Positions 1 to 64,000 of a stretch of DNA of 64,000 nucleotides are shown here, piece by piece. Under the pieces are notes generated by a model. The model was not told the DNA's origin. It worked only from the letters and a program-made list of their open reading frames with translations, and searched no databases. Within the stretch, counting starts at the first letter, position 1. Each line of letters begins with the position of its first letter. The DNA is from Escherichia phage vB_EcoM_OE5505: sequence record NC_054926.1, one strand, 5' to 3'. A program made the position numbers and the translations under genes.

Positions 1-1653
<1,653 letters not shown>

Positions 1654-1681
1654 TATTAAAGCATATTAAAGAGGATTAAAA

Positions 1682-3661
1682 ATGACTTTATTATCTCCGG
1701 GCATTGAGCTCAAAGAAACTACGGTTCAAAGCACCGTGGTTAATAACTCTACTGGTACAGCAGCTTTGGCCGGTAAATTCCAGTGGGGTCCTGCTTTTCA
1801 GATTAAACAGGTTACAAACGAAGTAGATTTAGTTAATACTTTTGGTCAACCTACAGCTGAAACTGCTGACTATTTTATGTCTGCAATGAATTTCTTACAA
1901 TATGGAAATGATTTGCGAGTTGTGCGCGCTGTCGATAGAGATACCGCTAAAAACTCATCTCCGATTGCTGGTAATATTGAATACACAATTTCTACCCCAG
2001 GTAGTAACTACGCGGTTGGAGATAAAATCACGGTCAAATATGTTTCAGAAGATGTTGAAACAGAAGGTAAAATTACCGAAGTAGATGATGATGGAAAAAT
2101 TAAGAAAATTAATATTCCTACCGCAAAAATTATCGCTAAAGCAAAAGAAGTAGGTGAATATCCAGCATTAGGTTCTAATTGGACCGCGGAAATTTCTTCG
2201 TCTTCCTCTGGTTTAGCTGCAGTAATAACTCTTGGAAAAATTATTACTGATTCTGGTATTTTATTAGCTGAAATTGAAAATGCCGAAGCTGCTATGACAG
2301 CTGTTGACTTTCAGGCAAATCTCGAAAAATATGGAATTCCTGGAGTAGTAGCTCTTTATCCAGGCGAGTTGGGCGATAAAATCGAAATTGAAATCGTATC
2401 TAAAGCTGACTACGCAAAAGGTGCTTCTGCATTACTTCCAATTTATCCAGGTGGCGGAACACGCGCATCTACTGCTAAAGCGGTGTTTGGATATGGACCG
2501 CAAACTGATTCACAATACGCTATCATAGTTCGTCGCAATGATGCTATTGTTCAAAGCGTTGTTCTTTCAACAAAGCGTGGTGAAAAAGATATTTACGATA
2601 GTAACATCTATATTGATGACTTTTTCGCAAAAGGTGGTTCAGAATATATTTTCGCAACTGCGCAAAACTGGCCAGAAGGCTTCTCTGGAATTTTAACTCT
2701 GTCTGGTGGATTATCATCAAATGCTGAAGTAACAGCAGGAGATTTGATGGAAGCTTGGGACTTCTTTGCTGACCGCGAATCTGTTGACGTTCAGTTGTTT
2801 ATTGCGGGTTCTTGTGCCGGTGAATCTTTAGAAACAGCATCTACTGTCCAAAAACACGTCGTTTCAATTGGAGATGCTCGCCAAGATTGCTTAGTATTGT
2901 GCTCACCACCGCGTGAAACTGTTGTTGGAATTCCTGTAACTCGTGCTGTTGATAACTTAGTCAATTGGAGAACCGCATCAGGTTCATACACTGATAATAA
3001 CTTTAATATCAGTTCAACCTACGCAGCAATTGATGGTAACTACAAGTATCAGTATGACAAATATAATGATGTAAATCGTTGGGTTCCATTAGCAGCTGAC
3101 ATTGCTGGTTTATGCGCGAGAACTGATAACGTTTCTCAGACTTGGATGTCTCCAGCTGGTTATAATCGTGGCCAGATTCTTAACGTTATTAAACTTGCTA
3201 TTGAAACTCGTCAGGCGCAGCGCGACCGTTTATATCAAGAAGCTATCAACCCAGTAACTGGTACAGGTGGTGATGGTTACGTATTGTATGGTGATAAAAC
3301 AGCTACTTCTGTTCCTTCTCCATTTGATCATATTAACGTTCGTCGTCTGTTTAATATGTTGAAAACGAATATCGGACGTAGTTCAAAATATCGTTTGTTC
3401 GAATTAAACAACGCGTTTACTCGTTCATCATTCCGCACAGAAACTGCCCAATACTTACAGGGAATTAAAGCTCTCGGTGGAATTTATGAATATCGTGTAG
3501 TTTGCGATACAACAAATAACACTCCGTCAGTAATTGATAGAAATGAGTTTGTTGCAACATTCTACATTCAACCGGCTAGAAGCATTAACTACATTACCTT
3601 GAACTTCGTAGCAACTGCTACTGGTGCAGATTTCGATGAGTTAACTGGTCTTACAGGTTAA
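1682..3661 (+). CDS. 18: Tail sheath protein gp18
   Basis: 659-aa ORF, same length as T4 gp18; sequence recognised; position after gene 17. Confidence 0.95.
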   Translation: MTLLSPGIELKETTVQSTVVNNSTGTAALAGKFQWGPAFQIKQVTNEVDLVNTFGQPTAETADYFMSAMNFLQYGNDLRVVRAVDRDTAKNSSPIAGNIEYTISTPGSNYAVGDKITVKYVSEDVETEGKITEVDDDGKIKKINIPTAKIIAKAKEVGEYPALGSNWTAEISSSSSGLAAVITLGKIITDSGILLAEIENAEAAMTAVDFQANLEKYGIPGVVALYPGELGDKIEIEIVSKADYAKGASALLPIYPGGGTRASTAKAVFGYGPQTDSQYAIIVRRNDAIVQSVVLSTKRGEKDIYDSNIYIDDFFAKGGSEYIFATAQNWPEGFSGILTLSGGLSSNAEVTAGDLMEAWDFFADRESVDVQLFIAGSCAGESLETASTVQKHVVSIGDARQDCLVLCSPPRETVVGIPVTRAVDNLVNWRTASGSYTDNNFNISSTYAAIDGNYKYQYDKYNDVNRWVPLAADIAGLCARTDNVSQTWMSPAGYNRGQILNVIKLAIETRQAQRDRLYQEAINPVTGTGGDGYVLYGDKTATSVPSPFDHINVRRLFNMLKTNIGRSSKYRLFELNNAFTRSSFRTETAQYLQGIKALGGIYEYRVVCDTTNNTPSVIDRNEFVATFYIQPARSINYITLNFVATATGADFDELTGLTG

Positions 3662-3677
3662 TACGGTGCATTCTAAA

Positions 3678-3695
3678 GGCCTGTTTCGGCAGGCC
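3678..3695 (+). terminator. Hairpin after gene 18 (GGCCTG-tttcgg-CAGGCC), possible terminator/attenuator
   Basis: 6-bp perfect inverted repeat 17 nt after the gene 18 stop; no clear U-run, so weak. Confidence 0.35.
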
Positions 3696-3696
3696 A

Positions 3697-3763
3697 TATA
3701 AATACACTATATCCTTAATTCTTTAATTCTATATGCCCTAGGTTAAACATAGGGATATAAATA
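3697..3763 (+). promoter_or_regulatory. Two late promoter cores TATAAATA upstream of gene 19
   Basis: Exact TATAAATA at 3697-3704 and 3756-3763 in the 18/19 intergenic region. Confidence 0.5.
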
Positions 3764-3777
3764 CTACAGAGGCTAAT

Positions 3778-4269
3778 ATGTTTGTAGATGATGTAACACG
3801 AGCGTTTGAATCTGGTGATTTTGCTCGACCTAACTTATTCCAAGTAGAAATTTCTTATCTTGGACAAAATTTTACGTTTCAATGTAAAGCCACTGCTTTA
3901 CCAGCTGGTATTGTAGAAAAAATTCCAGTCGGTTTTATGAACCGTAAAATTAACGTAGCAGGCGATCGTACATTCGATGACTGGACTGTTACAGTAATGA
4001 ACGATGAGGCACATGATGCTCGTCAGAAGTTTGTTGATTGGCAAAGCATTGCTGCTGGGCAAGGGAACGAAATTACTGGTGGAAAACCAGCAGAGTATAA
4101 AAAGAGCGCTGTTGTTCGCCAATATGCTCGTGACGCTAAAACTGTAACAAAAGAAGTTGAAATTAAAGGCCTGTGGCCTACTAACGTGGGTGAACTTCAA
4201 TTAGATTGGGATTCAAACAATGAAATCCAAACCTTTGAAGTAACTCTCGCTCTCGATTATTGGGAATAA
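3778..4269 (+). CDS. 19: Tail tube protein gp19
   Basis: 163-aa ORF, same length as T4 gp19; sequence recognised. Confidence 0.95.
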   Translation: MFVDDVTRAFESGDFARPNLFQVEISYLGQNFTFQCKATALPAGIVEKIPVGFMNRKINVAGDRTFDDWTVTVMNDEAHDARQKFVDWQSIAAGQGNEITGGKPAEYKKSAVVRQYARDAKTVTKEVEIKGLWPTNVGELQLDWDSNNEIQTFEVTLALDYWE

Positions 4270-4301
4270 AATGAATGGGGAGAAATCCCCATCCTGCTTA
4301 A

Positions 4302-5926
<1,625 letters not shown>

Positions 5927-5927
<1 letters not shown>

Positions 5928-6166
5928 TGGAAGGTTTAATTGAAGCTATTAAATCAAACGACCTCGTAGCCGCTCGTAAATTATTTGCTGAAGCCATGGC
6001 TGCAAGAACGATTGATTTAATTAAAGAAGAAAAAATCGCTATCGCTCGTAATTTCTTAATCGAAGGTGAAGAACCTGACGATGAAGATGACGAAGATAGC
6101 GATGATAAAGACGACAAAAAAGACAAAAACTCTGATGAAGATGACGAAGACGAGGATGATGAATAA
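5927..6166 (+). CDS. 67: Prohead core protein gp67 (acidic C-terminal tail)
   Basis: 79-aa ORF with a D/E-rich C-terminus; TAATG overlap with the gene 20 stop; position between 20 and 21 as in T4. Confidence 0.8.
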
Positions 6167-6591
6167 TGCTTCTGATCCCTGAAACTCATGAATTAGTTCT
6201 CGAGAATGTCGAAGCACTTATTCCTGAAGCACAGGGTCGCTTTGACGAATTGTCTTCTGCTTTAAATAAAGACGATATAAATACAATTGTCGAGAATATG
6301 CTTGATGATGAAACTGATTTAGCGGTTGCATTAGCTTCTATTAATGAAAATATGCCGTTAAATGAATTTATCGTTAAACATGTTTCTGCCCGTGGTGAAA
6401 TTACTCGCACTAAAGATCGCAAAACCCGCGAACGTAATGCATTTCAAACTACCGGGTTGTCTAAAGCAAAACGTAGACAAATTGCTCGTAAAGCTACCAA
6501 AACGAAGATTGCCAATCCAGCAGGTCAATCTCGTGCTCAGCGTAAGCGTAAAAAAGCTCTTAAACGCCGTAAAGCATTAGGATTAAGCTAA
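6166..6591 (+). CDS. 68: Prohead core protein gp68
   Basis: 141-aa ORF, T4 gp68 length; basic C-terminus; coupled starts (TAATG) on both sides. Confidence 0.8.
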
Positions 6592-7229
6592 TGAATGAAC
6601 CCCAATTACTAATTGAAACTTGGGGTCAACCTGGCGAAATTATTGATGGCGTGCCAATGCTTGAATCTCATGATGGAAAAGACCTAGGTTTAAAACCCGG
6701 TTTATACATCGAAGGAATATTCATGCAAGCGGAAGTCGTCAATAGAAATAAACGTCTTTATCCAAAACGCATATTAGAAAAAGCGGTAAAAGACTATATC
6801 AATGAGCAAGTTTTAACTAAACAAGCTCTCGGAGAATTAAATCATCCTCCACGCGCTAATGTTGACCCGATGCAAGCCGCTATCATTATAGAAGATATGT
6901 GGTGGAAAGGAAATGACGTATACGGACGAGCTCGTGTTATTGAAGGTGACCACGGTCCTGGAGATAAATTAGCAGCTAATATTCGTGCCGGATGGATTCC
7001 AGGAGTTTCTTCTCGTGGATTAGGTTCATTGACTGACACAAATAAAGGTTATCGTATCGTAAACGAAGGATTCAAATTAACTGTAGGTGTTGATGCAGTA
7101 TGGGGTCCAAGTGCTCCAGATGCATGGGTAACTCCTAAGGAAATTACCGAATCACAGACGGCGGAAGCCGATACAAGTGCCGATGACGCCTATATGGCTC
7201 TCGCAGAGGCCATGAAAAAAGCGTTATAA
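6591..7229 (+). CDS. 21: Prohead core protease gp21
   Basis: 212-aa ORF, T4 gp21 length; sequence recognised. Confidence 0.9.
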   Translation: MNEPQLLIETWGQPGEIIDGVPMLESHDGKDLGLKPGLYIEGIFMQAEVVNRNKRLYPKRILEKAVKDYINEQVLTKQALGELNHPPRANVDPMQAAIIIEDMWWKGNDVYGRARVIEGDHGPGDKLAANIRAGWIPGVSSRGLGSLTDTNKGYRIVNEGFKLTVGVDAVWGPSAPDAWVTPKEITESQTAEADTSADDAYMALAEAMKKAL

Positions 7230-7232
7230 ATA
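7225..7232 (+). promoter_or_regulatory. Late promoter core TATAAATA upstream of gene 22
   Basis: Exact TATAAATA overlapping the gene 21 stop codon. Confidence 0.5.
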
Positions 7233-7259
7233 TTATTATCTAAACAACAGGACTACAAA

Positions 7260-8069
7260 ATGCTTAAAGAACAACTGATTGCTGAAGCGCAAAAAATTGA
7301 TGCTTCCGTTGCTCTTGATAGTATTTTCGAATCAGTTAATATTTCTCCGGAAGCAAAAGAAACTTTCGGCACTGTATTCGAAGCTACCGTCAAGCAGCAC
7401 GCCGTTAAATTAGCTGAATCTCATATCGCTAAAATTGCTGAAAAAGCAGAAGAAGAAGTAGAAAAAAATAAAGAAGAAGCAGAAGAAAAAGCTGAGAAGA
7501 AAATCGCTGAGCAAGCTTCTAAATTCATCGACCATCTTGCGAAAGAATGGCTCGCTGAAAATAAATTAGCAGTTGATAAAGGCATCAAAGCCGAACTGTT
7601 TGAATCCATGCTTGGTGGATTAAAAGAGCTCTTTGTTGAACACAACGTTGTTGTTCCAGAAGAATCAGTTGATGTTGTAGCTGAAATGGAAGAAGAGCTG
7701 CAAGAACATAAAGAAGAATCAGCTCGTCTGTTCGAAGAACTCAATAAGCGTGACGCATATATCAATTATGTGCAGCGTGAAGTGGCATTGAGCGAAAGTA
7801 CTAAAGATCTGACTGAGTCTCAAAAAGAAAAAGTCTCTGCTCTGGTCGAAGGTATGGATTATTCAGATGCATTCTCAAGTAAATTGAGTGCCATCGTAGA
7901 AATGGTGAAGAAGTCTAATAAAGATGAAAGCACTATTACTGAGAGTATAAATACTCCTGATACTGAAGCAGCCGGACTGAATTTCGTCACTGAAGCTGTA
8001 GAAGATAAAACTGCACCTGGTGCAGAAGATATTGTAAGTGTATATGCGAAAGTCGCATCTCGTTTCTAA
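7260..8069 (+). CDS. 22: Prohead scaffold protein gp22
   Basis: 269-aa acidic, coiled-coil-rich ORF; T4 gp22 length and position. Confidence 0.9.
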   Translation: MLKEQLIAEAQKIDASVALDSIFESVNISPEAKETFGTVFEATVKQHAVKLAESHIAKIAEKAEEEVEKNKEEAEEKAEKKIAEQASKFIDHLAKEWLAENKLAVDKGIKAELFESMLGGLKELFVEHNVVVPEESVDVVAEMEEELQEHKEESARLFEELNKRDAYINYVQREVALSESTKDLTESQKEKVSALVEGMDYSDAFSSKLSAIVEMVKKSNKDESTITESINTPDTEAAGLNFVTEAVEDKTAPGAEDIVSVYAKVASRF

Positions 8070-8087
8070 TTTTAAAGGTTAACACAA

Positions 8088-9653
8088 ATGACTATCAAAA
8101 CTAAAGCTGAACTTTTGAACAAATGGAAGCCATTACTGGAAGGTGAAGGTTTACCGGAAATTGCTAATAGCAAACAAGCGATTATCGCTAAAATCTTTGA
8201 AAACCAGGAAAAAGATTTCCAGACAGCTCCAGAGTACAAAGACGAAAAAATCGCCCAGGCATTTGGTTCTTTCTTAACAGAAGCTGAAATCGGTGGTGAC
8301 CACGGTTACAACGCTACTAACATTGCTGCTGGTCAGACTTCTGGCGCAGTAACTCAGATTGGCCCAGCTGTTATGGGTATGGTACGTCGTGCTATTCCTA
8401 ACCTGATTGCTTTCGATATTTGCGGTGTTCAGCCGATGAATAGCCCGACTGGCCAGGTATTCGCACTGCGTGCAGTATATGGTAAAGACCCAATCGCTGC
8501 TGATGCTAAAGAAGCATTCCACCCAATGTATGGTCCAGATGCAATGTTCTCTGGTCAGGGTGCTGCTAAGAAATTCCCAGCTCTGGCTGCTAGCACACAA
8601 ACCAAAGTAGGTGATATCTATACTCACTTCTTCCAGGAAACTGGTACTGTATATCTGCAAGCTTCTGCTCAAGTAACAATTAGTTCTACTGCAGATGATG
8701 CAGCTAAATTAGATGCTGAAATTAAGAAACAAATGGAAGCTGGCGCATTGGTAGAAATCGCTGAAGGTATGGCTACTTCTATCGCTGAACTTCAGGAAGG
8801 TTTCAACGGTTCTACCGATAACCCATGGAATGAAATGGGCTTCCGTATCGATAAACAAGTTATCGAAGCTAAATCTCGTCAGCTGAAAGCTGCTTACTCT
8901 ATCGAATTAGCACAAGACCTCCGCGCTGTTCACGGTATGGATGCTGATGCTGAACTGTCTGGTATTCTGGCTACCGAAATCATGTTGGAAATCAACCGTG
9001 AAGTTGTTGATTGGATTAACTACTCAGCTCAGGTTGGTAAATCTGGTATGACCCTGACTCCGGGTTCTAAAGCTGGTGTATTTGACTTCCAGGATCCGAT
9101 TGATATTCGTGGTGCTCGCTGGGCGGGTGAATCCTTTAAAGCTCTGTTGTTCCAGATTGACAAAGAAGCAGTTGAAATTGCTCGTCAGACCGGTCGTGGT
9201 GAAGGTAACTTCATTATCGCTTCCCGTAACGTAGTTAACGTTCTGGCTTCAGTTGATACTGGCATTTCTTATGCTGCACAGGGTCTGGCTACCGGCTTTA
9301 ACACTGATACTACCAAGTCAGTATTTGCTGGTGTTCTGGGTGGTAAATACCGTGTATATATCGACCAGTATGCTAAACAGGATTATTTCACCGTAGGTTA
9401 TAAAGGTCCGAACGAAATGGATGCTGGTATTTACTATGCTCCATATGTAGCTCTGACTCCGCTGCGTGGTTCTGATCCGAAGAACTTCCAACCGGTAATG
9501 GGATTCAAAACTCGTTACGGTATCGGTATCAACCCATTTGCAGAATCCGCTGCTCAGGCTCCGGCTTCTCGCATCCAGAGCGGTATGCCTTCTATTCTGA
9601 ATAGCCTTGGTAAAAACGCTTACTTCCGCCGTGTATATGTTAAAGGTATCTAA
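8088..9653 (+). CDS. 23: Major capsid protein gp23
   Basis: 521-aa ORF, T4 gp23 length; sequence recognised. Confidence 0.97.
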   Translation: MTIKTKAELLNKWKPLLEGEGLPEIANSKQAIIAKIFENQEKDFQTAPEYKDEKIAQAFGSFLTEAEIGGDHGYNATNIAAGQTSGAVTQIGPAVMGMVRRAIPNLIAFDICGVQPMNSPTGQVFALRAVYGKDPIAADAKEAFHPMYGPDAMFSGQGAAKKFPALAASTQTKVGDIYTHFFQETGTVYLQASAQVTISSTADDAAKLDAEIKKQMEAGALVEIAEGMATSIAELQEGFNGSTDNPWNEMGFRIDKQVIEAKSRQLKAAYSIELAQDLRAVHGMDADAELSGILATEIMLEINREVVDWINYSAQVGKSGMTLTPGSKAGVFDFQDPIDIRGARWAGESFKALLFQIDKEAVEIARQTGRGEGNFIIASRNVVNVLASVDTGISYAAQGLATGFNTDTTKSVFAGVLGGKYRVYIDQYAKQDYFTVGYKGPNEMDAGIYYAPYVALTPLRGSDPKNFQPVMGFKTRYGIGINPFAESAAQAPASRIQSGMPSILNSLGKNAYFRRVYVKGI

Positions 9654-9668
9654 TCTTTGACGATTTAA

Positions 9669-9700
9669 GGGACCTTCGGGTCCCTTTAGTTGTTTTTATG
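9669..9700 (+). terminator. Rho-independent terminator after gene 23
   Basis: GGGACC-UUCG-GGUCCC hairpin (UUCG tetraloop) followed by TTTAGTTGTTTTT. Confidence 0.7.
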
Positions 9701-9701
9701 G

Positions 9702-9709
9702 TATAAATA
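9702..9709 (+). promoter_or_regulatory. Late promoter core TATAAATA upstream of gene 24
   Basis: Exact TATAAATA directly after the gene 23 terminator. Confidence 0.5.
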
Positions 9710-9736
9710 AATCATATAAACTGAAAGGAAAGCGCA

Positions 9737-11020
9737 ATGGCTAAAATCAACGAACTTCTGCGCGAATCAACCACAACGAATAGCAACTCAATCGGTCGCC
9801 CAAATCTCGTTGCTTTGACTCGCGCTACCACTAAATTAATATATTCTGACATTGTAGCAACGCAAAGAACTAATCAACCTGTTGCTGCTTTTTATGGTAT
9901 CAAATACCTTAACCCGGATAACGAATTTACATTTAAAACTGGTGCTACTTACGCCGGCGAAGCTGGGTATGTAGACCGAGAACAAATCACAGAATTAACA
10001 GAAGAGTCTAAATTAACTCTCAATAAAGGCGATTTATTCAAATATAATAACATCGTTTATAAAGTATTAGAAGATACACCATTTGCTGATATTGAAGAAA
10101 GCGATTTAGAATTAGCTCTTCAGATTGCAATTGTTCTTTTAAAGGTTCGTCTATTTTCTGATGCTGCAGTAACAAGCAAATTTGAAAACTCTGATAGCGA
10201 AATTGCGGATGCTAGATTCCAGATTAATAAATGGCAAACCGCAGTTAAATCTCGTAAACTTAAAACTGGCATCACAGTCGAATTAGCACAAGATTTAGAA
10301 GCAAATGGATTTGATGCTCCTAATTTCTTGGAAGATTTGCTTGCAACTGAAATGGCGGATGAAATCAATAAAGATATTCTACAGTCTTTGATTACAGTAT
10401 CAAAACGCTATAAAGTTACAGGAATTACTGATACTGGATTCATTGATTTGAGTTATGCATCTGCACCTGAAGCTGGTCGTTCATTATACCGAATGGTGTG
10501 TGAAATGGTTTCACATATCCAAAAAGAATCAACTTATACAGCAACGTTCTGTGTTGCTTCAGCTCGTGCCGCTGCGATTCTTGCTGCATCAGGTTGGTTA
10601 AAACATAAACCAGAAGATGACAAATATCTTTCACAAAATGCCTACGGGTTCTTAGCTAATGGTTTACCGCTTTATTGCGATACCAACAGTCCATTAGATT
10701 ATGTAATCGTTGGTGTAGTAGAAAATATTGGTGAAAAAGAAATTGTTGGATCAATTTTCTATGCCCCGTATACAGAAGGTCTTGACTTAGATGACCCTGA
10801 ACATGTAGGTGCATTTAAAGTTGTAGTTGATCCAGAAAGTTTGCAGCCATCTATCGGTTTATTAGTTAGATATGCTTTATCTGCAAATCCTTACACTGTA
10901 GCAAAAAATGAAAAAGAAGCAAGAGTAATTGATGGTGGAGACATGGATAAAATGGCGGGTCGTTCAGATTTGTCTGTTTTATTAGGTGTTAAGCTACCAA
11001 AAATTATCATTGATGAATAA
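9737..11020 (+). CDS. 24: Capsid vertex protein gp24
   Basis: 427-aa ORF, T4 gp24 length; paralogue of gp23; no ORF between 23 and 24 (segD position empty). Confidence 0.95.
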   Translation: MAKINELLRESTTTNSNSIGRPNLVALTRATTKLIYSDIVATQRTNQPVAAFYGIKYLNPDNEFTFKTGATYAGEAGYVDREQITELTEESKLTLNKGDLFKYNNIVYKVLEDTPFADIEESDLELALQIAIVLLKVRLFSDAAVTSKFENSDSEIADARFQINKWQTAVKSRKLKTGITVELAQDLEANGFDAPNFLEDLLATEMADEINKDILQSLITVSKRYKVTGITDTGFIDLSYASAPEAGRSLYRMVCEMVSHIQKESTYTATFCVASARAAAILAASGWLKHKPEDDKYLSQNAYGFLANGLPLYCDTNSPLDYVIVGVVENIGEKEIVGSIFYAPYTEGLDLDDPEHVGAFKVVVDPESLQPSIGLLVRYALSANPYTVAKNEKEARVIDGGDMDKMAGRSDLSVLLGVKLPKIIIDE

Positions 11021-11026
11021 AACAAA

Positions 11027-11050
11027 GGGACCGAAAGGTCCCCCTTTTTA
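11027..11050. terminator. Bidirectional terminator between gene 24 (+) and rnlB (-)
   Basis: GGGACC-GAAA-GGUCCC hairpin flanked by T-runs, between convergent genes. Confidence 0.6.
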
Positions 11051-11051
11051 T

Positions 11052-12056
11052 TTAACTTACCAATTCAATCCAAGCCGGACGAAGTACATCTTGTACCATT
11101 TTAACTAATTCCTTCTTAATCAAAGAAGGATTATCCGCTTGAGTTAGAGTAATACCTTCACGAGAAGTTTCTTCCAAAATATCTTGAACCGTTAGTCCCA
11201 TCACCTTTCCAAAATCTTTTGGACCAATTTCACCAATTTTAGAAATAACGTTATTTACTCGGTTCAGTGTAACGTAACAAGCTAAAATTCCAACCAATTT
11301 GTTATCAGCTTCTGACAACTCAACTTTAGCTTTAATAGGCTTATCAGACTTTTTCTTTTCACTAAATTTAGAGTTCTTGCATTTGATAGCTACGCGATTG
11401 CCATTAGGCATCCAAGAAGGATAACAAGGTTTCAATACATATCCTTCAGCGGTAAATACTTCGCCTTTTACTTCAGCATTCCAAACGCATTTATTTGCAT
11501 CAACTAATCCAGCATGGTCTACCGTAAAATTATAATCCTGGACGACAGAATCTAAATCATTTGGCAATTTAATAAGTTCTTCAAATTTACCGCGACCTAA
11601 AAGTGGAGCCATTTTAAATTTAAATGTATTGCAGAATGATTCCATCATATAATCATCGACATAAGTCACATCACCACTTTCTGTAGTAACAATAATGTCA
11701 AATACATAAAAATCTTTATCGCCATAATCGACATTCTTCTGAATGCCAGGTCCGGCGAATTCACCGAAGACTTGATAAGATACAACCGCTGAAGTTTCCA
11801 TAATATCTTGTACTGCTTTAATGGAATCAGCGTAATTCTTCAAAATAATTTCATACCCAAAGAAATCTTCAGCAGGAAGAATAGGACCAGTGCGTTTAGC
11901 ACAAGTTACTTTATCACGCTCAATAATTAATGAGAAATTTGTGCCATGAATCTTTTCACGAGCTACCCATTCGCCACCAGTCAATCCTAAACTATAAAGT
12001 TTTTCAATGAATTTAGAATTGTAATGATTTTCAAGACTGCTATACTTTTTAAACAT
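11052..12056 (-). CDS. rnlB: RNA ligase 2 (Rnl2)
   Basis: 334-aa ORF, T4 Rnl2 length; nucleotidyltransferase lysine motif KIHGTN; sequence recognised. Confidence 0.9.
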
Positions 12057-12065
12057 AATTAATCC

Positions 12066-12344
12066 TCAAAATGTAATTTCTAACCAATCACCATCACGCT
12101 GATCACTATTGACTTTAAAGCTAAATCCTTCTTTTCTCAGCCAATCACCAATTTCTTCAGTAATCAATTTATCGCGAGCAGTACAATAATAACTAAAATA
12201 TGTTTTACCTTGTTCAGCTGCTTTATTAGCAAGTTCCGAAAAATCTTTAATAAAACACTCTAGCTTAAACTGTTTACTTTTAAGTGCTTTTTCGCGTAAT
12301 CGATTAGCAAAAGATTCATTTTCATAAAGATCATACTGTTCCAT
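12066..12344 (-). CDS. Hypothetical protein (position of T4 24.2)
   Basis: 92-aa ORF with ATG start, tightly packed upstream of rnlB. Confidence 0.6.
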   Translation of the reverse strand: MEQYDLYENESFANRLREKALKSKQFKLECFIKDFSELANKAAEQGKTYFSYYCTARDKLITEEIGDWLRKEGFSFKVNSDQRDGDWLEITF

Positions 12345-12347
12345 TTT

Positions 12348-12545
12348 TCACCTTTTATTAATATGTCTTTTTCTATAGACAACTTTTTCTCGAGTTTCAA
12401 ATTTATTCTTAGCAGTCATAGCTCGAGCCCATAATACAGCCACTTCTTTCGCCTGTAAGTTTAATTCACGAGCAATTTCAATGAATGACTTTCCAGACTC
12501 ATGAAGAGTAAACACCACAACCTCAGTTCTCATAATCAATCTCAT
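12348..12545 (-). CDS. Small hypothetical protein with possible helix-turn-helix (position of T4 24.3)
   Basis: 65-aa ORF; the segment SGKSFIEIARELNLQAKEV looks like an HTH; basic C-terminus. Confidence 0.55.
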   Translation of the reverse strand: MRLIMRTEVVVFTLHESGKSFIEIARELNLQAKEVAVLWARAMTAKNKFETREKVVYRKRHINKR

Positions 12546-12599
12546 GTTATCGAGTTGATGCCATTATATACATCATTTTCTGAGTATGTTTTGTGTGCT

Positions 12600-12628
12600 T
12601 TCAAAATGAAGAAAGGGGCCGAAGCCCC
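12600..12628 (-). terminator. Terminator-like hairpin after hoc
   Basis: On the minus strand GGGGC-uucg-GCCCC followed by a T-rich run, just past the hoc stop. Confidence 0.5.
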
Positions 12629-12640
12629 TTATGATTATGA

Positions 12641-13777
12641 TTATGGATAGGTATAGATGATACCAGTTTCTAAAGCAGTTTTATGAATGATGTATCCATT
12701 GCGTGATTCTTGAACATCAACTTCTGGATAGTCTTTCATCATCTTCTGAAGAGTGTAACGATGCAGGTAGTATTTACTGTCTGGATCTTCAGTTTTCCAA
12801 TCTTTACCTTCTTCGGTCATTTTTTGGATTTCATCCATAACCCACCAACCGCACCAGATATAAGCTGAAGTACGATGTGGAAGAGGATGAACATAAGGCA
12901 ATTCACCTTCTGGTTCCGGAGCAACTTTATCAGTTACCTGAACTTGGCCTGTTGCTTTAACTGTTTTACTATCATAGTCGGTTGCTGTAACGACAGCAGT
13001 AACTTCAATAGTTTGACTTCCAATAGATGAGGTGTCAATGGTGTATACGTTAGTTGACCCTTCTACAGGAGAAGAATCTTTCTTCCATGAATAAGTAATT
13101 TATGCTGCTTCAGGTGCTCCAGTAACATTAGCCGTAAATGTAGCCGAAGCATCTTGCTGAACGTTAATAGAAGGAGGAGTCAATGTAACCTGTGGATTCA
13201 TTGTCTTCTTATTAACTGTCAATGATACTTCATTAGAAGTAACTTCCTTTTCATTGTAATTTTCTGCAGTTACTTGCGCTACACATTTAATTCTTTTTAC
13301 TCCACTTGTAGTTGGAGTATAGTTAAATGTAGAGTTAGTTTCTCCACCAATTTGAGAATCATCTACATACCACTTATATGTAGCAGACGCTCCATCAGGT
13401 TGAGAAGCTAAGGCAGCAGTAAATTGAACTGGAGTTCCGATTACTCCTTCCGAAGGACTATCAGGAGTTACTGTTATTGTAGTAGTCTGTGTCTTATTTT
13501 GAACTGTGATAGTTGTCGTAGTTTCTGCTGTTTCAGGTTCAGCTTCAGATTCTGGAACTGTATTTGTTGCAACCACCTTAATAGTCTTTTGACCTGCAGG
13601 TCCTTTTAGTACATAGCTAAAAGTTGCTTCAGCTCCATCCTGTGGAACATTATCTACACTCCAAGCATAGGTAATAGTTCCACCTTCAGTTTGACCACTG
13701 GGTGCAGCAGTAAACTGCTTGGTTTCATCAATAACTCCTGTTGGGGTTTTAGGAGTTATATCAACTGTAAAAGTCAT
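12641..13777 (-). pseudogene. hoc: hoc (outer capsid decoration protein) interrupted by one in-frame TAA
   Basis: The 225-aa ORF (13100-13777) and the 86-aa ORF (12641-12901) are in the same frame. Translating across the gap gives ...TGAPEAA*ITYSWKKDSSPVEGSTNVYT...EGELPYVHPLPHRTSAY..., with the only stop at plus 13100-13102 (TAA on the minus strand). The downstream part is the recognisable Hoc C-terminal domain. Confidence 0.85.
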
Positions 13778-13786
13778 AAGTTATCC

Positions 13787-14467
13787 TTATTTTAATGTTA
13801 CGAAAGAAGAATTGCGTGTTTCACGAATTAGAACTGATCCATCACGATTAATGTAGTAAATTAAGCTAAATAACGTTTGGTGCGCCGACGCGTGTTCAAA
13901 ACTAGTTGGGTGAGATTTCCAATCCGGAGTTTCAGCAATCCATTGATAAATCCACCAAGGAACAGTACAGAATCCTGGATTTTTTCCAATCAGCTGAAGA
14001 TTCGGACTAAAGTTTTCCGGAAGAGTAAATACAGACGGCTTTTCAAATTCAATAATCTCAGCTACAGCCTGTTCGAATTTTTCTTCAACAAAAGGAGTAT
14101 CTTCAATCAAAACATCAGTATTTTCAGGAATTTTATCCGTTTCTACTACTTCAATTTTAATGTCAGATTTAACCGGAGAATCAATCAGAAGTGCTGCCTC
14201 TGGATTGACTTCTTCATCGTCATATTTTAATCCGTCTGCGGCATCAGCAGCATCGATTAAGTCTTTAATAGATAACCCATCAGTCTCTGGCATAGGTTCA
14301 CTAGCGAGCTTCTGGAGGGCTTCTTCAATATCATTAACGATATTATCAAAAGATTTATTCTTTTTGACCTTTATACCAAACTGTTCAGCATATTCAGCTA
14401 ATTTAGCTTTAGCTTCTTTATTATCATCAAGAGCCTTCAGCTCTGCAATATAATCTTTATCTATCAT
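13787..14467 (-). CDS. inh: Inhibitor of prohead protease (Inh)
   Basis: 226-aa ORF, T4 Inh length; position next to hoc. Confidence 0.8.
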   Translation of the reverse strand: MIDKDYIAELKALDDNKEAKAKLAEYAEQFGIKVKKNKSFDNIVNDIEEALQKLASEPMPETDGLSIKDLIDAADAADGLKYDDEEVNPEAALLIDSPVKSDIKIEVVETDKIPENTDVLIEDTPFVEEKFEQAVAEIIEFEKPSVFTLPENFSPNLQLIGKNPGFCTVPWWIYQWIAETPDWKSHPTSFEHASAHQTLFSLIYYINRDGSVLIRETRNSSFVTLK

Positions 14468-14480
14468 AATATTTCCTCAG

Positions 14481-14488
14481 TATAAATA
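14481..14488 (+). promoter_or_regulatory. Late promoter core TATAAATA upstream of uvsW
   Basis: Exact TATAAATA about 30 nt upstream of the uvsW ATG. Confidence 0.45.
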
Positions 14489-14517
14489 TAGATATATTTA
14501 TTACATGGTATTTAGAC

Positions 14518-16029
14518 ATGACTGACATTAAAGTACATTTTTATGATTTTAGTCACGTGAGAATTGATTGTGAAGAAAGTACATTTCATGAACTCCGTGA
14601 TTTCTTTAGCTTTGAAGCTGATGGGTATCGTTTTAATCCGAAGTACAAATATGGTCACTGGGATGGACGAATTCGTCTTTTAGATTATAATCGCCTTCTT
14701 CCATTCGGTTTAGTCGGGCAAATTAAAAAGTTCTGTGATAACTTTGGCTATAAAGCCTGGATTGACCCGCAAATTAACGAAAAAGAAGAATTATCAAGAA
14801 AAGATTTTGATGAATGGCTTTCTAAATTAGAAATCTATTCAGGAAATAAAAGAATTGAACCGCATTGGTATCAAAAAGATGCAGTGTTCGAAGGATTAGT
14901 TAATCGTCGTAGAATTCTTAATCTTCCAACATCCGCAGGTAAATCTTTAATTCAAGCTTTGCTTGCTCGGTATTATTTGGAAAATTATGAAGGCAAAATT
15001 CTTATTATTGTTCCAACAACTGCTCTGACAACTCAGATGGCTGATGACTTTGTTGACTATCGTTTATTCAGTCATGCAATGATAAAGAAAATCGGTGGTG
15101 GAGCATCAAAAGATGATAAATATAAAAATGATGCACCGGTCGTTGTTGGTACATGGCAAACTGTAGTAAAACAACCGAAAGAATGGTTCTCACAGTTTGG
15201 AATGATGATGAATGATGAATGTCATCTTGCTACAGGAAAAAGTATTTCATCTATCATATCAGGTTTAAATAACTGCATGTTCAAATTCGGTTTGTCTGGT
15301 TCATTACGTGATGGCAAAGCCAATATCATGCAGTATGTTGGAATGTTCGGTGAAATATTTAAGCCAGTAACGACCTCTAAATTAATGGAAGATGGACAAG
15401 TAACTGAGTTAAAAATTAATAGTATTTTTCTTCGCTATCCCGATGAGTTCACTACTAAATTAAAGGGAAAAACTTACCAAGAAGAAATAAAAATTATTAC
15501 TGGGCTTAGTAAAAGAAATAAATGGATCGCTAAATTAGCTATTAAGCTTGCACAAAAAGATGAAAACGCTTTTGTCATGTTTAAACACGTATCGCACGGT
15601 AAAGCTATTTTCGATTTAATTAAAAATGAATACGATAAAGTTTATTACGTATCAGGGGAAGTTGATACCGAAACCCGCAATATAATGAAAACCTTAGCTG
15701 AAAACGGTAAAGGAATAATTATAGTAGCTAGTTATGGTGTATTTTCTACTGGTATTTCAGTTAAAAATCTGCATCACGTTGTTTTAGCACACGGTGTTAA
15801 ATCTAAAATTATTGTATTGCAAACAATAGGTCGCGTATTACGTAAACATGGTTCTAAAACAATCGCAACAGTCTGGGACCTCATAGATGATTGTGGTGTT
15901 AAGCCAAAATCTGCTAATACGAAAAAGAAATACGTTCATTTGAACTATCTTTTAAAACACGGCATTGATCGTATTCAGCGCTACGCAGATGAAAAATTTA
16001 ATTACGTAATGAAAACAGTTAATTTATAA
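14518..16029 (+). CDS. uvsW: UvsW DNA/RNA helicase (SF2)
   Basis: 503-aa ORF; Walker A (PTSAGKS) and DExH-like (NDECH) motifs; sequence recognised; no ORF between inh and uvsW (segE position empty). Confidence 0.9.
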   Translation: MTDIKVHFYDFSHVRIDCEESTFHELRDFFSFEADGYRFNPKYKYGHWDGRIRLLDYNRLLPFGLVGQIKKFCDNFGYKAWIDPQINEKEELSRKDFDEWLSKLEIYSGNKRIEPHWYQKDAVFEGLVNRRRILNLPTSAGKSLIQALLARYYLENYEGKILIIVPTTALTTQMADDFVDYRLFSHAMIKKIGGGASKDDKYKNDAPVVVGTWQTVVKQPKEWFSQFGMMMNDECHLATGKSISSIISGLNNCMFKFGLSGSLRDGKANIMQYVGMFGEIFKPVTTSKLMEDGQVTELKINSIFLRYPDEFTTKLKGKTYQEEIKIITGLSKRNKWIAKLAIKLAQKDENAFVMFKHVSHGKAIFDLIKNEYDKVYYVSGEVDTETRNIMKTLAENGKGIIIVASYGVFSTGISVKNLHHVVLAHGVKSKIIVLQTIGRVLRKHGSKTIATVWDLIDDCGVKPKSANTKKKYVHLNYLLKHGIDRIQRYADEKFNYVMKTVNL

Positions 16030-16054
16030 GGGCTTCGGCCCTTTGGAGAAAAAG
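16030..16054 (+). promoter_or_regulatory. Hairpin plus Shine-Dalgarno between uvsW and uvsW.1
   Basis: GGGC-UUCG-GCCC hairpin immediately after the uvsW stop, then TTTGGAGAAAAAG before the ATG. Confidence 0.4.
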
Positions 16055-16285
16055 ATGTTACTAGAATTTAAACAATTTCTTTATGAAGCTTCTATTGATG
16101 AATTTATGGGTAAAATTGCCTCTTGTCAAACAATAGAAGGTCTAGAAGAACTTGAAGCTTATTATAAGAAAAGAGTTAAAGAAACTGAATTAAAAGATAC
16201 TGATGACATCTCAGTCAGAGATGCTTTGGCAGGAAAAAGAGCTGAATTAGAAGATTCAGACGATGAAGTAGAAGAAAGCTTTTAA
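16055..16285 (+). CDS. uvsW.1: UvsW.1-like small acidic protein
   Basis: ORF track starts at a TTG (16043); ATG at 16055 with GGAG upstream gives 76 aa, the T4 UvsW.1 length. Confidence 0.7.
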   Translation: MLLEFKQFLYEASIDEFMGKIASCQTIEGLEELEAYYKKRVKETELKDTDDISVRDALAGKRAELEDSDDEVEESF

Positions 16286-16340
16286 ATTAAAAAAGGCCCA
16301 ACCAAAAAGGAAGGGCCAAAACTATAGACTAAAGGTCACA

Positions 16341-16508
16341 CTATAGCAAAAGTTGTGTTTCATTTAATTGTTCTTCCGAACTTTCTGAAACTGGTAGTTC
16401 TTTAATGTAATTATAACAAGGCCCAGGATGTACAGGACCTTTGTCTGTTTCAACAACCAATGCAGAATCGATTGGAGTTTTACAGACAACGCAAATCTTA
16501 TCTGACAT
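16341..16508 (-). CDS. Small Cys-containing protein (position of T4 uvsY.-2), 55 aa
   Basis: Not in the ORF track (below 60 aa). ATG at 16508, stop at 16341; translation MSDKICVVCKTPIDSALVVETDKGPVHPGPCYNYIKELPVSESSEEQLNETQLLL. Confidence 0.55.
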   Translation of the reverse strand: MSDKICVVCKTPIDSALVVETDKGPVHPGPCYNYIKELPVSESSEEQLNETQLLL

Positions 16509-16533
16509 GATTGTCTCCTCTAAATTATATATC

Positions 16534-16541
16534 TATTTATA
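16534..16541 (-). promoter_or_regulatory. Late promoter core (TATAAATA on the minus strand) upstream of the 55-aa ORF
   Basis: Plus strand TATTTATA at 16534-16541 is TATAAATA on the minus strand, about 26 nt upstream of the ATG at 16508. Confidence 0.4.
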
Positions 16542-16761
16542 TAACTCTCATATGCATATCAATGCCCATATCTTTAGAATAAAAATATTCATCAAGATAT
16601 CCGGCAAATTTTCCTTTAATATAAAGAACATCTTCACCGCACGGGTGGTCGGCCAGGATACGAATATCCTGACGCTTAAGATTATGCTTTTTCATTAAGA
16701 ATTGAATTTCCGTTTCGAATTCTTCTTCATAATTAAAAGCATCATCAATGCTATATTTCAT
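16537..16761 (-). CDS. Hypothetical protein (position of T4 uvsY.-1)
   Basis: 74-aa ORF with ATG start; its start overlaps the uvsY stop. Confidence 0.6.
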   Translation of the reverse strand: MKYSIDDAFNYEEEFETEIQFLMKKHNLKRQDIRILADHPCGEDVLYIKGKFAGYLDEYFYSKDMGIDMHMRVI

Positions 16762-17174
16762 TATTTTCCAGCCTCAAATGCTCGCATGTCTTGAATATGC
16801 TTAATAGCAAATCCGCGTGATTTAATAGCATCAAGAGCTCCGCTACAGAAATCCAATAAAATTCCCCAATATTGCAATGAAGTATCAACTTTTAAAACAT
16901 CCTTATCAGCTGATAGAACTGTCTTCATTTCTGATTTCTCATAACGGTCCATACTAAATTCATCACCATCTCCTCGTCCCGAGTAGTAGTCTAATTTAGC
17001 TTTAAGAGCAACTTTTTTCTGTGCTTCAATTCTAAGCATTTCCTTTTTAATACTTGAATGCTTATTAAGCCATTTACTATATAACATCACATTATTAGCT
17101 GCTTCATACTGTAATTTAGTCGAATCTATAAACACATCTTTCTTCAATTCTTCTTGAAGATCTTCTAATCTCAT
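16761..17174 (-). CDS. uvsY: UvsY recombination mediator
   Basis: 137-aa ORF, T4 UvsY length; sequence recognised. Confidence 0.9.
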   Translation of the reverse strand: MRLEDLQEELKKDVFIDSTKLQYEAANNVMLYSKWLNKHSSIKKEMLRIEAQKKVALKAKLDYYSGRGDGDEFSMDRYEKSEMKTVLSADKDVLKVDTSLQYWGILLDFCSGALDAIKSRGFAIKHIQDMRAFEAGK

Positions 17175-17214
17175 ATTGTTCTCTATTCAATTGTTATTGG
17201 ATGGACTTAGATTC

Positions 17215-17240
17215 ATTATACCACGTTTATACGTGAAGCA
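17215..17240 (-). promoter_or_regulatory. Middle (MotA-dependent) promoter upstream of uvsY
   Basis: Minus strand reads aaTGCTTCA-(13 nt)-TATAAT: a MotA-box-like element spaced correctly from a -10 hexamer, about 40 nt upstream of the uvsY ATG. Confidence 0.5.
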
Positions 17241-17636
17241 TTATACTCTGTTACTGGAAGCCAGTTGTAGTTTTATCTGCTCAATATCATCAGGGTTATC
17301 GATGACTGAAAAGCGTATTTCTACTATCAGAGTATAATCATCATAAACCGGTATTACATTAACTGCTAATTTATCAATACGTGGCTCGTAGTTTCTTACT
17401 GCGCTTTCAATGTTACGCTCAACGGTATCAGCAGTAAGAGGAGTCATATTCTCAAAAAGCTGATCAGATAAATCGCATCCAAATTCAGGGTCAAACGGTC
17501 TTGAACCTTTTCTTGTTGTAATAATTCCTAAAAGACTATTTTTAATTGACCTTAATCCAAGTGATCTTGAAACGTCTTTGTTCCAATCCATTTTCATCTC
17601 TGGGTCAATATCAGAATAAAGCTTATTAATTGCCAT
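17241..17636 (-). CDS. 25: Baseplate wedge protein gp25
   Basis: 131-aa ORF; sequence recognised (T4 gp25 is 132 aa). Confidence 0.9.
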   Translation of the reverse strand: MAINKLYSDIDPEMKMDWNKDVSRSLGLRSIKNSLLGIITTRKGSRPFDPEFGCDLSDQLFENMTPLTADTVERNIESAVRNYEPRIDKLAVNVIPVYDDYTLIVEIRFSVIDNPDDIEQIKLQLASSNRV

Positions 17637-18262
17637 TACAATAGCTCAAAGAATTCTTTGAGTCCTCTTATTACATGAGCGTGAGTTTTTCCACACTCTG
17701 GACATTTAATTGGAACAGCCAAATAAACAGTAGGCTTTAAAAGCATATCTTTTATAGCTACAATATCTGACTCTGTGATGATAGAATATAAATCTTCTAG
17801 TTCCTTTTCATTTAAGTCTTCAACTGGAATGCTTTCCCCGTTAGCATGAATCGTTTCTATACATGATACTATCATGTGGGCTATATTTTTATCATCAAAA
17901 ATTTTAGGGTATCGGAATTTAATTTTAATGTCACCCAGTGTATACCAAAGGTCTTCTGGTGCATCTATTTGTGTATGTAATAGATTTATATGGGTTGGTA
18001 TTTCAGTTCCGCAGGTGCACTTCCAGGAGTTTTCGTGATTAACTTCTCCAAGAGAATGCGCCCATAAATGAATCAACAATAGTTCTGATTCTTGGCGATT
18101 TAAATCTTTTGCATTTGTGCAGTCTTTGATTAGCTTTTTAACAATTACTTCTACAGAACCATTATTTTTGGCAGTAATAAGTTCTAGATATTCTTTAAGA
18201 GTAAATGCGCGACAGTTGATTATTTTAGAACCAACTCTCACATCAAATTTGTATTCATACAT
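17636..18262 (-). CDS. 26: Baseplate hub protein gp26
   Basis: 208-aa ORF, T4 gp26 length; overlaps the gene 25 start. Confidence 0.85.
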
Positions 18263-18283
18263 ATTTAGCTCCTTTATTTATCA

Positions 18284-18295
18284 TATTTATAAATA
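18284..18295. promoter_or_regulatory. Overlapping divergent late promoters for genes 26 (-) and 51 (+)
   Basis: TATTTATAAATA: TATAAATA on the plus strand (18288-18295) and on the minus strand (18284-18291), between the divergent ATGs. Confidence 0.5.
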
Positions 18296-18312
18296 GAATA
18301 AAAGGAGCATCT

Positions 18313-19065
18313 ATGGCAAACATTATTCGTTGTAAATTACCAGATGGTGTTCATCGTTTTAAACCATTTACGGTAGAAGATTATCGAGATTTTTTGTTAG
18401 TTCGAAACGATATAGAACATCGGTCACCACAAGAACAAAAAGAAATAATTACTGATTTAATTGATGATTATTTTGGAGACTATCCGAAGACTTGGCAACC
18501 ATTTATATTTTTGCAGGTATTTGTAGGTTCAATAGGTAAAACTAAAGTACCAGTCACATTTGTATGTCCAAAATGTAAAAAAGAAAAGACAGTTCCATTT
18601 GAAATATATCAAAAAGAATTAAAGGAACCTATTTTTGATGTAGCTAATGTTAAAATTAAATTAAATTTTCCTTCTGAGTTTTATGAAAATAAAGCAAAGA
18701 TGATTACTGAAAATATTCATTCTGTTCAAGTAGATGAAATGTGGTATGATTGGAAGGAAATTAGTGAATCGAGTCAAATAGAACTTGTTGACGCCATCGA
18801 GATAGAAACATTAGAAAAAATTCTCGATGCAATGAATCCTATTAATTTAACATTGCACATGTCGTGTTGTGATAAGTACATTAAAAAATACACTGATATA
18901 GTAGATGTGTTTAAGCTATTAGTTAATCCAGATGAGATATTTACTTTTTATCAAATTAATCACACGCTTGTAAAAAGTAATTATAGCTTAAATTCAATAA
19001 TGAAAATGATTCCTGCCGAGCGCGGATTCGTATTAAAACTGATTGAGAAGGATAAACATCAATGA
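18313..19065 (+). CDS. 51: Baseplate hub assembly protein gp51
   Basis: 250-aa ORF; position between 26 and 27 as in T4. Confidence 0.85.
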
Positions 19066-20237
19066 GTATGTTACAACGTCCTGGATATCCAAATCTCAGC
19101 GTTAAATTATTTGAGAGTTATGACGCTTGGAGTAATAATAGATTTGTTGAATTAGCTGCTACTATTACCACATTAACTATGCGTGACTCTCTTTATGGTC
19201 GAAATGAAGGAATGCTGCAGTTTTATGATTCTAAAAATATCCACACAAAAATGGATGGAAATGAAATAATTCAAATTTCTGTAGCTAATGCAAACGATAT
19301 TAATAATGTTAAAACACGAATTTATGGATGCAAGCATTTTTCCGTGTCAGTAGATTCAAAAGGCGATAACATCATTGCTATTGAATTGGGAACTATTCAT
19401 TCTATAGAAAATCTTAAATTTGGTAGACCATTTTTCCCTGATGCAGGTGAATCTATAAAAGAAATGCTTGGTGTCATTTATCAAGACCGCACATTATTAA
19501 CTCCAGCAATAAATGCTATAAATGCTTATGTTCCTGATATTCCATGGACTAGTACATTTGAAAATTATTTGTCCTATGTAAGAGAAGTTGCTCTAGCTGT
19601 AGGAAGTGACAAATTTGTATTTGTGTGGCAAGACATCATGGGAGTTAACATGATGGACTATGATATGATGATAAATCAAGAACCATATCCAATGATTGTA
19701 GGTGAGCCATCTTTAATAGGTCAATTCATCCAAGAATTAAAATATCCATTGGCATATGATTTTGTTTGGTTGACTAAATCAAACCCGCATAAACGTGATC
19801 CAATGAAAAATGCTACTATCTATGCTCATTCGTTTTTAGATTCTTCACTGCCAATGATTACTACAGGAAAGGGTGAAAACTCTATTGTAGTGTCAAGGTC
19901 AGGTGCTTATTCTGAAATGACTTATAGGAATGGCTATGAAGAAGCTATTCGTCTTCAAACTATGGCGCAATATGATGGCTATGCTAAATGTTCTACTGTC
20001 GGTAATTTTAACTTGACTCCTGGTGTTAAAATTATTTTTAATGATAGTAAAAACCAATTTAAAACAGAATTTTACGTTGATGAAGTTATCCATGAATTAT
20101 CAAATAATAATTCAGTAACTCATCTATATATGTTCACTAATGCAACGAAACTGGAAACAATAGACCCAGTTAAGGTTAAAAATGAATTTAAATCTGATAC
20201 TACCACTGAAGAAAGTAGTTCTTCCAATAAGCAATAA
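19062..20237 (+). CDS. 27: Baseplate hub protein gp27
   Basis: 391-aa ORF, T4 gp27 length; ATGA overlap with gene 51. Confidence 0.9.
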
Positions 20238-20715
20238 AGAAGTTTCTATTCCTAAAATGGGTCTTAAACATTATAACATTTTAAAAGATGTTAAAGGCCC
20301 TGATGAAAATTTAAAACTTCTTATTGATTCTATTTGTCCGAATTTGTCACCGGCAGAAGTTGATTTCGTTTCTATTCATTTATTGGAATTTAATGGAAAG
20401 ATTAAATCTCGTAAAGAAATAGATGGCTATACTTATGACATTAATGATGTTTATGTATGCCAAAGATTAGAATTTCAATACCAAGGAAATACATTTTATT
20501 TTAGACCTCCTGGAAAATTTGAACAATTTTTAACGGTGAGCGATATGTTATCTAAATGCTTGCTTAAGGTCAACGATGAAGTTAAAGAAATTAATTTTCT
20601 TGAGATGCCAGCATTCGTTTTAAAATGGGCAAATGATATTTTTACAACTTTAGCAATTCCTGGCCCTAATGGTCCAATAACTGGAATTGGCAATATTATT
20701 GGATTATTTGAATGA
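20182..20715 (+). CDS. 28: Baseplate hub distal subunit gp28
   Basis: 177-aa ORF, T4 gp28 length; overlaps the gene 27 3' end by 56 nt in another frame. Confidence 0.8.
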
Positions 20716-22484
20716 AAAAGCCACAAGAAATGCAAACGATGCGTAGAAAAGTTATTTCAGATAATAAACCAACACAGGAAGCGGCTAAATCCGCTTCCAA
20801 TACTTTATCTGGACTTAATGACATTTCTACAAAATTGGATGATGCTCAAGCTGCTTCTGAATTAATAGCTCAAACCGTTGAAGAAAAATCGAATGAAATA
20901 ATTGGAGCAATTGACAATGTAGAAAGCGCAGTGAGTGATACTACTGCTGGTTCTGAGTTAATTGCTGAAACTGTAGAAATTGGCAACAATATTAATAAAG
21001 AAATCGGTGAATCACTCGGAAGTAAATTAGATAAATTAACGAGTTTACTAGAACAAAAAATTCAAACAGCTGGAATTCAACAGACAGGAACCAGCTTAGC
21101 TGTAGTCGAAAGTGCTATTCCCGTTAAAGTTGTTGAGGATGATACAGCTGAATTTGTTGGTCCATTATTACCAGCTCCTGAAGCAGTTAATAATGATCCT
21201 GACGCTGATTTTTTCCCTGCCCCTCAACCAGTTGAACCTAAGCGAGAGTCACCGGAAGAAAAACAGAAAAAAGAAGCATTTAATTTAAAATTATCTCAAG
21301 CTTTAGATAAATTAACAAAGACTGTTGATTTTGGATTTAAAAAATCCATTTCAATTACTGATAAAATATCAAGCATGCTATTTAAGTATACTGTCAGTGC
21401 TGCTATTGAAGCTGCTAAAATGGTTGCATTAATAATGGCTGTTGTTATTGGAATAGACCTACTGATGGTTCATTTTAAATATTGGTCAGATAAATTTTCA
21501 AAAGCCTGGGATTTGTTTAGCACTGATTTTAAAACTTTTTCAAGCGAAACCGGAACTTGGGGTCCTTTATTACAGAGCATCTTTGAATCTATTGATGAAA
21601 TTAAAAAGTTCTGGGAAGCGGGAGATTGGGGCGGTTTGACGGTAGCTATTGTAGAAGGGCTTGGAAAGGTTCTTTATAATTTAGGAGAGCTTATTCAATT
21701 AGGTATGGCTAAATTATCTGCAGCAATTCTTCGAGTCATTCCTGGCATGAAGGATACTGCTGATGAAGTAGAAGGAAGAGCATTAGAAAATTTCCAAAAT
21801 TCTACTGGAGCATCTCTTAATAAAGAAGACCAAGAAAAAGTAGCAAATTATCAAGATAAACGAATGAATGATGATCTTGGCCCAATAGCAAAAGGATTAG
21901 ACAAAATTGCGAACTGGAAAACTCGTGCATCTAACTGGATTCGTGGTGTAGATAATAAAGAAGCATTGACTACTGACGAAGAACGTGCAGCAGAAGAAGA
22001 AAAATTAAAACAACTTTCACCGGAAGAAAGAAAAAATGCTTTAATGAAAGCTAATGAAGCCCGTGCCGCGATGATTCGTTTTGAAAAATATGCTGATTCA
22101 GCTGATATGAGTAAAGACTCAACAGTTAAATCAGTTGAAGCTGCCTATGAAGACCTTAAAAAACGGATGGATGACCCGGATTTAAATAATTCACCGGCAG
22201 TTAAAAAAGAACTTGCTGCTAGATTTTCTAAAATTGATGCTACTTATCAAGAGCTCAAGAAAAATCAGCCTAATGCCAAACCTGAAACTTCTGCTAAATC
22301 GCCAGAAGCAAAACAAGTCCAGGTAATAGAAAAGAACAAAGCACAACAAGCTCCTGTTCAACAAGCATCTCCTTCAATCAATAATACTAATAATGTTATT
22401 AAGAAAAATACTGTCGTTCATAATATGACACCCGTAACGAGCACAACTGCTCCTGGTGTATTTGGCGCGACTGGAGTTAATTAA
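20712..22484 (+). CDS. 29: Baseplate hub / tail length determinator gp29
   Basis: 590-aa ORF, T4 gp29 length; ATGA overlap with gene 28. Confidence 0.9.
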   Translation: MKKPQEMQTMRRKVISDNKPTQEAAKSASNTLSGLNDISTKLDDAQAASELIAQTVEEKSNEIIGAIDNVESAVSDTTAGSELIAETVEIGNNINKEIGESLGSKLDKLTSLLEQKIQTAGIQQTGTSLAVVESAIPVKVVEDDTAEFVGPLLPAPEAVNNDPDADFFPAPQPVEPKRESPEEKQKKEAFNLKLSQALDKLTKTVDFGFKKSISITDKISSMLFKYTVSAAIEAAKMVALIMAVVIGIDLLMVHFKYWSDKFSKAWDLFSTDFKTFSSETGTWGPLLQSIFESIDEIKKFWEAGDWGGLTVAIVEGLGKVLYNLGELIQLGMAKLSAAILRVIPGMKDTADEVEGRALENFQNSTGASLNKEDQEKVANYQDKRMNDDLGPIAKGLDKIANWKTRASNWIRGVDNKEALTTDEERAAEEEKLKQLSPEERKNALMKANEARAAMIRFEKYADSADMSKDSTVKSVEAAYEDLKKRMDDPDLNNSPAVKKELAARFSKIDATYQELKKNQPNAKPETSAKSPEAKQVQVIEKNKAQQAPVQQASPSINNTNNVIKKNTVVHNMTPVTSTTAPGVFGATGVN

Positions 22485-22492
22485 GGAATAAT

Positions 22493-23587
22493 ATGGCAAT
22501 TGTTAAAGAAATAACTGCTGATTTAATTAAAAAGTCCGGTGAGAAAATTTCAGCCGGACAGAGTACTAAATCAGAAGTAGGAACTAAAACATACACAGCC
22601 CAGTTTCCAACTGGGCGTGCTAGTGGGAATGACACTACAGGGGACTTCCAGGTAACAGATCTATATAAGAATGGATTATTATTTACTGCATACAATATGT
22701 CATCTAGGGATTCTGGAAGTCTCAGAACGATGAGATCTAACTACTCTTCTTCATCTTCTAGTATTTTACGTACAGCCAGAAACACTATCAGTAATACAGT
22801 ATCAAAACTGTCAAATGGATTAATATCAGATAATAATTCAGGAACAATAAGTAAAGTTCCTGTTGCAAATATTCTTTTACCGAGATCTAAATCTGATGTT
22901 GATACATCATCACATAGATTTAACGATGTTCAAGATAGTCTTATTACAAAAGGTGGAGGTACTGCTACTGGCGTGTTAAGCAATATGGCTTCAACTGCAG
23001 TATTTGGAGCACTGGAAAGTATAACACAAGGTATAATGGCTGATAATAATGAACAGATTTATACGACAGCCAGAAGTATGTATGGTGGTGCTGAGAATAG
23101 AACTAAAGTGTTCACTTGGGATTTGACTCCGCGTTCCACAGAAGATTTAATGTCTATTATTAATATCTATCAATATTTTAACTATTTTTCTTATGGTGAA
23201 ACGGGTAAATCTCAATATGCTGCTGAAATAAAAGGATATCTAGATGAGTGGTACCGTTCTACTTTTATTGAGCCGTTAACTCCAGAAGATGCAGTTAAAA
23301 ATAAGACGTTATTTGAGAAAATGACATCGAGTTTAACTAACGTTCTTGTAGTTTCAAACCCGACAATTTGGATGGTGAAAAACTTTGGTGCAACATCTAA
23401 GTTTGATGGAAAAACGGAAATATTCGGTCCATGTCAAATCCAGAGTATCAGATTTGATAAAACACCTAATGGTAACTTTAACGGATTAGCTATTGCTCCA
23501 AATCTCCCTAGTACATTTACTCTCGAGATTACTATGAGAGAAATTATCACGTTAAACCGTGCTTCTTTATATGCGGGGACTTTTTAA
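22493..23587 (+). CDS. 48: Baseplate-tail tube junction protein gp48
   Basis: 364-aa ORF, T4 gp48 length. Confidence 0.9.
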   Translation: MAIVKEITADLIKKSGEKISAGQSTKSEVGTKTYTAQFPTGRASGNDTTGDFQVTDLYKNGLLFTAYNMSSRDSGSLRTMRSNYSSSSSSILRTARNTISNTVSKLSNGLISDNNSGTISKVPVANILLPRSKSDVDTSSHRFNDVQDSLITKGGGTATGVLSNMASTAVFGALESITQGIMADNNEQIYTTARSMYGGAENRTKVFTWDLTPRSTEDLMSIINIYQYFNYFSYGETGKSQYAAEIKGYLDEWYRSTFIEPLTPEDAVKNKTLFEKMTSSLTNVLVVSNPTIWMVKNFGATSKFDGKTEIFGPCQIQSIRFDKTPNGNFNGLAIAPNLPSTFTLEITMREIITLNRASLYAGTF

Positions 23588-24552
23588 TGTATTCTTTAGA
23601 GGAATTTAATAATCAAGCAATAAACGCAGATTTCCAACGTAATAATATGTTCAGCTGTGTTTTTGCTACAACTCCATCAACTAAAAGCTCTTCGTTGATA
23701 AGTTCAATTAGCAACTTTTCTTATAATAACTTGGGCCTAAATTCAGATTGGTTAGGATTAACTCAAGGCGATATTAATCAGGGAATTACTACGCTAATTA
23801 CAGCTGGCACACAAAAACTGATAAGAAAATCAGGGGTTAGTAAATATCTTATTGGTGCCATGAGTCAACGTACAGTTCAAAGTTTATTAGGCTCATTTAC
23901 AGTTGGTACATATTTAATTGACTTCTTTAACATGGCATATAACTCATCTGGATTGATGATATACTCTGTAAAAATGCCAGAGAATAGATTATCCTATGAA
24001 ACTGACTGGAACTATAATTCTCCTAATATTCGTATAACTGGGAGAGAATTAGACCCTTTGGTTATTTCATTCAGAATGGATTCAGAAGCTTGTAACTATC
24101 GTGCAATGCAAGACTGGGTTAACGCTGTTCAAGACCCAGTAACTGGATTGCGTGCTTTGCCGCAAGATGTCGAGGCAGATATTCAGGTTAATCTTCATTC
24201 TCGCAATGGATTACCACATACTGCGGTGATGTTCACTGGATGCATTCCAGTGTCCGTAAGCGCTCCTGAGTTATCATATGATGGAGATAACCAAATAACT
24301 ACATTTGATGTTACTTTTGCGTATAGAGTGATGCAGGCTGGAGCAGTTGATAGACAAGCTGCCATTGAATGGCTTGAATCTGCTACTATAAATGGTATTC
24401 AAAGCGTTCTCGGAAATAGTGGAGGTGTTACTGGACTATCTAATTCGCTTTCACGACTTAGTAGATTAGGGGGAACTGCAGGAAGCATTTCAAATATTAA
24501 CACTATGACAGGAATTGTCAATTCGCAAAGTAAAATATTAGGAGCAATATAA
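23587..24552 (+). CDS. 54: Baseplate-tail tube initiator gp54
   Basis: 321-aa ORF; TAATG coupling with gene 48. Confidence 0.9.
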   Translation: MYSLEEFNNQAINADFQRNNMFSCVFATTPSTKSSSLISSISNFSYNNLGLNSDWLGLTQGDINQGITTLITAGTQKLIRKSGVSKYLIGAMSQRTVQSLLGSFTVGTYLIDFFNMAYNSSGLMIYSVKMPENRLSYETDWNYNSPNIRITGRELDPLVISFRMDSEACNYRAMQDWVNAVQDPVTGLRALPQDVEADIQVNLHSRNGLPHTAVMFTGCIPVSVSAPELSYDGDNQITTFDVTFAYRVMQAGAVDRQAAIEWLESATINGIQSVLGNSGGVTGLSNSLSRLSRLGGTAGSISNINTMTGIVNSQSKILGAI

Positions 24553-24556
24553 CAAT

Positions 24557-24585
24557 GGGGACCGAAAGGTCCCCATATTTTATTT
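24557..24585. terminator. Bidirectional terminator between gene 54 (+) and the minus-strand early cluster
   Basis: GGGGACC-GAAA-GGUCCCC hairpin followed by ATATTTTATTT. Confidence 0.65.
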
Positions 24586-24870
24586 ACGGAATGAAATAAA
24601 AGCAGCAACTGAAGCAACAGAGGTTTCTTCAATATAAACCTCAATTTTTACCGGAGCTTCTGACTCAAATTTACCTGTTACTACACCTTGGAAAATACTT
24701 TCAGTCTGTTCTGGCTTTGAAAAATTTTCAGAAGGAAAAATTCCGAACTTTTTATCTGTTCCAAAAATTTTGATAAATTCATCATAAACTGCTTCATTAA
24801 AAGCGTTATCAGCAGGAATAACGCCTTCAACTACAAGTTCTTGACCTAAAAAGCGTAAAGAAGATTTCAT
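24580..24870 (-). CDS. Hypothetical protein (position of the T4 alt.-x ORFs)
   Basis: 96-aa ORF with ATG start and GAGG Shine-Dalgarno; preceded by an early-promoter-like element. Confidence 0.5.
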   Translation of the reverse strand: MKSSLRFLGQELVVEGVIPADNAFNEAVYDEFIKIFGTDKKFGIFPSENFSKPEQTESIFQGVVTGKFESEAPVKIEVYIEETSVASVAAFISFRK

Positions 24871-24931
24871 TTTGTGTTCCTCATGTTATGTCAGTAAGAC
24901 TACTATAACACAACACGAGGGACTTGTAAAC
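24871..24931 (-). promoter_or_regulatory. Early-type promoter plus conserved leader, copy A
   Basis: Minus strand reads GTTTAC-(18 nt)-TATAGT, then the leader AGTCTTACTGACATAACATGAGGA before the ATG at 24870. A 38-nt block (24878-24915) is identical to 40697-40734. Confidence 0.4.
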
Positions 24932-26982
24932 TACATTTTGAACTTTTTAGACATTCCGTTGATGTTAACCAAAGAAGCTAAGATTTGAGAAACTTCGCTT
25001 TCCTCTTCTTTTGATTCTTCTACAAGGAATTGATTAAATCCAGCCATTGGACGAACTTCACCAGTTTCCATTAGATGGTCGCCATCATATACTGATTCTT
25101 CTAATTGTTCAGAAGGAGGAACGATTGTACCTTCGATTAGATACTTGTTATAAGCAGTTTCTTTCATAAAGTAAGTACTTACTTTATTAATCTTCAGTAA
25201 AATTCCACGTGGTAGAATAATTTCAGCTTCTGACGGAAATCCTGATAAATGACCCGGAACGATAACTTTGATTCGCTCAGCTCCTTTAATTACCATACCC
25301 ACGCTAGTTTCAGCATCTTCATTAGCATATGTAGAATGACTACCCATATGCATCAAATCTTCTGCATCAACGGAACCTTCTCCTTCACCAGAAAATACTG
25401 CGCCGGAATCATCTAGAGCCATATAGTTTTTACCATGCTCACCGAAGATATTTGGTTTAAGCGATGTGGATACGAAGTTCTTGAAATAGAACATTTTATT
25501 TTCAATGTTATGACGCAAAGTTTTAAAGGTAACTTCTTGTCCACGGTAAAGTGTAGTTCCTGGAGGAAGAACTGAACCTTTAGCGAATGCAGAATCAAGC
25601 GTCTCAATATGTTTAATAGCTCGTTCCATATATTCTTCACGGGTAGAATCTGGTTTACCCAAAAGGAACGAGTTCATTTCAACATATGAATCTGCACAAT
25701 AATCTTCAATTACATCAGATTCAGCTTGAGTTAATCCTTTTGGAGTTACTTCAGTGCTTGCGTATTCATATGCCTGAGCAGCAGATTCATTAATCAATTT
25801 ATAAATGCCATTCATGACAAATTGAATAATAGCTGTCTTTTCATCTGGCGTAGCTTTAGAACCTTTAACCAAATCATTGATAATTTTCTTAATAACATCA
25901 AAGCTATTAGAAATATTAATATCAGCAAGATCGCTTAAAATTTTATCAGTCTTATAATCAAAGAATTCTTTATTCTTTAAATATTCTTGAGAACCTTGAT
26001 ATGTTATATCGCTCTGTAACTTGATAGATGGATCACGTAAACGTGCATGGGCTAATGCAATATGATTTCGGAAGCTTTCGAGTTCATAATCACTAGATTT
26101 AAAACGAGAAGCGCTTCTCATACCGCCTATAGCTCCTTTGCTGAAGTTTGAACCAATTTGAATAACGCCAGAGTTCATTGGTCCTTCTGCTTTATACACC
26201 GGAACTTTAGATTCAAACTCTTGATATTTCTTAGCAGCGAAGCTATCACCCTGAAGTGAAGCATCAACAGTAGAATATTGAGCTTGTGCTGCTAATCGAC
26301 GACTAATTTTAGTTTTCTGAATAACAGCTTGGTCCGTGCGCTTATCATTTTCTAAAGCAATAGAAGCAGCAACAGCTTTAGGAACAGCATTACCTGTTTT
26401 AACATCTACATAAACATCACCAACCTTTGATTCAACTTTTGTGAATAACTCAGTTGAAATAGGAGGTACACCTGGAATGTCTTCTAAATTGGCATTTTTA
26501 CGATAAACCATAATATATGCGTACTTTTTATCATAATCCCAGATTTCCTTTAAAAGAACATATCGACCTGCTCCTTTAGTACGTACTAAACGGTCAGCAA
26601 TAACTTGCATTTGACGAGCTGCGCCATTTGTTTTACTCTTTAGTACACGGAATAAGCACGCGTCAATTTTATACTGCTTCATTGTTTGAAGAGCAGTATC
26701 AAAAACGGCATTAATGACACCAATTGGATTTCCACCCAAGTTTTTAAGCTTAACTAATGATAGTTTCTCATTAACACCTATCATTACGATATGCATCATT
26801 TTATCGCCTGGCTTAACGTTTTTATTCGTATCACCACCAGAGGTGTATGTACAAAATCTAAATCCAGGAAGCACGCTTTCTTCGCCGGCTTGAATAGCAA
26901 AAATTTGTGGTATTTTATGCTTAGGATTTAAGTTAACAACCGGCGCCGAAGCGCCGTCAAATAATTCTGTAATAAGTTCCAT
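24931..26982 (-). CDS. Alt-family ADP-ribosyltransferase paralogue (second copy, 683 aa)
   Basis: Begins MELITELFD like Alt and has the same architecture; R/STS/ExE-like motifs are retained (LYRGQ, FVSTSL, SEAEIILPRG); the central region diverges from the upstream copy; its own AAGGA Shine-Dalgarno lies inside the upstream gene's 3' end. Confidence 0.8.
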   Translation of the reverse strand: MELITELFDGASAPVVNLNPKHKIPQIFAIQAGEESVLPGFRFCTYTSGGDTNKNVKPGDKMMHIVMIGVNEKLSLVKLKNLGGNPIGVINAVFDTALQTMKQYKIDACLFRVLKSKTNGAARQMQVIADRLVRTKGAGRYVLLKEIWDYDKKYAYIMVYRKNANLEDIPGVPPISTELFTKVESKVGDVYVDVKTGNAVPKAVAASIALENDKRTDQAVIQKTKISRRLAAQAQYSTVDASLQGDSFAAKKYQEFESKVPVYKAEGPMNSGVIQIGSNFSKGAIGGMRSASRFKSSDYELESFRNHIALAHARLRDPSIKLQSDITYQGSQEYLKNKEFFDYKTDKILSDLADINISNSFDVIKKIINDLVKGSKATPDEKTAIIQFVMNGIYKLINESAAQAYEYASTEVTPKGLTQAESDVIEDYCADSYVEMNSFLLGKPDSTREEYMERAIKHIETLDSAFAKGSVLPPGTTLYRGQEVTFKTLRHNIENKMFYFKNFVSTSLKPNIFGEHGKNYMALDDSGAVFSGEGEGSVDAEDLMHMGSHSTYANEDAETSVGMVIKGAERIKVIVPGHLSGFPSEAEIILPRGILLKINKVSTYFMKETAYNKYLIEGTIVPPSEQLEESVYDGDHLMETGEVRPMAGFNQFLVEESKEEESEVSQILASLVNINGMSKKFKM

Positions 26983-26985
26983 GAT

Positions 26986-29043
26986 TTATCCTTGAACGAA
27001 CTTGTAAGGCATGTTTGCAATATCTATACAAGACGCAATAATTCCAAGAGATGATTCTACTTTCTGTTTAACATTTGATGAAACAAATGATGCAAAGTCA
27101 ACTCTGTCTTCTACTTCAATATCACCTGTCATTGTAACTACTTCGCCGGTTTCCATTAGACGGTCACCGTCATAAATTACCGATTCGGTGAGTTCTTCTG
27201 TGGTCATAACTTCAGCTTGAATAAGCTTGTTGTTAGTTTTAACTGTTCCATCATTGTAAGATGCATCGGTTATTTTATTAACTTTGACCATTAATCCACG
27301 TGGCAAAATGACTTCCATTTCATTTGAAGGTGCTAAACTTCCACCTGGTAAAACAACATTGACTTTATCAGCCCCAGTAATAACCCATCCAATTCCAACT
27401 AAATTATCGCTAGAATTTACTAGTCCTTCATCAGTTTTATCAATAGAAACACTTAAACGCTTTTCGTCTGGTAAAACACCCACAGATGAATCAGTCATCC
27501 AGGTACCAAAAATATTTGGATATAATGATGTTGACACAAAATTTCTAAAATAAAAAACTCGATTTTTTACCAGTGCTTCATATATTGAAGGTAACATTCG
27601 TTGTGAACGATACAAAGTAATACCTTTTGGTAATCGTTCACCATTTTTAAAGGCTGAATCTAAATTATCAATAGCTTTTTCTATGTCAGATGCTGTCAAA
27701 ATACTTGTACGCTCATCTGGATTATATAATCCCAAAAGAGCATTATTTATGTCTACATATCCTGAACCTACGTATTCACGAATTCCGCGTTTTTGTGCTG
27801 GTGTGTATTTAGATGAATCTTTATTTTCGACTATAGGATGTAATGACCATCCAGCGGTAAGAGCATATCCACGCAATTCTCTTCGAATAATCTTTGTTTT
27901 TATTGCATTCCAAGAATTTTGTACTAACTCATTCGCAGCATCTTGATTTAAATGCGAATGCTTGTTAATGTTTCTTTCTAACCAAGCACCTTTATATTTT
28001 TCTAAAGTATCATCAACTATAGAAGCAATAGTTTCTAAAGTTTTTATTGAAGTAATAGATTCTTTTCGTAATCTTTCTAAAGCTTTATTTTTTATTTCTG
28101 CATTAACATCAGATTCTTTATCTTCAGGAATTATAGAAGCTTCTCTGAATGCCATTCCAGCTGTAACACTACTAAGAGCATTCTCTAATGCAAATCCTGA
28201 AGTAGAAATAACAGTTAATTCATTAGCGTCAGAAATTAAAGGAGCGTCAGCAGGTTTATTTAATTCTGCTGCTGAAGCCTCAAATTTTTGAAACATCGGC
28301 GTTTCAAATCTAGAAGATTCCAATGATTGACTTTGCGCAATTGCTCTACGGGAAATTTTAACTTTAACGATTACAGCTTGGTCAGAACGTTTATCATTTT
28401 CTTGCGCAATAGATGCTGCAATTGCCTCATTTTTAGTTACTTGAGCTCCAGTATCTTTATTGATATAAACATCACCGACCTTCGATTCAACTTTAGTAAA
28501 GAGCTCAGTACTAATTTCCGGAACTCCCGGAATGTCTTCTAGTGATACATTTTTGCGATGTATAAGAATATATGCATACTTTTTATCGTAATCCCAGAGT
28601 TCCTTAAGAAGGACGTATCTGCCACCTGAACGACTGCGGATAAGTCTATCAGCAATAAGTTGAATTTGACGAGCTTGACCAGCAGTTTTAGACTTAAGAA
28701 TACGGAGCATGCAGGCATCAATTTTATACTGACGCATCGTTTGCATTGCAACTGTAAAAACTGAATTGATATAATTAATTGGGCTTGGACCAAGACCTTT
28801 TAATTTAGCAATTGAACCTTTAGCAGTTAATGTAAAAGGAACAATATGCATCATTTTATCGCCCATCTTTAAATCGCGATTAGTATCACCTCCAGATGTA
28901 TAGGTACATAAACGAAAGCCTGGTTGTTCAATTGCATCATCAACATGAACTGAAAAAATTTGCGGTATTTTCTTCTTTGGATTTAAGTTTGTAATCGGAA
29001 GAGTAGTATCTTCGTCAAATAATTCTGTAATAAGTTCCATCAT
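26986..29043 (-). CDS. alt: Alt ADP-ribosyltransferase (685 aa)
   Basis: Sequence recognised as T4 Alt (about 682 aa in T4): MMELITELFDEDTTLPITNL...; R/STS/E motifs (LYRSQ, FVSTSL, EVILPRG). Confidence 0.9.
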   Translation of the reverse strand: MMELITELFDEDTTLPITNLNPKKKIPQIFSVHVDDAIEQPGFRLCTYTSGGDTNRDLKMGDKMMHIVPFTLTAKGSIAKLKGLGPSPINYINSVFTVAMQTMRQYKIDACMLRILKSKTAGQARQIQLIADRLIRSRSGGRYVLLKELWDYDKKYAYILIHRKNVSLEDIPGVPEISTELFTKVESKVGDVYINKDTGAQVTKNEAIAASIAQENDKRSDQAVIVKVKISRRAIAQSQSLESSRFETPMFQKFEASAAELNKPADAPLISDANELTVISTSGFALENALSSVTAGMAFREASIIPEDKESDVNAEIKNKALERLRKESITSIKTLETIASIVDDTLEKYKGAWLERNINKHSHLNQDAANELVQNSWNAIKTKIIRRELRGYALTAGWSLHPIVENKDSSKYTPAQKRGIREYVGSGYVDINNALLGLYNPDERTSILTASDIEKAIDNLDSAFKNGERLPKGITLYRSQRMLPSIYEALVKNRVFYFRNFVSTSLYPNIFGTWMTDSSVGVLPDEKRLSVSIDKTDEGLVNSSDNLVGIGWVITGADKVNVVLPGGSLAPSNEMEVILPRGLMVKVNKITDASYNDGTVKTNNKLIQAEVMTTEELTESVIYDGDRLMETGEVVTMTGDIEVEDRVDFASFVSSNVKQKVESSLGIIASCIDIANMPYKFVQG

Positions 29044-29063
29044 AGCCTCTCTAGTGTTTATTC

Positions 29064-29071
29064 TATTTATA
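29064..29071 (-). promoter_or_regulatory. Late promoter core (TATAAATA on the minus strand) upstream of alt
   Basis: Plus strand TATTTATA is TATAAATA on the minus strand, about 20 nt upstream of the alt ATG. Alt is a head-packaged protein in T4, so late expression is expected. Confidence 0.5.
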
Positions 29072-29095
29072 AAATTAAAGGCCCGAAGGCCTTTA
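29071..29095 (-). terminator. Hairpin after the 62-aa ORF, upstream of alt
   Basis: AAAGGCC-cgaa-GGCCTTT palindrome overlapping the stop codon of the 62-aa ORF. Confidence 0.4.
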
Positions 29096-29281
29096 ATAAT
29101 CTAGTGGTAAGAGAGTACGGTATATTTCAAACTTTGGACCTTTTTCATAGGCATCAAATGTTTCTGTGAATTTATTATAAGCGTATGCATCTACAAATTC
29201 GAGAATGACTTGTGATACAGAAGTAGAAACATCTCCACCTTCTTTTTGAGCAATGACAATTGTTTCTAAGTAAGCTTTCAT
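29093..29281 (-). CDS. Hypothetical small protein (62 aa)
   Basis: ATG start overlapping the gene 30 stop (ATGA-type coupling). Confidence 0.45.
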   Translation of the reverse strand: MKAYLETIVIAQKEGGDVSTSVSQVILEFVDAYAYNKFTETFDAYEKGPKFEIYRTLLPLDY

Positions 29282-30741
29282 AAACCAGTTACCTCATGAA
29301 AATCACCAAATACATCCTCGAATGTATTAGCTTTAGTTTTATCTTCACGCAAACGAATCGCAATCGGAAGAAATAATTTAACGTAATCAGTGCGGCCATC
29401 AGATTTTAACCAACCGTTGCATTCGCACTCTAGAATTTTTCCAATATAATAATTTTGGTTTTCCATAATGCGAGTACGGTCAAGTTCATGCGATTTTACA
29501 CCGGCTTTATCTTTTAAGCCTGAACCAGCATTTACCTTAATTTTTCCACACTCTGATTCAAGAATAAATCCACCCGCTTTAGTAGGGTCTTTACGGTGAG
29601 GATAAATTCCTACAATTTTTAAATCAACATCAATTACTTCTTTAAATTTATAGAGATTTTTTGAACGAGCATTTTCCCATAATCCATCGATATTTTTGAG
29701 AATAATACCTTCAAGACCTTGGTCAATATACTTTTTATAAATTACCTTAGCTTCATCTAGGTTATTTACTACTTGGTTTTCAATTAAAATTACTTTATCA
29801 TATCCTGATGTCATTTGTTCTAGTTTAGAAAAACGTACATCATATTTTAAACGAAACGCCGGAAGACCGTATATTTCTACTAACGGGACATAATCCCAGA
29901 CCTGAAACTTCATGCATTGAGCTTCTTTTTCTGAAATAGTTCCCTTTAAAGATTTATTGGCAATTCCATTAGAAGCAGTACGAGATTCAGCTACTTCGGC
30001 GAATTCTTTAGCTTTACTAATTTCAGGATAAGCATCAAAAAGAAAATCTAGGCCTTCTGGTTCCTTTTCAACTTGCTCATGGTATACCAATTCGCCATCA
30101 ATTAACACACCTTCTGGATGAATCTGGCGGGCTTCAGCGGTCATTTTGATTAACTCTTCCTTAAGAAGGTCTAATCCTAGATATTCATTACCAGCTCGTG
30201 ATAAAAGACGAACATCATCTAATTCATCACCTCTAACTTCAGCAAAACACCGAGCTCCATCAGCTTTTAACTGGGCAAAGGCTGGAAATTTAATATTCTT
30301 ATTAATGCCTTTTTCATCATAAGAACTTGCCAGCATTTGAGGTTGTTCAGGAATTAAACCTGGCCAAACTTTGTTTGCAATAGATACTGAAGCACCACAT
30401 TCAAGGTCTCGCATCATCACTCGACGCAAAACTTCAACATCATCTTTTTTACCATCGGTGATGTATCCAGTTAATTCCTCAATTGCCGCATTTCCAGTCA
30501 ATTTCCGAGTAGCTAACGTGAATTCAATGAAGTCAAGCATATCGGTAAGAGTCAACATTCCAAAACTCTGGGTAGCAATACCAGGTTTAGGCCATTTCTT
30601 GATATAATACTGTAACCCACGAGAATAAGTCAGACGATATACTCGTTTAAGCAATTCATTATCTTTATTCTTTTCAAGAATTGCTTGCTTCTGTTTAGTT
30701 GAACCAATAGATGCTATTTCGTTCAGAATTTTAAGAATCAT
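29278..30741 (-). CDS. 30: ATP-dependent DNA ligase gp30
   Basis: 487-aa ORF, T4 DNA ligase length; adenylation motif KADGAR; sequence recognised. Confidence 0.95.
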   Translation of the reverse strand: MILKILNEIASIGSTKQKQAILEKNKDNELLKRVYRLTYSRGLQYYIKKWPKPGIATQSFGMLTLTDMLDFIEFTLATRKLTGNAAIEELTGYITDGKKDDVEVLRRVMMRDLECGASVSIANKVWPGLIPEQPQMLASSYDEKGINKNIKFPAFAQLKADGARCFAEVRGDELDDVRLLSRAGNEYLGLDLLKEELIKMTAEARQIHPEGVLIDGELVYHEQVEKEPEGLDFLFDAYPEISKAKEFAEVAESRTASNGIANKSLKGTISEKEAQCMKFQVWDYVPLVEIYGLPAFRLKYDVRFSKLEQMTSGYDKVILIENQVVNNLDEAKVIYKKYIDQGLEGIILKNIDGLWENARSKNLYKFKEVIDVDLKIVGIYPHRKDPTKAGGFILESECGKIKVNAGSGLKDKAGVKSHELDRTRIMENQNYYIGKILECECNGWLKSDGRTDYVKLFLPIAIRLREDKTKANTFEDVFGDFHEVTGL

Positions 30742-31007
30742 TGTTCATCCTTTAGAGTTTGGTTTACAGCTCTATTATAAATCAATTCATCATTAAGCTC
30801 AGTCAAAGACCTGTGGTACGTGGTTCTAACTTTATTTCCTTGCATCCAGTGCTTGACGTAAATGAAACCTTGCTCTACACATTTTTTAAAAATTCGTTCG
30901 TCTTTTTGAGCTCGGAATTCTGGATTGCATCTAAAAAATTGATTTACGTGACCGTAATCACGTGTAGTATTACCTTCATTTTCATAAATAGTGTGAACAA
31001 CAAACAT
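30738..31007 (-). CDS. Hypothetical protein (position of T4 30.1)
   Basis: 89-aa ORF, ATG start, overlaps the gene 30 start. Confidence 0.5.
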   Translation of the reverse strand: MFVVHTIYENEGNTTRDYGHVNQFFRCNPEFRAQKDERIFKKCVEQGFIYVKHWMQGNKVRTTYHRSLTELNDELIYNRAVNQTLKDEQ

Positions 31008-31846
31008 TAGAATGCTCCTTGGAAAATATTATCACCACTAGTAGGTCTATTATACAAATACTCTATGCCACCAGGTTTAATATAGTTCCATGTCTGAAAC
31101 GGATGTGTCTGATATGGATGATATAGATGATTATAAGGATTAAATCCAGGAGTTCTCCAGGTAGTGTTCCAAGGAAAAGAATCGTTTTTGATCATCTTCT
31201 CGATTGCATCTTTTATAGCTTTTTCACTATCAAAGCTTTCTTTATTTTCCTTTGGTGAAAAAAGCTTATTCTCTACATCGTTCCATGTATAAACTCGCTG
31301 AGCAGTTTTTGGAATATTGTCACGCTCTCCTCGAGCCATCCAATAAACAGGAACATTTAATATTTCACTCGCGTGATCGCAGTGGTGAGCGAGATCGTCA
31401 ATATAACAAATTACGTTATATTTCTCTTTTGCCTTTTTGAACAACTCTTCTTTTGAAGAATCATGACCACACATCATTACTTCTGAGAAGGCACCAGGAA
31501 AAAGAGCATTCAAATTAAATTGACGATTCAGCAGAGCGTCAATAGAATCACCCAGTGCTGTAACAGCTACAAAATTATAATCTTCTTTTAATTTGTTAAT
31601 TACACACAGAGCATCTTTATATGGAGACAAGTAACGAATAAAATCCGAACGATTGTATTTTTCAATTAACTTGACGCCAAGTTCTTCATCACAATTAAAA
31701 AGTTTACCTGGAGAAATAAATTTCTCATCTTGGATCATTTTTAAAATATGTTCCAACGGAAGGTTATATTTCTGGGCAAAATAAGGAAGGCCTGATTGCC
31801 AGCTTAAACATACTCCATCAATATCAGTTAAAATAGTAGGCTTCAT
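31007..31846 (-). CDS. Hypothetical protein, possible HAD-like hydrolase (position of T4 30.2)
   Basis: 279-aa ORF; N-terminal ILTDIDGV resembles HAD motif I (weak). Confidence 0.55.
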   Translation of the reverse strand: MKPTILTDIDGVCLSWQSGLPYFAQKYNLPLEHILKMIQDEKFISPGKLFNCDEELGVKLIEKYNRSDFIRYLSPYKDALCVINKLKEDYNFVAVTALGDSIDALLNRQFNLNALFPGAFSEVMMCGHDSSKEELFKKAKEKYNVICYIDDLAHHCDHASEILNVPVYWMARGERDNIPKTAQRVYTWNDVENKLFSPKENKESFDSEKAIKDAIEKMIKNDSFPWNTTWRTPGFNPYNHLYHPYQTHPFQTWNYIKPGGIEYLYNRPTSGDNIFQGAF

Positions 31847-32301
31847 AAAGAGTCTCTTAATAGGTTTAACACATCAATAAATTCAGCTTCGGTTAGTATT
31901 GTATCATCTTTTGTTAGACCACTAGCCATGCTGTGCTTCAAAACTTTTCCTTTCGAGGCTTGTAATGCATCGCGAAAGCCCCTATTTTGGATCGCTGCTT
32001 CAAAATATGCATTTGTGTATAATTCTTTCCACGCTGGGGAGTATCTTGAAAATGGAACTCCAAGCCAGAAGAGGGTCCCACGGTCCTGAGCTCTAGCATA
32101 AGACCTTCCAGCTTGTTGGGCGGCAAGCCCGGATAACCCAAATATACGACGTTGTTGTTCAACGTTTTTCACCTTGCATCCTTGGAGGAATCCTTCAAGA
32201 CCTCCAAATTGAATACCATCCATAACGAAAGGCCAATGGGCGAAATTACTTAATGCACATGATGGCCACCTAAAATTACTTCTAATCTCTAACTCAGACA
32301 T
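31843..32301 (-). CDS. NADAR/YbiA-like (DUF1768) protein (position of T4 30.3)
   Basis: ORF track starts at a TTG (32307); ATG at 32301 gives 152 aa. The W/F/G-rich sequence (FRWPSCALSNFAHWPF...FQGCK...GLSG...) resembles the NADAR fold as I remember it. Confidence 0.55.
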   Translation of the reverse strand: MSELEIRSNFRWPSCALSNFAHWPFVMDGIQFGGLEGFLQGCKVKNVEQQRRIFGLSGLAAQQAGRSYARAQDRGTLFWLGVPFSRYSPAWKELYTNAYFEAAIQNRGFRDALQASKGKVLKHSMASGLTKDDTILTEAEFIDVLNLLRDSL

Positions 32302-32500
32302 TTTCAATGCTTATAATTTCAACATCAGCCCAATGACCATAGCAAGGAAGACGAAATTCAACTGGCCAGTTAGGGTCCTTTTCTAATATAATAGACTTAA
32401 CTTGTGGTTCTTCATGTTCATCAGTATATGGATTTTTATCTGTTACTTTATATGTGACCTTAATGTACTGAATTCCAAAAATCTTATTAATTATATTCAT
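32294..32500 (-). CDS. Hypothetical small protein (68 aa)
   Basis: ATG start; tightly packed in the gene 30 downstream cluster. Confidence 0.45.
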   Translation of the reverse strand: MNIINKIFGIQYIKVTYKVTDKNPYTDEHEEPQVKSIILEKDPNWPVEFRLPCYGHWADVEIISIENV

Positions 32501-32694
32501 ACTAGTTCCTTTAATCCGTAGATAGGAGATAATTCATCGCCCATATGAAGGTCTTCATTTCCATCTACCCAAGAAACAATATAAGCCTCTTTTATTTGAA
32601 TACCACTCCATTTAAACGGAGGTAGAACCTTAGAAATTAATCCAGGTATACCAACTCCCTTTAATTCAACGGTTTGACCTAAAAAGAATTTCAT
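32497..32694 (-). CDS. Hypothetical small protein (65 aa)
   Basis: ATG start; ATGA overlap with the upstream ORF. Confidence 0.45.
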   Translation of the reverse strand: MKFFLGQTVELKGVGIPGLISKVLPPFKWSGIQIKEAYIVSWVDGNEDLHMGDELSPIYGLKELV

Positions 32695-32981
32695 TAGAAC
32701 CTCATCTGAAAACCGTGCGATTTAACATTACCGCCATTAATATCAGAACTATTAATTTCGCGTGCAATTGAAGGATCAATGTCAATTTCACGATTGAGTT
32801 TAGCGATAGCTAGAGTATCACGCCCATTTACAGTACGAAACTCTAAAGGGCAGACTGCATTAACATAGTTTTTAATCGATTCACTGGTAGGTTGCAAATG
32901 AGCAGGAAGGTCTTTAGGCGCCTTAGAGAAAACCACTTCACAGAAATTTTTGCGGGTATCAAAATAAGTAGTCATAAACAT
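32694..32981 (-). CDS. Hypothetical protein (95 aa from ATG)
   Basis: ORF track starts at a TTG (33032); ATG at 32981 is preceded by GAGGAAAATACT; a GGGGC-cgaa-GCCCC hairpin sits just upstream (33001-33014). Confidence 0.5.
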   Translation of the reverse strand: MFMTTYFDTRKNFCEVVFSKAPKDLPAHLQPTSESIKNYVNAVCPLEFRTVNGRDTLAIAKLNREIDIDPSIAREINSSDINGGNVKSHGFQMRF

Positions 32982-33021
32982 AGTATTTTCCTCAGTAAGG
33001 GGCCGAAGCCCCTGTTTTATT

Positions 33022-33387
33022 TTAAATATCAAATTCGTTAAGAACTACATCAAAGATTGCTTCAAGATGCTCAGGTTTAGCTCTGTTACTCAAAATATGA
33101 CGAATCCAAGTTTTAACCAGAAGCTTACGATTGACGCCATTCCAGCAAGGATGAGTCCCTAAATCACGTTGACGAAAATCATCATCTAATGCGATTTTAA
33201 AAGAAGAACCTTCTTTCGTGATTGAAACCGTGATGCCATTTTCAAATCGCATATAAACGTAGTTAGGAGTCATATACTGTTCAATTTCGCATACTGATCC
33301 ATTTTGATGTTTCCAAAGGCAGATGGTATCAATAGAACCTGCAATACCATTAGAAACATATTTACGTTCAAAGTTGATGTAGTTCAT
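33022..33387 (-). CDS. Hypothetical protein (121 aa)
   Basis: ATG start with GGAGAATAAAA Shine-Dalgarno. Confidence 0.5.
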   Translation of the reverse strand: MNYINFERKYVSNGIAGSIDTICLWKHQNGSVCEIEQYMTPNYVYMRFENGITVSITKEGSSFKIALDDDFRQRDLGTHPCWNGVNRKLLVKTWIRHILSNRAKPEHLEAIFDVVLNEFDI

Positions 33388-33455
33388 TTTTATTCTCCGA
33401 GATGTTTAATTGTGGTACAGGTATATAATATCATGTCCTGTACCAAAGTAAACAA

Positions 33456-33788
33456 TTATTTTACTACTTTCCAATGCTTCATGTCAAGTTTACCAACTTT
33501 TTTCATCTTCTCAATTAAGCGTTCGGCACGTTGGCGAGCTGTAACATAATGCCATTCGCCTAATTCATTTTGTTCAATTTTTCCAACGATTACTGTATTC
33601 AATTCATAAATCCAACCAGTAAAGAAATTATGAACTTGAATTGTAAAGGTGAAATCTGTTCCCATACCTTCTGTTGTTTCTACTTCAATAATATCACCTT
33701 CAACTGCCATTAAGAACCACATAGTTTCATCATATTTACCATTGAAGCATTTAGTTTTAACTGCAGCGTTCAGATTAATCGTTTTCAT
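33456..33788 (-). CDS. Hypothetical protein (110 aa)
   Basis: ATG start with AGGAGAATAAA Shine-Dalgarno. Confidence 0.5.
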   Translation of the reverse strand: MKTINLNAAVKTKCFNGKYDETMWFLMAVEGDIIEVETTEGMGTDFTFTIQVHNFFTGWIYELNTVIVGKIEQNELGEWHYVTARQRAERLIEKMKKVGKLDMKHWKVVK

Positions 33789-33898
33789 TTTATTCTCCTT
33801 TGTTTGTGTAAGATAATACTATCACAAAGGAACTATACTGTAAACAACTTTATGCAATCTTTGGAAAATAAAAAAGGACTCCCGAAGGAGTCCTCAAC

Positions 33899-34075
33899 TT
33901 ATGCTTTCTGCTTACCAAAACGAGAAGCATCATCTCGAAGAACCGCACGTGCTCGACGCATGATCTTCTCAACAGTTTGATTGATACGAGAGTTCGACAC
34001 ACGCTTGTAGCCAGCGCGTTTAGAATCACCAACTTTCTTTTCAACTGCTTTCTTTGCTTTAACTTGTTTTGCCAT
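33899..34075 (-). CDS. Small basic protein (58 aa from ATG at 34075; alternative ATG at 34117 gives 72 aa)
   Basis: K/R-rich ORF (MAKQVKAKKAVEKK...); the choice of start is uncertain. Confidence 0.4.
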   Translation of the reverse strand: MAKQVKAKKAVEKKVGDSKRAGYKRVSNSRINQTVEKIMRRARAVLRDDASRFGKQKA

Positions 34076-34362
34076 TATAAATTCTCTTTTAAATGAAAAT
34101 GCAGGACTTATTGGCATTGCCTGCGCAAGCCCTCAAGGGGAACATAGGTTTTGAATATTTACCGACAGGATAACCATAAACCTCGTCAACATACCACCAA
34201 GACTTACACAGATAACACTTTTCTGACGCATGATAGTAACATTCAAGAGGTACACCATAAAACTGCCGGGGTCTTAAAACTATAATGATTCGCAAATCAT
34301 TAATCAGACAGTTCGATGGCTCCTCGATTTAGCTCACACTAAGGCAGTGAATCTCCAATAAA

Positions 34363-34611
34363 TTACTTCAGTGTTACCACAAAGTGACGAACTGCTTTTC
34401 GTGCAGCAGAAGCCAAAGGCTTAGCATATTTAAGTTCATCTTTTTCCTGAAGCTCAGCAGCTAATGCAGTTTGAGCAGGATTCAGATGTTTGAAATAACG
34501 CAGGATTTCAAGAGCTTCGGCTTCAACATCAATAGATGCGCCATAGTTTTCGTGACCATTATTCCATGCGTTTCGTTGCAGTTCAAGAGCGTGTTGTAAT
34601 TGTTTAATCAT
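34363..34611 (-). CDS. rIII: rIII lysis inhibition accessory protein
   Basis: 82-aa ORF, T4 RIII length; sequence recognised. Confidence 0.9.
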   Translation of the reverse strand: MIKQLQHALELQRNAWNNGHENYGASIDVEAEALEILRYFKHLNPAQTALAAELQEKDELKYAKPLASAARKAVRHFVVTLK

Positions 34612-34750
34612 TTAAAAATTCTCGTTAGAGATTAAAACTCGGTAGTCACGTTCTTCTGAATTTCATCTTCTTTCGACAGATCTCTCAGTTGTAGACTACC
34701 ACATAGAATTGTTCGGTTAACTTATTATTCCGACATCCAATTCATATTAT

Positions 34751-34758
34751 TATTTATA
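34751..34758 (-). promoter_or_regulatory. Late promoter core (TATAAATA on the minus strand) upstream of rIII
   Basis: Plus strand TATTTATA is TATAAATA on the minus strand, directly after the gene 31 stop, about 140 nt upstream of the rIII ATG. Confidence 0.4.
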
Positions 34759-35094
34759 TCACTTATAAAGACACGGAATAGCTTTATAGTGACAGGTAAC
34801 GAATTTTTGTTTAATTTCTTTTGGCTGCTTAAGACCCAGAGCTACAAAAGGATGCGGAACATTTCGAATTTGACCAACTGGAAGAGAAGTCAAATCACCA
34901 ACTTCGCAGAAACCTTCAGGAACATCAGGACCGACAGAGTGAACTACACACAGTTCAGGAACTTCACCTTGGACACGTTTACCGATAATAAGTCCTGATT
35001 CTGTAACTTCTTCATCACCCGCCTGTGCGGGTTCAGAAACTAAAATAACATATTCACCGACAGCACGAATTGGTAGCTGTTGTACTTCAGACAT
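34759..35094 (-). CDS. 31: Co-chaperonin gp31 (GroES-like)
   Basis: 111-aa ORF, T4 gp31 length; sequence recognised. Confidence 0.9.
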
Positions 35095-35124
35095 TGTTTT
35101 TCCTTTTTGTTAACAGATGAATTA

Positions 35125-35149
35125 ATAATAACAAATAATTCTTAAAGCA
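35125..35149 (-). promoter_or_regulatory. Middle (MotA-dependent) promoter upstream of gene 31
   Basis: Minus strand reads aaTGCTTTA-(12 nt)-TATTAT, about 30 nt upstream of the gene 31 ATG. Confidence 0.5.
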
Positions 35150-35150
35150 T

Positions 35151-35459
35151 TTATTTACCAATAAATTGAAGCAAATGCTCAACTTTCATACCATTAACGG
35201 AAATCAATTTGTCAATAGAAAAACCTCGCCATGCACCAAGCTCAACATCAAATACTGGAATCATATCAGTAGATTCTTTCCGAGTAGATTCAGTTAATTT
35301 ACCAGTTTGCATGGTTGGCATAAAGTCTGCGTCACGAGTACCTTTCATAGTACGAATAGTACCATCAGACTTTTCAAAAACTACGTTTGAAACACCCATG
35401 GACAATTTAGTTTTCAAAATTTCACGAATTGCTACTTTCTGCTCAGTTGTCAGTTTCAT
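35151..35459 (-). CDS. Hypothetical protein (position of T4 31.1)
   Basis: 102-aa ORF, ATG start. Confidence 0.5.
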   Translation of the reverse strand: MKLTTEQKVAIREILKTKLSMGVSNVVFEKSDGTIRTMKGTRDADFMPTMQTGKLTESTRKESTDMIPVFDVELGAWRGFSIDKLISVNGMKVEHLLQFIGK

Positions 35460-35696
35460 TTATTTACCTATCACAGTTTTAATATGAGTTGTTCCACGTT
35501 CTTTAAGGGTGGAAAGTAATTTTTGGCATTTTTCTAAATCAGATTTCCAACTATATGGTCTATCAATACTAGTCCAATCAGTTTTATAATACTGTTTCCA
35601 TTTAGAGAAAAAATATTTCTTATACTCTACAGCAAATGAGATGTTCTCATTAGAATAAGAACTAATTGCTGTGAGCTTTACCAAACGAAATTTCAT
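35460..35696 (-). CDS. Hypothetical protein (position of T4 31.2)
   Basis: 78-aa ORF, ATG start. Confidence 0.5.
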   Translation of the reverse strand: MKFRLVKLTAISSYSNENISFAVEYKKYFFSKWKQYYKTDWTSIDRPYSWKSDLEKCQKLLSTLKERGTTHIKTVIGK

Positions 35697-36277
35697 TATT
35701 CACCACAGAATTCGTTGATATTTTCCCAGTTTAACTTATTCAAGTTTTTCTTAGGAACATTAAACACTTCAATACCTGCATTTCGCAGAATATCATCCCA
35801 GCCAGGTTTATTTTTATCGTATGTTTCGCAATAAACCAGCTTTTTAATACCAGATTGAGCTATCGCTTTTGCACAATCTGGACAAGGAGAAAGTGTTACA
35901 TACATAGTAGCACCTTCAATAGAAGAACCATTTCGTGCAGCAAACAAAATTGCATTTAGTTCAGCATGAATTTCATTTTTAGACGACCATTCAGAGTGAG
36001 CGCTGCGATGTTCTTTCGCCAAGACAAAACGATCAGTTGAACAAAATGATACGCATTCAGGCTTATGGCCTTGAATGATAGTGTGTTTAGGCTTATTCAA
36101 CAACCAACCTTGCTCAGCGGCATAATCACAACAGTTCACACCACCAGCAGGTGAACCATTATATCCGGTAGAAATAATACGTCCATTCTTTTCAATTACT
36201 GCTCCTACCTTCCAGGAGCAGCATTTTGATTCTTGTGATACTAAATATGCAATTTGAAGTACTGTACTCGCTTTCAT
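35696..36277 (-). CDS. cd: dCMP deaminase
   Basis: 193-aa ORF, T4 Cd length; zinc-binding deaminase motifs (HAELNA, PCxxC). Confidence 0.95.
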   Translation of the reverse strand: MKASTVLQIAYLVSQESKCCSWKVGAVIEKNGRIISTGYNGSPAGGVNCCDYAAEQGWLLNKPKHTIIQGHKPECVSFCSTDRFVLAKEHRSAHSEWSSKNEIHAELNAILFAARNGSSIEGATMYVTLSPCPDCAKAIAQSGIKKLVYCETYDKNKPGWDDILRNAGIEVFNVPKKNLNKLNWENINEFCGE

Positions 36278-36612
36278 TTCATAATCACCAGATAAGCAGA
36301 TTTAGCAGTTTCAACACGATAAATTTCATGACGAAGTTTAGTTATACTTTTAATAACAGAACTAATTATATTCTGCCCATCTTTAAAGCGGTTTTTCTTA
36401 TCAATAAAAATTGCGCCAGCCATCTTTTTGTGAAGCTCAACTGGATACTTCGTCACAATAATAGCATCATACACAGAAGGATGAATACTGTTCACCAGAG
36501 TATCATTCATTAAAGTTATTCTAATGAACTGTGCTGTTTCAGAATCAAGCGCTCTATGATCGCCAGTATCATTTTCAAGACAATTATCAATTATATCAGT
36601 TAAATTCATCAT
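36274..36612 (-). CDS. Hypothetical protein (position of T4 cd.1)
   Basis: 112-aa ORF, ATG start overlapping the neighbouring ORFs. Confidence 0.5.
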   Translation of the reverse strand: MMNLTDIIDNCLENDTGDHRALDSETAQFIRITLMNDTLVNSIHPSVYDAIIVTKYPVELHKKMAGAIFIDKKNRFKDGQNIISSVIKSITKLRHEIYRVETAKSAYLVIMK

Positions 36613-36845
36613 AGTACGCCATACACCCTTTGTGCTTCAACTAATCCATCAAAATCCAATTTGAGATGTGTTATTTGGTCACCATCACCTGGATTCACAA
36701 TTACTAATACTGAACGAGGAGTCTCGGTAATAACACGAACCGATGTTTCAGGAAATCGTTCAGAAACCTTATTTACCAATTCTTGAGCAAATAGTTTAAC
36801 TTTTTCTTGGAATTCTTTAACAGTAATTGGTTTTTCGCTTAGCAT
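36609..36845 (-). CDS. Hypothetical protein (78 aa)
   Basis: ATG start. Confidence 0.5.
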   Translation of the reverse strand: MLSEKPITVKEFQEKVKLFAQELVNKVSERFPETSVRVITETPRSVLVIVNPGDGDQITHLKLDFDGLVEAQRVYGVL

Positions 36846-37366
36846 GTTGATCCCAGCTCCTTACTTTCAACGTTTTTAACTAATTTGACAGAAACTAATT
36901 CGGCATCTTGGGTAATCATTACCGGGCCTTCTTCATACTCTTCAAGATATTCTAGAGCTTTCTTTTTAGCTTCTTCCTTCGTATCAGTTTGAGCATAGAT
37001 ATAGAACATACAACCAGTAATACCTACTACTTTCCACTTAATTTCTTTATCAGCTTTAATTTCAAATTTACTGACAGAATCATCTTTTTGAACTTCTTCG
37101 AAAAAAGAATATTCTAACATATAAGCAATTGAAAATAACGGGCTAACTTTATAGGATTCGCCCATTACATCAACAGCTTTATACCAGCAATCGTCAATTT
37201 CGCGTTTAATGCTAATAACATTTTTCGCAGGATCTATTTTTACTTTAAATGAATTTTCCCCAATAAACTGGGCAATTCGTTTATTAGCCCCACAAGTTTC
37301 ATTAAAAATATCTTTATATCCAGCTTTAAAGCGATAAACCTTACCTTCTTCAAACCATTCGCTCAT
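36839..37366 (-). CDS. Hypothetical protein (175 aa)
   Basis: ATG start. Confidence 0.5.
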   Translation of the reverse strand: MSEWFEEGKVYRFKAGYKDIFNETCGANKRIAQFIGENSFKVKIDPAKNVISIKREIDDCWYKAVDVMGESYKVSPLFSIAYMLEYSFFEEVQKDDSVSKFEIKADKEIKWKVVGITGCMFYIYAQTDTKEEAKKKALEYLEEYEEGPVMITQDAELVSVKLVKNVESKELGSTC

Positions 37367-37428
37367 TTCAATTTCCTCATTTGTTTTGGTAGAGCTATAA
37401 TATCACAACTCTACCGTAAAGTAAACTA

Positions 37429-37704
37429 TTAAATTGCTTTGAATTCTGATGTCTGTGATTCAAAACGAATATCGCCTTTGATAACTAACTCAGCATCAAG
37501 ACCAAATACGACAATGATATGCGCAGAACCTGGATACAGCGTAATGGCGATAGAATCCACCTGGTCTGGAAGCAAAGTGTTCAATACATGAGTCACTTGA
37601 GCATGAATTCGAAGCTCAGCTGCGTTATCAAGCTTTTCAAACATATTATTAGCGATAATTTGGCTAAACACTACTTCTACGATTTTAGAATAAGTCGGAA
37701 ACAT
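37429..37704 (-). CDS. Hypothetical protein (91 aa)
   Basis: ATG start. Confidence 0.5.
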   Translation of the reverse strand: MFPTYSKIVEVVFSQIIANNMFEKLDNAAELRIHAQVTHVLNTLLPDQVDSIAITLYPGSAHIIVVFGLDAELVIKGDIRFESQTSEFKAI

Positions 37705-37706
37705 AT

Positions 37707-37907
37707 TTACCTCACATAATTTTCTTCAAGCCAATCAATAACATCCAACGCATTATCAAAAGTTGAACCATCTACTTTGTCTTCTGTTTCATAATCAAGA
37801 ACATCTAAACCTACTCTTCCATCAACAATAGGCCATAAACAAAATAGATATTTCTTTTCTTTTTCAATCTTATCACAAAGACGATAAATCTTTTCTATGT
37901 TATTCAT
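37707..37907 (-). CDS. Hypothetical protein (66 aa)
   Basis: ATG start. Confidence 0.45.
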   Translation of the reverse strand: MNNIEKIYRLCDKIEKEKKYLFCLWPIVDGRVGLDVLDYETEDKVDGSTFDNALDVIDWLEENYVR

Positions 37908-38096
37908 AAGTTTTCCATGGTAAAGGCAGTTTAGTTTTCTTTACTGTTAGTTCAACATCAGGATTCTTTTCTCTTAATTTAAGGCATTCCTCCCATGCTC
38001 TATTTTCACTAGTAAATACACAAAATTGCCCATTACTAGTACCAACTAAACCGCTATTTACAATAACAATAGCCCAAGTTTCATGGTGCCAAGCCA

Positions 38097-38097
<1 letters not shown>
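37900..38097 (-). CDS. Hypothetical protein (65 aa)
   Basis: ATG start; ends at the pseT start. Confidence 0.45.
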
Positions 38098-39318
<1,221 letters not shown>

Positions 39319-39322
<4 letters not shown>

Positions 39323-39549
39323 TTATTTTTCTCAACCAATGATTGAATATAATCATGCAGGTCTTTAGATGCTTTGCCCCACTTATTTTGATATTCATTT
39401 TTGAGATTAGCACGTGATTGAGCTAATAAAACATCATTAGTTGGAGGTAAAGATTCTAATCGTTGAATCTGGCGTCCATAAATCATTGCAGCCATCTCAG
39501 ATTCATAAATCAATCCTTTGAGATGTTCAAATTGATGCCATGAAATCAT
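39319..39549 (-). CDS. Hypothetical protein (76 aa)
   Basis: ATG start. Confidence 0.45.
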
Positions 39550-39845
39550 TTACATTTATCCTCTTTTAGCTCTTGACGATAATAACATATCATAGTTTTT
39601 TGGTCATGTACATATCGTTTTACATCATTAAGCCAAATGCGAAATTCCTGGGAATCTTCAAATGGCATACCGACCCAAGCTTTGCCATCAATAACTTTAA
39701 CTTGCCAAGATAGTTTAGCTTCGTCATATGACTTTATTTGCACAGGCCAATTAGGATGAACTGTTTCTTTCTTTACTTCTAGAGGCTTTGTCGAACAACC
39801 AACTAGAAGACCAATAGATAATATTACTGCTGATAGTTTAATCAT
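39546..39845 (-). CDS. Outer-membrane lipoprotein, o-spanin-like (Rz1 equivalent)
   Basis: Signal peptide with lipobox LLVGC near the N-terminus; C-terminal cysteine (KCK); lies directly downstream of the TM plus coiled-coil ORF. T4 is reported to carry separate spanin genes in the pseT.2/pseT.3 region. Confidence 0.65.
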   Translation of the reverse strand: MIKLSAVILSIGLLVGCSTKPLEVKKETVHPNWPVQIKSYDEAKLSWQVKVIDGKAWVGMPFEDSQEFRIWLNDVKRYVHDQKTMICYYRQELKEDKCK

Positions 39846-40195
39846 TTAGAAAGGTCCTGGATGTCTTCTGCGAACTTGTTGAAGGAGTTGTTGATTTGTT
39901 TTTCAACCAATCCTGGCTTATGAGCCACCACATCCGCCTTCTTTGCATCTTTGCGCAGTTTTTCATTTTCACGCTCAATAGCAGCAATTGCCTCACGATT
40001 TTTATTATTCATCGCATCAATATAATTATACTGAATTCGCAAATTATCTAATGCTAAAGCGTTTTCATTGGCCGTTTTTGTAATTTCAGTAACCGATGTT
40101 TCTAATCTTTCTACCTTATTTTTTAAAATAATAGATGTTCCGCCAAATGCTATTACAAGTAATAGCAATCCAGCTGTAAAATTACTTACATGCAT
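39842..40195 (-). CDS. Inner-membrane coiled-coil protein, i-spanin-like (Rz equivalent)
   Basis: 117 aa; N-terminal transmembrane helix (FTAGLLLLVIAFGGTSIIL) followed by a charged coiled-coil domain; adjacent to the lipoprotein gene. Confidence 0.65.
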   Translation of the reverse strand: MHVSNFTAGLLLLVIAFGGTSIILKNKVERLETSVTEITKTANENALALDNLRIQYNYIDAMNNKNREAIAAIERENEKLRKDAKKADVVAHKPGLVEKQINNSFNKFAEDIQDLSK

Positions 40196-40692
40196 AAAGT
40201 TTTAATAACCTCTACAATATCGTCTTGAGAAAGACCGTTAATTAAAATATGATGTTCAGCTGGAGATTTAGAAATTTTAAAGCATGCCTCAACATCTTCT
40301 GCCATATCTGATGCACTACGATTTGGATTACTAATTCCAAGACGATGTTTTCCAGTCAAAGGATTAACGATGATATAGCATTTACAACTATTGATATGAA
40401 CATTAGGTTGAGTCTGATTAATGAACACTTCACAATCATACTTAGCGAGTTGATTTTCTAAAAAGACTTTCATCTCCTCAACCGCATCAGGAAGCATATC
40501 ACGGGCTTGCTCAAGACGACGATTTCGATATTCTTTAATGGTCGTTTTCCGCTTGACTTGCTTAGCTAAATCTTTCTTAAGATCAGTGATATATCCAACT
40601 CGACGATTTCCTTTGAATACAGAAATCCCATCTGTAGTATCACCGTATGCTTCAACGACCATTTCAGTAGTAATAAGCTGCAAATCCATCAT
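40186..40692 (-). CDS. alc: Alc, inhibitor of host transcription
   Basis: 168-aa ORF; sequence and position (between the pseT cluster and rnlA) match T4 Alc as remembered. Confidence 0.8.
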   Translation of the reverse strand: MMDLQLITTEMVVEAYGDTTDGISVFKGNRRVGYITDLKKDLAKQVKRKTTIKEYRNRRLEQARDMLPDAVEEMKVFLENQLAKYDCEVFINQTQPNVHINSCKCYIIVNPLTGKHRLGISNPNRSASDMAEDVEACFKISKSPAEHHILINGLSQDDIVEVIKTLCM

Positions 40693-40750
40693 AAAGTCCT
40701 CATGTTATGTCAGTAAGACTACTATAACACAACATAAGGAACGTGTAAAC
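40693..40750 (-). promoter_or_regulatory. Early-type promoter plus conserved leader, copy B (upstream of alc)
   Basis: Minus strand reads GTTTAC-(18 nt)-TATAGT and the same leader as copy A; 38-nt identity with 24878-24915. Confidence 0.4.
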
Positions 40751-40753
40751 AGC

Positions 40754-42341
<1,588 letters not shown>

Positions 42342-42371
42342 AATAAAATGGGCCTTGCGGCCCACTCCTTA
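42342..42371 (-). promoter_or_regulatory. Hairpin-split ribosome binding site for denA / terminator-like hairpin after nrdB
   Basis: Minus strand reads TAAGGAG-TGGGCC-gcaa-GGCCCA-TTTTATT-ATG. The nrdB stop overlaps AAGGAG; a 6-bp stem with GCAA loop separates the Shine-Dalgarno from the denA ATG. Confidence 0.5.
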
Positions 42372-43547
42372 AAAGTATTTTTTAAAACTCATCATAACTT
42401 TATCATCAACATCATTATCAATCTGTGCAACAAGGTAAGATGACAATTCTACTTCTTGTGGCGCAGATTGAACATTATCAGAATTAAGATATTCACGAAT
42501 CCAAGGATATGGATGTTTAACCGGAGCATCGGTAATTGGGCATGGAAGACCACACTGCTTCATACGAGATACAGTTAAGTAATCAATAAAGCTCCACATG
42601 CTATTTGTATTTAATCCAGGAACATCTCCATCTTTAAATAAATGAACTGCCCAATCTTTTTCTTGGCGGTTAACTTCCATGAAAATATCAACTGCTTCTT
42701 GTTCACACTCTTGAGCAATTTTAACCCATTCATCGCCATCAGTACCAGATTGAAGTTGACGAATAATATATTGGGTGCCTTTAAGGTGAAGCTGTTCATC
42801 GCGTGCAATGAACTTCATAATCTTGGCATTACCTTCCATGATTTCCATGTTCTTATGGAAGTTAAAGGTACATGCAAAAGATACATAAAAACGAATAGCT
42901 TCCAATGCGTTGATTACATGCAAACAGAGGTAAAGAGATTTCATTAGCTCACGCTTCCAATATGTCTCATGCTCAATAGCATCTTCAATAACGTCTTCGT
43001 CTGCATTAATTTCTTTTTGGTATTCGATATCAGCTTTAGCGTTTTCCCAATAACGAGTTTTAATCAGAACATCATCATAATAACGTCCAATGGATTCAGC
43101 ACGTTTCATAATAGCTTCATCTAATACAATCTCATCAAATACCTTCGATGGATCAGTATAAAGATTTCGCATGATATGAGTATATGAACGACTGTGAATA
43201 GTTTCACTAAAAGTCCATGTAGCAACCCATGTATCAAGACTTGGGTCTGAAATTAATGACATAAGTACAGCAGACGGCGCACGACCCTGAATGCTATCTA
43301 AAAGTGATTGATACTTCAGGTTGTTAGTAAAAATATTTTGCTGGTACTGAGGAAGCTTATTAAACTGTGCAGCATCCATCATTAAGTTTACTTCTTCAGG
43401 ACGCCAGAAAAATGACAACTGCTTTTCGGTTAAATCTTCAAAAACTTTATGACGTTGAATATCATAACGCGCAATACCAAGACCTGAACCAAAAAACATA
43501 GGTTCTTTTAAAACATCAACTGGGTTTGTATTAAAAACTGTGCTCAT
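42369..43547 (-). CDS. nrdB: Ribonucleotide reductase small subunit NrdB (no intron)
   Basis: Continuous 392-aa ORF with the di-iron/tyrosyl radical protein signature; T4 nrdB is interrupted by a group I intron, this one is not. Confidence 0.95.
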   Translation of the reverse strand: MSTVFNTNPVDVLKEPMFFGSGLGIARYDIQRHKVFEDLTEKQLSFFWRPEEVNLMMDAAQFNKLPQYQQNIFTNNLKYQSLLDSIQGRAPSAVLMSLISDPSLDTWVATWTFSETIHSRSYTHIMRNLYTDPSKVFDEIVLDEAIMKRAESIGRYYDDVLIKTRYWENAKADIEYQKEINADEDVIEDAIEHETYWKRELMKSLYLCLHVINALEAIRFYVSFACTFNFHKNMEIMEGNAKIMKFIARDEQLHLKGTQYIIRQLQSGTDGDEWVKIAQECEQEAVDIFMEVNRQEKDWAVHLFKDGDVPGLNTNSMWSFIDYLTVSRMKQCGLPCPITDAPVKHPYPWIREYLNSDNVQSAPQEVELSSYLVAQIDNDVDDKVMMSFKKYF

Positions 43548-43598
43548 AAATTTTCCACTTAGTTAATAGATAGTGACTCGTCCATGAGTCAAATTATA

Positions 43599-45863
43599 TC
43601 ATAATTTACAGGATGAACAATCTTCAGCTTTTGGAGTTTCTATTTCATAATCATCAGTACCAGAACCATCACGGGTATTATGATAATAGAAATTTTTTCC
43701 GCCAAAATACCAAAAATACAAAAGGTCATCAATCATTATTGACATTGGAACCTTTCCTTTTGGAAAAATCTGCGGGTCATAATATGTATTCGCTGAAGCT
43801 GATTGACATACCCATTTCAGCATAATAGCTACCTGCGTAAGATAAGGTTTATTACCTTTCTTAGCTAATTTCCACGTATAATCATATAGGTCTATGTTAT
43901 GCTCAATATTGGGCACGACTTGATTAAAGGAGCCCTCTTTTGATTCTTTAACAGAGACTGGTCCACGTGGAGGCTCGATACCGTTTGTACTGTTAGAAAC
44001 TTGGGAAGATGACTCACATGGCATAAGTGCTGATAATGTGCTATTACGGATGCCAAAGAGCTTAAGGTCTTCCCGCAGCGCCGACCAGTCACAAACGTAT
44101 TTTGGAGCTGCGATTTGGTCAATCTTTTTATTGTACCAGTCGATAGGTAATTCGCCTCGAGACCAACGAGTGTCTGAATAATATTCGCAAGGTCCTTTTT
44201 CTTTGGCGAGCTTAATGGATGCTTTAATGAGTCCATACTGTAATCTCTCAAATAGTTCATGTGTTAAATCATTAGCATCTTCATAAGAAGCAAAGTTACT
44301 TGCCAGCCAAGCTGCATAGTTGGTAACACCTACACCGAGGTTACGACGCTTTTTAGCTTTTTCTGCTTCAGGAACTGGATATCCTTGGTAATCCAACAGA
44401 TTATCAAGAGCACGAACTTGAACTTCTGCCAATTCATTAATTTTATCTTGGTCTTGCCAGTCAAAATTATCTAGTACGAATGCAGAGAGAGTACACAATC
44501 CAATTTCAGCATCAGGACTATTCACATCATTTGTTGGAATAGCAATTTCACAGCACAAGTTACTCTGGCGAATAGGTGCCTTTTCACGAATAAACGGAGT
44601 ATAGTTATTCGTATTATCAATGAACTGCACATAAATCCTTGCTGTTCCTGAACGTTCAGTCATGAGCAATTCAAATAGTTCACGGGCTTTAATACGCTTT
44701 TTACGAATATTAGGGTCTTTTTCTGCTGCTTCGTATAATTCACGGAAACGGTCTTGGTCTTTAAAATAAGAATAATAAAGCTCTCCACCCATTTCATGGG
44801 GACTGAACAAAGTAATGTAATCGTTCTTTCCAAAACGTTCCATCATCAAATCATTCAGTTGAACACCATAATCCATATGACGAATGCGGTTTTCTTCTAC
44901 GCCTTTGTTATTTTTCAAAACGAGAAGATTTTCAACTTCCAAATGCCAAATAGGATAATAAGCAGTAGCAGCGCCGCCACGAATTCCACCCTGTGAACAT
45001 GATTTAACTGCAGTCTGAAAATGTTTCCAAAAAGGAATAACACCAGTATGGCGTACTTCACCCATGCCAATCTTAGAACCTTCAGCACGAATCATACCAA
45101 CGTTAATACCAATTCCAGCGCGTTTAGAGATATATTCAACAATCGAAGCGGAAGCCTTATTGATAGACTTCAATGAATCTCCTGCCTCAATAACAACGCA
45201 TGAACTGAACTGTCGAGTCGGAGTACGGCAACCAGCCATAATAGGAGTTGGCAGTGAAATCTGTCGAGTAGATACTGCTTCATAAAAACGAATAACATGT
45301 TTTAATCTATCAACAGGTTCATCTTGATGCAATGCCATTCCAATAGTCATAAATGCAAACTGTGGAGTTTCATAAATTTGACCAGTGGTTTTATCTTTAA
45401 CTAAATATTTTTCTTTTAATTGCATCGCCCCGGAATAAGTAAATTCCATATCCCGTTCGTGCTTAATTTTTGATTCTAAAAATGTAATTTCTTCTGCTGA
45501 ATATTTTGACAACAATTCAGGGTCATATTTACCTTCATTTACACAGTAAGAAATATGGTCAATAAATGAACGTGGTTCATACTGCCCATAAACATGCTTA
45601 CGAAGAGCAAACATTAAACAGCGTGCAGCTACATATTGATAATCAGGCTCTTCAACCGAAATAGAATTCGCAGCGGCCTTAATGACAATAGTCTGAATAT
45701 CATCAGTTGTCATTCCATCACGGAGATAAGATTTAATATTTTCATATAATTCATAAGGATCTACTGATGTTCCTTCAGCTGCCCAAGATAAAACTTTAAT
45801 AATTTTTTGCGGGTCAAAGCTCTGAGAAACACCACTACTTTTGATAACATTAATTAATTGCAT
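43599..45863 (-). CDS. nrdA: Ribonucleotide reductase large subunit NrdA
   Basis: 754-aa ORF, T4 NrdA length; sequence recognised. Confidence 0.95.
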   Translation of the reverse strand: MQLINVIKSSGVSQSFDPQKIIKVLSWAAEGTSVDPYELYENIKSYLRDGMTTDDIQTIVIKAAANSISVEEPDYQYVAARCLMFALRKHVYGQYEPRSFIDHISYCVNEGKYDPELLSKYSAEEITFLESKIKHERDMEFTYSGAMQLKEKYLVKDKTTGQIYETPQFAFMTIGMALHQDEPVDRLKHVIRFYEAVSTRQISLPTPIMAGCRTPTRQFSSCVVIEAGDSLKSINKASASIVEYISKRAGIGINVGMIRAEGSKIGMGEVRHTGVIPFWKHFQTAVKSCSQGGIRGGAATAYYPIWHLEVENLLVLKNNKGVEENRIRHMDYGVQLNDLMMERFGKNDYITLFSPHEMGGELYYSYFKDQDRFRELYEAAEKDPNIRKKRIKARELFELLMTERSGTARIYVQFIDNTNNYTPFIREKAPIRQSNLCCEIAIPTNDVNSPDAEIGLCTLSAFVLDNFDWQDQDKINELAEVQVRALDNLLDYQGYPVPEAEKAKKRRNLGVGVTNYAAWLASNFASYEDANDLTHELFERLQYGLIKASIKLAKEKGPCEYYSDTRWSRGELPIDWYNKKIDQIAAPKYVCDWSALREDLKLFGIRNSTLSALMPCESSSQVSNSTNGIEPPRGPVSVKESKEGSFNQVVPNIEHNIDLYDYTWKLAKKGNKPYLTQVAIMLKWVCQSASANTYYDPQIFPKGKVPMSIMIDDLLYFWYFGGKNFYYHNTRDGSGTDDYEIETPKAEDCSSCKL

Positions 45864-46180
45864 AAGTCCTCAACTTGAAAATCGTCTTTAAACAGTCGGT
45901 TAACTATATGAGCTATTATATCACCATGACACGGCTTTGGTTTACATGTGCATCCTAGCCTCATTCCACGTAAAGGCTCTAAATGCGCTTTAGTTATTTC
46001 TCCGGATTTAATTCGACGTATAAAATCTTTTTTGAATAATTCAATGGCAGCCTCCCGGCTGCCAGCATCTTTACCGACGTAATTTCCCCAAAATGTACCA
46101 CGGTGAATATTAACATCAAAGTCGGATTTATATTTATTCACTACCTGGCATAGACGGCCCGCGCGGTGATAATTCGTCAT
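45854..46180 (-). CDS. Hypothetical Cys-containing protein (position of T4 nrdA.1)
   Basis: 108-aa ORF; C-terminal [11 protein letters not shown] cysteine cluster; overlaps the nrdA start. Confidence 0.55.
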
Positions 46181-46397
46181 ATTGTTTTTCCGTTAAAACA
46201 GTAATATCATAGTAACAATCTGAAGAAGTTTTAACTGTAGAAATTTTATTATCAAAATACTCACGAGTCATTTTATGAGTATAATATTTTTTGCCATAAA
46301 TGATAATAGGCTGATTTGGTCCTGGAACTTCTAACTCACTTGGGTTAGGAAGTGTAAAAAGAACTACACCAGAAGTATCTTTAAATCGTAAAATCAT
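46134..46397 (-). CDS. Hypothetical protein (position of T4 nrdA.2)
   Basis: 87-aa ORF, ATG start; overlaps the next ORF in another frame. Confidence 0.5.
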
Positions 46398-46420
46398 AAA
46401 TCCTCACAATTAAATTAAAA

Positions 46421-47281
46421 TTACACCGCCATTTTTCCTTTAATAGGAGGGTGTGATTCATAGTTGTTAAGAACAAAATTATGCGGCTTTGCGAATTGAC
46501 TCAACCAAAATACCTGCGATTCTGTGTCCCATTCATCAAATTCATCTGGAAATTTTAATTGCAATTCGCATAAATCCATAGGTTCACGACGTAAAATTTC
46601 TTTACATTGTTCTACGTGATTCATATAGATATGAGTATTACCACCGGAAAATATCAAATCTCCCGGAATAAGATTACACATCTTAGCTACAATATGAACT
46701 AACGCAGCATATGATGCAATGTTGAATGGCAAGCCCAAGAACACGTCAACACTTCTTTGATACCACTGTAAATCCAAATAGCCATTACGCACATTAAATT
46801 GATAGAACATATGACAAGGCGGTAATGCCATCTGCTTGAGTTCAGCTGGATTCCATGCAGAAACAATTTGACGCCTATCATTTGGCAGTTTTTTAATACG
46901 ATCAATAACTTCTATAATTTGGTCTACACCGCCAAAATCACGCCACTGTTTTCCATAAATTGGACCAAGTTCACCGCTATTGTATCCTAAATCTTTTGCT
47001 TGATTTTCGTAATTTTCATCCCAGACTGTTTTGCCTTGGATTAACGAATCATGTTGAATTAATCGCAAATCATTGACATTTGTGCTTCCCGATAAAAACC
47101 ATATTAGCTCAGCAATGCAAGCTTTCCAGGCGAGCTTCTTAGTTGTTACTGCAGGAAAACCTTTAGTTAAATCCCAGCGTAATTTAGTACCGAACAAAGC
47201 AATTGTTCCTGTGCCTGTTCGGTCATCGGTTTCATAGCCATTTTCAAAAATGTCTTTAATTAAATCTTGGTATTGTTTCAT
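46421..47281 (-). CDS. td: Thymidylate synthase (no intron)
   Basis: Continuous 286-aa ORF, T4 TS length; active-site region PPCH; T4 td carries the I-TevI intron, this one does not. Confidence 0.95.
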   Translation of the reverse strand: MKQYQDLIKDIFENGYETDDRTGTGTIALFGTKLRWDLTKGFPAVTTKKLAWKACIAELIWFLSGSTNVNDLRLIQHDSLIQGKTVWDENYENQAKDLGYNSGELGPIYGKQWRDFGGVDQIIEVIDRIKKLPNDRRQIVSAWNPAELKQMALPPCHMFYQFNVRNGYLDLQWYQRSVDVFLGLPFNIASYAALVHIVAKMCNLIPGDLIFSGGNTHIYMNHVEQCKEILRREPMDLCELQLKFPDEFDEWDTESQVFWLSQFAKPHNFVLNNYESHPPIKGKMAV

Positions 47282-47326
47282 TTAGTACCTTATATAAATT
47301 ATAATACATTTTATGAAGCTAAATAA

Positions 47327-47674
47327 TCAATACGGTTTAGCATCAAATTTTCTCTCAATTTCAGGTGTGAAATATAATTCTTTACCACGTTTGGAAAAGC
47401 GACCAATAATATGATAATTATTCTCATCAAACATGATATTACCAATATCCATAGCTTTCAACCAAATATCGATATTTCTATCCAGCTTTATGTCAAAATT
47501 CCAATACGGAGAACTATTACCGAAAATACTGCAAGCGGATTCAGTGAAACAACTGCTATAAATCTTGTCTTTAGGAACTACTAATTGATAGACACCTTTA
47601 ATAAACTGAGGACCTTGCCATTTTGGCTGTTTCGCGTCTTCTTCTAATAGAATAGGGTAATAATTAAAATTCAT
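47327..47674 (-). CDS. Hypothetical protein inserted between frd and td (115 aa from ATG)
   Basis: ORF track starts at a GTG (47686); first ATG at 47674. No family recognised. Confidence 0.5.
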   Translation of the reverse strand: MNFNYYPILLEEDAKQPKWQGPQFIKGVYQLVVPKDKIYSSCFTESACSIFGNSSPYWNFDIKLDRNIDIWLKAMDIGNIMFDENNYHIIGRFSKRGKELYFTPEIERKFDAKPY

Positions 47675-47694
47675 ATTTTCCGCCACGCGTTATT

Positions 47695-48521
<827 letters not shown>

Positions 48522-48531
48522 ATTATTTTCC

Positions 48532-48774
48532 TTAAACAGACTTTTTCACAATTTTCCAATCAGCTTTAAACTGCTCGACGTCAGAATGGTAAATCCAAAA
48601 TCCTGCGCTTTCTCCATCCTCATAAAGAGGGCATCCATCACATTCATCTTCCCATCCCATGCCACGTAAAAGATGTTCAGCTTTTTCAACAAGTTCAGAA
48701 TCTTTACCGATGATATTAAAATACCATTTACCTCTAACTTCTGAATCTTTGATGCTCTGGCGTTGTAATCTCAT
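48532..48774 (-). CDS. Hypothetical protein (80 aa)
   Basis: ATG start with strong AAGGAG Shine-Dalgarno. Confidence 0.5.
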   Translation of the reverse strand: MRLQRQSIKDSEVRGKWYFNIIGKDSELVEKAEHLLRGMGWEDECDGCPLYEDGESAGFWIYHSDVEQFKADWKIVKKSV

Positions 48775-48912
48775 TTTATTCTCCTTAGCAAGCTTTAATC
48801 AAAAGATATAAACAGACCAACATAACTGCTGCCATAATATAAGGTGCGAACATTTTCTTTTCTCCATTAGTTTTGATAGGGTAATAGTATCACACTACTA
48901 CCCTTCTGTAAA

Positions 48913-49278
48913 CTACTTTTTGAAAGTTTTTCGCAAAAGTTCAATGATTTCATCTACATTGTTTTCGTCAACAATGCAGTGAATTTTTGTTACGCCAGAA
49001 ACTTTGTCTTTGACTTCATCTTCTTCAGAAGTCGGTTCTTTATACTCACGAAAACAATGAAATTCGTCTTCACAAACGTTAAAGTAAAAATGCTTTCCAT
49101 TTGCGCATTCAATGTGTTTTATTACTCTAAATCCATCAACAAAGAAAGCTTCTTTAACTTCAAACCATCCGCCATTTTCTTGAATAATTTTAACTATTGC
49201 TGAATTAGAACGTGGGCGATAATTAATAAATGTATCAATAAGTCTTGGAACAAGTTCATACTTTTTACCGATATACAT
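48913..49278 (-). CDS. Hypothetical protein (121 aa)
   Basis: ATG start; contains several Cys/His (CANGKH...CEDEFHC). Confidence 0.5.
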   Translation of the reverse strand: MYIGKKYELVPRLIDTFINYRPRSNSAIVKIIQENGGWFEVKEAFFVDGFRVIKHIECANGKHFYFNVCEDEFHCFREYKEPTSEEDEVKDKVSGVTKIHCIVDENNVDEIIELLRKTFKK

Positions 49279-49322
49279 TATGTTTTCCTCATTTTAACGG
49301 GGCTGTAATAGCCCCTTGATAA

Positions 49323-49550
49323 TTATTGTTCAATCAATCCCATGTAAAATTCTGCGTCTTCAGAATCCATACCATCACAATATTCATTAGCCATAAAGCG
49401 GGTGAGGTCTTCAAGAGGACCTTCAATAACGATTTGAATACTCCAAAAATTAGAATCTTGCACGCTTGTGATACTAAGTTCAGGATAACGATTACGAATA
49501 ATTTCTTCGATATATTCAAAATCAACGATGTCAATATCAACTTTAGCCAT
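49323..49550 (-). CDS. Hypothetical acidic protein (75 aa from the internal ATG)
   Basis: ORF track gives 96 aa from 49613, but the ATG at 49550 is preceded by AAAGAGGAAAATAAT; the upstream part overlaps the gene 32 terminator region. Confidence 0.45.
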
Positions 49551-49635
49551 ATTATTTTCCTCTTTAATCATCAGCAGTATTGCCGATAGTTGTATAGTAC
49601 CATGGAAGGACAAGGATGTAAACAGTTTTGTGAAA

Positions 49636-49672
49636 AAATTTTTGAAATAAAAAGGGGACCTCTAGGGTCCCC
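49636..49672 (-). terminator. Rho-independent terminator after gene 32
   Basis: On the minus strand GGGGACC-cuaga-GGUCCCC followed by TTTTTATTTC. Confidence 0.65.
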
Positions 49673-49694
49673 AATTAATTAGTAATATAATCTA

Positions 49695-50600
49695 TTAAAG
49701 GTCATTCAAAAGGTCATCTAGGTCCGTGTCATCAGCACTAGATGAACTGCCAGAGCTTGAGCTCATAAAATCATCTTCAGTTTTTGTATTGAAGTCATCA
49801 ACATTGAATGCATCCAAATCATCAGCAACTTTATCAGCTTTCTTAGCAGCAGTTGCAGCAGCACCGCCCATCACAGCAGTTCCCATAACTTGACCGAATT
49901 TAGTGCTCAGTTCTTCAAACGATTTGAATTTATCTTTAGAAGTCATTTCAGAAAGGTCAACCATTTGTTCGAACAGTTCTTTCTGGAAAGATTCATCGTC
50001 AATGTTTGGAATCGCAGATTGATTCAGGAATTTAGATTCGTCGTAGTTACTAAATCCAGAAACCTGTTTAACTTTCAGTACAAAGTTAGCACCTTCCCAC
50101 GGACAAGTTACATCAACCGGAGTTTCACCCATTTCAACATCAACCGCAATCATCGCGTTGATTTTATCCCAGATTTTCTTACCGAAACGATATTTAAATA
50201 CTTTACCTTCATTTTCTGGAGCAGCTGGGTCTTTTACAACAAGAATATTAGCCCAGTAAGAAGTTTTACGTTTAACAAGACTGTACTCTTTATTGTCAGT
50301 GTTGTACAGATCATTTTTACTGATGTACTGACATACTGGACAAGAATCGTAATCACCATGGGTAGATGAACATGTTTCAATATACCATTTACCATTTTTC
50401 TTGAAACCGTGATTTACAAGAATTGCGAATGGTGCTTGTTCATCATTTTTAGACGGAAGAAAACGAATTACTGCTTGACCGTTACCCGCATTATCGAGTT
50501 TCAGTTTCCACTCGCCTTTATCTTCAGAAGAAAAACCTTTATTGCCATTCAGTTTAGCCATTTGTGCAGCAAGTTCAGCAGTAGATTTACGTTTAAACAT
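49695..50600 (-). CDS. 32: Single-stranded DNA-binding protein gp32
   Basis: 301-aa ORF, T4 gp32 length; acidic C-terminal tail; sequence recognised. Confidence 0.95.
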
Positions 50601-50660
50601 TTTATTTCCTTTTTAATTTAATTTAATTAACAGTTGGTGCTATGACACTTTACCTCATAG
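50601..50660 (-). promoter_or_regulatory. gp32 translational operator (AU-rich leader with upstream hairpin)
   Basis: Minus strand reads CUAUGA-gguaaagug-UCAUAG then UUAAUUAAAUUAAAUUAAAAAGGAAAUAAA-AUG: an unstructured repeated UUAAA region like the T4 gene 32 autoregulatory site, with a hairpin in the position of the T4 pseudoknot. Confidence 0.55.
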
Positions 50661-51287
50661 CTGGCATAATTCGCAATACTCTGGGTCTTCGAGAGGTATC
50701 CAACCTGAGTTGAAATACTTTACCATCGATTTAGCAGTTGTATCAGTTATATTTATATTACCTTTAACTCTTCGCCATCCAGGAGTTTTACCGTACAGAT
50801 TAGAGGATAATAATAACACATAATTCTCGTAAGCAATATGAGATAATTTCCAAGACTCTATATTAGCTCGTGATGTTTTCCAAGGTCTAAAATCGTCACG
50901 GTTCATATAATTAGCCAATCTCATATGCTCTCTAACTTCCGGGTCTTTGGCTGGATGAGTTTCACCACTCACACCAAATCCACCACCAGCATATACCAGA
51001 TTAAAATAGTCTGGATTATCTCTGGCATTTACTTCAAGTTGGTATTTTCGTTCTGCTTCAATAACATCCAAGTCATCATCAATTTGAATTATTTTAACGC
51101 TCGGTTTTTGAAGCATTAGCGCATTCAAAAATCTTTTTTGTTTACATGAGCTCCAGTATTCCTTTCCGGAAGAGTCATATATTATTCCGTTCTCAAATGA
51201 GCAATTTAATTTACTACCGATATAATAGTATGGCGGAGTCTTATTTTTGACACGGTCTTCAAATGTAAACCAATATACTATATTCAT
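50655..51287 (-). CDS. Hypothetical protein between genes 59 and 32; possibly a degenerate GIY-YIG (Seg-like) endonuclease
   Basis: 210-aa ORF in the position occupied by segG in T4. Weak GIY-YIG-like pattern: IVYWFTF...YYYIGSK, later ERKYQLEVNARDNPDYFNL; the spacing is atypical. Confidence 0.5.
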   Translation of the reverse strand: MNIVYWFTFEDRVKNKTPPYYYIGSKLNCSFENGIIYDSSGKEYWSSCKQKRFLNALMLQKPSVKIIQIDDDLDVIEAERKYQLEVNARDNPDYFNLVYAGGGFGVSGETHPAKDPEVREHMRLANYMNRDDFRPWKTSRANIESWKLSHIAYENYVLLLSSNLYGKTPGWRRVKGNINITDTTAKSMVKYFNSGWIPLEDPEYCELCQL

Positions 51288-51288
51288 A

Positions 51289-51942
51289 TCAATACTTGCA
51301 AGATTTCACAGTTTCAATGAAAACATTTTTAGCTTTCTGTGAATCAATATTTAAAATTTTTCTATAAGCCTTTAACTTTATAGAATAATTATTCCAGACT
51401 AAATTATCAGTCTGTTCATCATGTTTATCAATTATATTTAAAAACGAATCAAGCAAGATAAACGTCTCAAACGAAATTATGTTCGATTGAAGTAGTTTAA
51501 AAATATAACTTGATTGAACTTTTGGATTATATTCAAAAATTTCTTTAAAAGCAGAAACTTCAACTTTTTTACTGAAATAGTAAATGTTGCGAATATCTTC
51601 TTCAAACTTAAATTTAATTTGCTTCAAGCGTCCGATATATTCACGATAAAACACAAGTGCATCAGCGTCAGAGATGTCACCAATCCAAGCATCTTGGTTA
51701 GCTACAAGATTGCTAATAAAAATTAAAGTTAATTCTTTTAATTTATACTTTTCTGATAGCTTTTGGAAAAAATACTTATCCCTTCGCTTTTGATAAGCGG
51801 CATCAGACACCCGCATGCACCAATTATACTTAATTACATCATACTTTCCATTCATATGTTGTTTTATCATTAAGTATAATTTATAAACTGATTTACCATC
51901 AATGTATCTTTCACCACCAGCAGGCATGCGGAGTTTAATCAT
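51289..51942 (-). CDS. 59: Helicase loader gp59
   Basis: 217-aa ORF, T4 gp59 length; sequence recognised. Confidence 0.9.
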   Translation of the reverse strand: MIKLRMPAGGERYIDGKSVYKLYLMIKQHMNGKYDVIKYNWCMRVSDAAYQKRRDKYFFQKLSEKYKLKELTLIFISNLVANQDAWIGDISDADALVFYREYIGRLKQIKFKFEEDIRNIYYFSKKVEVSAFKEIFEYNPKVQSSYIFKLLQSNIISFETFILLDSFLNIIDKHDEQTDNLVWNNYSIKLKAYRKILNIDSQKAKNVFIETVKSCKY

Positions 51943-52277
51943 AGTAGAAAATCTAATGTATTAGTTTTTTCACAACGAACAACAGAAGGACGCAAAAGAT
52001 TTTCGTCGATAGCTTCTGACTGAATTTTTTCAATTATACCCGAAGGAATAAATTTAGCAAATTGAGTTTCAGGAATAGAGTTTTCTTCTAAGAATGCTGT
52101 TGTAGCTTCAAGATAACTCATTCCAAACTCTTCTACCATTTTTTCAATAATAAATCCATTTTCTTGACGATCAAGAAGCTTTGCTATTTCATCCTTTTCT
52201 TTCTTGATTGAAAGTTCTTTTTCTGAAAGACCGGTCTCATCGACCGGACGAATGTCATTTAGAGAAAACTGTGTCAT
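51939..52277 (-). CDS. 33: Late transcription co-activator gp33
   Basis: ORF track starts at a TTG (52286); ATG at 52277 gives 112 aa, the T4 gp33 length. Confidence 0.85.
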   Translation of the reverse strand: MTQFSLNDIRPVDETGLSEKELSIKKEKDEIAKLLDRQENGFIIEKMVEEFGMSYLEATTAFLEENSIPETQFAKFIPSGIIEKIQSEAIDENLLRPSVVRCEKTNTLDFLL

Positions 52278-52524
52278 AAAGTTCAACTACCTCTTCAGTT
52301 TCAGCTTCAAACACATCACGGTTATCTTTATGATACAAAGCTAATAGACGATTAAACATCTTACCATCAACGCCAAGTTCATCTTTGGCACGAATTCGAA
52401 TATCTTTAATCAGTTCATTATAACCGGAAATTTTCAGTTTATGATCAGATGCTTCTTTAATAAATTTAGCCAAGTCTTCGCCATGGATAGCTTCATCAAA
52501 TTCAACCATTTCTTTTTTAGCCAT
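52255..52524 (-). CDS. dsbA: DsbA, double-stranded DNA-binding protein
   Basis: 89-aa ORF, T4 DsbA length; position between rnh and 33. Confidence 0.8.
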   Translation of the reverse strand: MAKKEMVEFDEAIHGEDLAKFIKEASDHKLKISGYNELIKDIRIRAKDELGVDGKMFNRLLALYHKDNRDVFEAETEEVVELYDTVFSK

Positions 52525-52532
52525 TATTCACC

Positions 52533-53450
52533 TCAAAATTCATTAATGCTATTAGTTAATTTAGAAAGACCCGCTTTTACAAAATATGAATAAATTTTGC
52601 CACGCGGTGGTAATTTATATGAATTATAGTAATTCACAATGTTTGAAGCAATATTATCAGGAATATAATCAAAATCAATTAGAACTAAATTTTCTTTATA
52701 ACGATTATACTCAGATTCTGAGAGAAGCACCTTAGCTTGCTCACGGTCATTAGCAATAGCTTCAACGATTGAAGTTTTCATTGAAGGAGTTCGTTCACCT
52801 TCAACTCTGGTAAACCAAAAGTCAGATCGTACTTTAACTGAAGCAACGTTATCCTTTTTGTCGCCTTTAAGGATTTTAGTCATACAGTCAATTTCAGCAG
52901 AACCGCTTTTAATTTTAACCCATTTCTTATGCATCGGTGACCATTGCTTAACATTTGGATATTTGTGAAGCTGTGTAAAGTCACCATCCGACGAAATGAT
53001 TAAAATCTTGTGTCCTTCTAAAGAGAACTTTTTAACAAGAACAGCAATATGGTCATCTGCTTCATACTTATCAATATCCATAACAATGTATGGCATATAA
53101 GCTTTCAATTCATCTATAACTTTATGGCTGGATTCAAAATAACCTTCCCAGTCCCAAGTAGATTCTTCTCGTGCTTTTCCACGGTTTTTCTTATAATAAT
53201 AAGCAAAATCACGACGCCAGTATCCAGATTTCGCGTTATCAATACACAGCACAATTTTAGTGTATCCAAGCGTTTTTGCTTTTTTGACATTAAACTTAAT
53301 TGAGTTCAATATCAAATGACGAACCATTGATAAATTAATTTTTTCTTTATCTGGGAAGTTTACCAGAGCAGTTGAAAGAGCAATTTGACTAAAGTCAATA
53401 AAGCAAATTCCTTCTTTGTAATCTTCATCCAGCATCATTTCTAAATCCAT
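52533..53450 (-). CDS. rnh: RNase H (5'-3' exonuclease / flap endonuclease)
   Basis: ATG at 53450 with GAGG upstream gives 305 aa (MDLEMMLDEDYKEG...), the T4 RNase H length; the ORF track start is 15 nt further upstream. Confidence 0.9.
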   Translation of the reverse strand: MDLEMMLDEDYKEGICFIDFSQIALSTALVNFPDKEKINLSMVRHLILNSIKFNVKKAKTLGYTKIVLCIDNAKSGYWRRDFAYYYKKNRGKAREESTWDWEGYFESSHKVIDELKAYMPYIVMDIDKYEADDHIAVLVKKFSLEGHKILIISSDGDFTQLHKYPNVKQWSPMHKKWVKIKSGSAEIDCMTKILKGDKKDNVASVKVRSDFWFTRVEGERTPSMKTSIVEAIANDREQAKVLLSESEYNRYKENLVLIDFDYIPDNIASNIVNYYNSYKLPPRGKIYSYFVKAGLSKLTNSINEF

Positions 53451-53512
53451 ATGAACCTCGTTCAATTAGTTAGATTTCTATTATATACTATCTAAATCTT
53501 AAAGTAAACAGG

Positions 53513-53520
53513 TATAAATA
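53513..53520 (+). promoter_or_regulatory. Late promoter core TATAAATA upstream of gene 34
   Basis: Exact TATAAATA about 35 nt upstream of the gene 34 ATG, in the divergent rnh/34 region. Confidence 0.5.
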
Positions 53521-53554
53521 CTTATTATTGAAAACACAATAGGAGCCCGGGAGA

Positions 53555-56500
53555 ATGGCCGAGATTAAAAGAAAGTTCAGAGCAGAAGATGGTCTGGACG
53601 CAGGTGGCGATAAAATAATCAACGTAGCTTTAGCTGATCGTACCGTAGGAACTGACGGTGTTAACGTTGATTACTTAATTCAAGAAAACACAGTTCAGCA
53701 ATATGATCCAACTCGTGGATATTTAAAAGATTTTGTAATCATTTATAATAATCGTTTTTGGGCAGCAACGGATAATATTCCAAAACCTGCTGGAAATTTT
53801 AATAGAATTCGTTGGAAAGCATTACGTACTGATGCCGTATATACAACCGTATCATCTGGACCATATCAATTAAAATCCGGAGAAGCAATTTCAGTAGATA
53901 CATCAGTTGGCAATGACATTGAGTTTACTTTACCACCTTCTCCGCTTGATGGAGAAACCGTAATAATTCAAGATATCGGTGGAAAACCTGGCATAAATCA
54001 GGTTAAAATAAATTCTTCAAATCAGAGTATTGTCAATTTTAGAGGTGAACAGGTACGTTCAGTTTTAATGACTCATCCAAAGTCACAGATGATATTCATT
54101 TTTAATAATCGTTTGTGGCAAATGTATGTTGCTGATTATAGCAGAGAAGCTGCGATTGTTACTCCATCGACTGCGTATCAAGCACAATCTAATGATTTTA
54201 TCGTACGTAGATTTACTTCTGCTGCACCAATTAATGTTAAACTTCCGAGATTTGCTAATCATGGCGATATTATTAATTTCGTTGATTTAGATAAACTGAA
54301 TCCACTTTATCATACAATTGTTACTACATACGATGAAACGACTTCAGTACAAGAAGTTGGAACTCATTCCATTGAAGGCCGTACATCGATTGACGGTTTC
54401 TTGATGTTTGACTATAATGAGAAATTGTGGAGATTGTTTGACGGGGATAGTAAAGCACGTTTACGCATTATAACAACTAATTCAAATATTCGTCCAAATG
54501 AAGAAGTCATGGTATTTGGCGCGAATAATGGAACAACCCAAACAATTGAACTTCAGCTTCCGACTGATATTTCTGTTGGTGATAATGTTAAAATTTCCAT
54601 GAATTACATGAGAAAAGGACAAACAGTTAAAATCAAAGCTGCTGGTGAAGATAAAATTGCTTCTTCAGTTCAATTGCTGCAATTCCCAAAACGTTCAGAA
54701 TATCCGCCTGAAGCTGAATGGGTAACAGTTCAAGAATTAGTTTTTAATGGTGAAACTAATTATGTACCAGTTTTGCAACTTGCTTATATAGAAGATTCTG
54801 ATGGAAAATACTGGGTTGTACAGCAAAACGTTCCAACAGTTGAAAGAGTCGATTCTTTAAATAATTCTACTAGAGCAAGATTAGGCGTAATTGCTTTAGC
54901 TACACAAGCTCAAGCAAATGCTGATTTAGAAAATTCTCCACAAAAAGAATTAGCAATTACTCCAGAAACGTTAGCTAATCGTACTGCTACTGAAACTCGC
55001 AGAGGTATTGCAAGAATAGCAACTACTGCTCAAGTGAATCAGAACACCACATTCTCTTTTGCTGATGACCTTATCATTACTCCTAAAAAGCTGAATGAAA
55101 GAACTGCTACAGAAACTCGCAGAGGTGTTGCTGAAATTGCTACGCAGCAAGAAACTAATACAGGAACCGATGATACTACAATCATCACTCCTAAAAAGCT
55201 TCAAGCTCGACAAGGTTCTGAATCATTATCTGGTATTGTAACTTTTGTATCTACCGCAGGAGCTACTCCAGCTTCTAGTCGTGAATTAAATGGTACGAAT
55301 GTTTATAATAAAAACACTAATAATTTAGTTGTTTCACCTAAAGCTTTGGATCAGTATAAAGCTACTCCAACGCAACAAGGCGCAGTAATTTTAGCAGTTG
55401 AAAGTGAAGTAATTGCTGGACAAAGCCAAGAAGGATGGGCAAATGCGGTTGTAACGCCAGAAACGTTACATAAAAAGACATCAACTGATGGAAGAATTGG
55501 TTTAATTGAAATTGCTACGCAAAGTGAAGTTAATACAGGAACTGACTATACTCGTGCAGTCACTCCTAAAACTTTAAATGACCGTAGAGCAACTGAAAGT
55601 TTAAGTGGTATAGCTGAAATTGCTACGCAAGTTGAATTCGACGCAGGCGTCGACGATACTCGTATCTCTACACCATTAAAAATTAAAACCAGATTTAATA
55701 GTACTGATCGTACTTCTGTTGTTGCTCTATCTGGATTAGTTGAATCAGGAACTCTCTGGGACCATTATACCCTTAATATTCTTGAAGCAAATGAGACACA
55801 GCGTGGTACACTTCGTGTAGCTACACAAGTTGAAGCTGCTGCAGGAACATTAGATAATGTTTTAATAACTCCTAAAAAGCTTTTAGGTACTAAATCTACC
55901 GAATCGCAAGAAGGTGTTATTAAAGTTGCAACTCAGTCTGAAACTGTGACTGGAACGTCAGCAAATACTGCTGTATCTCCAAAAAATTTAAAATGGATTG
56001 TGCAGAGTGAACCTACATGGGCAGCTACTACTGCGATAAGAGGTTTTGTTAAAACCTCATCTGGTTCAATTACGTTCGTTGGTAATGATACAGCTGGTTC
56101 TACGCAGGACTTAGAACTATATGAGAAAAATAACTATGCAGTATCACCATATGAATTAAACCGCGTATTAGCAAATTATTTGCCGTTAAAAGCAAAAGCT
56201 GTAGATAGTAATTTATTAGATGGTTTAGATTCACTCCAGTTCATTCGTAGGGATATTGCGCAGACGGTTAATGGTTCACTAACCTTAACACAACAAACGA
56301 ATCTGAGTGCCCCTCTTGTATCATCTAGTACTGCTACGTTTGGTGGATCAGTTTCGGCAAATAGTACATTAACTATTTCTAATACTGGAACAGCAACTCG
56401 TCTGATTTTTGAGAAAGGACCTCAAACTGGGACGAACCCAGCTCAAACGATGACAGTCAGAGTGTGGGGAAATCAATTCAGCGGTGAATCGGACACAACA

Positions 56501-57424
56501 CGTTCTACTGTATTTGAAGTTAGTGATGAAACGTCTAGTCACTTTTATTCTCAGCGCAATAAAGCTGGTAATATAACATTTAATATCAATGGTACAGTAA
56601 CACCAATAAATGTGAATGCTTCAGGCACATTGAATGTGAATGGCGTAGCAACATTCGGCAGTTCGGTGACCGCACAGGGTGAATTTATAACCTATAGTGC
56701 AAACGCATTTAGAGCTATTAGTGGTAATTACGGATTCTTTATCAGGAATGGTGGCAGCATCACACATTTTATGCTCACTGAATCTGGCGACCAGACCGGT
56801 GGATTTAATGGATTACGTCCTTTATCTATTAATAATGCATCTGGTCAAGTAACGATTGGTGAAAGCTTAATCATTGCCAAAGGTGCTACTATAAGTTCAG
56901 GTGGTTTAACTGTCAACTCGAGAATTCGTTCTCAGGGTACTAAAACCTCTGATTTATATACTCGTGCGCCAACATCTGATACTGTAGGATTCTGGTCAAT
57001 CGATATTAATGATTCAGCCACTTATAACCAGTTCCCGGGTTATTTTAAGATGGTTGAAAAAACTAATGAAGTGACTGGGCTTCCATACTTAGAACGTGGC
57101 GAAGAAGTTAAATCTCCTGGTACATTGACTCAGTTTGGTAACACACTTGATTCGCTTTACCAAGATTGGATTACTTATCCAACTACCCCAGAAGCGCGCA
57201 CCACTCGCTGGACACGCACATGGCAGAAAACCAAAAACTCTTGGTCAAGTTTTGTTCAGGTATTTGATGGGGGTAACCCTCCTCAGCCGTCTGATATCGG
57301 TGCTTTACCATCTGATAATGCTATAATGGGGAATCTTACTATTCGTGATTTCTTACGAATTGGTAATGTTCGCATTATTCCTGACCCAGTGAATAAAACG
57401 GTTAAATTTGAATGGGTTGAATAA
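53555..57424 (+). CDS. 34: Long tail fibre proximal subunit gp34
   Basis: 1289-aa ORF, T4 gp34 length; internal repeated ITPKKL...ATE(T/S)...G...A motifs. Confidence 0.95.
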   Translation: MAEIKRKFRAEDGLDAGGDKIINVALADRTVGTDGVNVDYLIQENTVQQYDPTRGYLKDFVIIYNNRFWAATDNIPKPAGNFNRIRWKALRTDAVYTTVSSGPYQLKSGEAISVDTSVGNDIEFTLPPSPLDGETVIIQDIGGKPGINQVKINSSNQSIVNFRGEQVRSVLMTHPKSQMIFIFNNRLWQMYVADYSREAAIVTPSTAYQAQSNDFIVRRFTSAAPINVKLPRFANHGDIINFVDLDKLNPLYHTIVTTYDETTSVQEVGTHSIEGRTSIDGFLMFDYNEKLWRLFDGDSKARLRIITTNSNIRPNEEVMVFGANNGTTQTIELQLPTDISVGDNVKISMNYMRKGQTVKIKAAGEDKIASSVQLLQFPKRSEYPPEAEWVTVQELVFNGETNYVPVLQLAYIEDSDGKYWVVQQNVPTVERVDSLNNSTRARLGVIALATQAQANADLENSPQKELAITPETLANRTATETRRGIARIATTAQVNQNTTFSFADDLIITPKKLNERTATETRRGVAEIATQQETNTGTDDTTIITPKKLQARQGSESLSGIVTFVSTAGATPASSRELNGTNVYNKNTNNLVVSPKALDQYKATPTQQGAVILAVESEVIAGQSQEGWANAVVTPETLHKKTSTDGRIGLIEIATQSEVNTGTDYTRAVTPKTLNDRRATESLSGIAEIATQVEFDAGVDDTRISTPLKIKTRFNSTDRTSVVALSGLVESGTLWDHYTLNILEANETQRGTLRVATQVEAAAGTLDNVLITPKKLLGTKSTESQEGVIKVATQSETVTGTSANTAVSPKNLKWIVQSEPTWAATTAIRGFVKTSSGSITFVGNDTAGSTQDLELYEKNNYAVSPYELNRVLANYLPLKAKAVDSNLLDGLDSLQFIRRDIAQTVNGSLTLTQQTNLSAPLVSSSTATFGGSVSANSTLTISNTGTATRLIFEKGPQTGTNPAQTMTVRVWGNQFSGESDTTRSTVFEVSDETSSHFYSQRNKAGNITFNINGTVTPINVNASGTLNVNGVATFGSSVTAQGEFITYSANAFRAISGNYGFFIRNGGSITHFMLTESGDQTGGFNGLRPLSINNASGQVTIGESLIIAKGATISSGGLTVNSRIRSQGTKTSDLYTRAPTSDTVGFWSIDINDSATYNQFPGYFKMVEKTNEVTGLPYLERGEEVKSPGTLTQFGNTLDSLYQDWITYPTTPEARTTRWTRTWQKTKNSWSSFVQVFDGGNPPQPSDIGALPSDNAIMGNLTIRDFLRIGNVRIIPDPVNKTVKFEWVE

Positions 57425-57432
57425 GAGGTATT

Positions 57433-58548
57433 ATGGAAAAATTTATGGCAGAGTTTGGACAAGGATACGTCCAAACGCCATTTTTATCGGAAAGTAATTC
57501 AGTAAGATACAAAATAAGCATAGCGGGTTCTTGCCCGCTTTCTACTGCGGGGCCATATGTTAAATTTCAGGATAATCCCGTTGGAAATCAAACATTTAGT
57601 GCAGGTCTTCATTTAAGAGTTTTTGACCCTTCTACGGGAGCATTAGTTGATAGCAAGTCATATGCTTTTTCTGCTTCAAACAATACAACATCTGCCGCTT
57701 TTGTCAGTTTCATGAATTCTTTGTCAAACAATAGACTTGTTGCTATATTAACTAGCGGAAAGGTTAATTTTCCTCCTGAAGTGGTATCTTGGTTAAGGGG
57801 AGCAGGAACTTCAGTTTTTCCATCAGATTCAGTATTGTCAAGATTTGACGTATCATATGCTGCTTTTTATACTTCTTCTAAAAGAGCTATTGCATTAGAG
57901 CATGTTAAACTAAGTAATAGAAAAAGCACAGATGATTATCAAACTATTTTAGATGTTGTATTTGATAGTTTAGAAGACGTCGGAGCGACAGGATTTCCAA
58001 AAAGAACTTATGAAAGTGTAGAGCAATTCATGTCAGCAGTTGGTGGAACTAATAACGAAATTGCGCGATTGCCAACTTCAGCTGCTATAAGTAAACTTTC
58101 TGACTATAATTTAATTCCTGGTGATGTTCTTTATCTTAAAGCACAGTTATATGCTGATGCTGATTTACTTGATCTTGGAACTACAAACATATCCATTCGT
58201 TTTTATGATGCATCAAATGGATATATTTCCTCGACCCAAGCTGAGTTTACTGGGCAAGCTGGGTCTTGGGAATTAAAAGAAGACTATGTAGTTGTTCCAG
58301 AAAACGCCGTAGGATTTACGATATATGCACAAAGAACTGCTCAAGCAGGTCAAGGCGGCATGAGAAATTTAAGTTTTTCTGAAGTATCAAGAAATGGCGG
58401 CATTTCAAAACCTGCCGAATTTGGCGTCAACGGTATTCGCGTTAATTATGTCTGTGAATCGGCTTCACCTCCAGATATAATGGTACTTCCTACACAAGCC
58501 TCTTCTAAAACTGGCAAAGTGTTTGGGCAAGAATTTAGAGAAGTTTAA
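57433..58548 (+). CDS. 35: Long tail fibre hinge (knee) protein gp35
   Basis: 371-aa ORF; position after gene 34. Confidence 0.9.
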   Translation: MEKFMAEFGQGYVQTPFLSESNSVRYKISIAGSCPLSTAGPYVKFQDNPVGNQTFSAGLHLRVFDPSTGALVDSKSYAFSASNNTTSAAFVSFMNSLSNNRLVAILTSGKVNFPPEVVSWLRGAGTSVFPSDSVLSRFDVSYAAFYTSSKRAIALEHVKLSNRKSTDDYQTILDVVFDSLEDVGATGFPKRTYESVEQFMSAVGGTNNEIARLPTSAAISKLSDYNLIPGDVLYLKAQLYADADLLDLGTTNISIRFYDASNGYISSTQAEFTGQAGSWELKEDYVVVPENAVGFTIYAQRTAQAGQGGMRNLSFSEVSRNGGISKPAEFGVNGIRVNYVCESASPPDIMVLPTQASSKTGKVFGQEFREV

Positions 58549-58553
58549 ACTGA

Positions 58554-58580
58554 GGGAGCCTTCGGGTTCCCTTTTTCTTT
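58554..58580 (+). terminator. Hairpin/terminator after gene 35
   Basis: GGGAGCC-UUCG-GGUUCCC followed by TTTTTCTTT. Confidence 0.5.
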
Positions 58581-58587
58581 ATAAATA
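58580..58587 (+). promoter_or_regulatory. Late promoter core TATAAATA upstream of gene 36
   Basis: Exact TATAAATA about 25 nt upstream of the gene 36 ATG. Confidence 0.5.
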
Positions 58588-58610
58588 ATATTAAAATAAA
58601 GGGGCATATA

Positions 58611-59261
58611 ATGGCTGATTTAAAAGTAGGTTCAACTGTAGGTGGATCTGTCATTTGGCATCAAGGAAATTTTCCATTGAATTCAGCCGGTGACGATGTA
58701 CTCTACAAATCATTTAAAATATATTCAGAATATAATAAACCACAGGCAGCTGATAACGATTTCGTTTCTAAAGCTAATGGTGGTACTTACACCGGTCCAA
58801 TTACTATTAATTACGGGGTAAATAGTTATCTTCAATTAAGTAATAATGAAACCCCCATTCGAATTCGTTCTGGTGGCGGTACCGGTAATACTCTTGTAGT
58901 TGGCGGCTCTTCCGGCGGTATTAGTTTTAGACCTGCAGGTAGTGAAATCACTACTGGACAAATTACTATTACACCAGAAGGTTTGACAACATTTACCAGG
59001 GCTGTAACGGCTCCATCGATAACTGTTACATCTACTCCTTCCGCAGCATCTGATGTTACTCGTAAAGATTATGTTGATGGAGCAATAAATACTGTTACAG
59101 CAAATGCAAACTCTAGGGTATTACGCTCTGGAGACACTATGACAGGAAATTTAACTGCGCCAAACCTTTTTTCACAGAATCCTGCATCTCAACCTTCACA
59201 CGTTCCACGATTTGACCAAATCGTAATTAAGGATTCTGTTCAAGATTTCGGCTATTATTAA
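58611..59261 (+). CDS. 36: Long tail fibre distal connector gp36
   Basis: 216-aa ORF; N-terminus [23 protein letters not shown] typical of gp36. Confidence 0.9.
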
Positions 59262-59269
59262 GAGGACTT

Positions 59270-62254
59270 ATGGCTACTTTAAAACAAATACAATTTAAAA
59301 GAAGCAAAACTGCAGGTCAACTTCCTGCTGCTTCAGTATTAGCCGAAGGTGAATTGGCTATTAATTTAAAAGATAAAACAATTTTCACAAAAGATGACTC
59401 AGGCAATGTTATAGAATTAGGTTTAAAATATGGAGGAACTATAAATGGATCTTTAGAGGTTACAGAAAATATAACTGGAACTTTAATTGGAAATTCTAGT
59501 ACAGCTACTAAATTGCAAACACCTAGGAAAATTAATGGTATATCTTTTGATGGATCAAAGGACATTACACTAACTCCATCTGATATAAATGTAAATAGTA
59601 CAACATTTATAAAAAATAATGGCGAATTACCTGTTGATGCTAATTTAGATGAGTATGGGCCTGTTGAAGAATATCTTGGTGTTTGGTCGAAAGCAACTTC
59701 AACCAACGCTCAACCAGCAAATAAATTTCCAGAAGAAAATGCTGTAGGTGTGCTAGAAGTATTTGTGGCCGGTCAATTTGCTGGTACTCAGAGATATACA
59801 ACTAGATACGGAAATGTTTATATTCGTTCCTTGACTGCTACATGGAACGGAGTAAATGGTCCGTGGAGTGTGTGGCGAAATATTCAATCCGGTACTCGTC
59901 CACTGTCAACAACAATTGATCTTAATGATCTAGGAGGCGCTGAACACTTTGGTTTGTGGCGAAATAGTTCAAATTCTATTGCTACCTTTGACAGAAATTT
60001 CCCAGAAGAGGGGTTGTCAGCTCAAGGACTTTTAGAAGTATATGAAGGTGGAAACTATTCTCGCACACAGAGATATACGACCAGATTTGGTGTTGTTTAT
60101 ACTCGCTGTCTTGCTGCTGCATGGGATGCATCTGCGCCTAATTGGGGACCGTGGCAACAAGTCGGTAATGTCACACCAGCGACTTTCTATGATGGAGATC
60201 TGAATGATTTTAAAACTCCTGGGTTATATAATATTTTAGGCACTGATGCCGTTATTAACTGTCCTACCGGTGAAGGTTTGCCGACTGTTATTGTTGGTTT
60301 GCTGGAAGTTAAACAGCGTGCTTCTGGTGGTGCTATTTTCCAAAAATTTACTACTGCCGGAACAGGTGCAACTACCCGCGATCGTATTTTTGAGCGTGCA
60401 TATACCGGCGGTGTTTGGGGTACATGGAACGAAGTATATACATCTTACTCTCTTCCAATTACTTTGGGTATGGGTGGTATTAAATCTAACTTAGCAGAGT
60501 TAGACTGGCAAACATTTGATTTTGTTCCTGGTAGTATGTTTAGCGTTCCTTTGAACAAAATAAAGAACATGCCAGCTAATATGGATTGGGGTACGATTGA
60601 CGGAAACTTAATTATGTTTTCTGTTGGTCCTAGCGAGCACACTAGCACAGGACGTACTGTTCAGGTTTGGCGTGGTACTGTATCCCAGACAAACTACCGT
60701 TATTTTGTCGTTCGTGTGTTCGGTAATTCTGGAAATAGAACTTGCACAGTCCGCCGTGTTGTTCTTGAAGATGGTCGCCACACATGGACAGCTCAACAAG
60801 ATTTTAATGGTGCTGTTAACTTCGGTGCTCCTACCAATTTTAACTCTACTGTTAACCTTAATAACACTACCACATTTAAAACAGAAGTTAAATTCCGCTC
60901 GTCGACTGCATTCCGTATGTATGGCGGAAAATTTGGTACATTTTTACGTAATGATGGAGAGAGTCTTTATATTCTTTCCACCGACGAAGATGATCAAGAT
61001 GGAAACTTTAATACAAATAGACCTTTCCGTTATGAATTAAGAACTGGTGATGTTACTTTAGGTGGTACTAGTGGTGCTAACGTTTTAATTTTAAAACGTG
61101 ATTCTCTCACCGCATTTTTTGGTGGTGATATTAACATGAAAGGCTTGATGACTTTTGACGCCGGACGTTTAGGATCACGAGATTATTTTAAATTTAACCA
61201 TTGGGGTGATAGCAATAACGCTCGTGATAACATTATTCAGTTAGAAGACAGCAAAGGCGCTCATTTTTCCACTGAACGTACTTTAGCGACTGGTGCAATT
61301 AAGACTAAATTTTTTGGTGAAATTGAATCCGATGGTAAATTGGTTATTAAACGTCCGGGTGATTCTATTGTATTATCAGCACCTGCTAGTAATTCTTTGC
61401 ATATTCGTGGTGACGTAGACGGGACTGGTAACTGGTATATTGGTAAGGGTGGTGATGATAATGGATTAGCGTTCTATAGTTATGCTACTAATGCTGGTGT
61501 ATACATTACAAACGCAGGGGATATCACGCTAAGTCCAAAAGGCGTCGAAATGGCTCAGGTCAATAACGTTCGATTATATGTTCATGGTGAACGTTGGACC
61601 GCTAGTCAACCAGGTGATTGGGGCAGTCAGTGGCAAGTGGAAGCGCCAATATTCGTCGATCATGGTTATGTTTCACAGGATTGTTATTATCCAATTATTA
61701 AAGGAAGAAGTGTAGTCACCAATCAAGGGTTTGTAACTGCCGTCGATCTTGGTATTCGTCGTGTCAATAACAATTGGGGACAAGCAATTATTCGTGTTGG
61801 ATCTGCGGAGGCATCGCCAGCGGCTGGACACCCTAACGCGGTATTTGAATTTCATTACGACGGTACTTTCTATTCTCCTGGTAATGGTAACTTTAACGAT
61901 GTGTATATTCGTTCCGATGGTCGTCTTAAGATTAATAAAAAAGAGCTAGAAAACGGAGCACTTGAAAAAGTATGCCGACTGAAAGTTTATATTTACGATA
62001 AGGTTAAGTCTATTAAAGATCGTAGTGTTATTAAACGTGAAGTTGGTATTATTGCTCAGGACCTTGAAAAGGAATTACCGGAAGCTGTATCTAAAGTTGA
62101 AGTTGATGGATCTGATGTTCTGACAATTTCTAACTCCGCTGTAAATGCTCTTTTAATTAAGGCTATCCAAGAAATGAGCGAAGAAATTAAAGAATTGAAA
62201 ACTCCTTTCTTTACTAAAATTACTCGCAAAATTAGTAAATATTTTAAATTCTAA
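59270..62254 (+). CDS. 37: Long tail fibre distal subunit gp37 (T2/T6-type C-terminus)
   Basis: 994-aa ORF (T4 gp37 is 1026 aa); conserved N-terminus; three internal roughly 60-aa repeats; the C-terminal ~120 aa look like the cleaved chaperone-like segment of T2-type fibres. Confidence 0.93.
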
Positions 62255-62260
62255 CAACAA

Positions 62261-62277
62261 GGGGCAACGCCCCCTTT
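62261..62277 (+). other. Small hairpin between genes 37 and 38
   Basis: GGGGC-aac-GCCCC followed by CTTT, directly upstream of the gene 38 GGAG. Confidence 0.35.
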
Positions 62278-62288
62278 GGAGATAAATT

Positions 62289-63089
62289 ATGGCAGTAGTT
62301 GGTGTTCCTGGTTGGATTGGTAGTTCATCCGTAAATGAAACAGGACAACGATGGATGAGTCAAGCGGCTGGTCAATTAAGATTGGGTGTTCCTTGCTGGA
62401 TGAGCCAATTCGCCGGACGCTCAAAAGAGATTATTCATACCGTAACAGCAAACCACAATTTTAATGGTCAGTGGTTCCGTGATAGATGCTTTGAAGCTGG
62501 CGGTGCACCTATTGTATTCAATATTGTTGGTGATATCGTTTCTTATTCTAAAGATGTGCCACTTTTCTTTATGTATGGTGATACGCCTAATGAATATGTT
62601 GTTCTTAATATTCATGGTGGTGTTCATATGTGGGGTCGTGGTGGTAATGGTGGATACACTCACTCAGGAGGCGACGGTAACGGTACACAAGGCGGTCATG
62701 TTATTCAAAATGATATCGGTGGACGGCTTCGTATTTGGAACTACGGTGTTATAGCTGCTGGCGGTGGCGGCGGTGGTGGTATTGCATATCGTCCACACTC
62801 AGGGGCAAACTGGCAAGATATCGGTGGCGGTGGTGGTCGACCTTTCGGTGGCGGTGGTGGTGGCGGTTATTCCGGTGGTGCTGCTTCGTATGAAGGTCCG
62901 GGTGGTGGTTATGACTATGGTAACGCACACTCCGGCGCAGGTGGTAATGCTGGTGCTGCTGGTCAGAATGCATGGTATGACGGTGGTAAAGTTCTTAAAG
63001 TTGGTGTTGGTGGTGCGTCTGGTCATGCAGTGTTTGGGTCTTCTCCAACTTGGGGTGCTGTTGGAGCAATATATGGTCCAAGAGTATAA
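62289..63089 (+). CDS. 38: Tail fibre adhesin gp38, glycine-rich (T2/T6 type)
   Basis: 266-aa ORF with poly-glycine motifs ([22 protein letters not shown]) separated by short variable segments; unlike the 183-aa T4 gp38 assembly chaperone. Confidence 0.85.
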
Positions 63090-63119
63090 TTTGAATAAAT
63101 ATCCTTAAAAGGAGGGTCT

Positions 63120-63776
63120 ATGGCAGCACCTAGAATATCATTTTCGCCCTCTGATATTCTGTTGGGTGTTCTAGATCGCTTGTTCAAAGATAACGCTACC
63201 GGGAAGGTTCTTGCTTCCCGGGTAGCTGTCGTAATTCTTTTGTTTATAATGGCGATTGTTTGGTATAGGGGAGATAGTTTCTTTGAGTACTATAAGCAAT
63301 CAAAGTATGAAACATACAGTGAAATTATTGAAAAGGAAAGAAATGCACGCTTTGAATCTGTCGCCCTGGAACAACTCCAGATAGTTCATATATCATCTGA
63401 GGCAGACTTTAGTGCGGTGTATTCTTTCCGCCCTAAAAACTTAAACTATTTTGTTAATATTATAGCATATGAAGGAAGATTACCTTCAACAATAACTGAA
63501 AAATCACTTGGAGGATATCCTGTTGATAAAACTATGGATGAATATACAGTTCATTTAAATGGACGTCATTATTATTCCAACTCAAAATTTGCTTTTTTAC
63601 CAACTAAAAAGCCTACTCCCGAAATAAACTACATGTACAGTTGTCCATATTTTAATTTGGATAATATCTATGCTGGAACGATAACCATGTACTGGTATAG
63701 AAATGATCATATAAGTAATGACCGCCTTGAATCAATATGTGCTCAGGCGGCCAGAATATTAGGAAGGGCTAAATAA
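63120..63776 (+). CDS. t: Holin T
   Basis: 218-aa ORF, T4 T length; single N-terminal transmembrane helix and large periplasmic domain; sequence recognised. Confidence 0.95.
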   Translation: MAAPRISFSPSDILLGVLDRLFKDNATGKVLASRVAVVILLFIMAIVWYRGDSFFEYYKQSKYETYSEIIEKERNARFESVALEQLQIVHISSEADFSAVYSFRPKNLNYFVNIIAYEGRLPSTITEKSLGGYPVDKTMDEYTVHLNGRHYYSNSKFAFLPTKKPTPEINYMYSCPYFNLDNIYAGTITMYWYRNDHISNDRLESICAQAARILGRAK

Positions 63777-64000
63777 TTATTTGTTCGTATACATCTCTAA
63801 ATATCGATATACACTCTCAAAACCCTCGTTGAATTCGTCGATGAGGGTTTTCTTATCTTCTTGAGTTAATTCAGAAACAATTTTACGGAATGAATTCTGA
63901 TTTAACTTTCTACCTTCATGCGTTACTCCAATCTCATTCAGAAATGCAATAAAATTAGCACGATTTTCAACAATATCTTCTCTGGAAAATTTAATCAAAA
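63777..64000 (-). CDS. asiA: Anti-sigma-70 factor AsiA, partial (N-terminal part lies beyond the window end)
   Basis: The C-terminal 73 residues (...IKFSREDIVENRANFIAFLNEIGVTHEGRKLNQ...YLEMYTNK) match AsiA as remembered; the ORF runs off the window. Confidence 0.85.
   Translation of the reverse strand, partial: LIKFSREDIVENRANFIAFLNEIGVTHEGRKLNQNSFRKIVSELTQEDKKTLIDEFNEGFESVYRYLEMYTNK

Follow-up and report, generated by a model that had tools for sequence, protein, structure and literature searches.

The frd-td interval

The window (the whole stretch of 64,000 nt that was analysed, from Escherichia phage vB_EcoM_OE5505) has its best match in vB_EcoM_ASO78A (99.9% identity over the tested stretch) and is that of a Tequatrovirus. 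On its minus strand, the dihydrofolate reductase gene frd (47695..48276), identified from the ORF list and from the annotations of matching records, lies upstream of the thymidylate synthase gene td (46421..47281). The ORF list and the comparison with the T4 exons show that td is a single uninterrupted frame of 286 aa, free of intron. A first-pass annotation had placed an ORF between the end of frd at 47695 and the start of this intron-less td at 47281, and the ORF list confirms its presence. Hereafter, A designates this ORF and its orthologs, A' a tandem paralog and B an unrelated gene of 68 aa.

ORF A can be read on the minus strand as a GTG-started frame of 119 aa (47327..47686; ORF list) or from an ATG codon as a coding sequence of 115 aa (47327..47674; ATG 47674-47672, TGA stop 47329-47327), whose product begins with MNFNYYPILLEEDAKQPKWQGPQF and belongs to PHROG 1928, subfamily A. 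The possible N-terminal extension of four codons starting at GTG 47686 (47675..47686, minus strand) includes the Shine-Dalgarno (SD)-like sequence GGCGG (47680-47684). As the first-pass annotation had stated, the ribosome binding site is weak: this GGCGG motif is located 5 nt ahead of the ATG, itself 20 nt from the frd stop codon. The GTG is replaced by CTG in phage F2, and the ATG together with the upstream GGCGGAAAAT is invariant in the four phages compared. Because the GTG is not conserved and the ATG is, the 115-aa form, which is also the one annotated in most records, is likely the product of ORF A, and the GTG-started extension is probably not translated.

A non-coding spacer of 45 nt (47282..47326, minus strand) extends from the stop codon of ORF A to the start of td. 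It contains the td SD motif, AAGGT (47287-47291), and a consensus scan also found two sets of promoter-like hexamers in it. One is a sigma-70-like TTGATT-18-TATTAT putative promoter. The other, also a putative promoter, consists of AGCTTCA (47314-47320) followed 10 nt on by TATAAT (47298-47303), an arrangement resembling the MotA-box middle promoters of T4. Phage F2 lacks the roughly 30 nt that bear the hexamers, and A lies 13 nt from td there. A scan of the window found no terminator between ORF A and td, and no credible Rfam match to an RNA element was obtained for the ORF A region. No paralog of A was found elsewhere in the 64,000-nt window or in the T4 stretch going from nrdB to gene 32.

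On the other side of frd, an ORF of 81 aa (PHROG 3183; 48276..48521, minus strand) lies directly upstream and abuts the frd start. It is also found in T2, ACG-C40 and pSs-1 and is absent from T4, in which frd.1 and frd are separated by 71 nt. It is thus a second gene of this cluster that T4 does not have.

Coding status and family of ORF A

Comparison of A in the window and in phage F2 gives 30 synonymous and 10 non-synonymous differences (dN/dS 0.049). A metagenomic relative (62% identity) gives a dN/dS of 0.11, and the values range from 0.05 to 0.17 across comparisons, the substitutions being concentrated at third codon positions. With such values, ORF A codes for protein: judged by its substitution pattern, it is a genuine, selected gene, and when conservation across genera is added, it is far beyond a chance ORF. 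It could still be argued that the ORF is spurious and that the region is only a regulatory spacer or a promoter for td, given the weak SD, the promoter-like hexamers just downstream, the lack of a named family and the lack of annotation in the T2 record LC348380. However, a regulatory spacer would be at odds with dN/dS of 0.05-0.17 and changes falling mostly at third codon positions, with protein conservation reaching down to 28% identity between genera, with a confident AlphaFold2 (AF2) fold and with a region devoid of Rfam match. The substitution pattern effectively rules this reading out, and we give it practically no credence.

The protein matches the PHROG 1928 HMM over its full length (E=1.2e-35, residues 8-115 against profile positions 2-125/126), and a profile built from its relatives recovers it at E=1e-33. 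Copies of A that are 97-100% identical occur in hundreds of Tequatrovirus records. A tblastn search retrieved 579 phage records, 218 of them at <60% identity, the latter from T4-like phages of Klebsiella, Enterobacter, Salmonella, Citrobacter, Erwinia and Serratia. Among 1.84 billion representative proteins, a profile search identified just 42 family representatives, all of 95-139 aa and single-domain. The PHROG 1928 family is restricted to T4-like phages. Its conserved motifs are QxKW, HG(I/V)Y, GN and IGRFxKxGxxxxFxP, and four residues (W19, G91, K95 and G97) are invariant across 44 sequences. The pI of A is about 6.6, not basic as in many nucleic-acid binders.

Hundreds of records already list A as a "hypothetical protein," and it is included in PHROG 1928. 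A resembles other members of this group (AR1 ar1_242, the Shfl2p237 homolog, Mineola CPT_Mineola_238 and Cronus KNT87_gp171) in size, position after frd and motifs; it is an ordinary member, with no material difference. The tandem paralog A' (e.g., Moon CPT_Moon253, STML-198 gp031, CBH8 ARW57933) also belongs to PHROG 1928. It shares with A the W, HGxY and GRFxKxGSxIxF motifs and the location in the frd-td interval, but it alone carries an insertion of about 20 residues, PTIxEYKxNPxKY, after the QKKW motif. A' is absent from the window and from every Tequatrovirus record examined.

The first-pass annotation could name no family for the protein, and in this it was right: Pfam and NCBIfam scans gave no match to A, A' or B, and PHROG 1928 has no assigned function. 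None of the three matches a PADLOC model, it being noted that PADLOC covers defence systems and that anti-defence proteins are outside its scope. A profile search of PDB sequences with A returned matches at chance level only (E >=0.03), and literature searches found no description of ORF A. In some records, A is labelled "glucose-1-phosphate adenylyltransferase" (two records) or "dihydrofolate reductase" (a few records); no profile search supports either label.

A further label, "putative homing endonuclease," is found in some records of the BASEL collection, e.g., AugustSocin, AndreasVesalius and FelixPlatter. It raises the possibility that A is a free-standing homing endonuclease that spreads by cutting frd/td junctions lacking the ORF. 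Homing of the td intron and free-standing endonucleases do occur in T4 (PMC2988022), and the presence/absence polymorphism of A adjoins a known homing site. Like the seg and mob cassettes (PMC2988022), A is small, variably present between conserved genes and close to such a site. It differs from them in having no nuclease domain or motif, a stable synteny and no evidence of mobility. In particular, searches of Pfam, NCBIfam and PDB sequences matched A to no GIY-YIG, HNH, LAGLIDADG or other nuclease, and no PD-(D/E)xK or similar motif was seen, the 44 relatives giving scattered, sub-threshold, single Pfam matches. The residues that never vary are W, G, K and G, and no cluster of His, Asp or Glu is conserved; with 115 aa, it is shorter than T4 MobE (141 aa) and I-TevI (245 aa); and its predicted fold is an OB-like barrel. 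More generally, no domain indicative of a mobility function was found in Pfam scans. Finally, A is polymorphic inside Tequatrovirus and syntenic between genera, where the distribution of seg and mob genes is sporadic. The label is therefore unsupported, for want of a nuclease domain and a catalytic cluster and in view of the stable synteny, and we regard a homing endonuclease as highly improbable.

Alleles of the frd-td junction and their possible history

In the T4 record, frd extends over 145109..145690 and td ends at 145112, so that the two genes overlap by 4 nt (ATGA) and no ORF stands between them. The overlap that the first-pass annotation had described for T4 is thus real, and the ORF of the window, whose presence at the T4 junction would have spoken against that description, is not there. 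The T4 td gene is interrupted by the I-TevI intron, and the td gene of the window aligns to the two T4 exons, the intron of 1017 nt being missing. The same genes therefore flank the junction in both phages, but the window has A and no intron and T4 the reverse.

The first-pass annotation had also suggested comparing the junction across T-even genomes. This comparison yields three alleles, namely A, B and empty. The A allele, a frd-td spacer of 413 bp, is found in 361 phage records with about 89-100% identity, including T2, RB6, RB9, RB18, RB68, AR1 and Shfl2, and also T6, RB3 and RB32. In the T2 record LC348380, A is intact (locus 1546..1905) yet unannotated, and td is there labelled "hypothetical protein." The B-type junction accounts for about 161 records, about 137 of them from Tequatrovirus and Dhakavirus at >=95% identity and 24 from Klebsiella phages near 78%. 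The empty, T4-type junction occurs in 32 records, about half of which are T4 isolates or near-identical strains (T4T, RB55, RB59). Thus, Tequatrovirus alone holds at least three states: A alone (the window, T2, T6), B alone (pSs-1, ACG-C40) and none (T4). In the sister genus, Mosigvirus, the junction is likewise empty, and its sequence, TATAAATGAAACAATACC, is that of T4.

The product of B (68 aa, PHROG 9550, MSNKLKVKDVP…KGERSLGFTRKAKQM.KLGYKP) is unrelated to A, and its gene is conserved just before td. B replaces A in pSs-1 (2299..2505 of the examined locus) and in ACG-C40 (2303..2504 of the examined locus), where the record annotates its last 42 codons only. The short spacers of these two phages had been considered as remnants of A; this was rejected, both holding the unrelated gene B. 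At the nucleotide level, B is 97.5% identical in Tequatrovirus and in Dhakavirus (JS10), which suggests a recent exchange between genera.

Outside these phages, at least eight further T4-like genera have a homolog of A (28-45% identity) between frd and td, immediately following frd in all but Cronus. In some phages, all three small genes, A, A' and B, are found together. The order frd, A, A', td is observed in Gelderlandvirus (STML-198), Moonvirus (Moon) and Winklervirus (CBH8). It is also that of Kanagawavirus (Entb_45) and Marfavirus (Potts1), with B just before td; in a metagenomic T4-like contig, A' likewise comes after A and B stands just before td. In Jiaodavirus (Mineola), A is not followed by A', and in Roskildevirus (Erwinia phage Cronus) the order is frd, A', A, td (2059..2797 of the examined locus). 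A' therefore follows A in six of the eight outside loci, all but Mineola and Cronus. In Enterobacter phage Entb_45 (locus 2017..2531), the annotation splits frd into two pseudogene fragments, and the small genes downstream are intact.

In most of the outside genera, A shares part of its coordinates with the gene before it, which is frd or, in Cronus, A'. Such overlaps between the start of A and the stop of the preceding gene suggest that translation of A is coupled to that of its neighbour in most genera. Unlike in these genera, A does not overlap frd in the window. Identity between A and its relatives is 32-62%, that of Frd being 45-54%, and the identities of A and Td correlate (Spearman 0.41, p=0.005). 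A has thus diverged to about the same depth as Frd.

How the T4 and window junctions derive from each other can be considered from the sequence itself. A repeat search identified two direct copies of TAAATGAAA 417 nt apart on the minus strand. The upstream one (47693..47701; extended copy 47690-47701) covers the end of frd (final codon and stop), and the downstream one (47276..47284; extended copy 47273-47284) covers the td start codon; the extended 12-nt copies match at 11/12 positions. Removal of one TAAATGAAA copy and of the intervening DNA (417 nt) from the window gives exactly the T4 junction, GTATATAAATGAAACAATACC, and when phages carrying A are aligned to a probe of the T4 junction, the match runs exactly from TAAATGAAAC on. 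Such a footprint is equally expected from a deletion between repeats and from an insertion with target duplication, so that it does not discriminate between the two. Because it fits both directions, the case for a deletion rests on the distribution of A.

From this distribution, we infer that the ATGA overlap of T4 is probably the derived state, produced by deletion. T4 appears as the exception because at least eight genera besides Tequatrovirus have A at this locus and because, in Tequatrovirus, A is the majority allele (361 records vs 32). A deletion is also favoured by the divergence of A, as deep as that of Frd and correlated with that of Td, and by the A-A'-B arrays, from which A-only, B-only and empty states can arise by simple deletions at overlapping start and stop signals. 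The following scheme can be proposed. A would normally, and probably ancestrally, be located immediately downstream of frd and be transcribed with the frd-td-nrdA nucleotide-precursor cluster. Older arrangements would have had up to three small genes, A, A' and B, between frd and td, of which the Tequatroviruses would have retained A alone, B alone, or none. A deletion of 417 bp between the flanking TAAATGAAA repeats would then yield the T4 overlap.

Alternatively, frd and td may at first have overlapped at an empty junction, a recombination hotspot, which received an A cassette in recent times by insertion or by re-acquisition through recombination from another T4-like phage, the TAAATGAAA repeats being the footprint of the insertion. 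The direct repeat of 9-12 nt flanking the 417-bp segment is compatible with such an event, and the identical empty junctions of Mosigvirus and T4 make an empty ancestor of Tequatrovirus and Mosigvirus possible. Moreover, the junction is polymorphic, with the unrelated B as an alternative gene; the 97.5% nucleotide identity of B in Tequatrovirus and Dhakavirus shows that exchange between genera takes place there; and between the window and F2, A is 93% identical when Td and Frd are 82 and 85% identical, a sign of mosaicism. A recent arrival would, however, leave unexplained why at least eight genera besides Tequatrovirus have A here, next to a paralog, as well as its status as the majority allele. 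It also fits poorly with the absence of a mobility gene or endonuclease motif in A, with the ease with which A-A'-B arrays yield A-only and B-only junctions by simple deletions and with the independence of A from the td intron. Overall, insertion appears unlikely, and loss of A from the T4 lineage is the preferred reading.

The intron deserves a separate comment, its site being only about 550 bp from the A junction. A and the td intron are present together in 79 records (T6, RB3); many records have A without the intron (the window, T2, RB32); T4 has the intron without A, and phages of the pSs-1 type have neither. A link between the absence of A and the td intron through co-conversion was therefore rejected, all four combinations being observed, and the presence of A is not tied to the td intron, to which the first-pass annotation had pointed. 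The description of the ORF as an extra one, inserted at this place, finds little support: 361 records have it against 32 with an empty junction, and at least eight genera besides Tequatrovirus carry it at this position. As for an accessory gene at a recombination hotspot, the idea is borne out in part: the locus is variable, with at least three alleles, and A seems dispensable (see below), but it is most likely not a foreign insertion, and no mobility function is apparent in it.

Within td, two segments of the window stand out. Around the T4 intron site (~46705..46769, td nt ~513-577), about 17 differences per 65 nt are counted relative to the T4 exons, all of them synonymous; some change the entire codon, as from CGC to AGA for Arg and from TCA to AGT for Ser. 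The CNNNG cleavage motif persists (CAAAG vs CAACG), and the segment may represent an I-TevI homing site that has been recoded. Further downstream, Td residues ~244-270 (~46472..46552) read …PMDLCELQLKFPDEFDEWDTESQVFWLSQFAKPHNF… in place of the …PKELCELVISGLPYKFRYLSTKEQLKYVLKLRPKDF… of T4 and T2; the two are completely different, when the rest of the protein is ~98% identical. This C-terminal segment seems to result from a mosaic exchange within td.

Predicted fold and possible role of the A protein

AlphaFold2 modelled A with a pLDDT of 81 from 10 sequences, and of 91.2 (pTM 0.84) from 44 sequences. The predicted strands span residues 6-12, 27-34, 38-40, 48-50, 62-64, 80-82, 86-96 and 99-104, and a helix spans residues 68-77. 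The model suggests a small OB-like beta-barrel without detectable structural relative. A Foldseek search of BFVD viral models retrieved only uncharacterised proteins of T4-like phages, including phages of Pectobacterium, Serratia and Aeromonas. The known domains with which this putative barrel may be compared are the OB-fold nucleic-acid-binding ones (HIN-200, RPA/Teb1, S1 and the OB domain of the Pol epsilon B-subunit), an OB fold being a closed barrel of five strands with a helix between strands 3 and 4. The conserved residues of A are aromatic, basic or glycine (W19, Y29, G91-R92-F93-x-K95-x-G97) and not of a catalytic type. Since non-catalytic, aromatic and basic residues are conserved on an OB-like barrel, our best guess is that A is a cytoplasmic, non-enzymatic binding protein, the partner of which may be a nucleic acid or a protein.

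The constant placement after frd and the overlapping coordinates suggest co-production of A with Frd and Td at an early stage of infection. A is missing from T4, from Mosigvirus and from phages of the B type; it is therefore presumably dispensable under laboratory conditions, and any role towards Frd or Td would be non-essential. A could tentatively be viewed as an accessory or adaptor in the nucleotide-precursor module. A factor of host interaction or counter-defence is a slightly more doubtful option. It is more speculative still, and on the whole unlikely, that A and A' form an unrecognised OB-like family acting either as a non-catalytic partner or regulator of a Frd-Td/dNTP complex or as a counter-defence factor.

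When all elements are brought together, there is a good likelihood that the 115-aa protein is encoded by a real gene of PHROG 1928, that this gene probably held the position after frd ancestrally, that the T4 overlap derives from it by deletion and that the protein is a non-enzymatic binder. T4-like phages have many small genes that are uncharacterised, A among them, and nothing suggests a new kind of system; the interest of A lies in its constant linkage to frd, its tandem paralog and its lack of a structural neighbour. At the frd-td junction, T4, the reference for its phage group, is the odd one out. Its ATGA overlap is a minority allele (32 records), most simply explained by a deletion, and most of its relatives, including T2 and T6, carry at this place a small, conserved, putative protein gene. 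Were the reading of A and A' as a new beta-barrel family true, the loss of A in T4 would have hidden this family from sixty years of T4 genetics.

Follow-up and report, generated by a model that had tools for sequence, protein, structure and literature searches.

Results

The open reading frame between genes 59 and 32

The DNA analysed in this study (hereafter the window) is a stretch of 64,000 nucleotides of Escherichia phage vB_EcoM_OE5505 (NC_054926.1). Comparison by blastn with positions 96000-168903 of phage T4 has shown that the window is collinear with T4 96855-161101, with 93-97% identity over most of its length. An open reading frame (ORF) of 210 codons, beginning with ATG and closed by a TGA stop codon, is located between gene 59 and gene 32 and is encoded on the same strand as both neighbours (Table 1). 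It is free-standing and has no intron context. A preliminary description of this region, prepared from the letters of the sequence, had given the ORF its correct coordinates, strand and start codon, while its distances need a slight correction: the gap to gene 59 is 1 nt (position 51288) and not 2 nt, and the distance to the gene 32 start is 54 nt (50601..50654), the earlier value of 55 nt being that of the T4 reference.

Table 1. Features of the segG locus in the window
Feature	Position	Strand	Basis or remark
Gene 32 (single-stranded DNA-binding protein), downstream neighbour	49695..50600	-	ORF; homology to T4 gene 32 through the window-T4 alignment
Predicted stem hairpin GCUAUGA/UCAUAGC of the gene 32 translational-operator pseudoknot	50639..50661	-	5' arm GCUAUGA includes the segG stop codon
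segG coding sequence	50655..51287	-	ORF list; identity with T4 SegG; PHROG 7504 match
C-terminal all-helical domain, residues 108-210, presumed DNA-binding/target-recognition module	50658..50966	-	
segG-specific cassette, 626 nt	50665..51290	-	Alignments with T2, EC101 and fPS-2
Putative RNase E processing site (approximate)	50670..50671	-	T4 position -71 mapped; last codons of segG
TATAAATA, late-promoter motif for gene 32	50750..50757	-	Exact match, inside segG; annotated likewise in phage SA20RB
Putative MotA-type middle-promoter-like site (TTGCTTA, 15 nt, TATTAT)	50810..50836	-	Read from sequence; corresponds to the annotated middle promoter of ASO78A; agrees with PMC2988022
Flexible interdomain linker, residues 104-107	50967..50978	-	Sole segment of the model with pLDDT <50
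N-terminal GIY-YIG catalytic domain, about residues 1-103	50979..51287	-	Strand 1 IVY (3-5), strand 2 YIG (22-24), helix with E79, then N96
Gene 59 (helicase loader), upstream neighbour	51289..51942	-	Stop codon 1 nt from the segG ATG

Identity with SegG of phage T4

In the T4 reference genome (NC_000866) SegG is encoded at 147909..148541 (633 nt), between genes 59 and 32, and the two loci were compared over a 700-nt alignment which included the gene and both spacers. Alignment with T4 SegG (NP_049855.1, gene 32.1), proposed as a check in the preliminary description, returned identity at 210/210 residues. The nucleotide sequences agree at 632 of 633 positions and the single difference, TAT/TAC, is synonymous; outside the gene, the run of A before the gene 32 ATG was found to be one A shorter than in T4. 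The protein also matched PHROG 7504 ('homing endonuclease', 210 positions) from end to end with an E-value of 1.3e-133, and the tblastn search found the same protein at an identity of at least 95% in 139 phage records, many of which carry the label 'segG: homing endonuclease'. The ORF is not a chance ORF, because this level of protein identity is kept in 139 records and only one synonymous base separates it from T4.

The leading guess made earlier, that a GIY-YIG endonuclease of the Seg type occupies the position of segG, was thus right in substance. The accompanying terms 'uncharacterised', 'divergent' and 'degenerate' have to be withdrawn, because the protein is identical to T4 SegG and matches PHROG 7504 throughout. 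T4 SegG, the identical protein, is listed as experimentally tested, with gene 32 as its target (PMC2988022, PMC2330249).

The catalytic domain and its conserved residues

The predicted structure places two domains on either side of a short linker (Table 1), and a role in DNA binding can be ascribed by inference to the C-terminal one. In the model, the catalytic domain has the alpha/beta fold of GIY-YIG nucleases; Foldseek ranked I-TevI first, but only at an E-value of 1.5. The GIY-YIG-like motifs that had been quoted from the sequence are present (IVY at 3-5 and YIG at 22-24, followed by E79 and N96) and fall on invariant or nearly invariant columns of the family. In sets of 27 and of 122 homologues, conservation was complete or reached at least 90% at Y5, Y22-I23-G24, E79 and N96. 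These residues are read as the tyrosine of the GIY motif, the YIG motif itself, the catalytic glutamate and the structural asparagine, in agreement with the fold. In the close family the invariant columns are R12, P19, Y22, I23, G24, S25, K26, C29, Y44, S47, E79, N96 and A100, and in the 122-member alignment conservation of at least 90% was observed for V4, Y5, P19, Y22, I23, G24, S25, K26, Y44, S47, E79 and N96. The spacing of the motifs is atypical, as had been remarked, with 17 residues from Y5 to Y22 and a short helix (residues 10-15) in the intervening loop. This spacing is a property of authentic SegG and no sign of decay.

Scans of the SegG protein against Pfam (PF01541, PF19835) and NCBIfam gave no match at E-values up to 10, and precomputed Pfam domains were found in none of 29 database homologues. 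When PDB sequences were searched by HMM with a profile built from 27 sequences, the sole match was an irrelevant isochorismatase at E 1, attributed to chance, and the hhalign comparison of the SegG family with an alignment of I-TevI, SegD and SegE was not significant (probability 1.4%). The preliminary description would have taken such an outcome of the profile searches as a refutation; the predicted fold and the conserved residues are nevertheless those of a GIY-YIG nuclease, which makes the outcome a false negative. The missing Pfam and NCBIfam match is explained by the limited sensitivity of the models and is not a defining property of the protein. An exhaustive profile search reached 530 clusters (at 50% identity) with E <=0.001, most of which have only residues 1-105 in common with SegG. 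Among the remote members, NUMOD3 motifs were present in 82/121 and a match to Pfam SegE_GIY-YIG (PF19835) in 7/121, and these may be regarded as an indirect sequence bridge to the GIY-YIG nucleases.

The SegG-type N-terminal domain was observed in fusion with C-terminal modules of several unrelated kinds, some of them Cys-rich and some with NUMOD3, and also at other genome positions, for example beside endonuclease VII or rpbA. This shows that domains have been shuffled in the family, which comprises at least 530 clusters and is missed by Pfam.

Some features of authentic SegG are atypical in comparison with the known GIY-YIG enzymes. In I-TevI, the endonuclease of the T4 td intron (catalytic domain PDB 1LN0/1MK0), the two tyrosines are 11 residues apart, against 17 in SegG. 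Strand 2 of I-TevI is followed by a helix bearing R27, whereas SegG has a beta-hairpin (30-37) at that place. Across the 122-homologue family no Arg reaches 90% conservation, R12 is invariant only in close relatives, and K26, Y44 and S47 are conserved instead. SegD and SegE resemble SegG in being free-standing phage GIY-YIG genes, and the 'EYWSS' of SegG is similar to their post-YIG 'GYxGSG'. On the other hand, SegG matches neither PF19835, the family of SegD and SegE, nor NUMOD3, and the target genes of these relatives are different.

Gene 32 signals within segG

Several signals of gene 32 are located inside segG or overlap its 3' end (Table 1). PMC3014915 places the RNase E cut in T4 at 71 nt before the start of gene 32, and this position was used for mapping the putative site in the window. 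An Rfam scan of 49500-52000 returned no gene 32 pseudoknot family, only a chance scaRNA match (E 0.09). The allele of the pseudoknot loop was perfectly linked to the presence of segG in 17 phages, nine of which carry the gene and eight of which are without it.

The leader of gene 32 (50601-50654) is itself variable: close relatives differ in how many UUAAA-type repeats they have and in how long the A-run before the gene 32 ATG is. In comparison to T4, the leader is 1 nt shorter in the window and 5 nt longer in ASO78A, and several phages have fewer repeats. The variable repeats fall in the region where gp32 binds for autoregulation.

Distribution of the cassette and its flanks

A query of 1451 nt covering 59-segG-32 was matched over its entire length in 139 records. 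About 340 further records matched at an identity of at least 95% in two pieces with 57% query coverage, and their homologous region has 865 nt as against 1451 nt. Presence and absence of segG (139 with, about 340 without) is a polymorphism with precise boundaries among close relatives, and the Tequatroviruses without the gene have a spacer of about 40 nt in place of the cassette, carrying its own TATAAATA. A scan of IMG/VR with gp32 gave four Tequatrovirus loci only, too few for population analysis, and individual GenBank phage records were used in its place.

Two decaying copies of segG were observed elsewhere, one with a frameshift near codon 50 (IMG/VR locus L009, 914-1548) and another divided between two CDSs in a mutant clone of T4 (locus L003, 2001-2559).

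The flanks of the cassette have a mosaic nature. Only 3 positions separate the window from T4 over 50341-51489, and the last ~200 nt of gene 59 are of the T4 type, unlike those of EC101 (OL310488), a phage without segG. The coding region of gene 32 at 49874..50598, however, is 100% identical to EC101 and has 17 differences from T4. This pattern is consistent with transfer of the cassette by recombination into different backbones, and it leaves the direction of transfer unproven.

Nine segG carriers were also compared with eight Tequatroviruses without segG for polymorphisms of gene 32, the phages being related to each other and the sites physically linked. The codon bases at 50373-50374, within a polymorphism cluster at 50358-50379, read 'CA' in 9/9 carriers and in 3/8 phages without segG; among the latter, EC101 and fPS-2 have 'CA', and T2, RB27, wV7 and ECO4 have 'AT' or 'AC'. 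This difference may reflect a polymorphism of the target or of immunity, or linkage alone may account for it. It is treated here as a lead only, in view of the small sample, the relatedness of the phages and the linkage of the sites.

Other homing elements and differences from T4 in the window

The preliminary description had noted that the T4 mobile elements are missing from the window, and the alignment bears this out. Clean deletions are present at segD, segE, the nrdB intron with I-TevIII, nrdB.1 with mobE, and the td intron with I-TevI, and tblastn searches of the 64-kb window with SegD, SegE, I-TevI, I-TevIII and MobE returned nothing. Its further statement that an endonuclease at this site would be the sole homing element of the window is equally sound, since tblastn with the T4 homing proteins found segG alone. 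The corresponding 64-kb stretch contains six homing elements in T4 and one in this phage. Five ORFs or insertions foreign to T4 were considered as further homing genes and were rejected, as they are PHROGs of unknown function or an Alt paralogue and none of them is nuclease-like.

Apart from the homing elements, some other departures from T4 were observed. An intact gene for a second Alt-like ADP-ribosyltransferase of 683 aa adjoins alt (24931-26982, minus strand), at a position where two short remnants, alt.-1 and alt.-2, are all that is present in T4. Four small minus-strand ORFs absent from T4 (36839-37366, 39002-39322, 47327-47686 and 48276-48521; 175, 106, 119 and 81 aa) match PHROGs of unknown function, and one of them separates td from frd, two genes that overlap in T4. 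Islands which diverge from T4 by about 40% or more are found at 49000-49300 (frd.2 region) and 48300-48500, in surroundings that are 95-99% identical. The tail-fibre genes 36, 37 and 38 (58789-63095) are not T4-like, the gp38 ORF having 266 aa as against 552 nt (~183 aa) in T4, and this suggests a different receptor-recognition module.

Discussion

Our study has identified the gene of 210 codons located between genes 59 and 32 as segG, which encodes a free-standing GIY-YIG homing endonuclease in T4-type phages. The gene resides here in a Tequatrovirus other than T4, and its product would act by the mechanism published for T4; we hold this reading with very little doubt. The identity with T4 SegG, the position, the cassette boundaries, the GIY-YIG fold of the model with its conserved residues, the patchy distribution and the mosaic flanks are all direct results of the present analysis. 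The gene is already known: it was described in 2003, together with its protein, target and biology, and it is annotated in many phage records. The protein, its site, its orientation and the overlaps with the regulatory signals of gene 32 are the same as in T4. The differences concern the host, which is another Tequatrovirus whose identity with T4 amounts to 93-97% over most of the window, the absence of the other T4 homing elements of the region, one synonymous base, and a gene 32 leader shortened by 1 nt.

The review PMC2988022 lists segG as a free-standing gene of the GIY-YIG type, inserted between 32 and 59, tested ('Yes') and directed against gene 32, with reference to Liu et al. 2003 (J Mol Biol 334:13-23). 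For the identical T4 protein, a site-specific double-strand cleavage in gene 32 of phages without segG, followed by gene conversion and marker exclusion, is reported by Liu et al. 2003, as cited in PMC2988022, PMC2330249 and PMC535899. In crosses of T4 with T2, SegG starts a homing-like gene conversion which explains the exclusion of T2 gene 32 (PMC2330249, PMC535899). [quoted passage not shown] The reading frame of segG and the pseudoknot of gene 32 overlap (PMC535899).

By analogy with this literature on T4, the nuclease activity, the target gene, the marker exclusion, the promoter activity and the RNase E site would be the same in the phage studied here. In a mixed infection with a relative that has no segG, SegG would bind through its C-terminal domain, and its N-terminal GIY-YIG domain would introduce a double-strand break in gene 32 of the rival, at a site which we take to be about 332 bp away from the insertion site. 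The break would be resected and then repaired by recombination from the genome carrying segG. In this way the gene 32 markers of the rival would be replaced (marker exclusion), and segG would sometimes be copied into the 59-32 spacer. The cassette presumably contains no promoter for segG, which would be expressed from upstream transcripts, and it carries motifs for the middle and late promoters of gene 32, an essential gene. Since the 3' end of segG would overlap the RNase E site and the translational pseudoknot of gene 32, its deletion should be disfavoured.

Three other explanations of the gene were weighed. It is conceivable, although rather unlikely, that segG is kept mainly because the phage gains from it, having in it a weapon against relatives that infect the same cell and a scaffold on which gene 32 is regulated, and is not purely selfish. 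Such a benefit would explain the survival of segG as the only homing element in 64 kb where T4 has six, the region's other T4 homing genes being missing; the essential gene 32 signals embedded in segG (PMC2988022) and the marker exclusion which favours the alleles of the carrier (PMC2330249) also fit with it. Against this, segG is dispensable, because it is absent from about 70% of close relatives, which have the 40-nt spacer with its own TATAAATA. The idea has been discussed before in PMC2988022, and it does not contradict the homing mechanism.

A degenerate and catalytically dead Seg remnant, kept only for the gene 32 promoters and for a part of the mRNA operator, is highly improbable. The gene 32 promoter motifs, the RNase E site and the 5' arm of the pseudoknot do lie in the ORF or overlap it (PMC2988022, PMC3014915), the nuclease domain goes unrecognised by the profile searches, and decaying copies exist elsewhere, in L009 and in the T4 mutant clone. 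Here, however, the ORF is intact and identical to a T4 protein reported as active (PMC2988022), every hallmark residue is present and the sole difference from T4 is synonymous.

That a gene unrelated to the Seg endonucleases merely occupies the same intergenic slot, as the preliminary description had also allowed, has a negligible probability: the lack of Pfam and NCBIfam matches and the atypical motif spacing could be cited in its favour, but it is refuted by the 100% identity with T4 SegG and the predicted GIY-YIG fold, and NUMOD3 and SegE_GIY-YIG occur in the homologue family.

Two further suggestions can be made tentatively, although they are less likely to hold than not. The SegG-type catalytic domains may form a large subclass of GIY-YIG domains (530 clusters) which goes undetected by the curated models, has no equivalent of the arginine helix of I-TevI and uses K26, Y44 and S47, together with R12 in the close family. 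Separately, the 'CA' at 50373-50374 of gene 32 could mark a natural target or immunity polymorphism.

This analysis also has a methodological lesson, as a criterion of 'no Pfam hit' would wrongly reject a genuine and experimentally characterised GIY-YIG endonuclease. In practical terms, segG is confirmed as the only homing element in this stretch of a Tequatrovirus poor in homing genes, and the mosaic flanks around it offer a natural illustration of segG travelling as a cassette between phage backbones.
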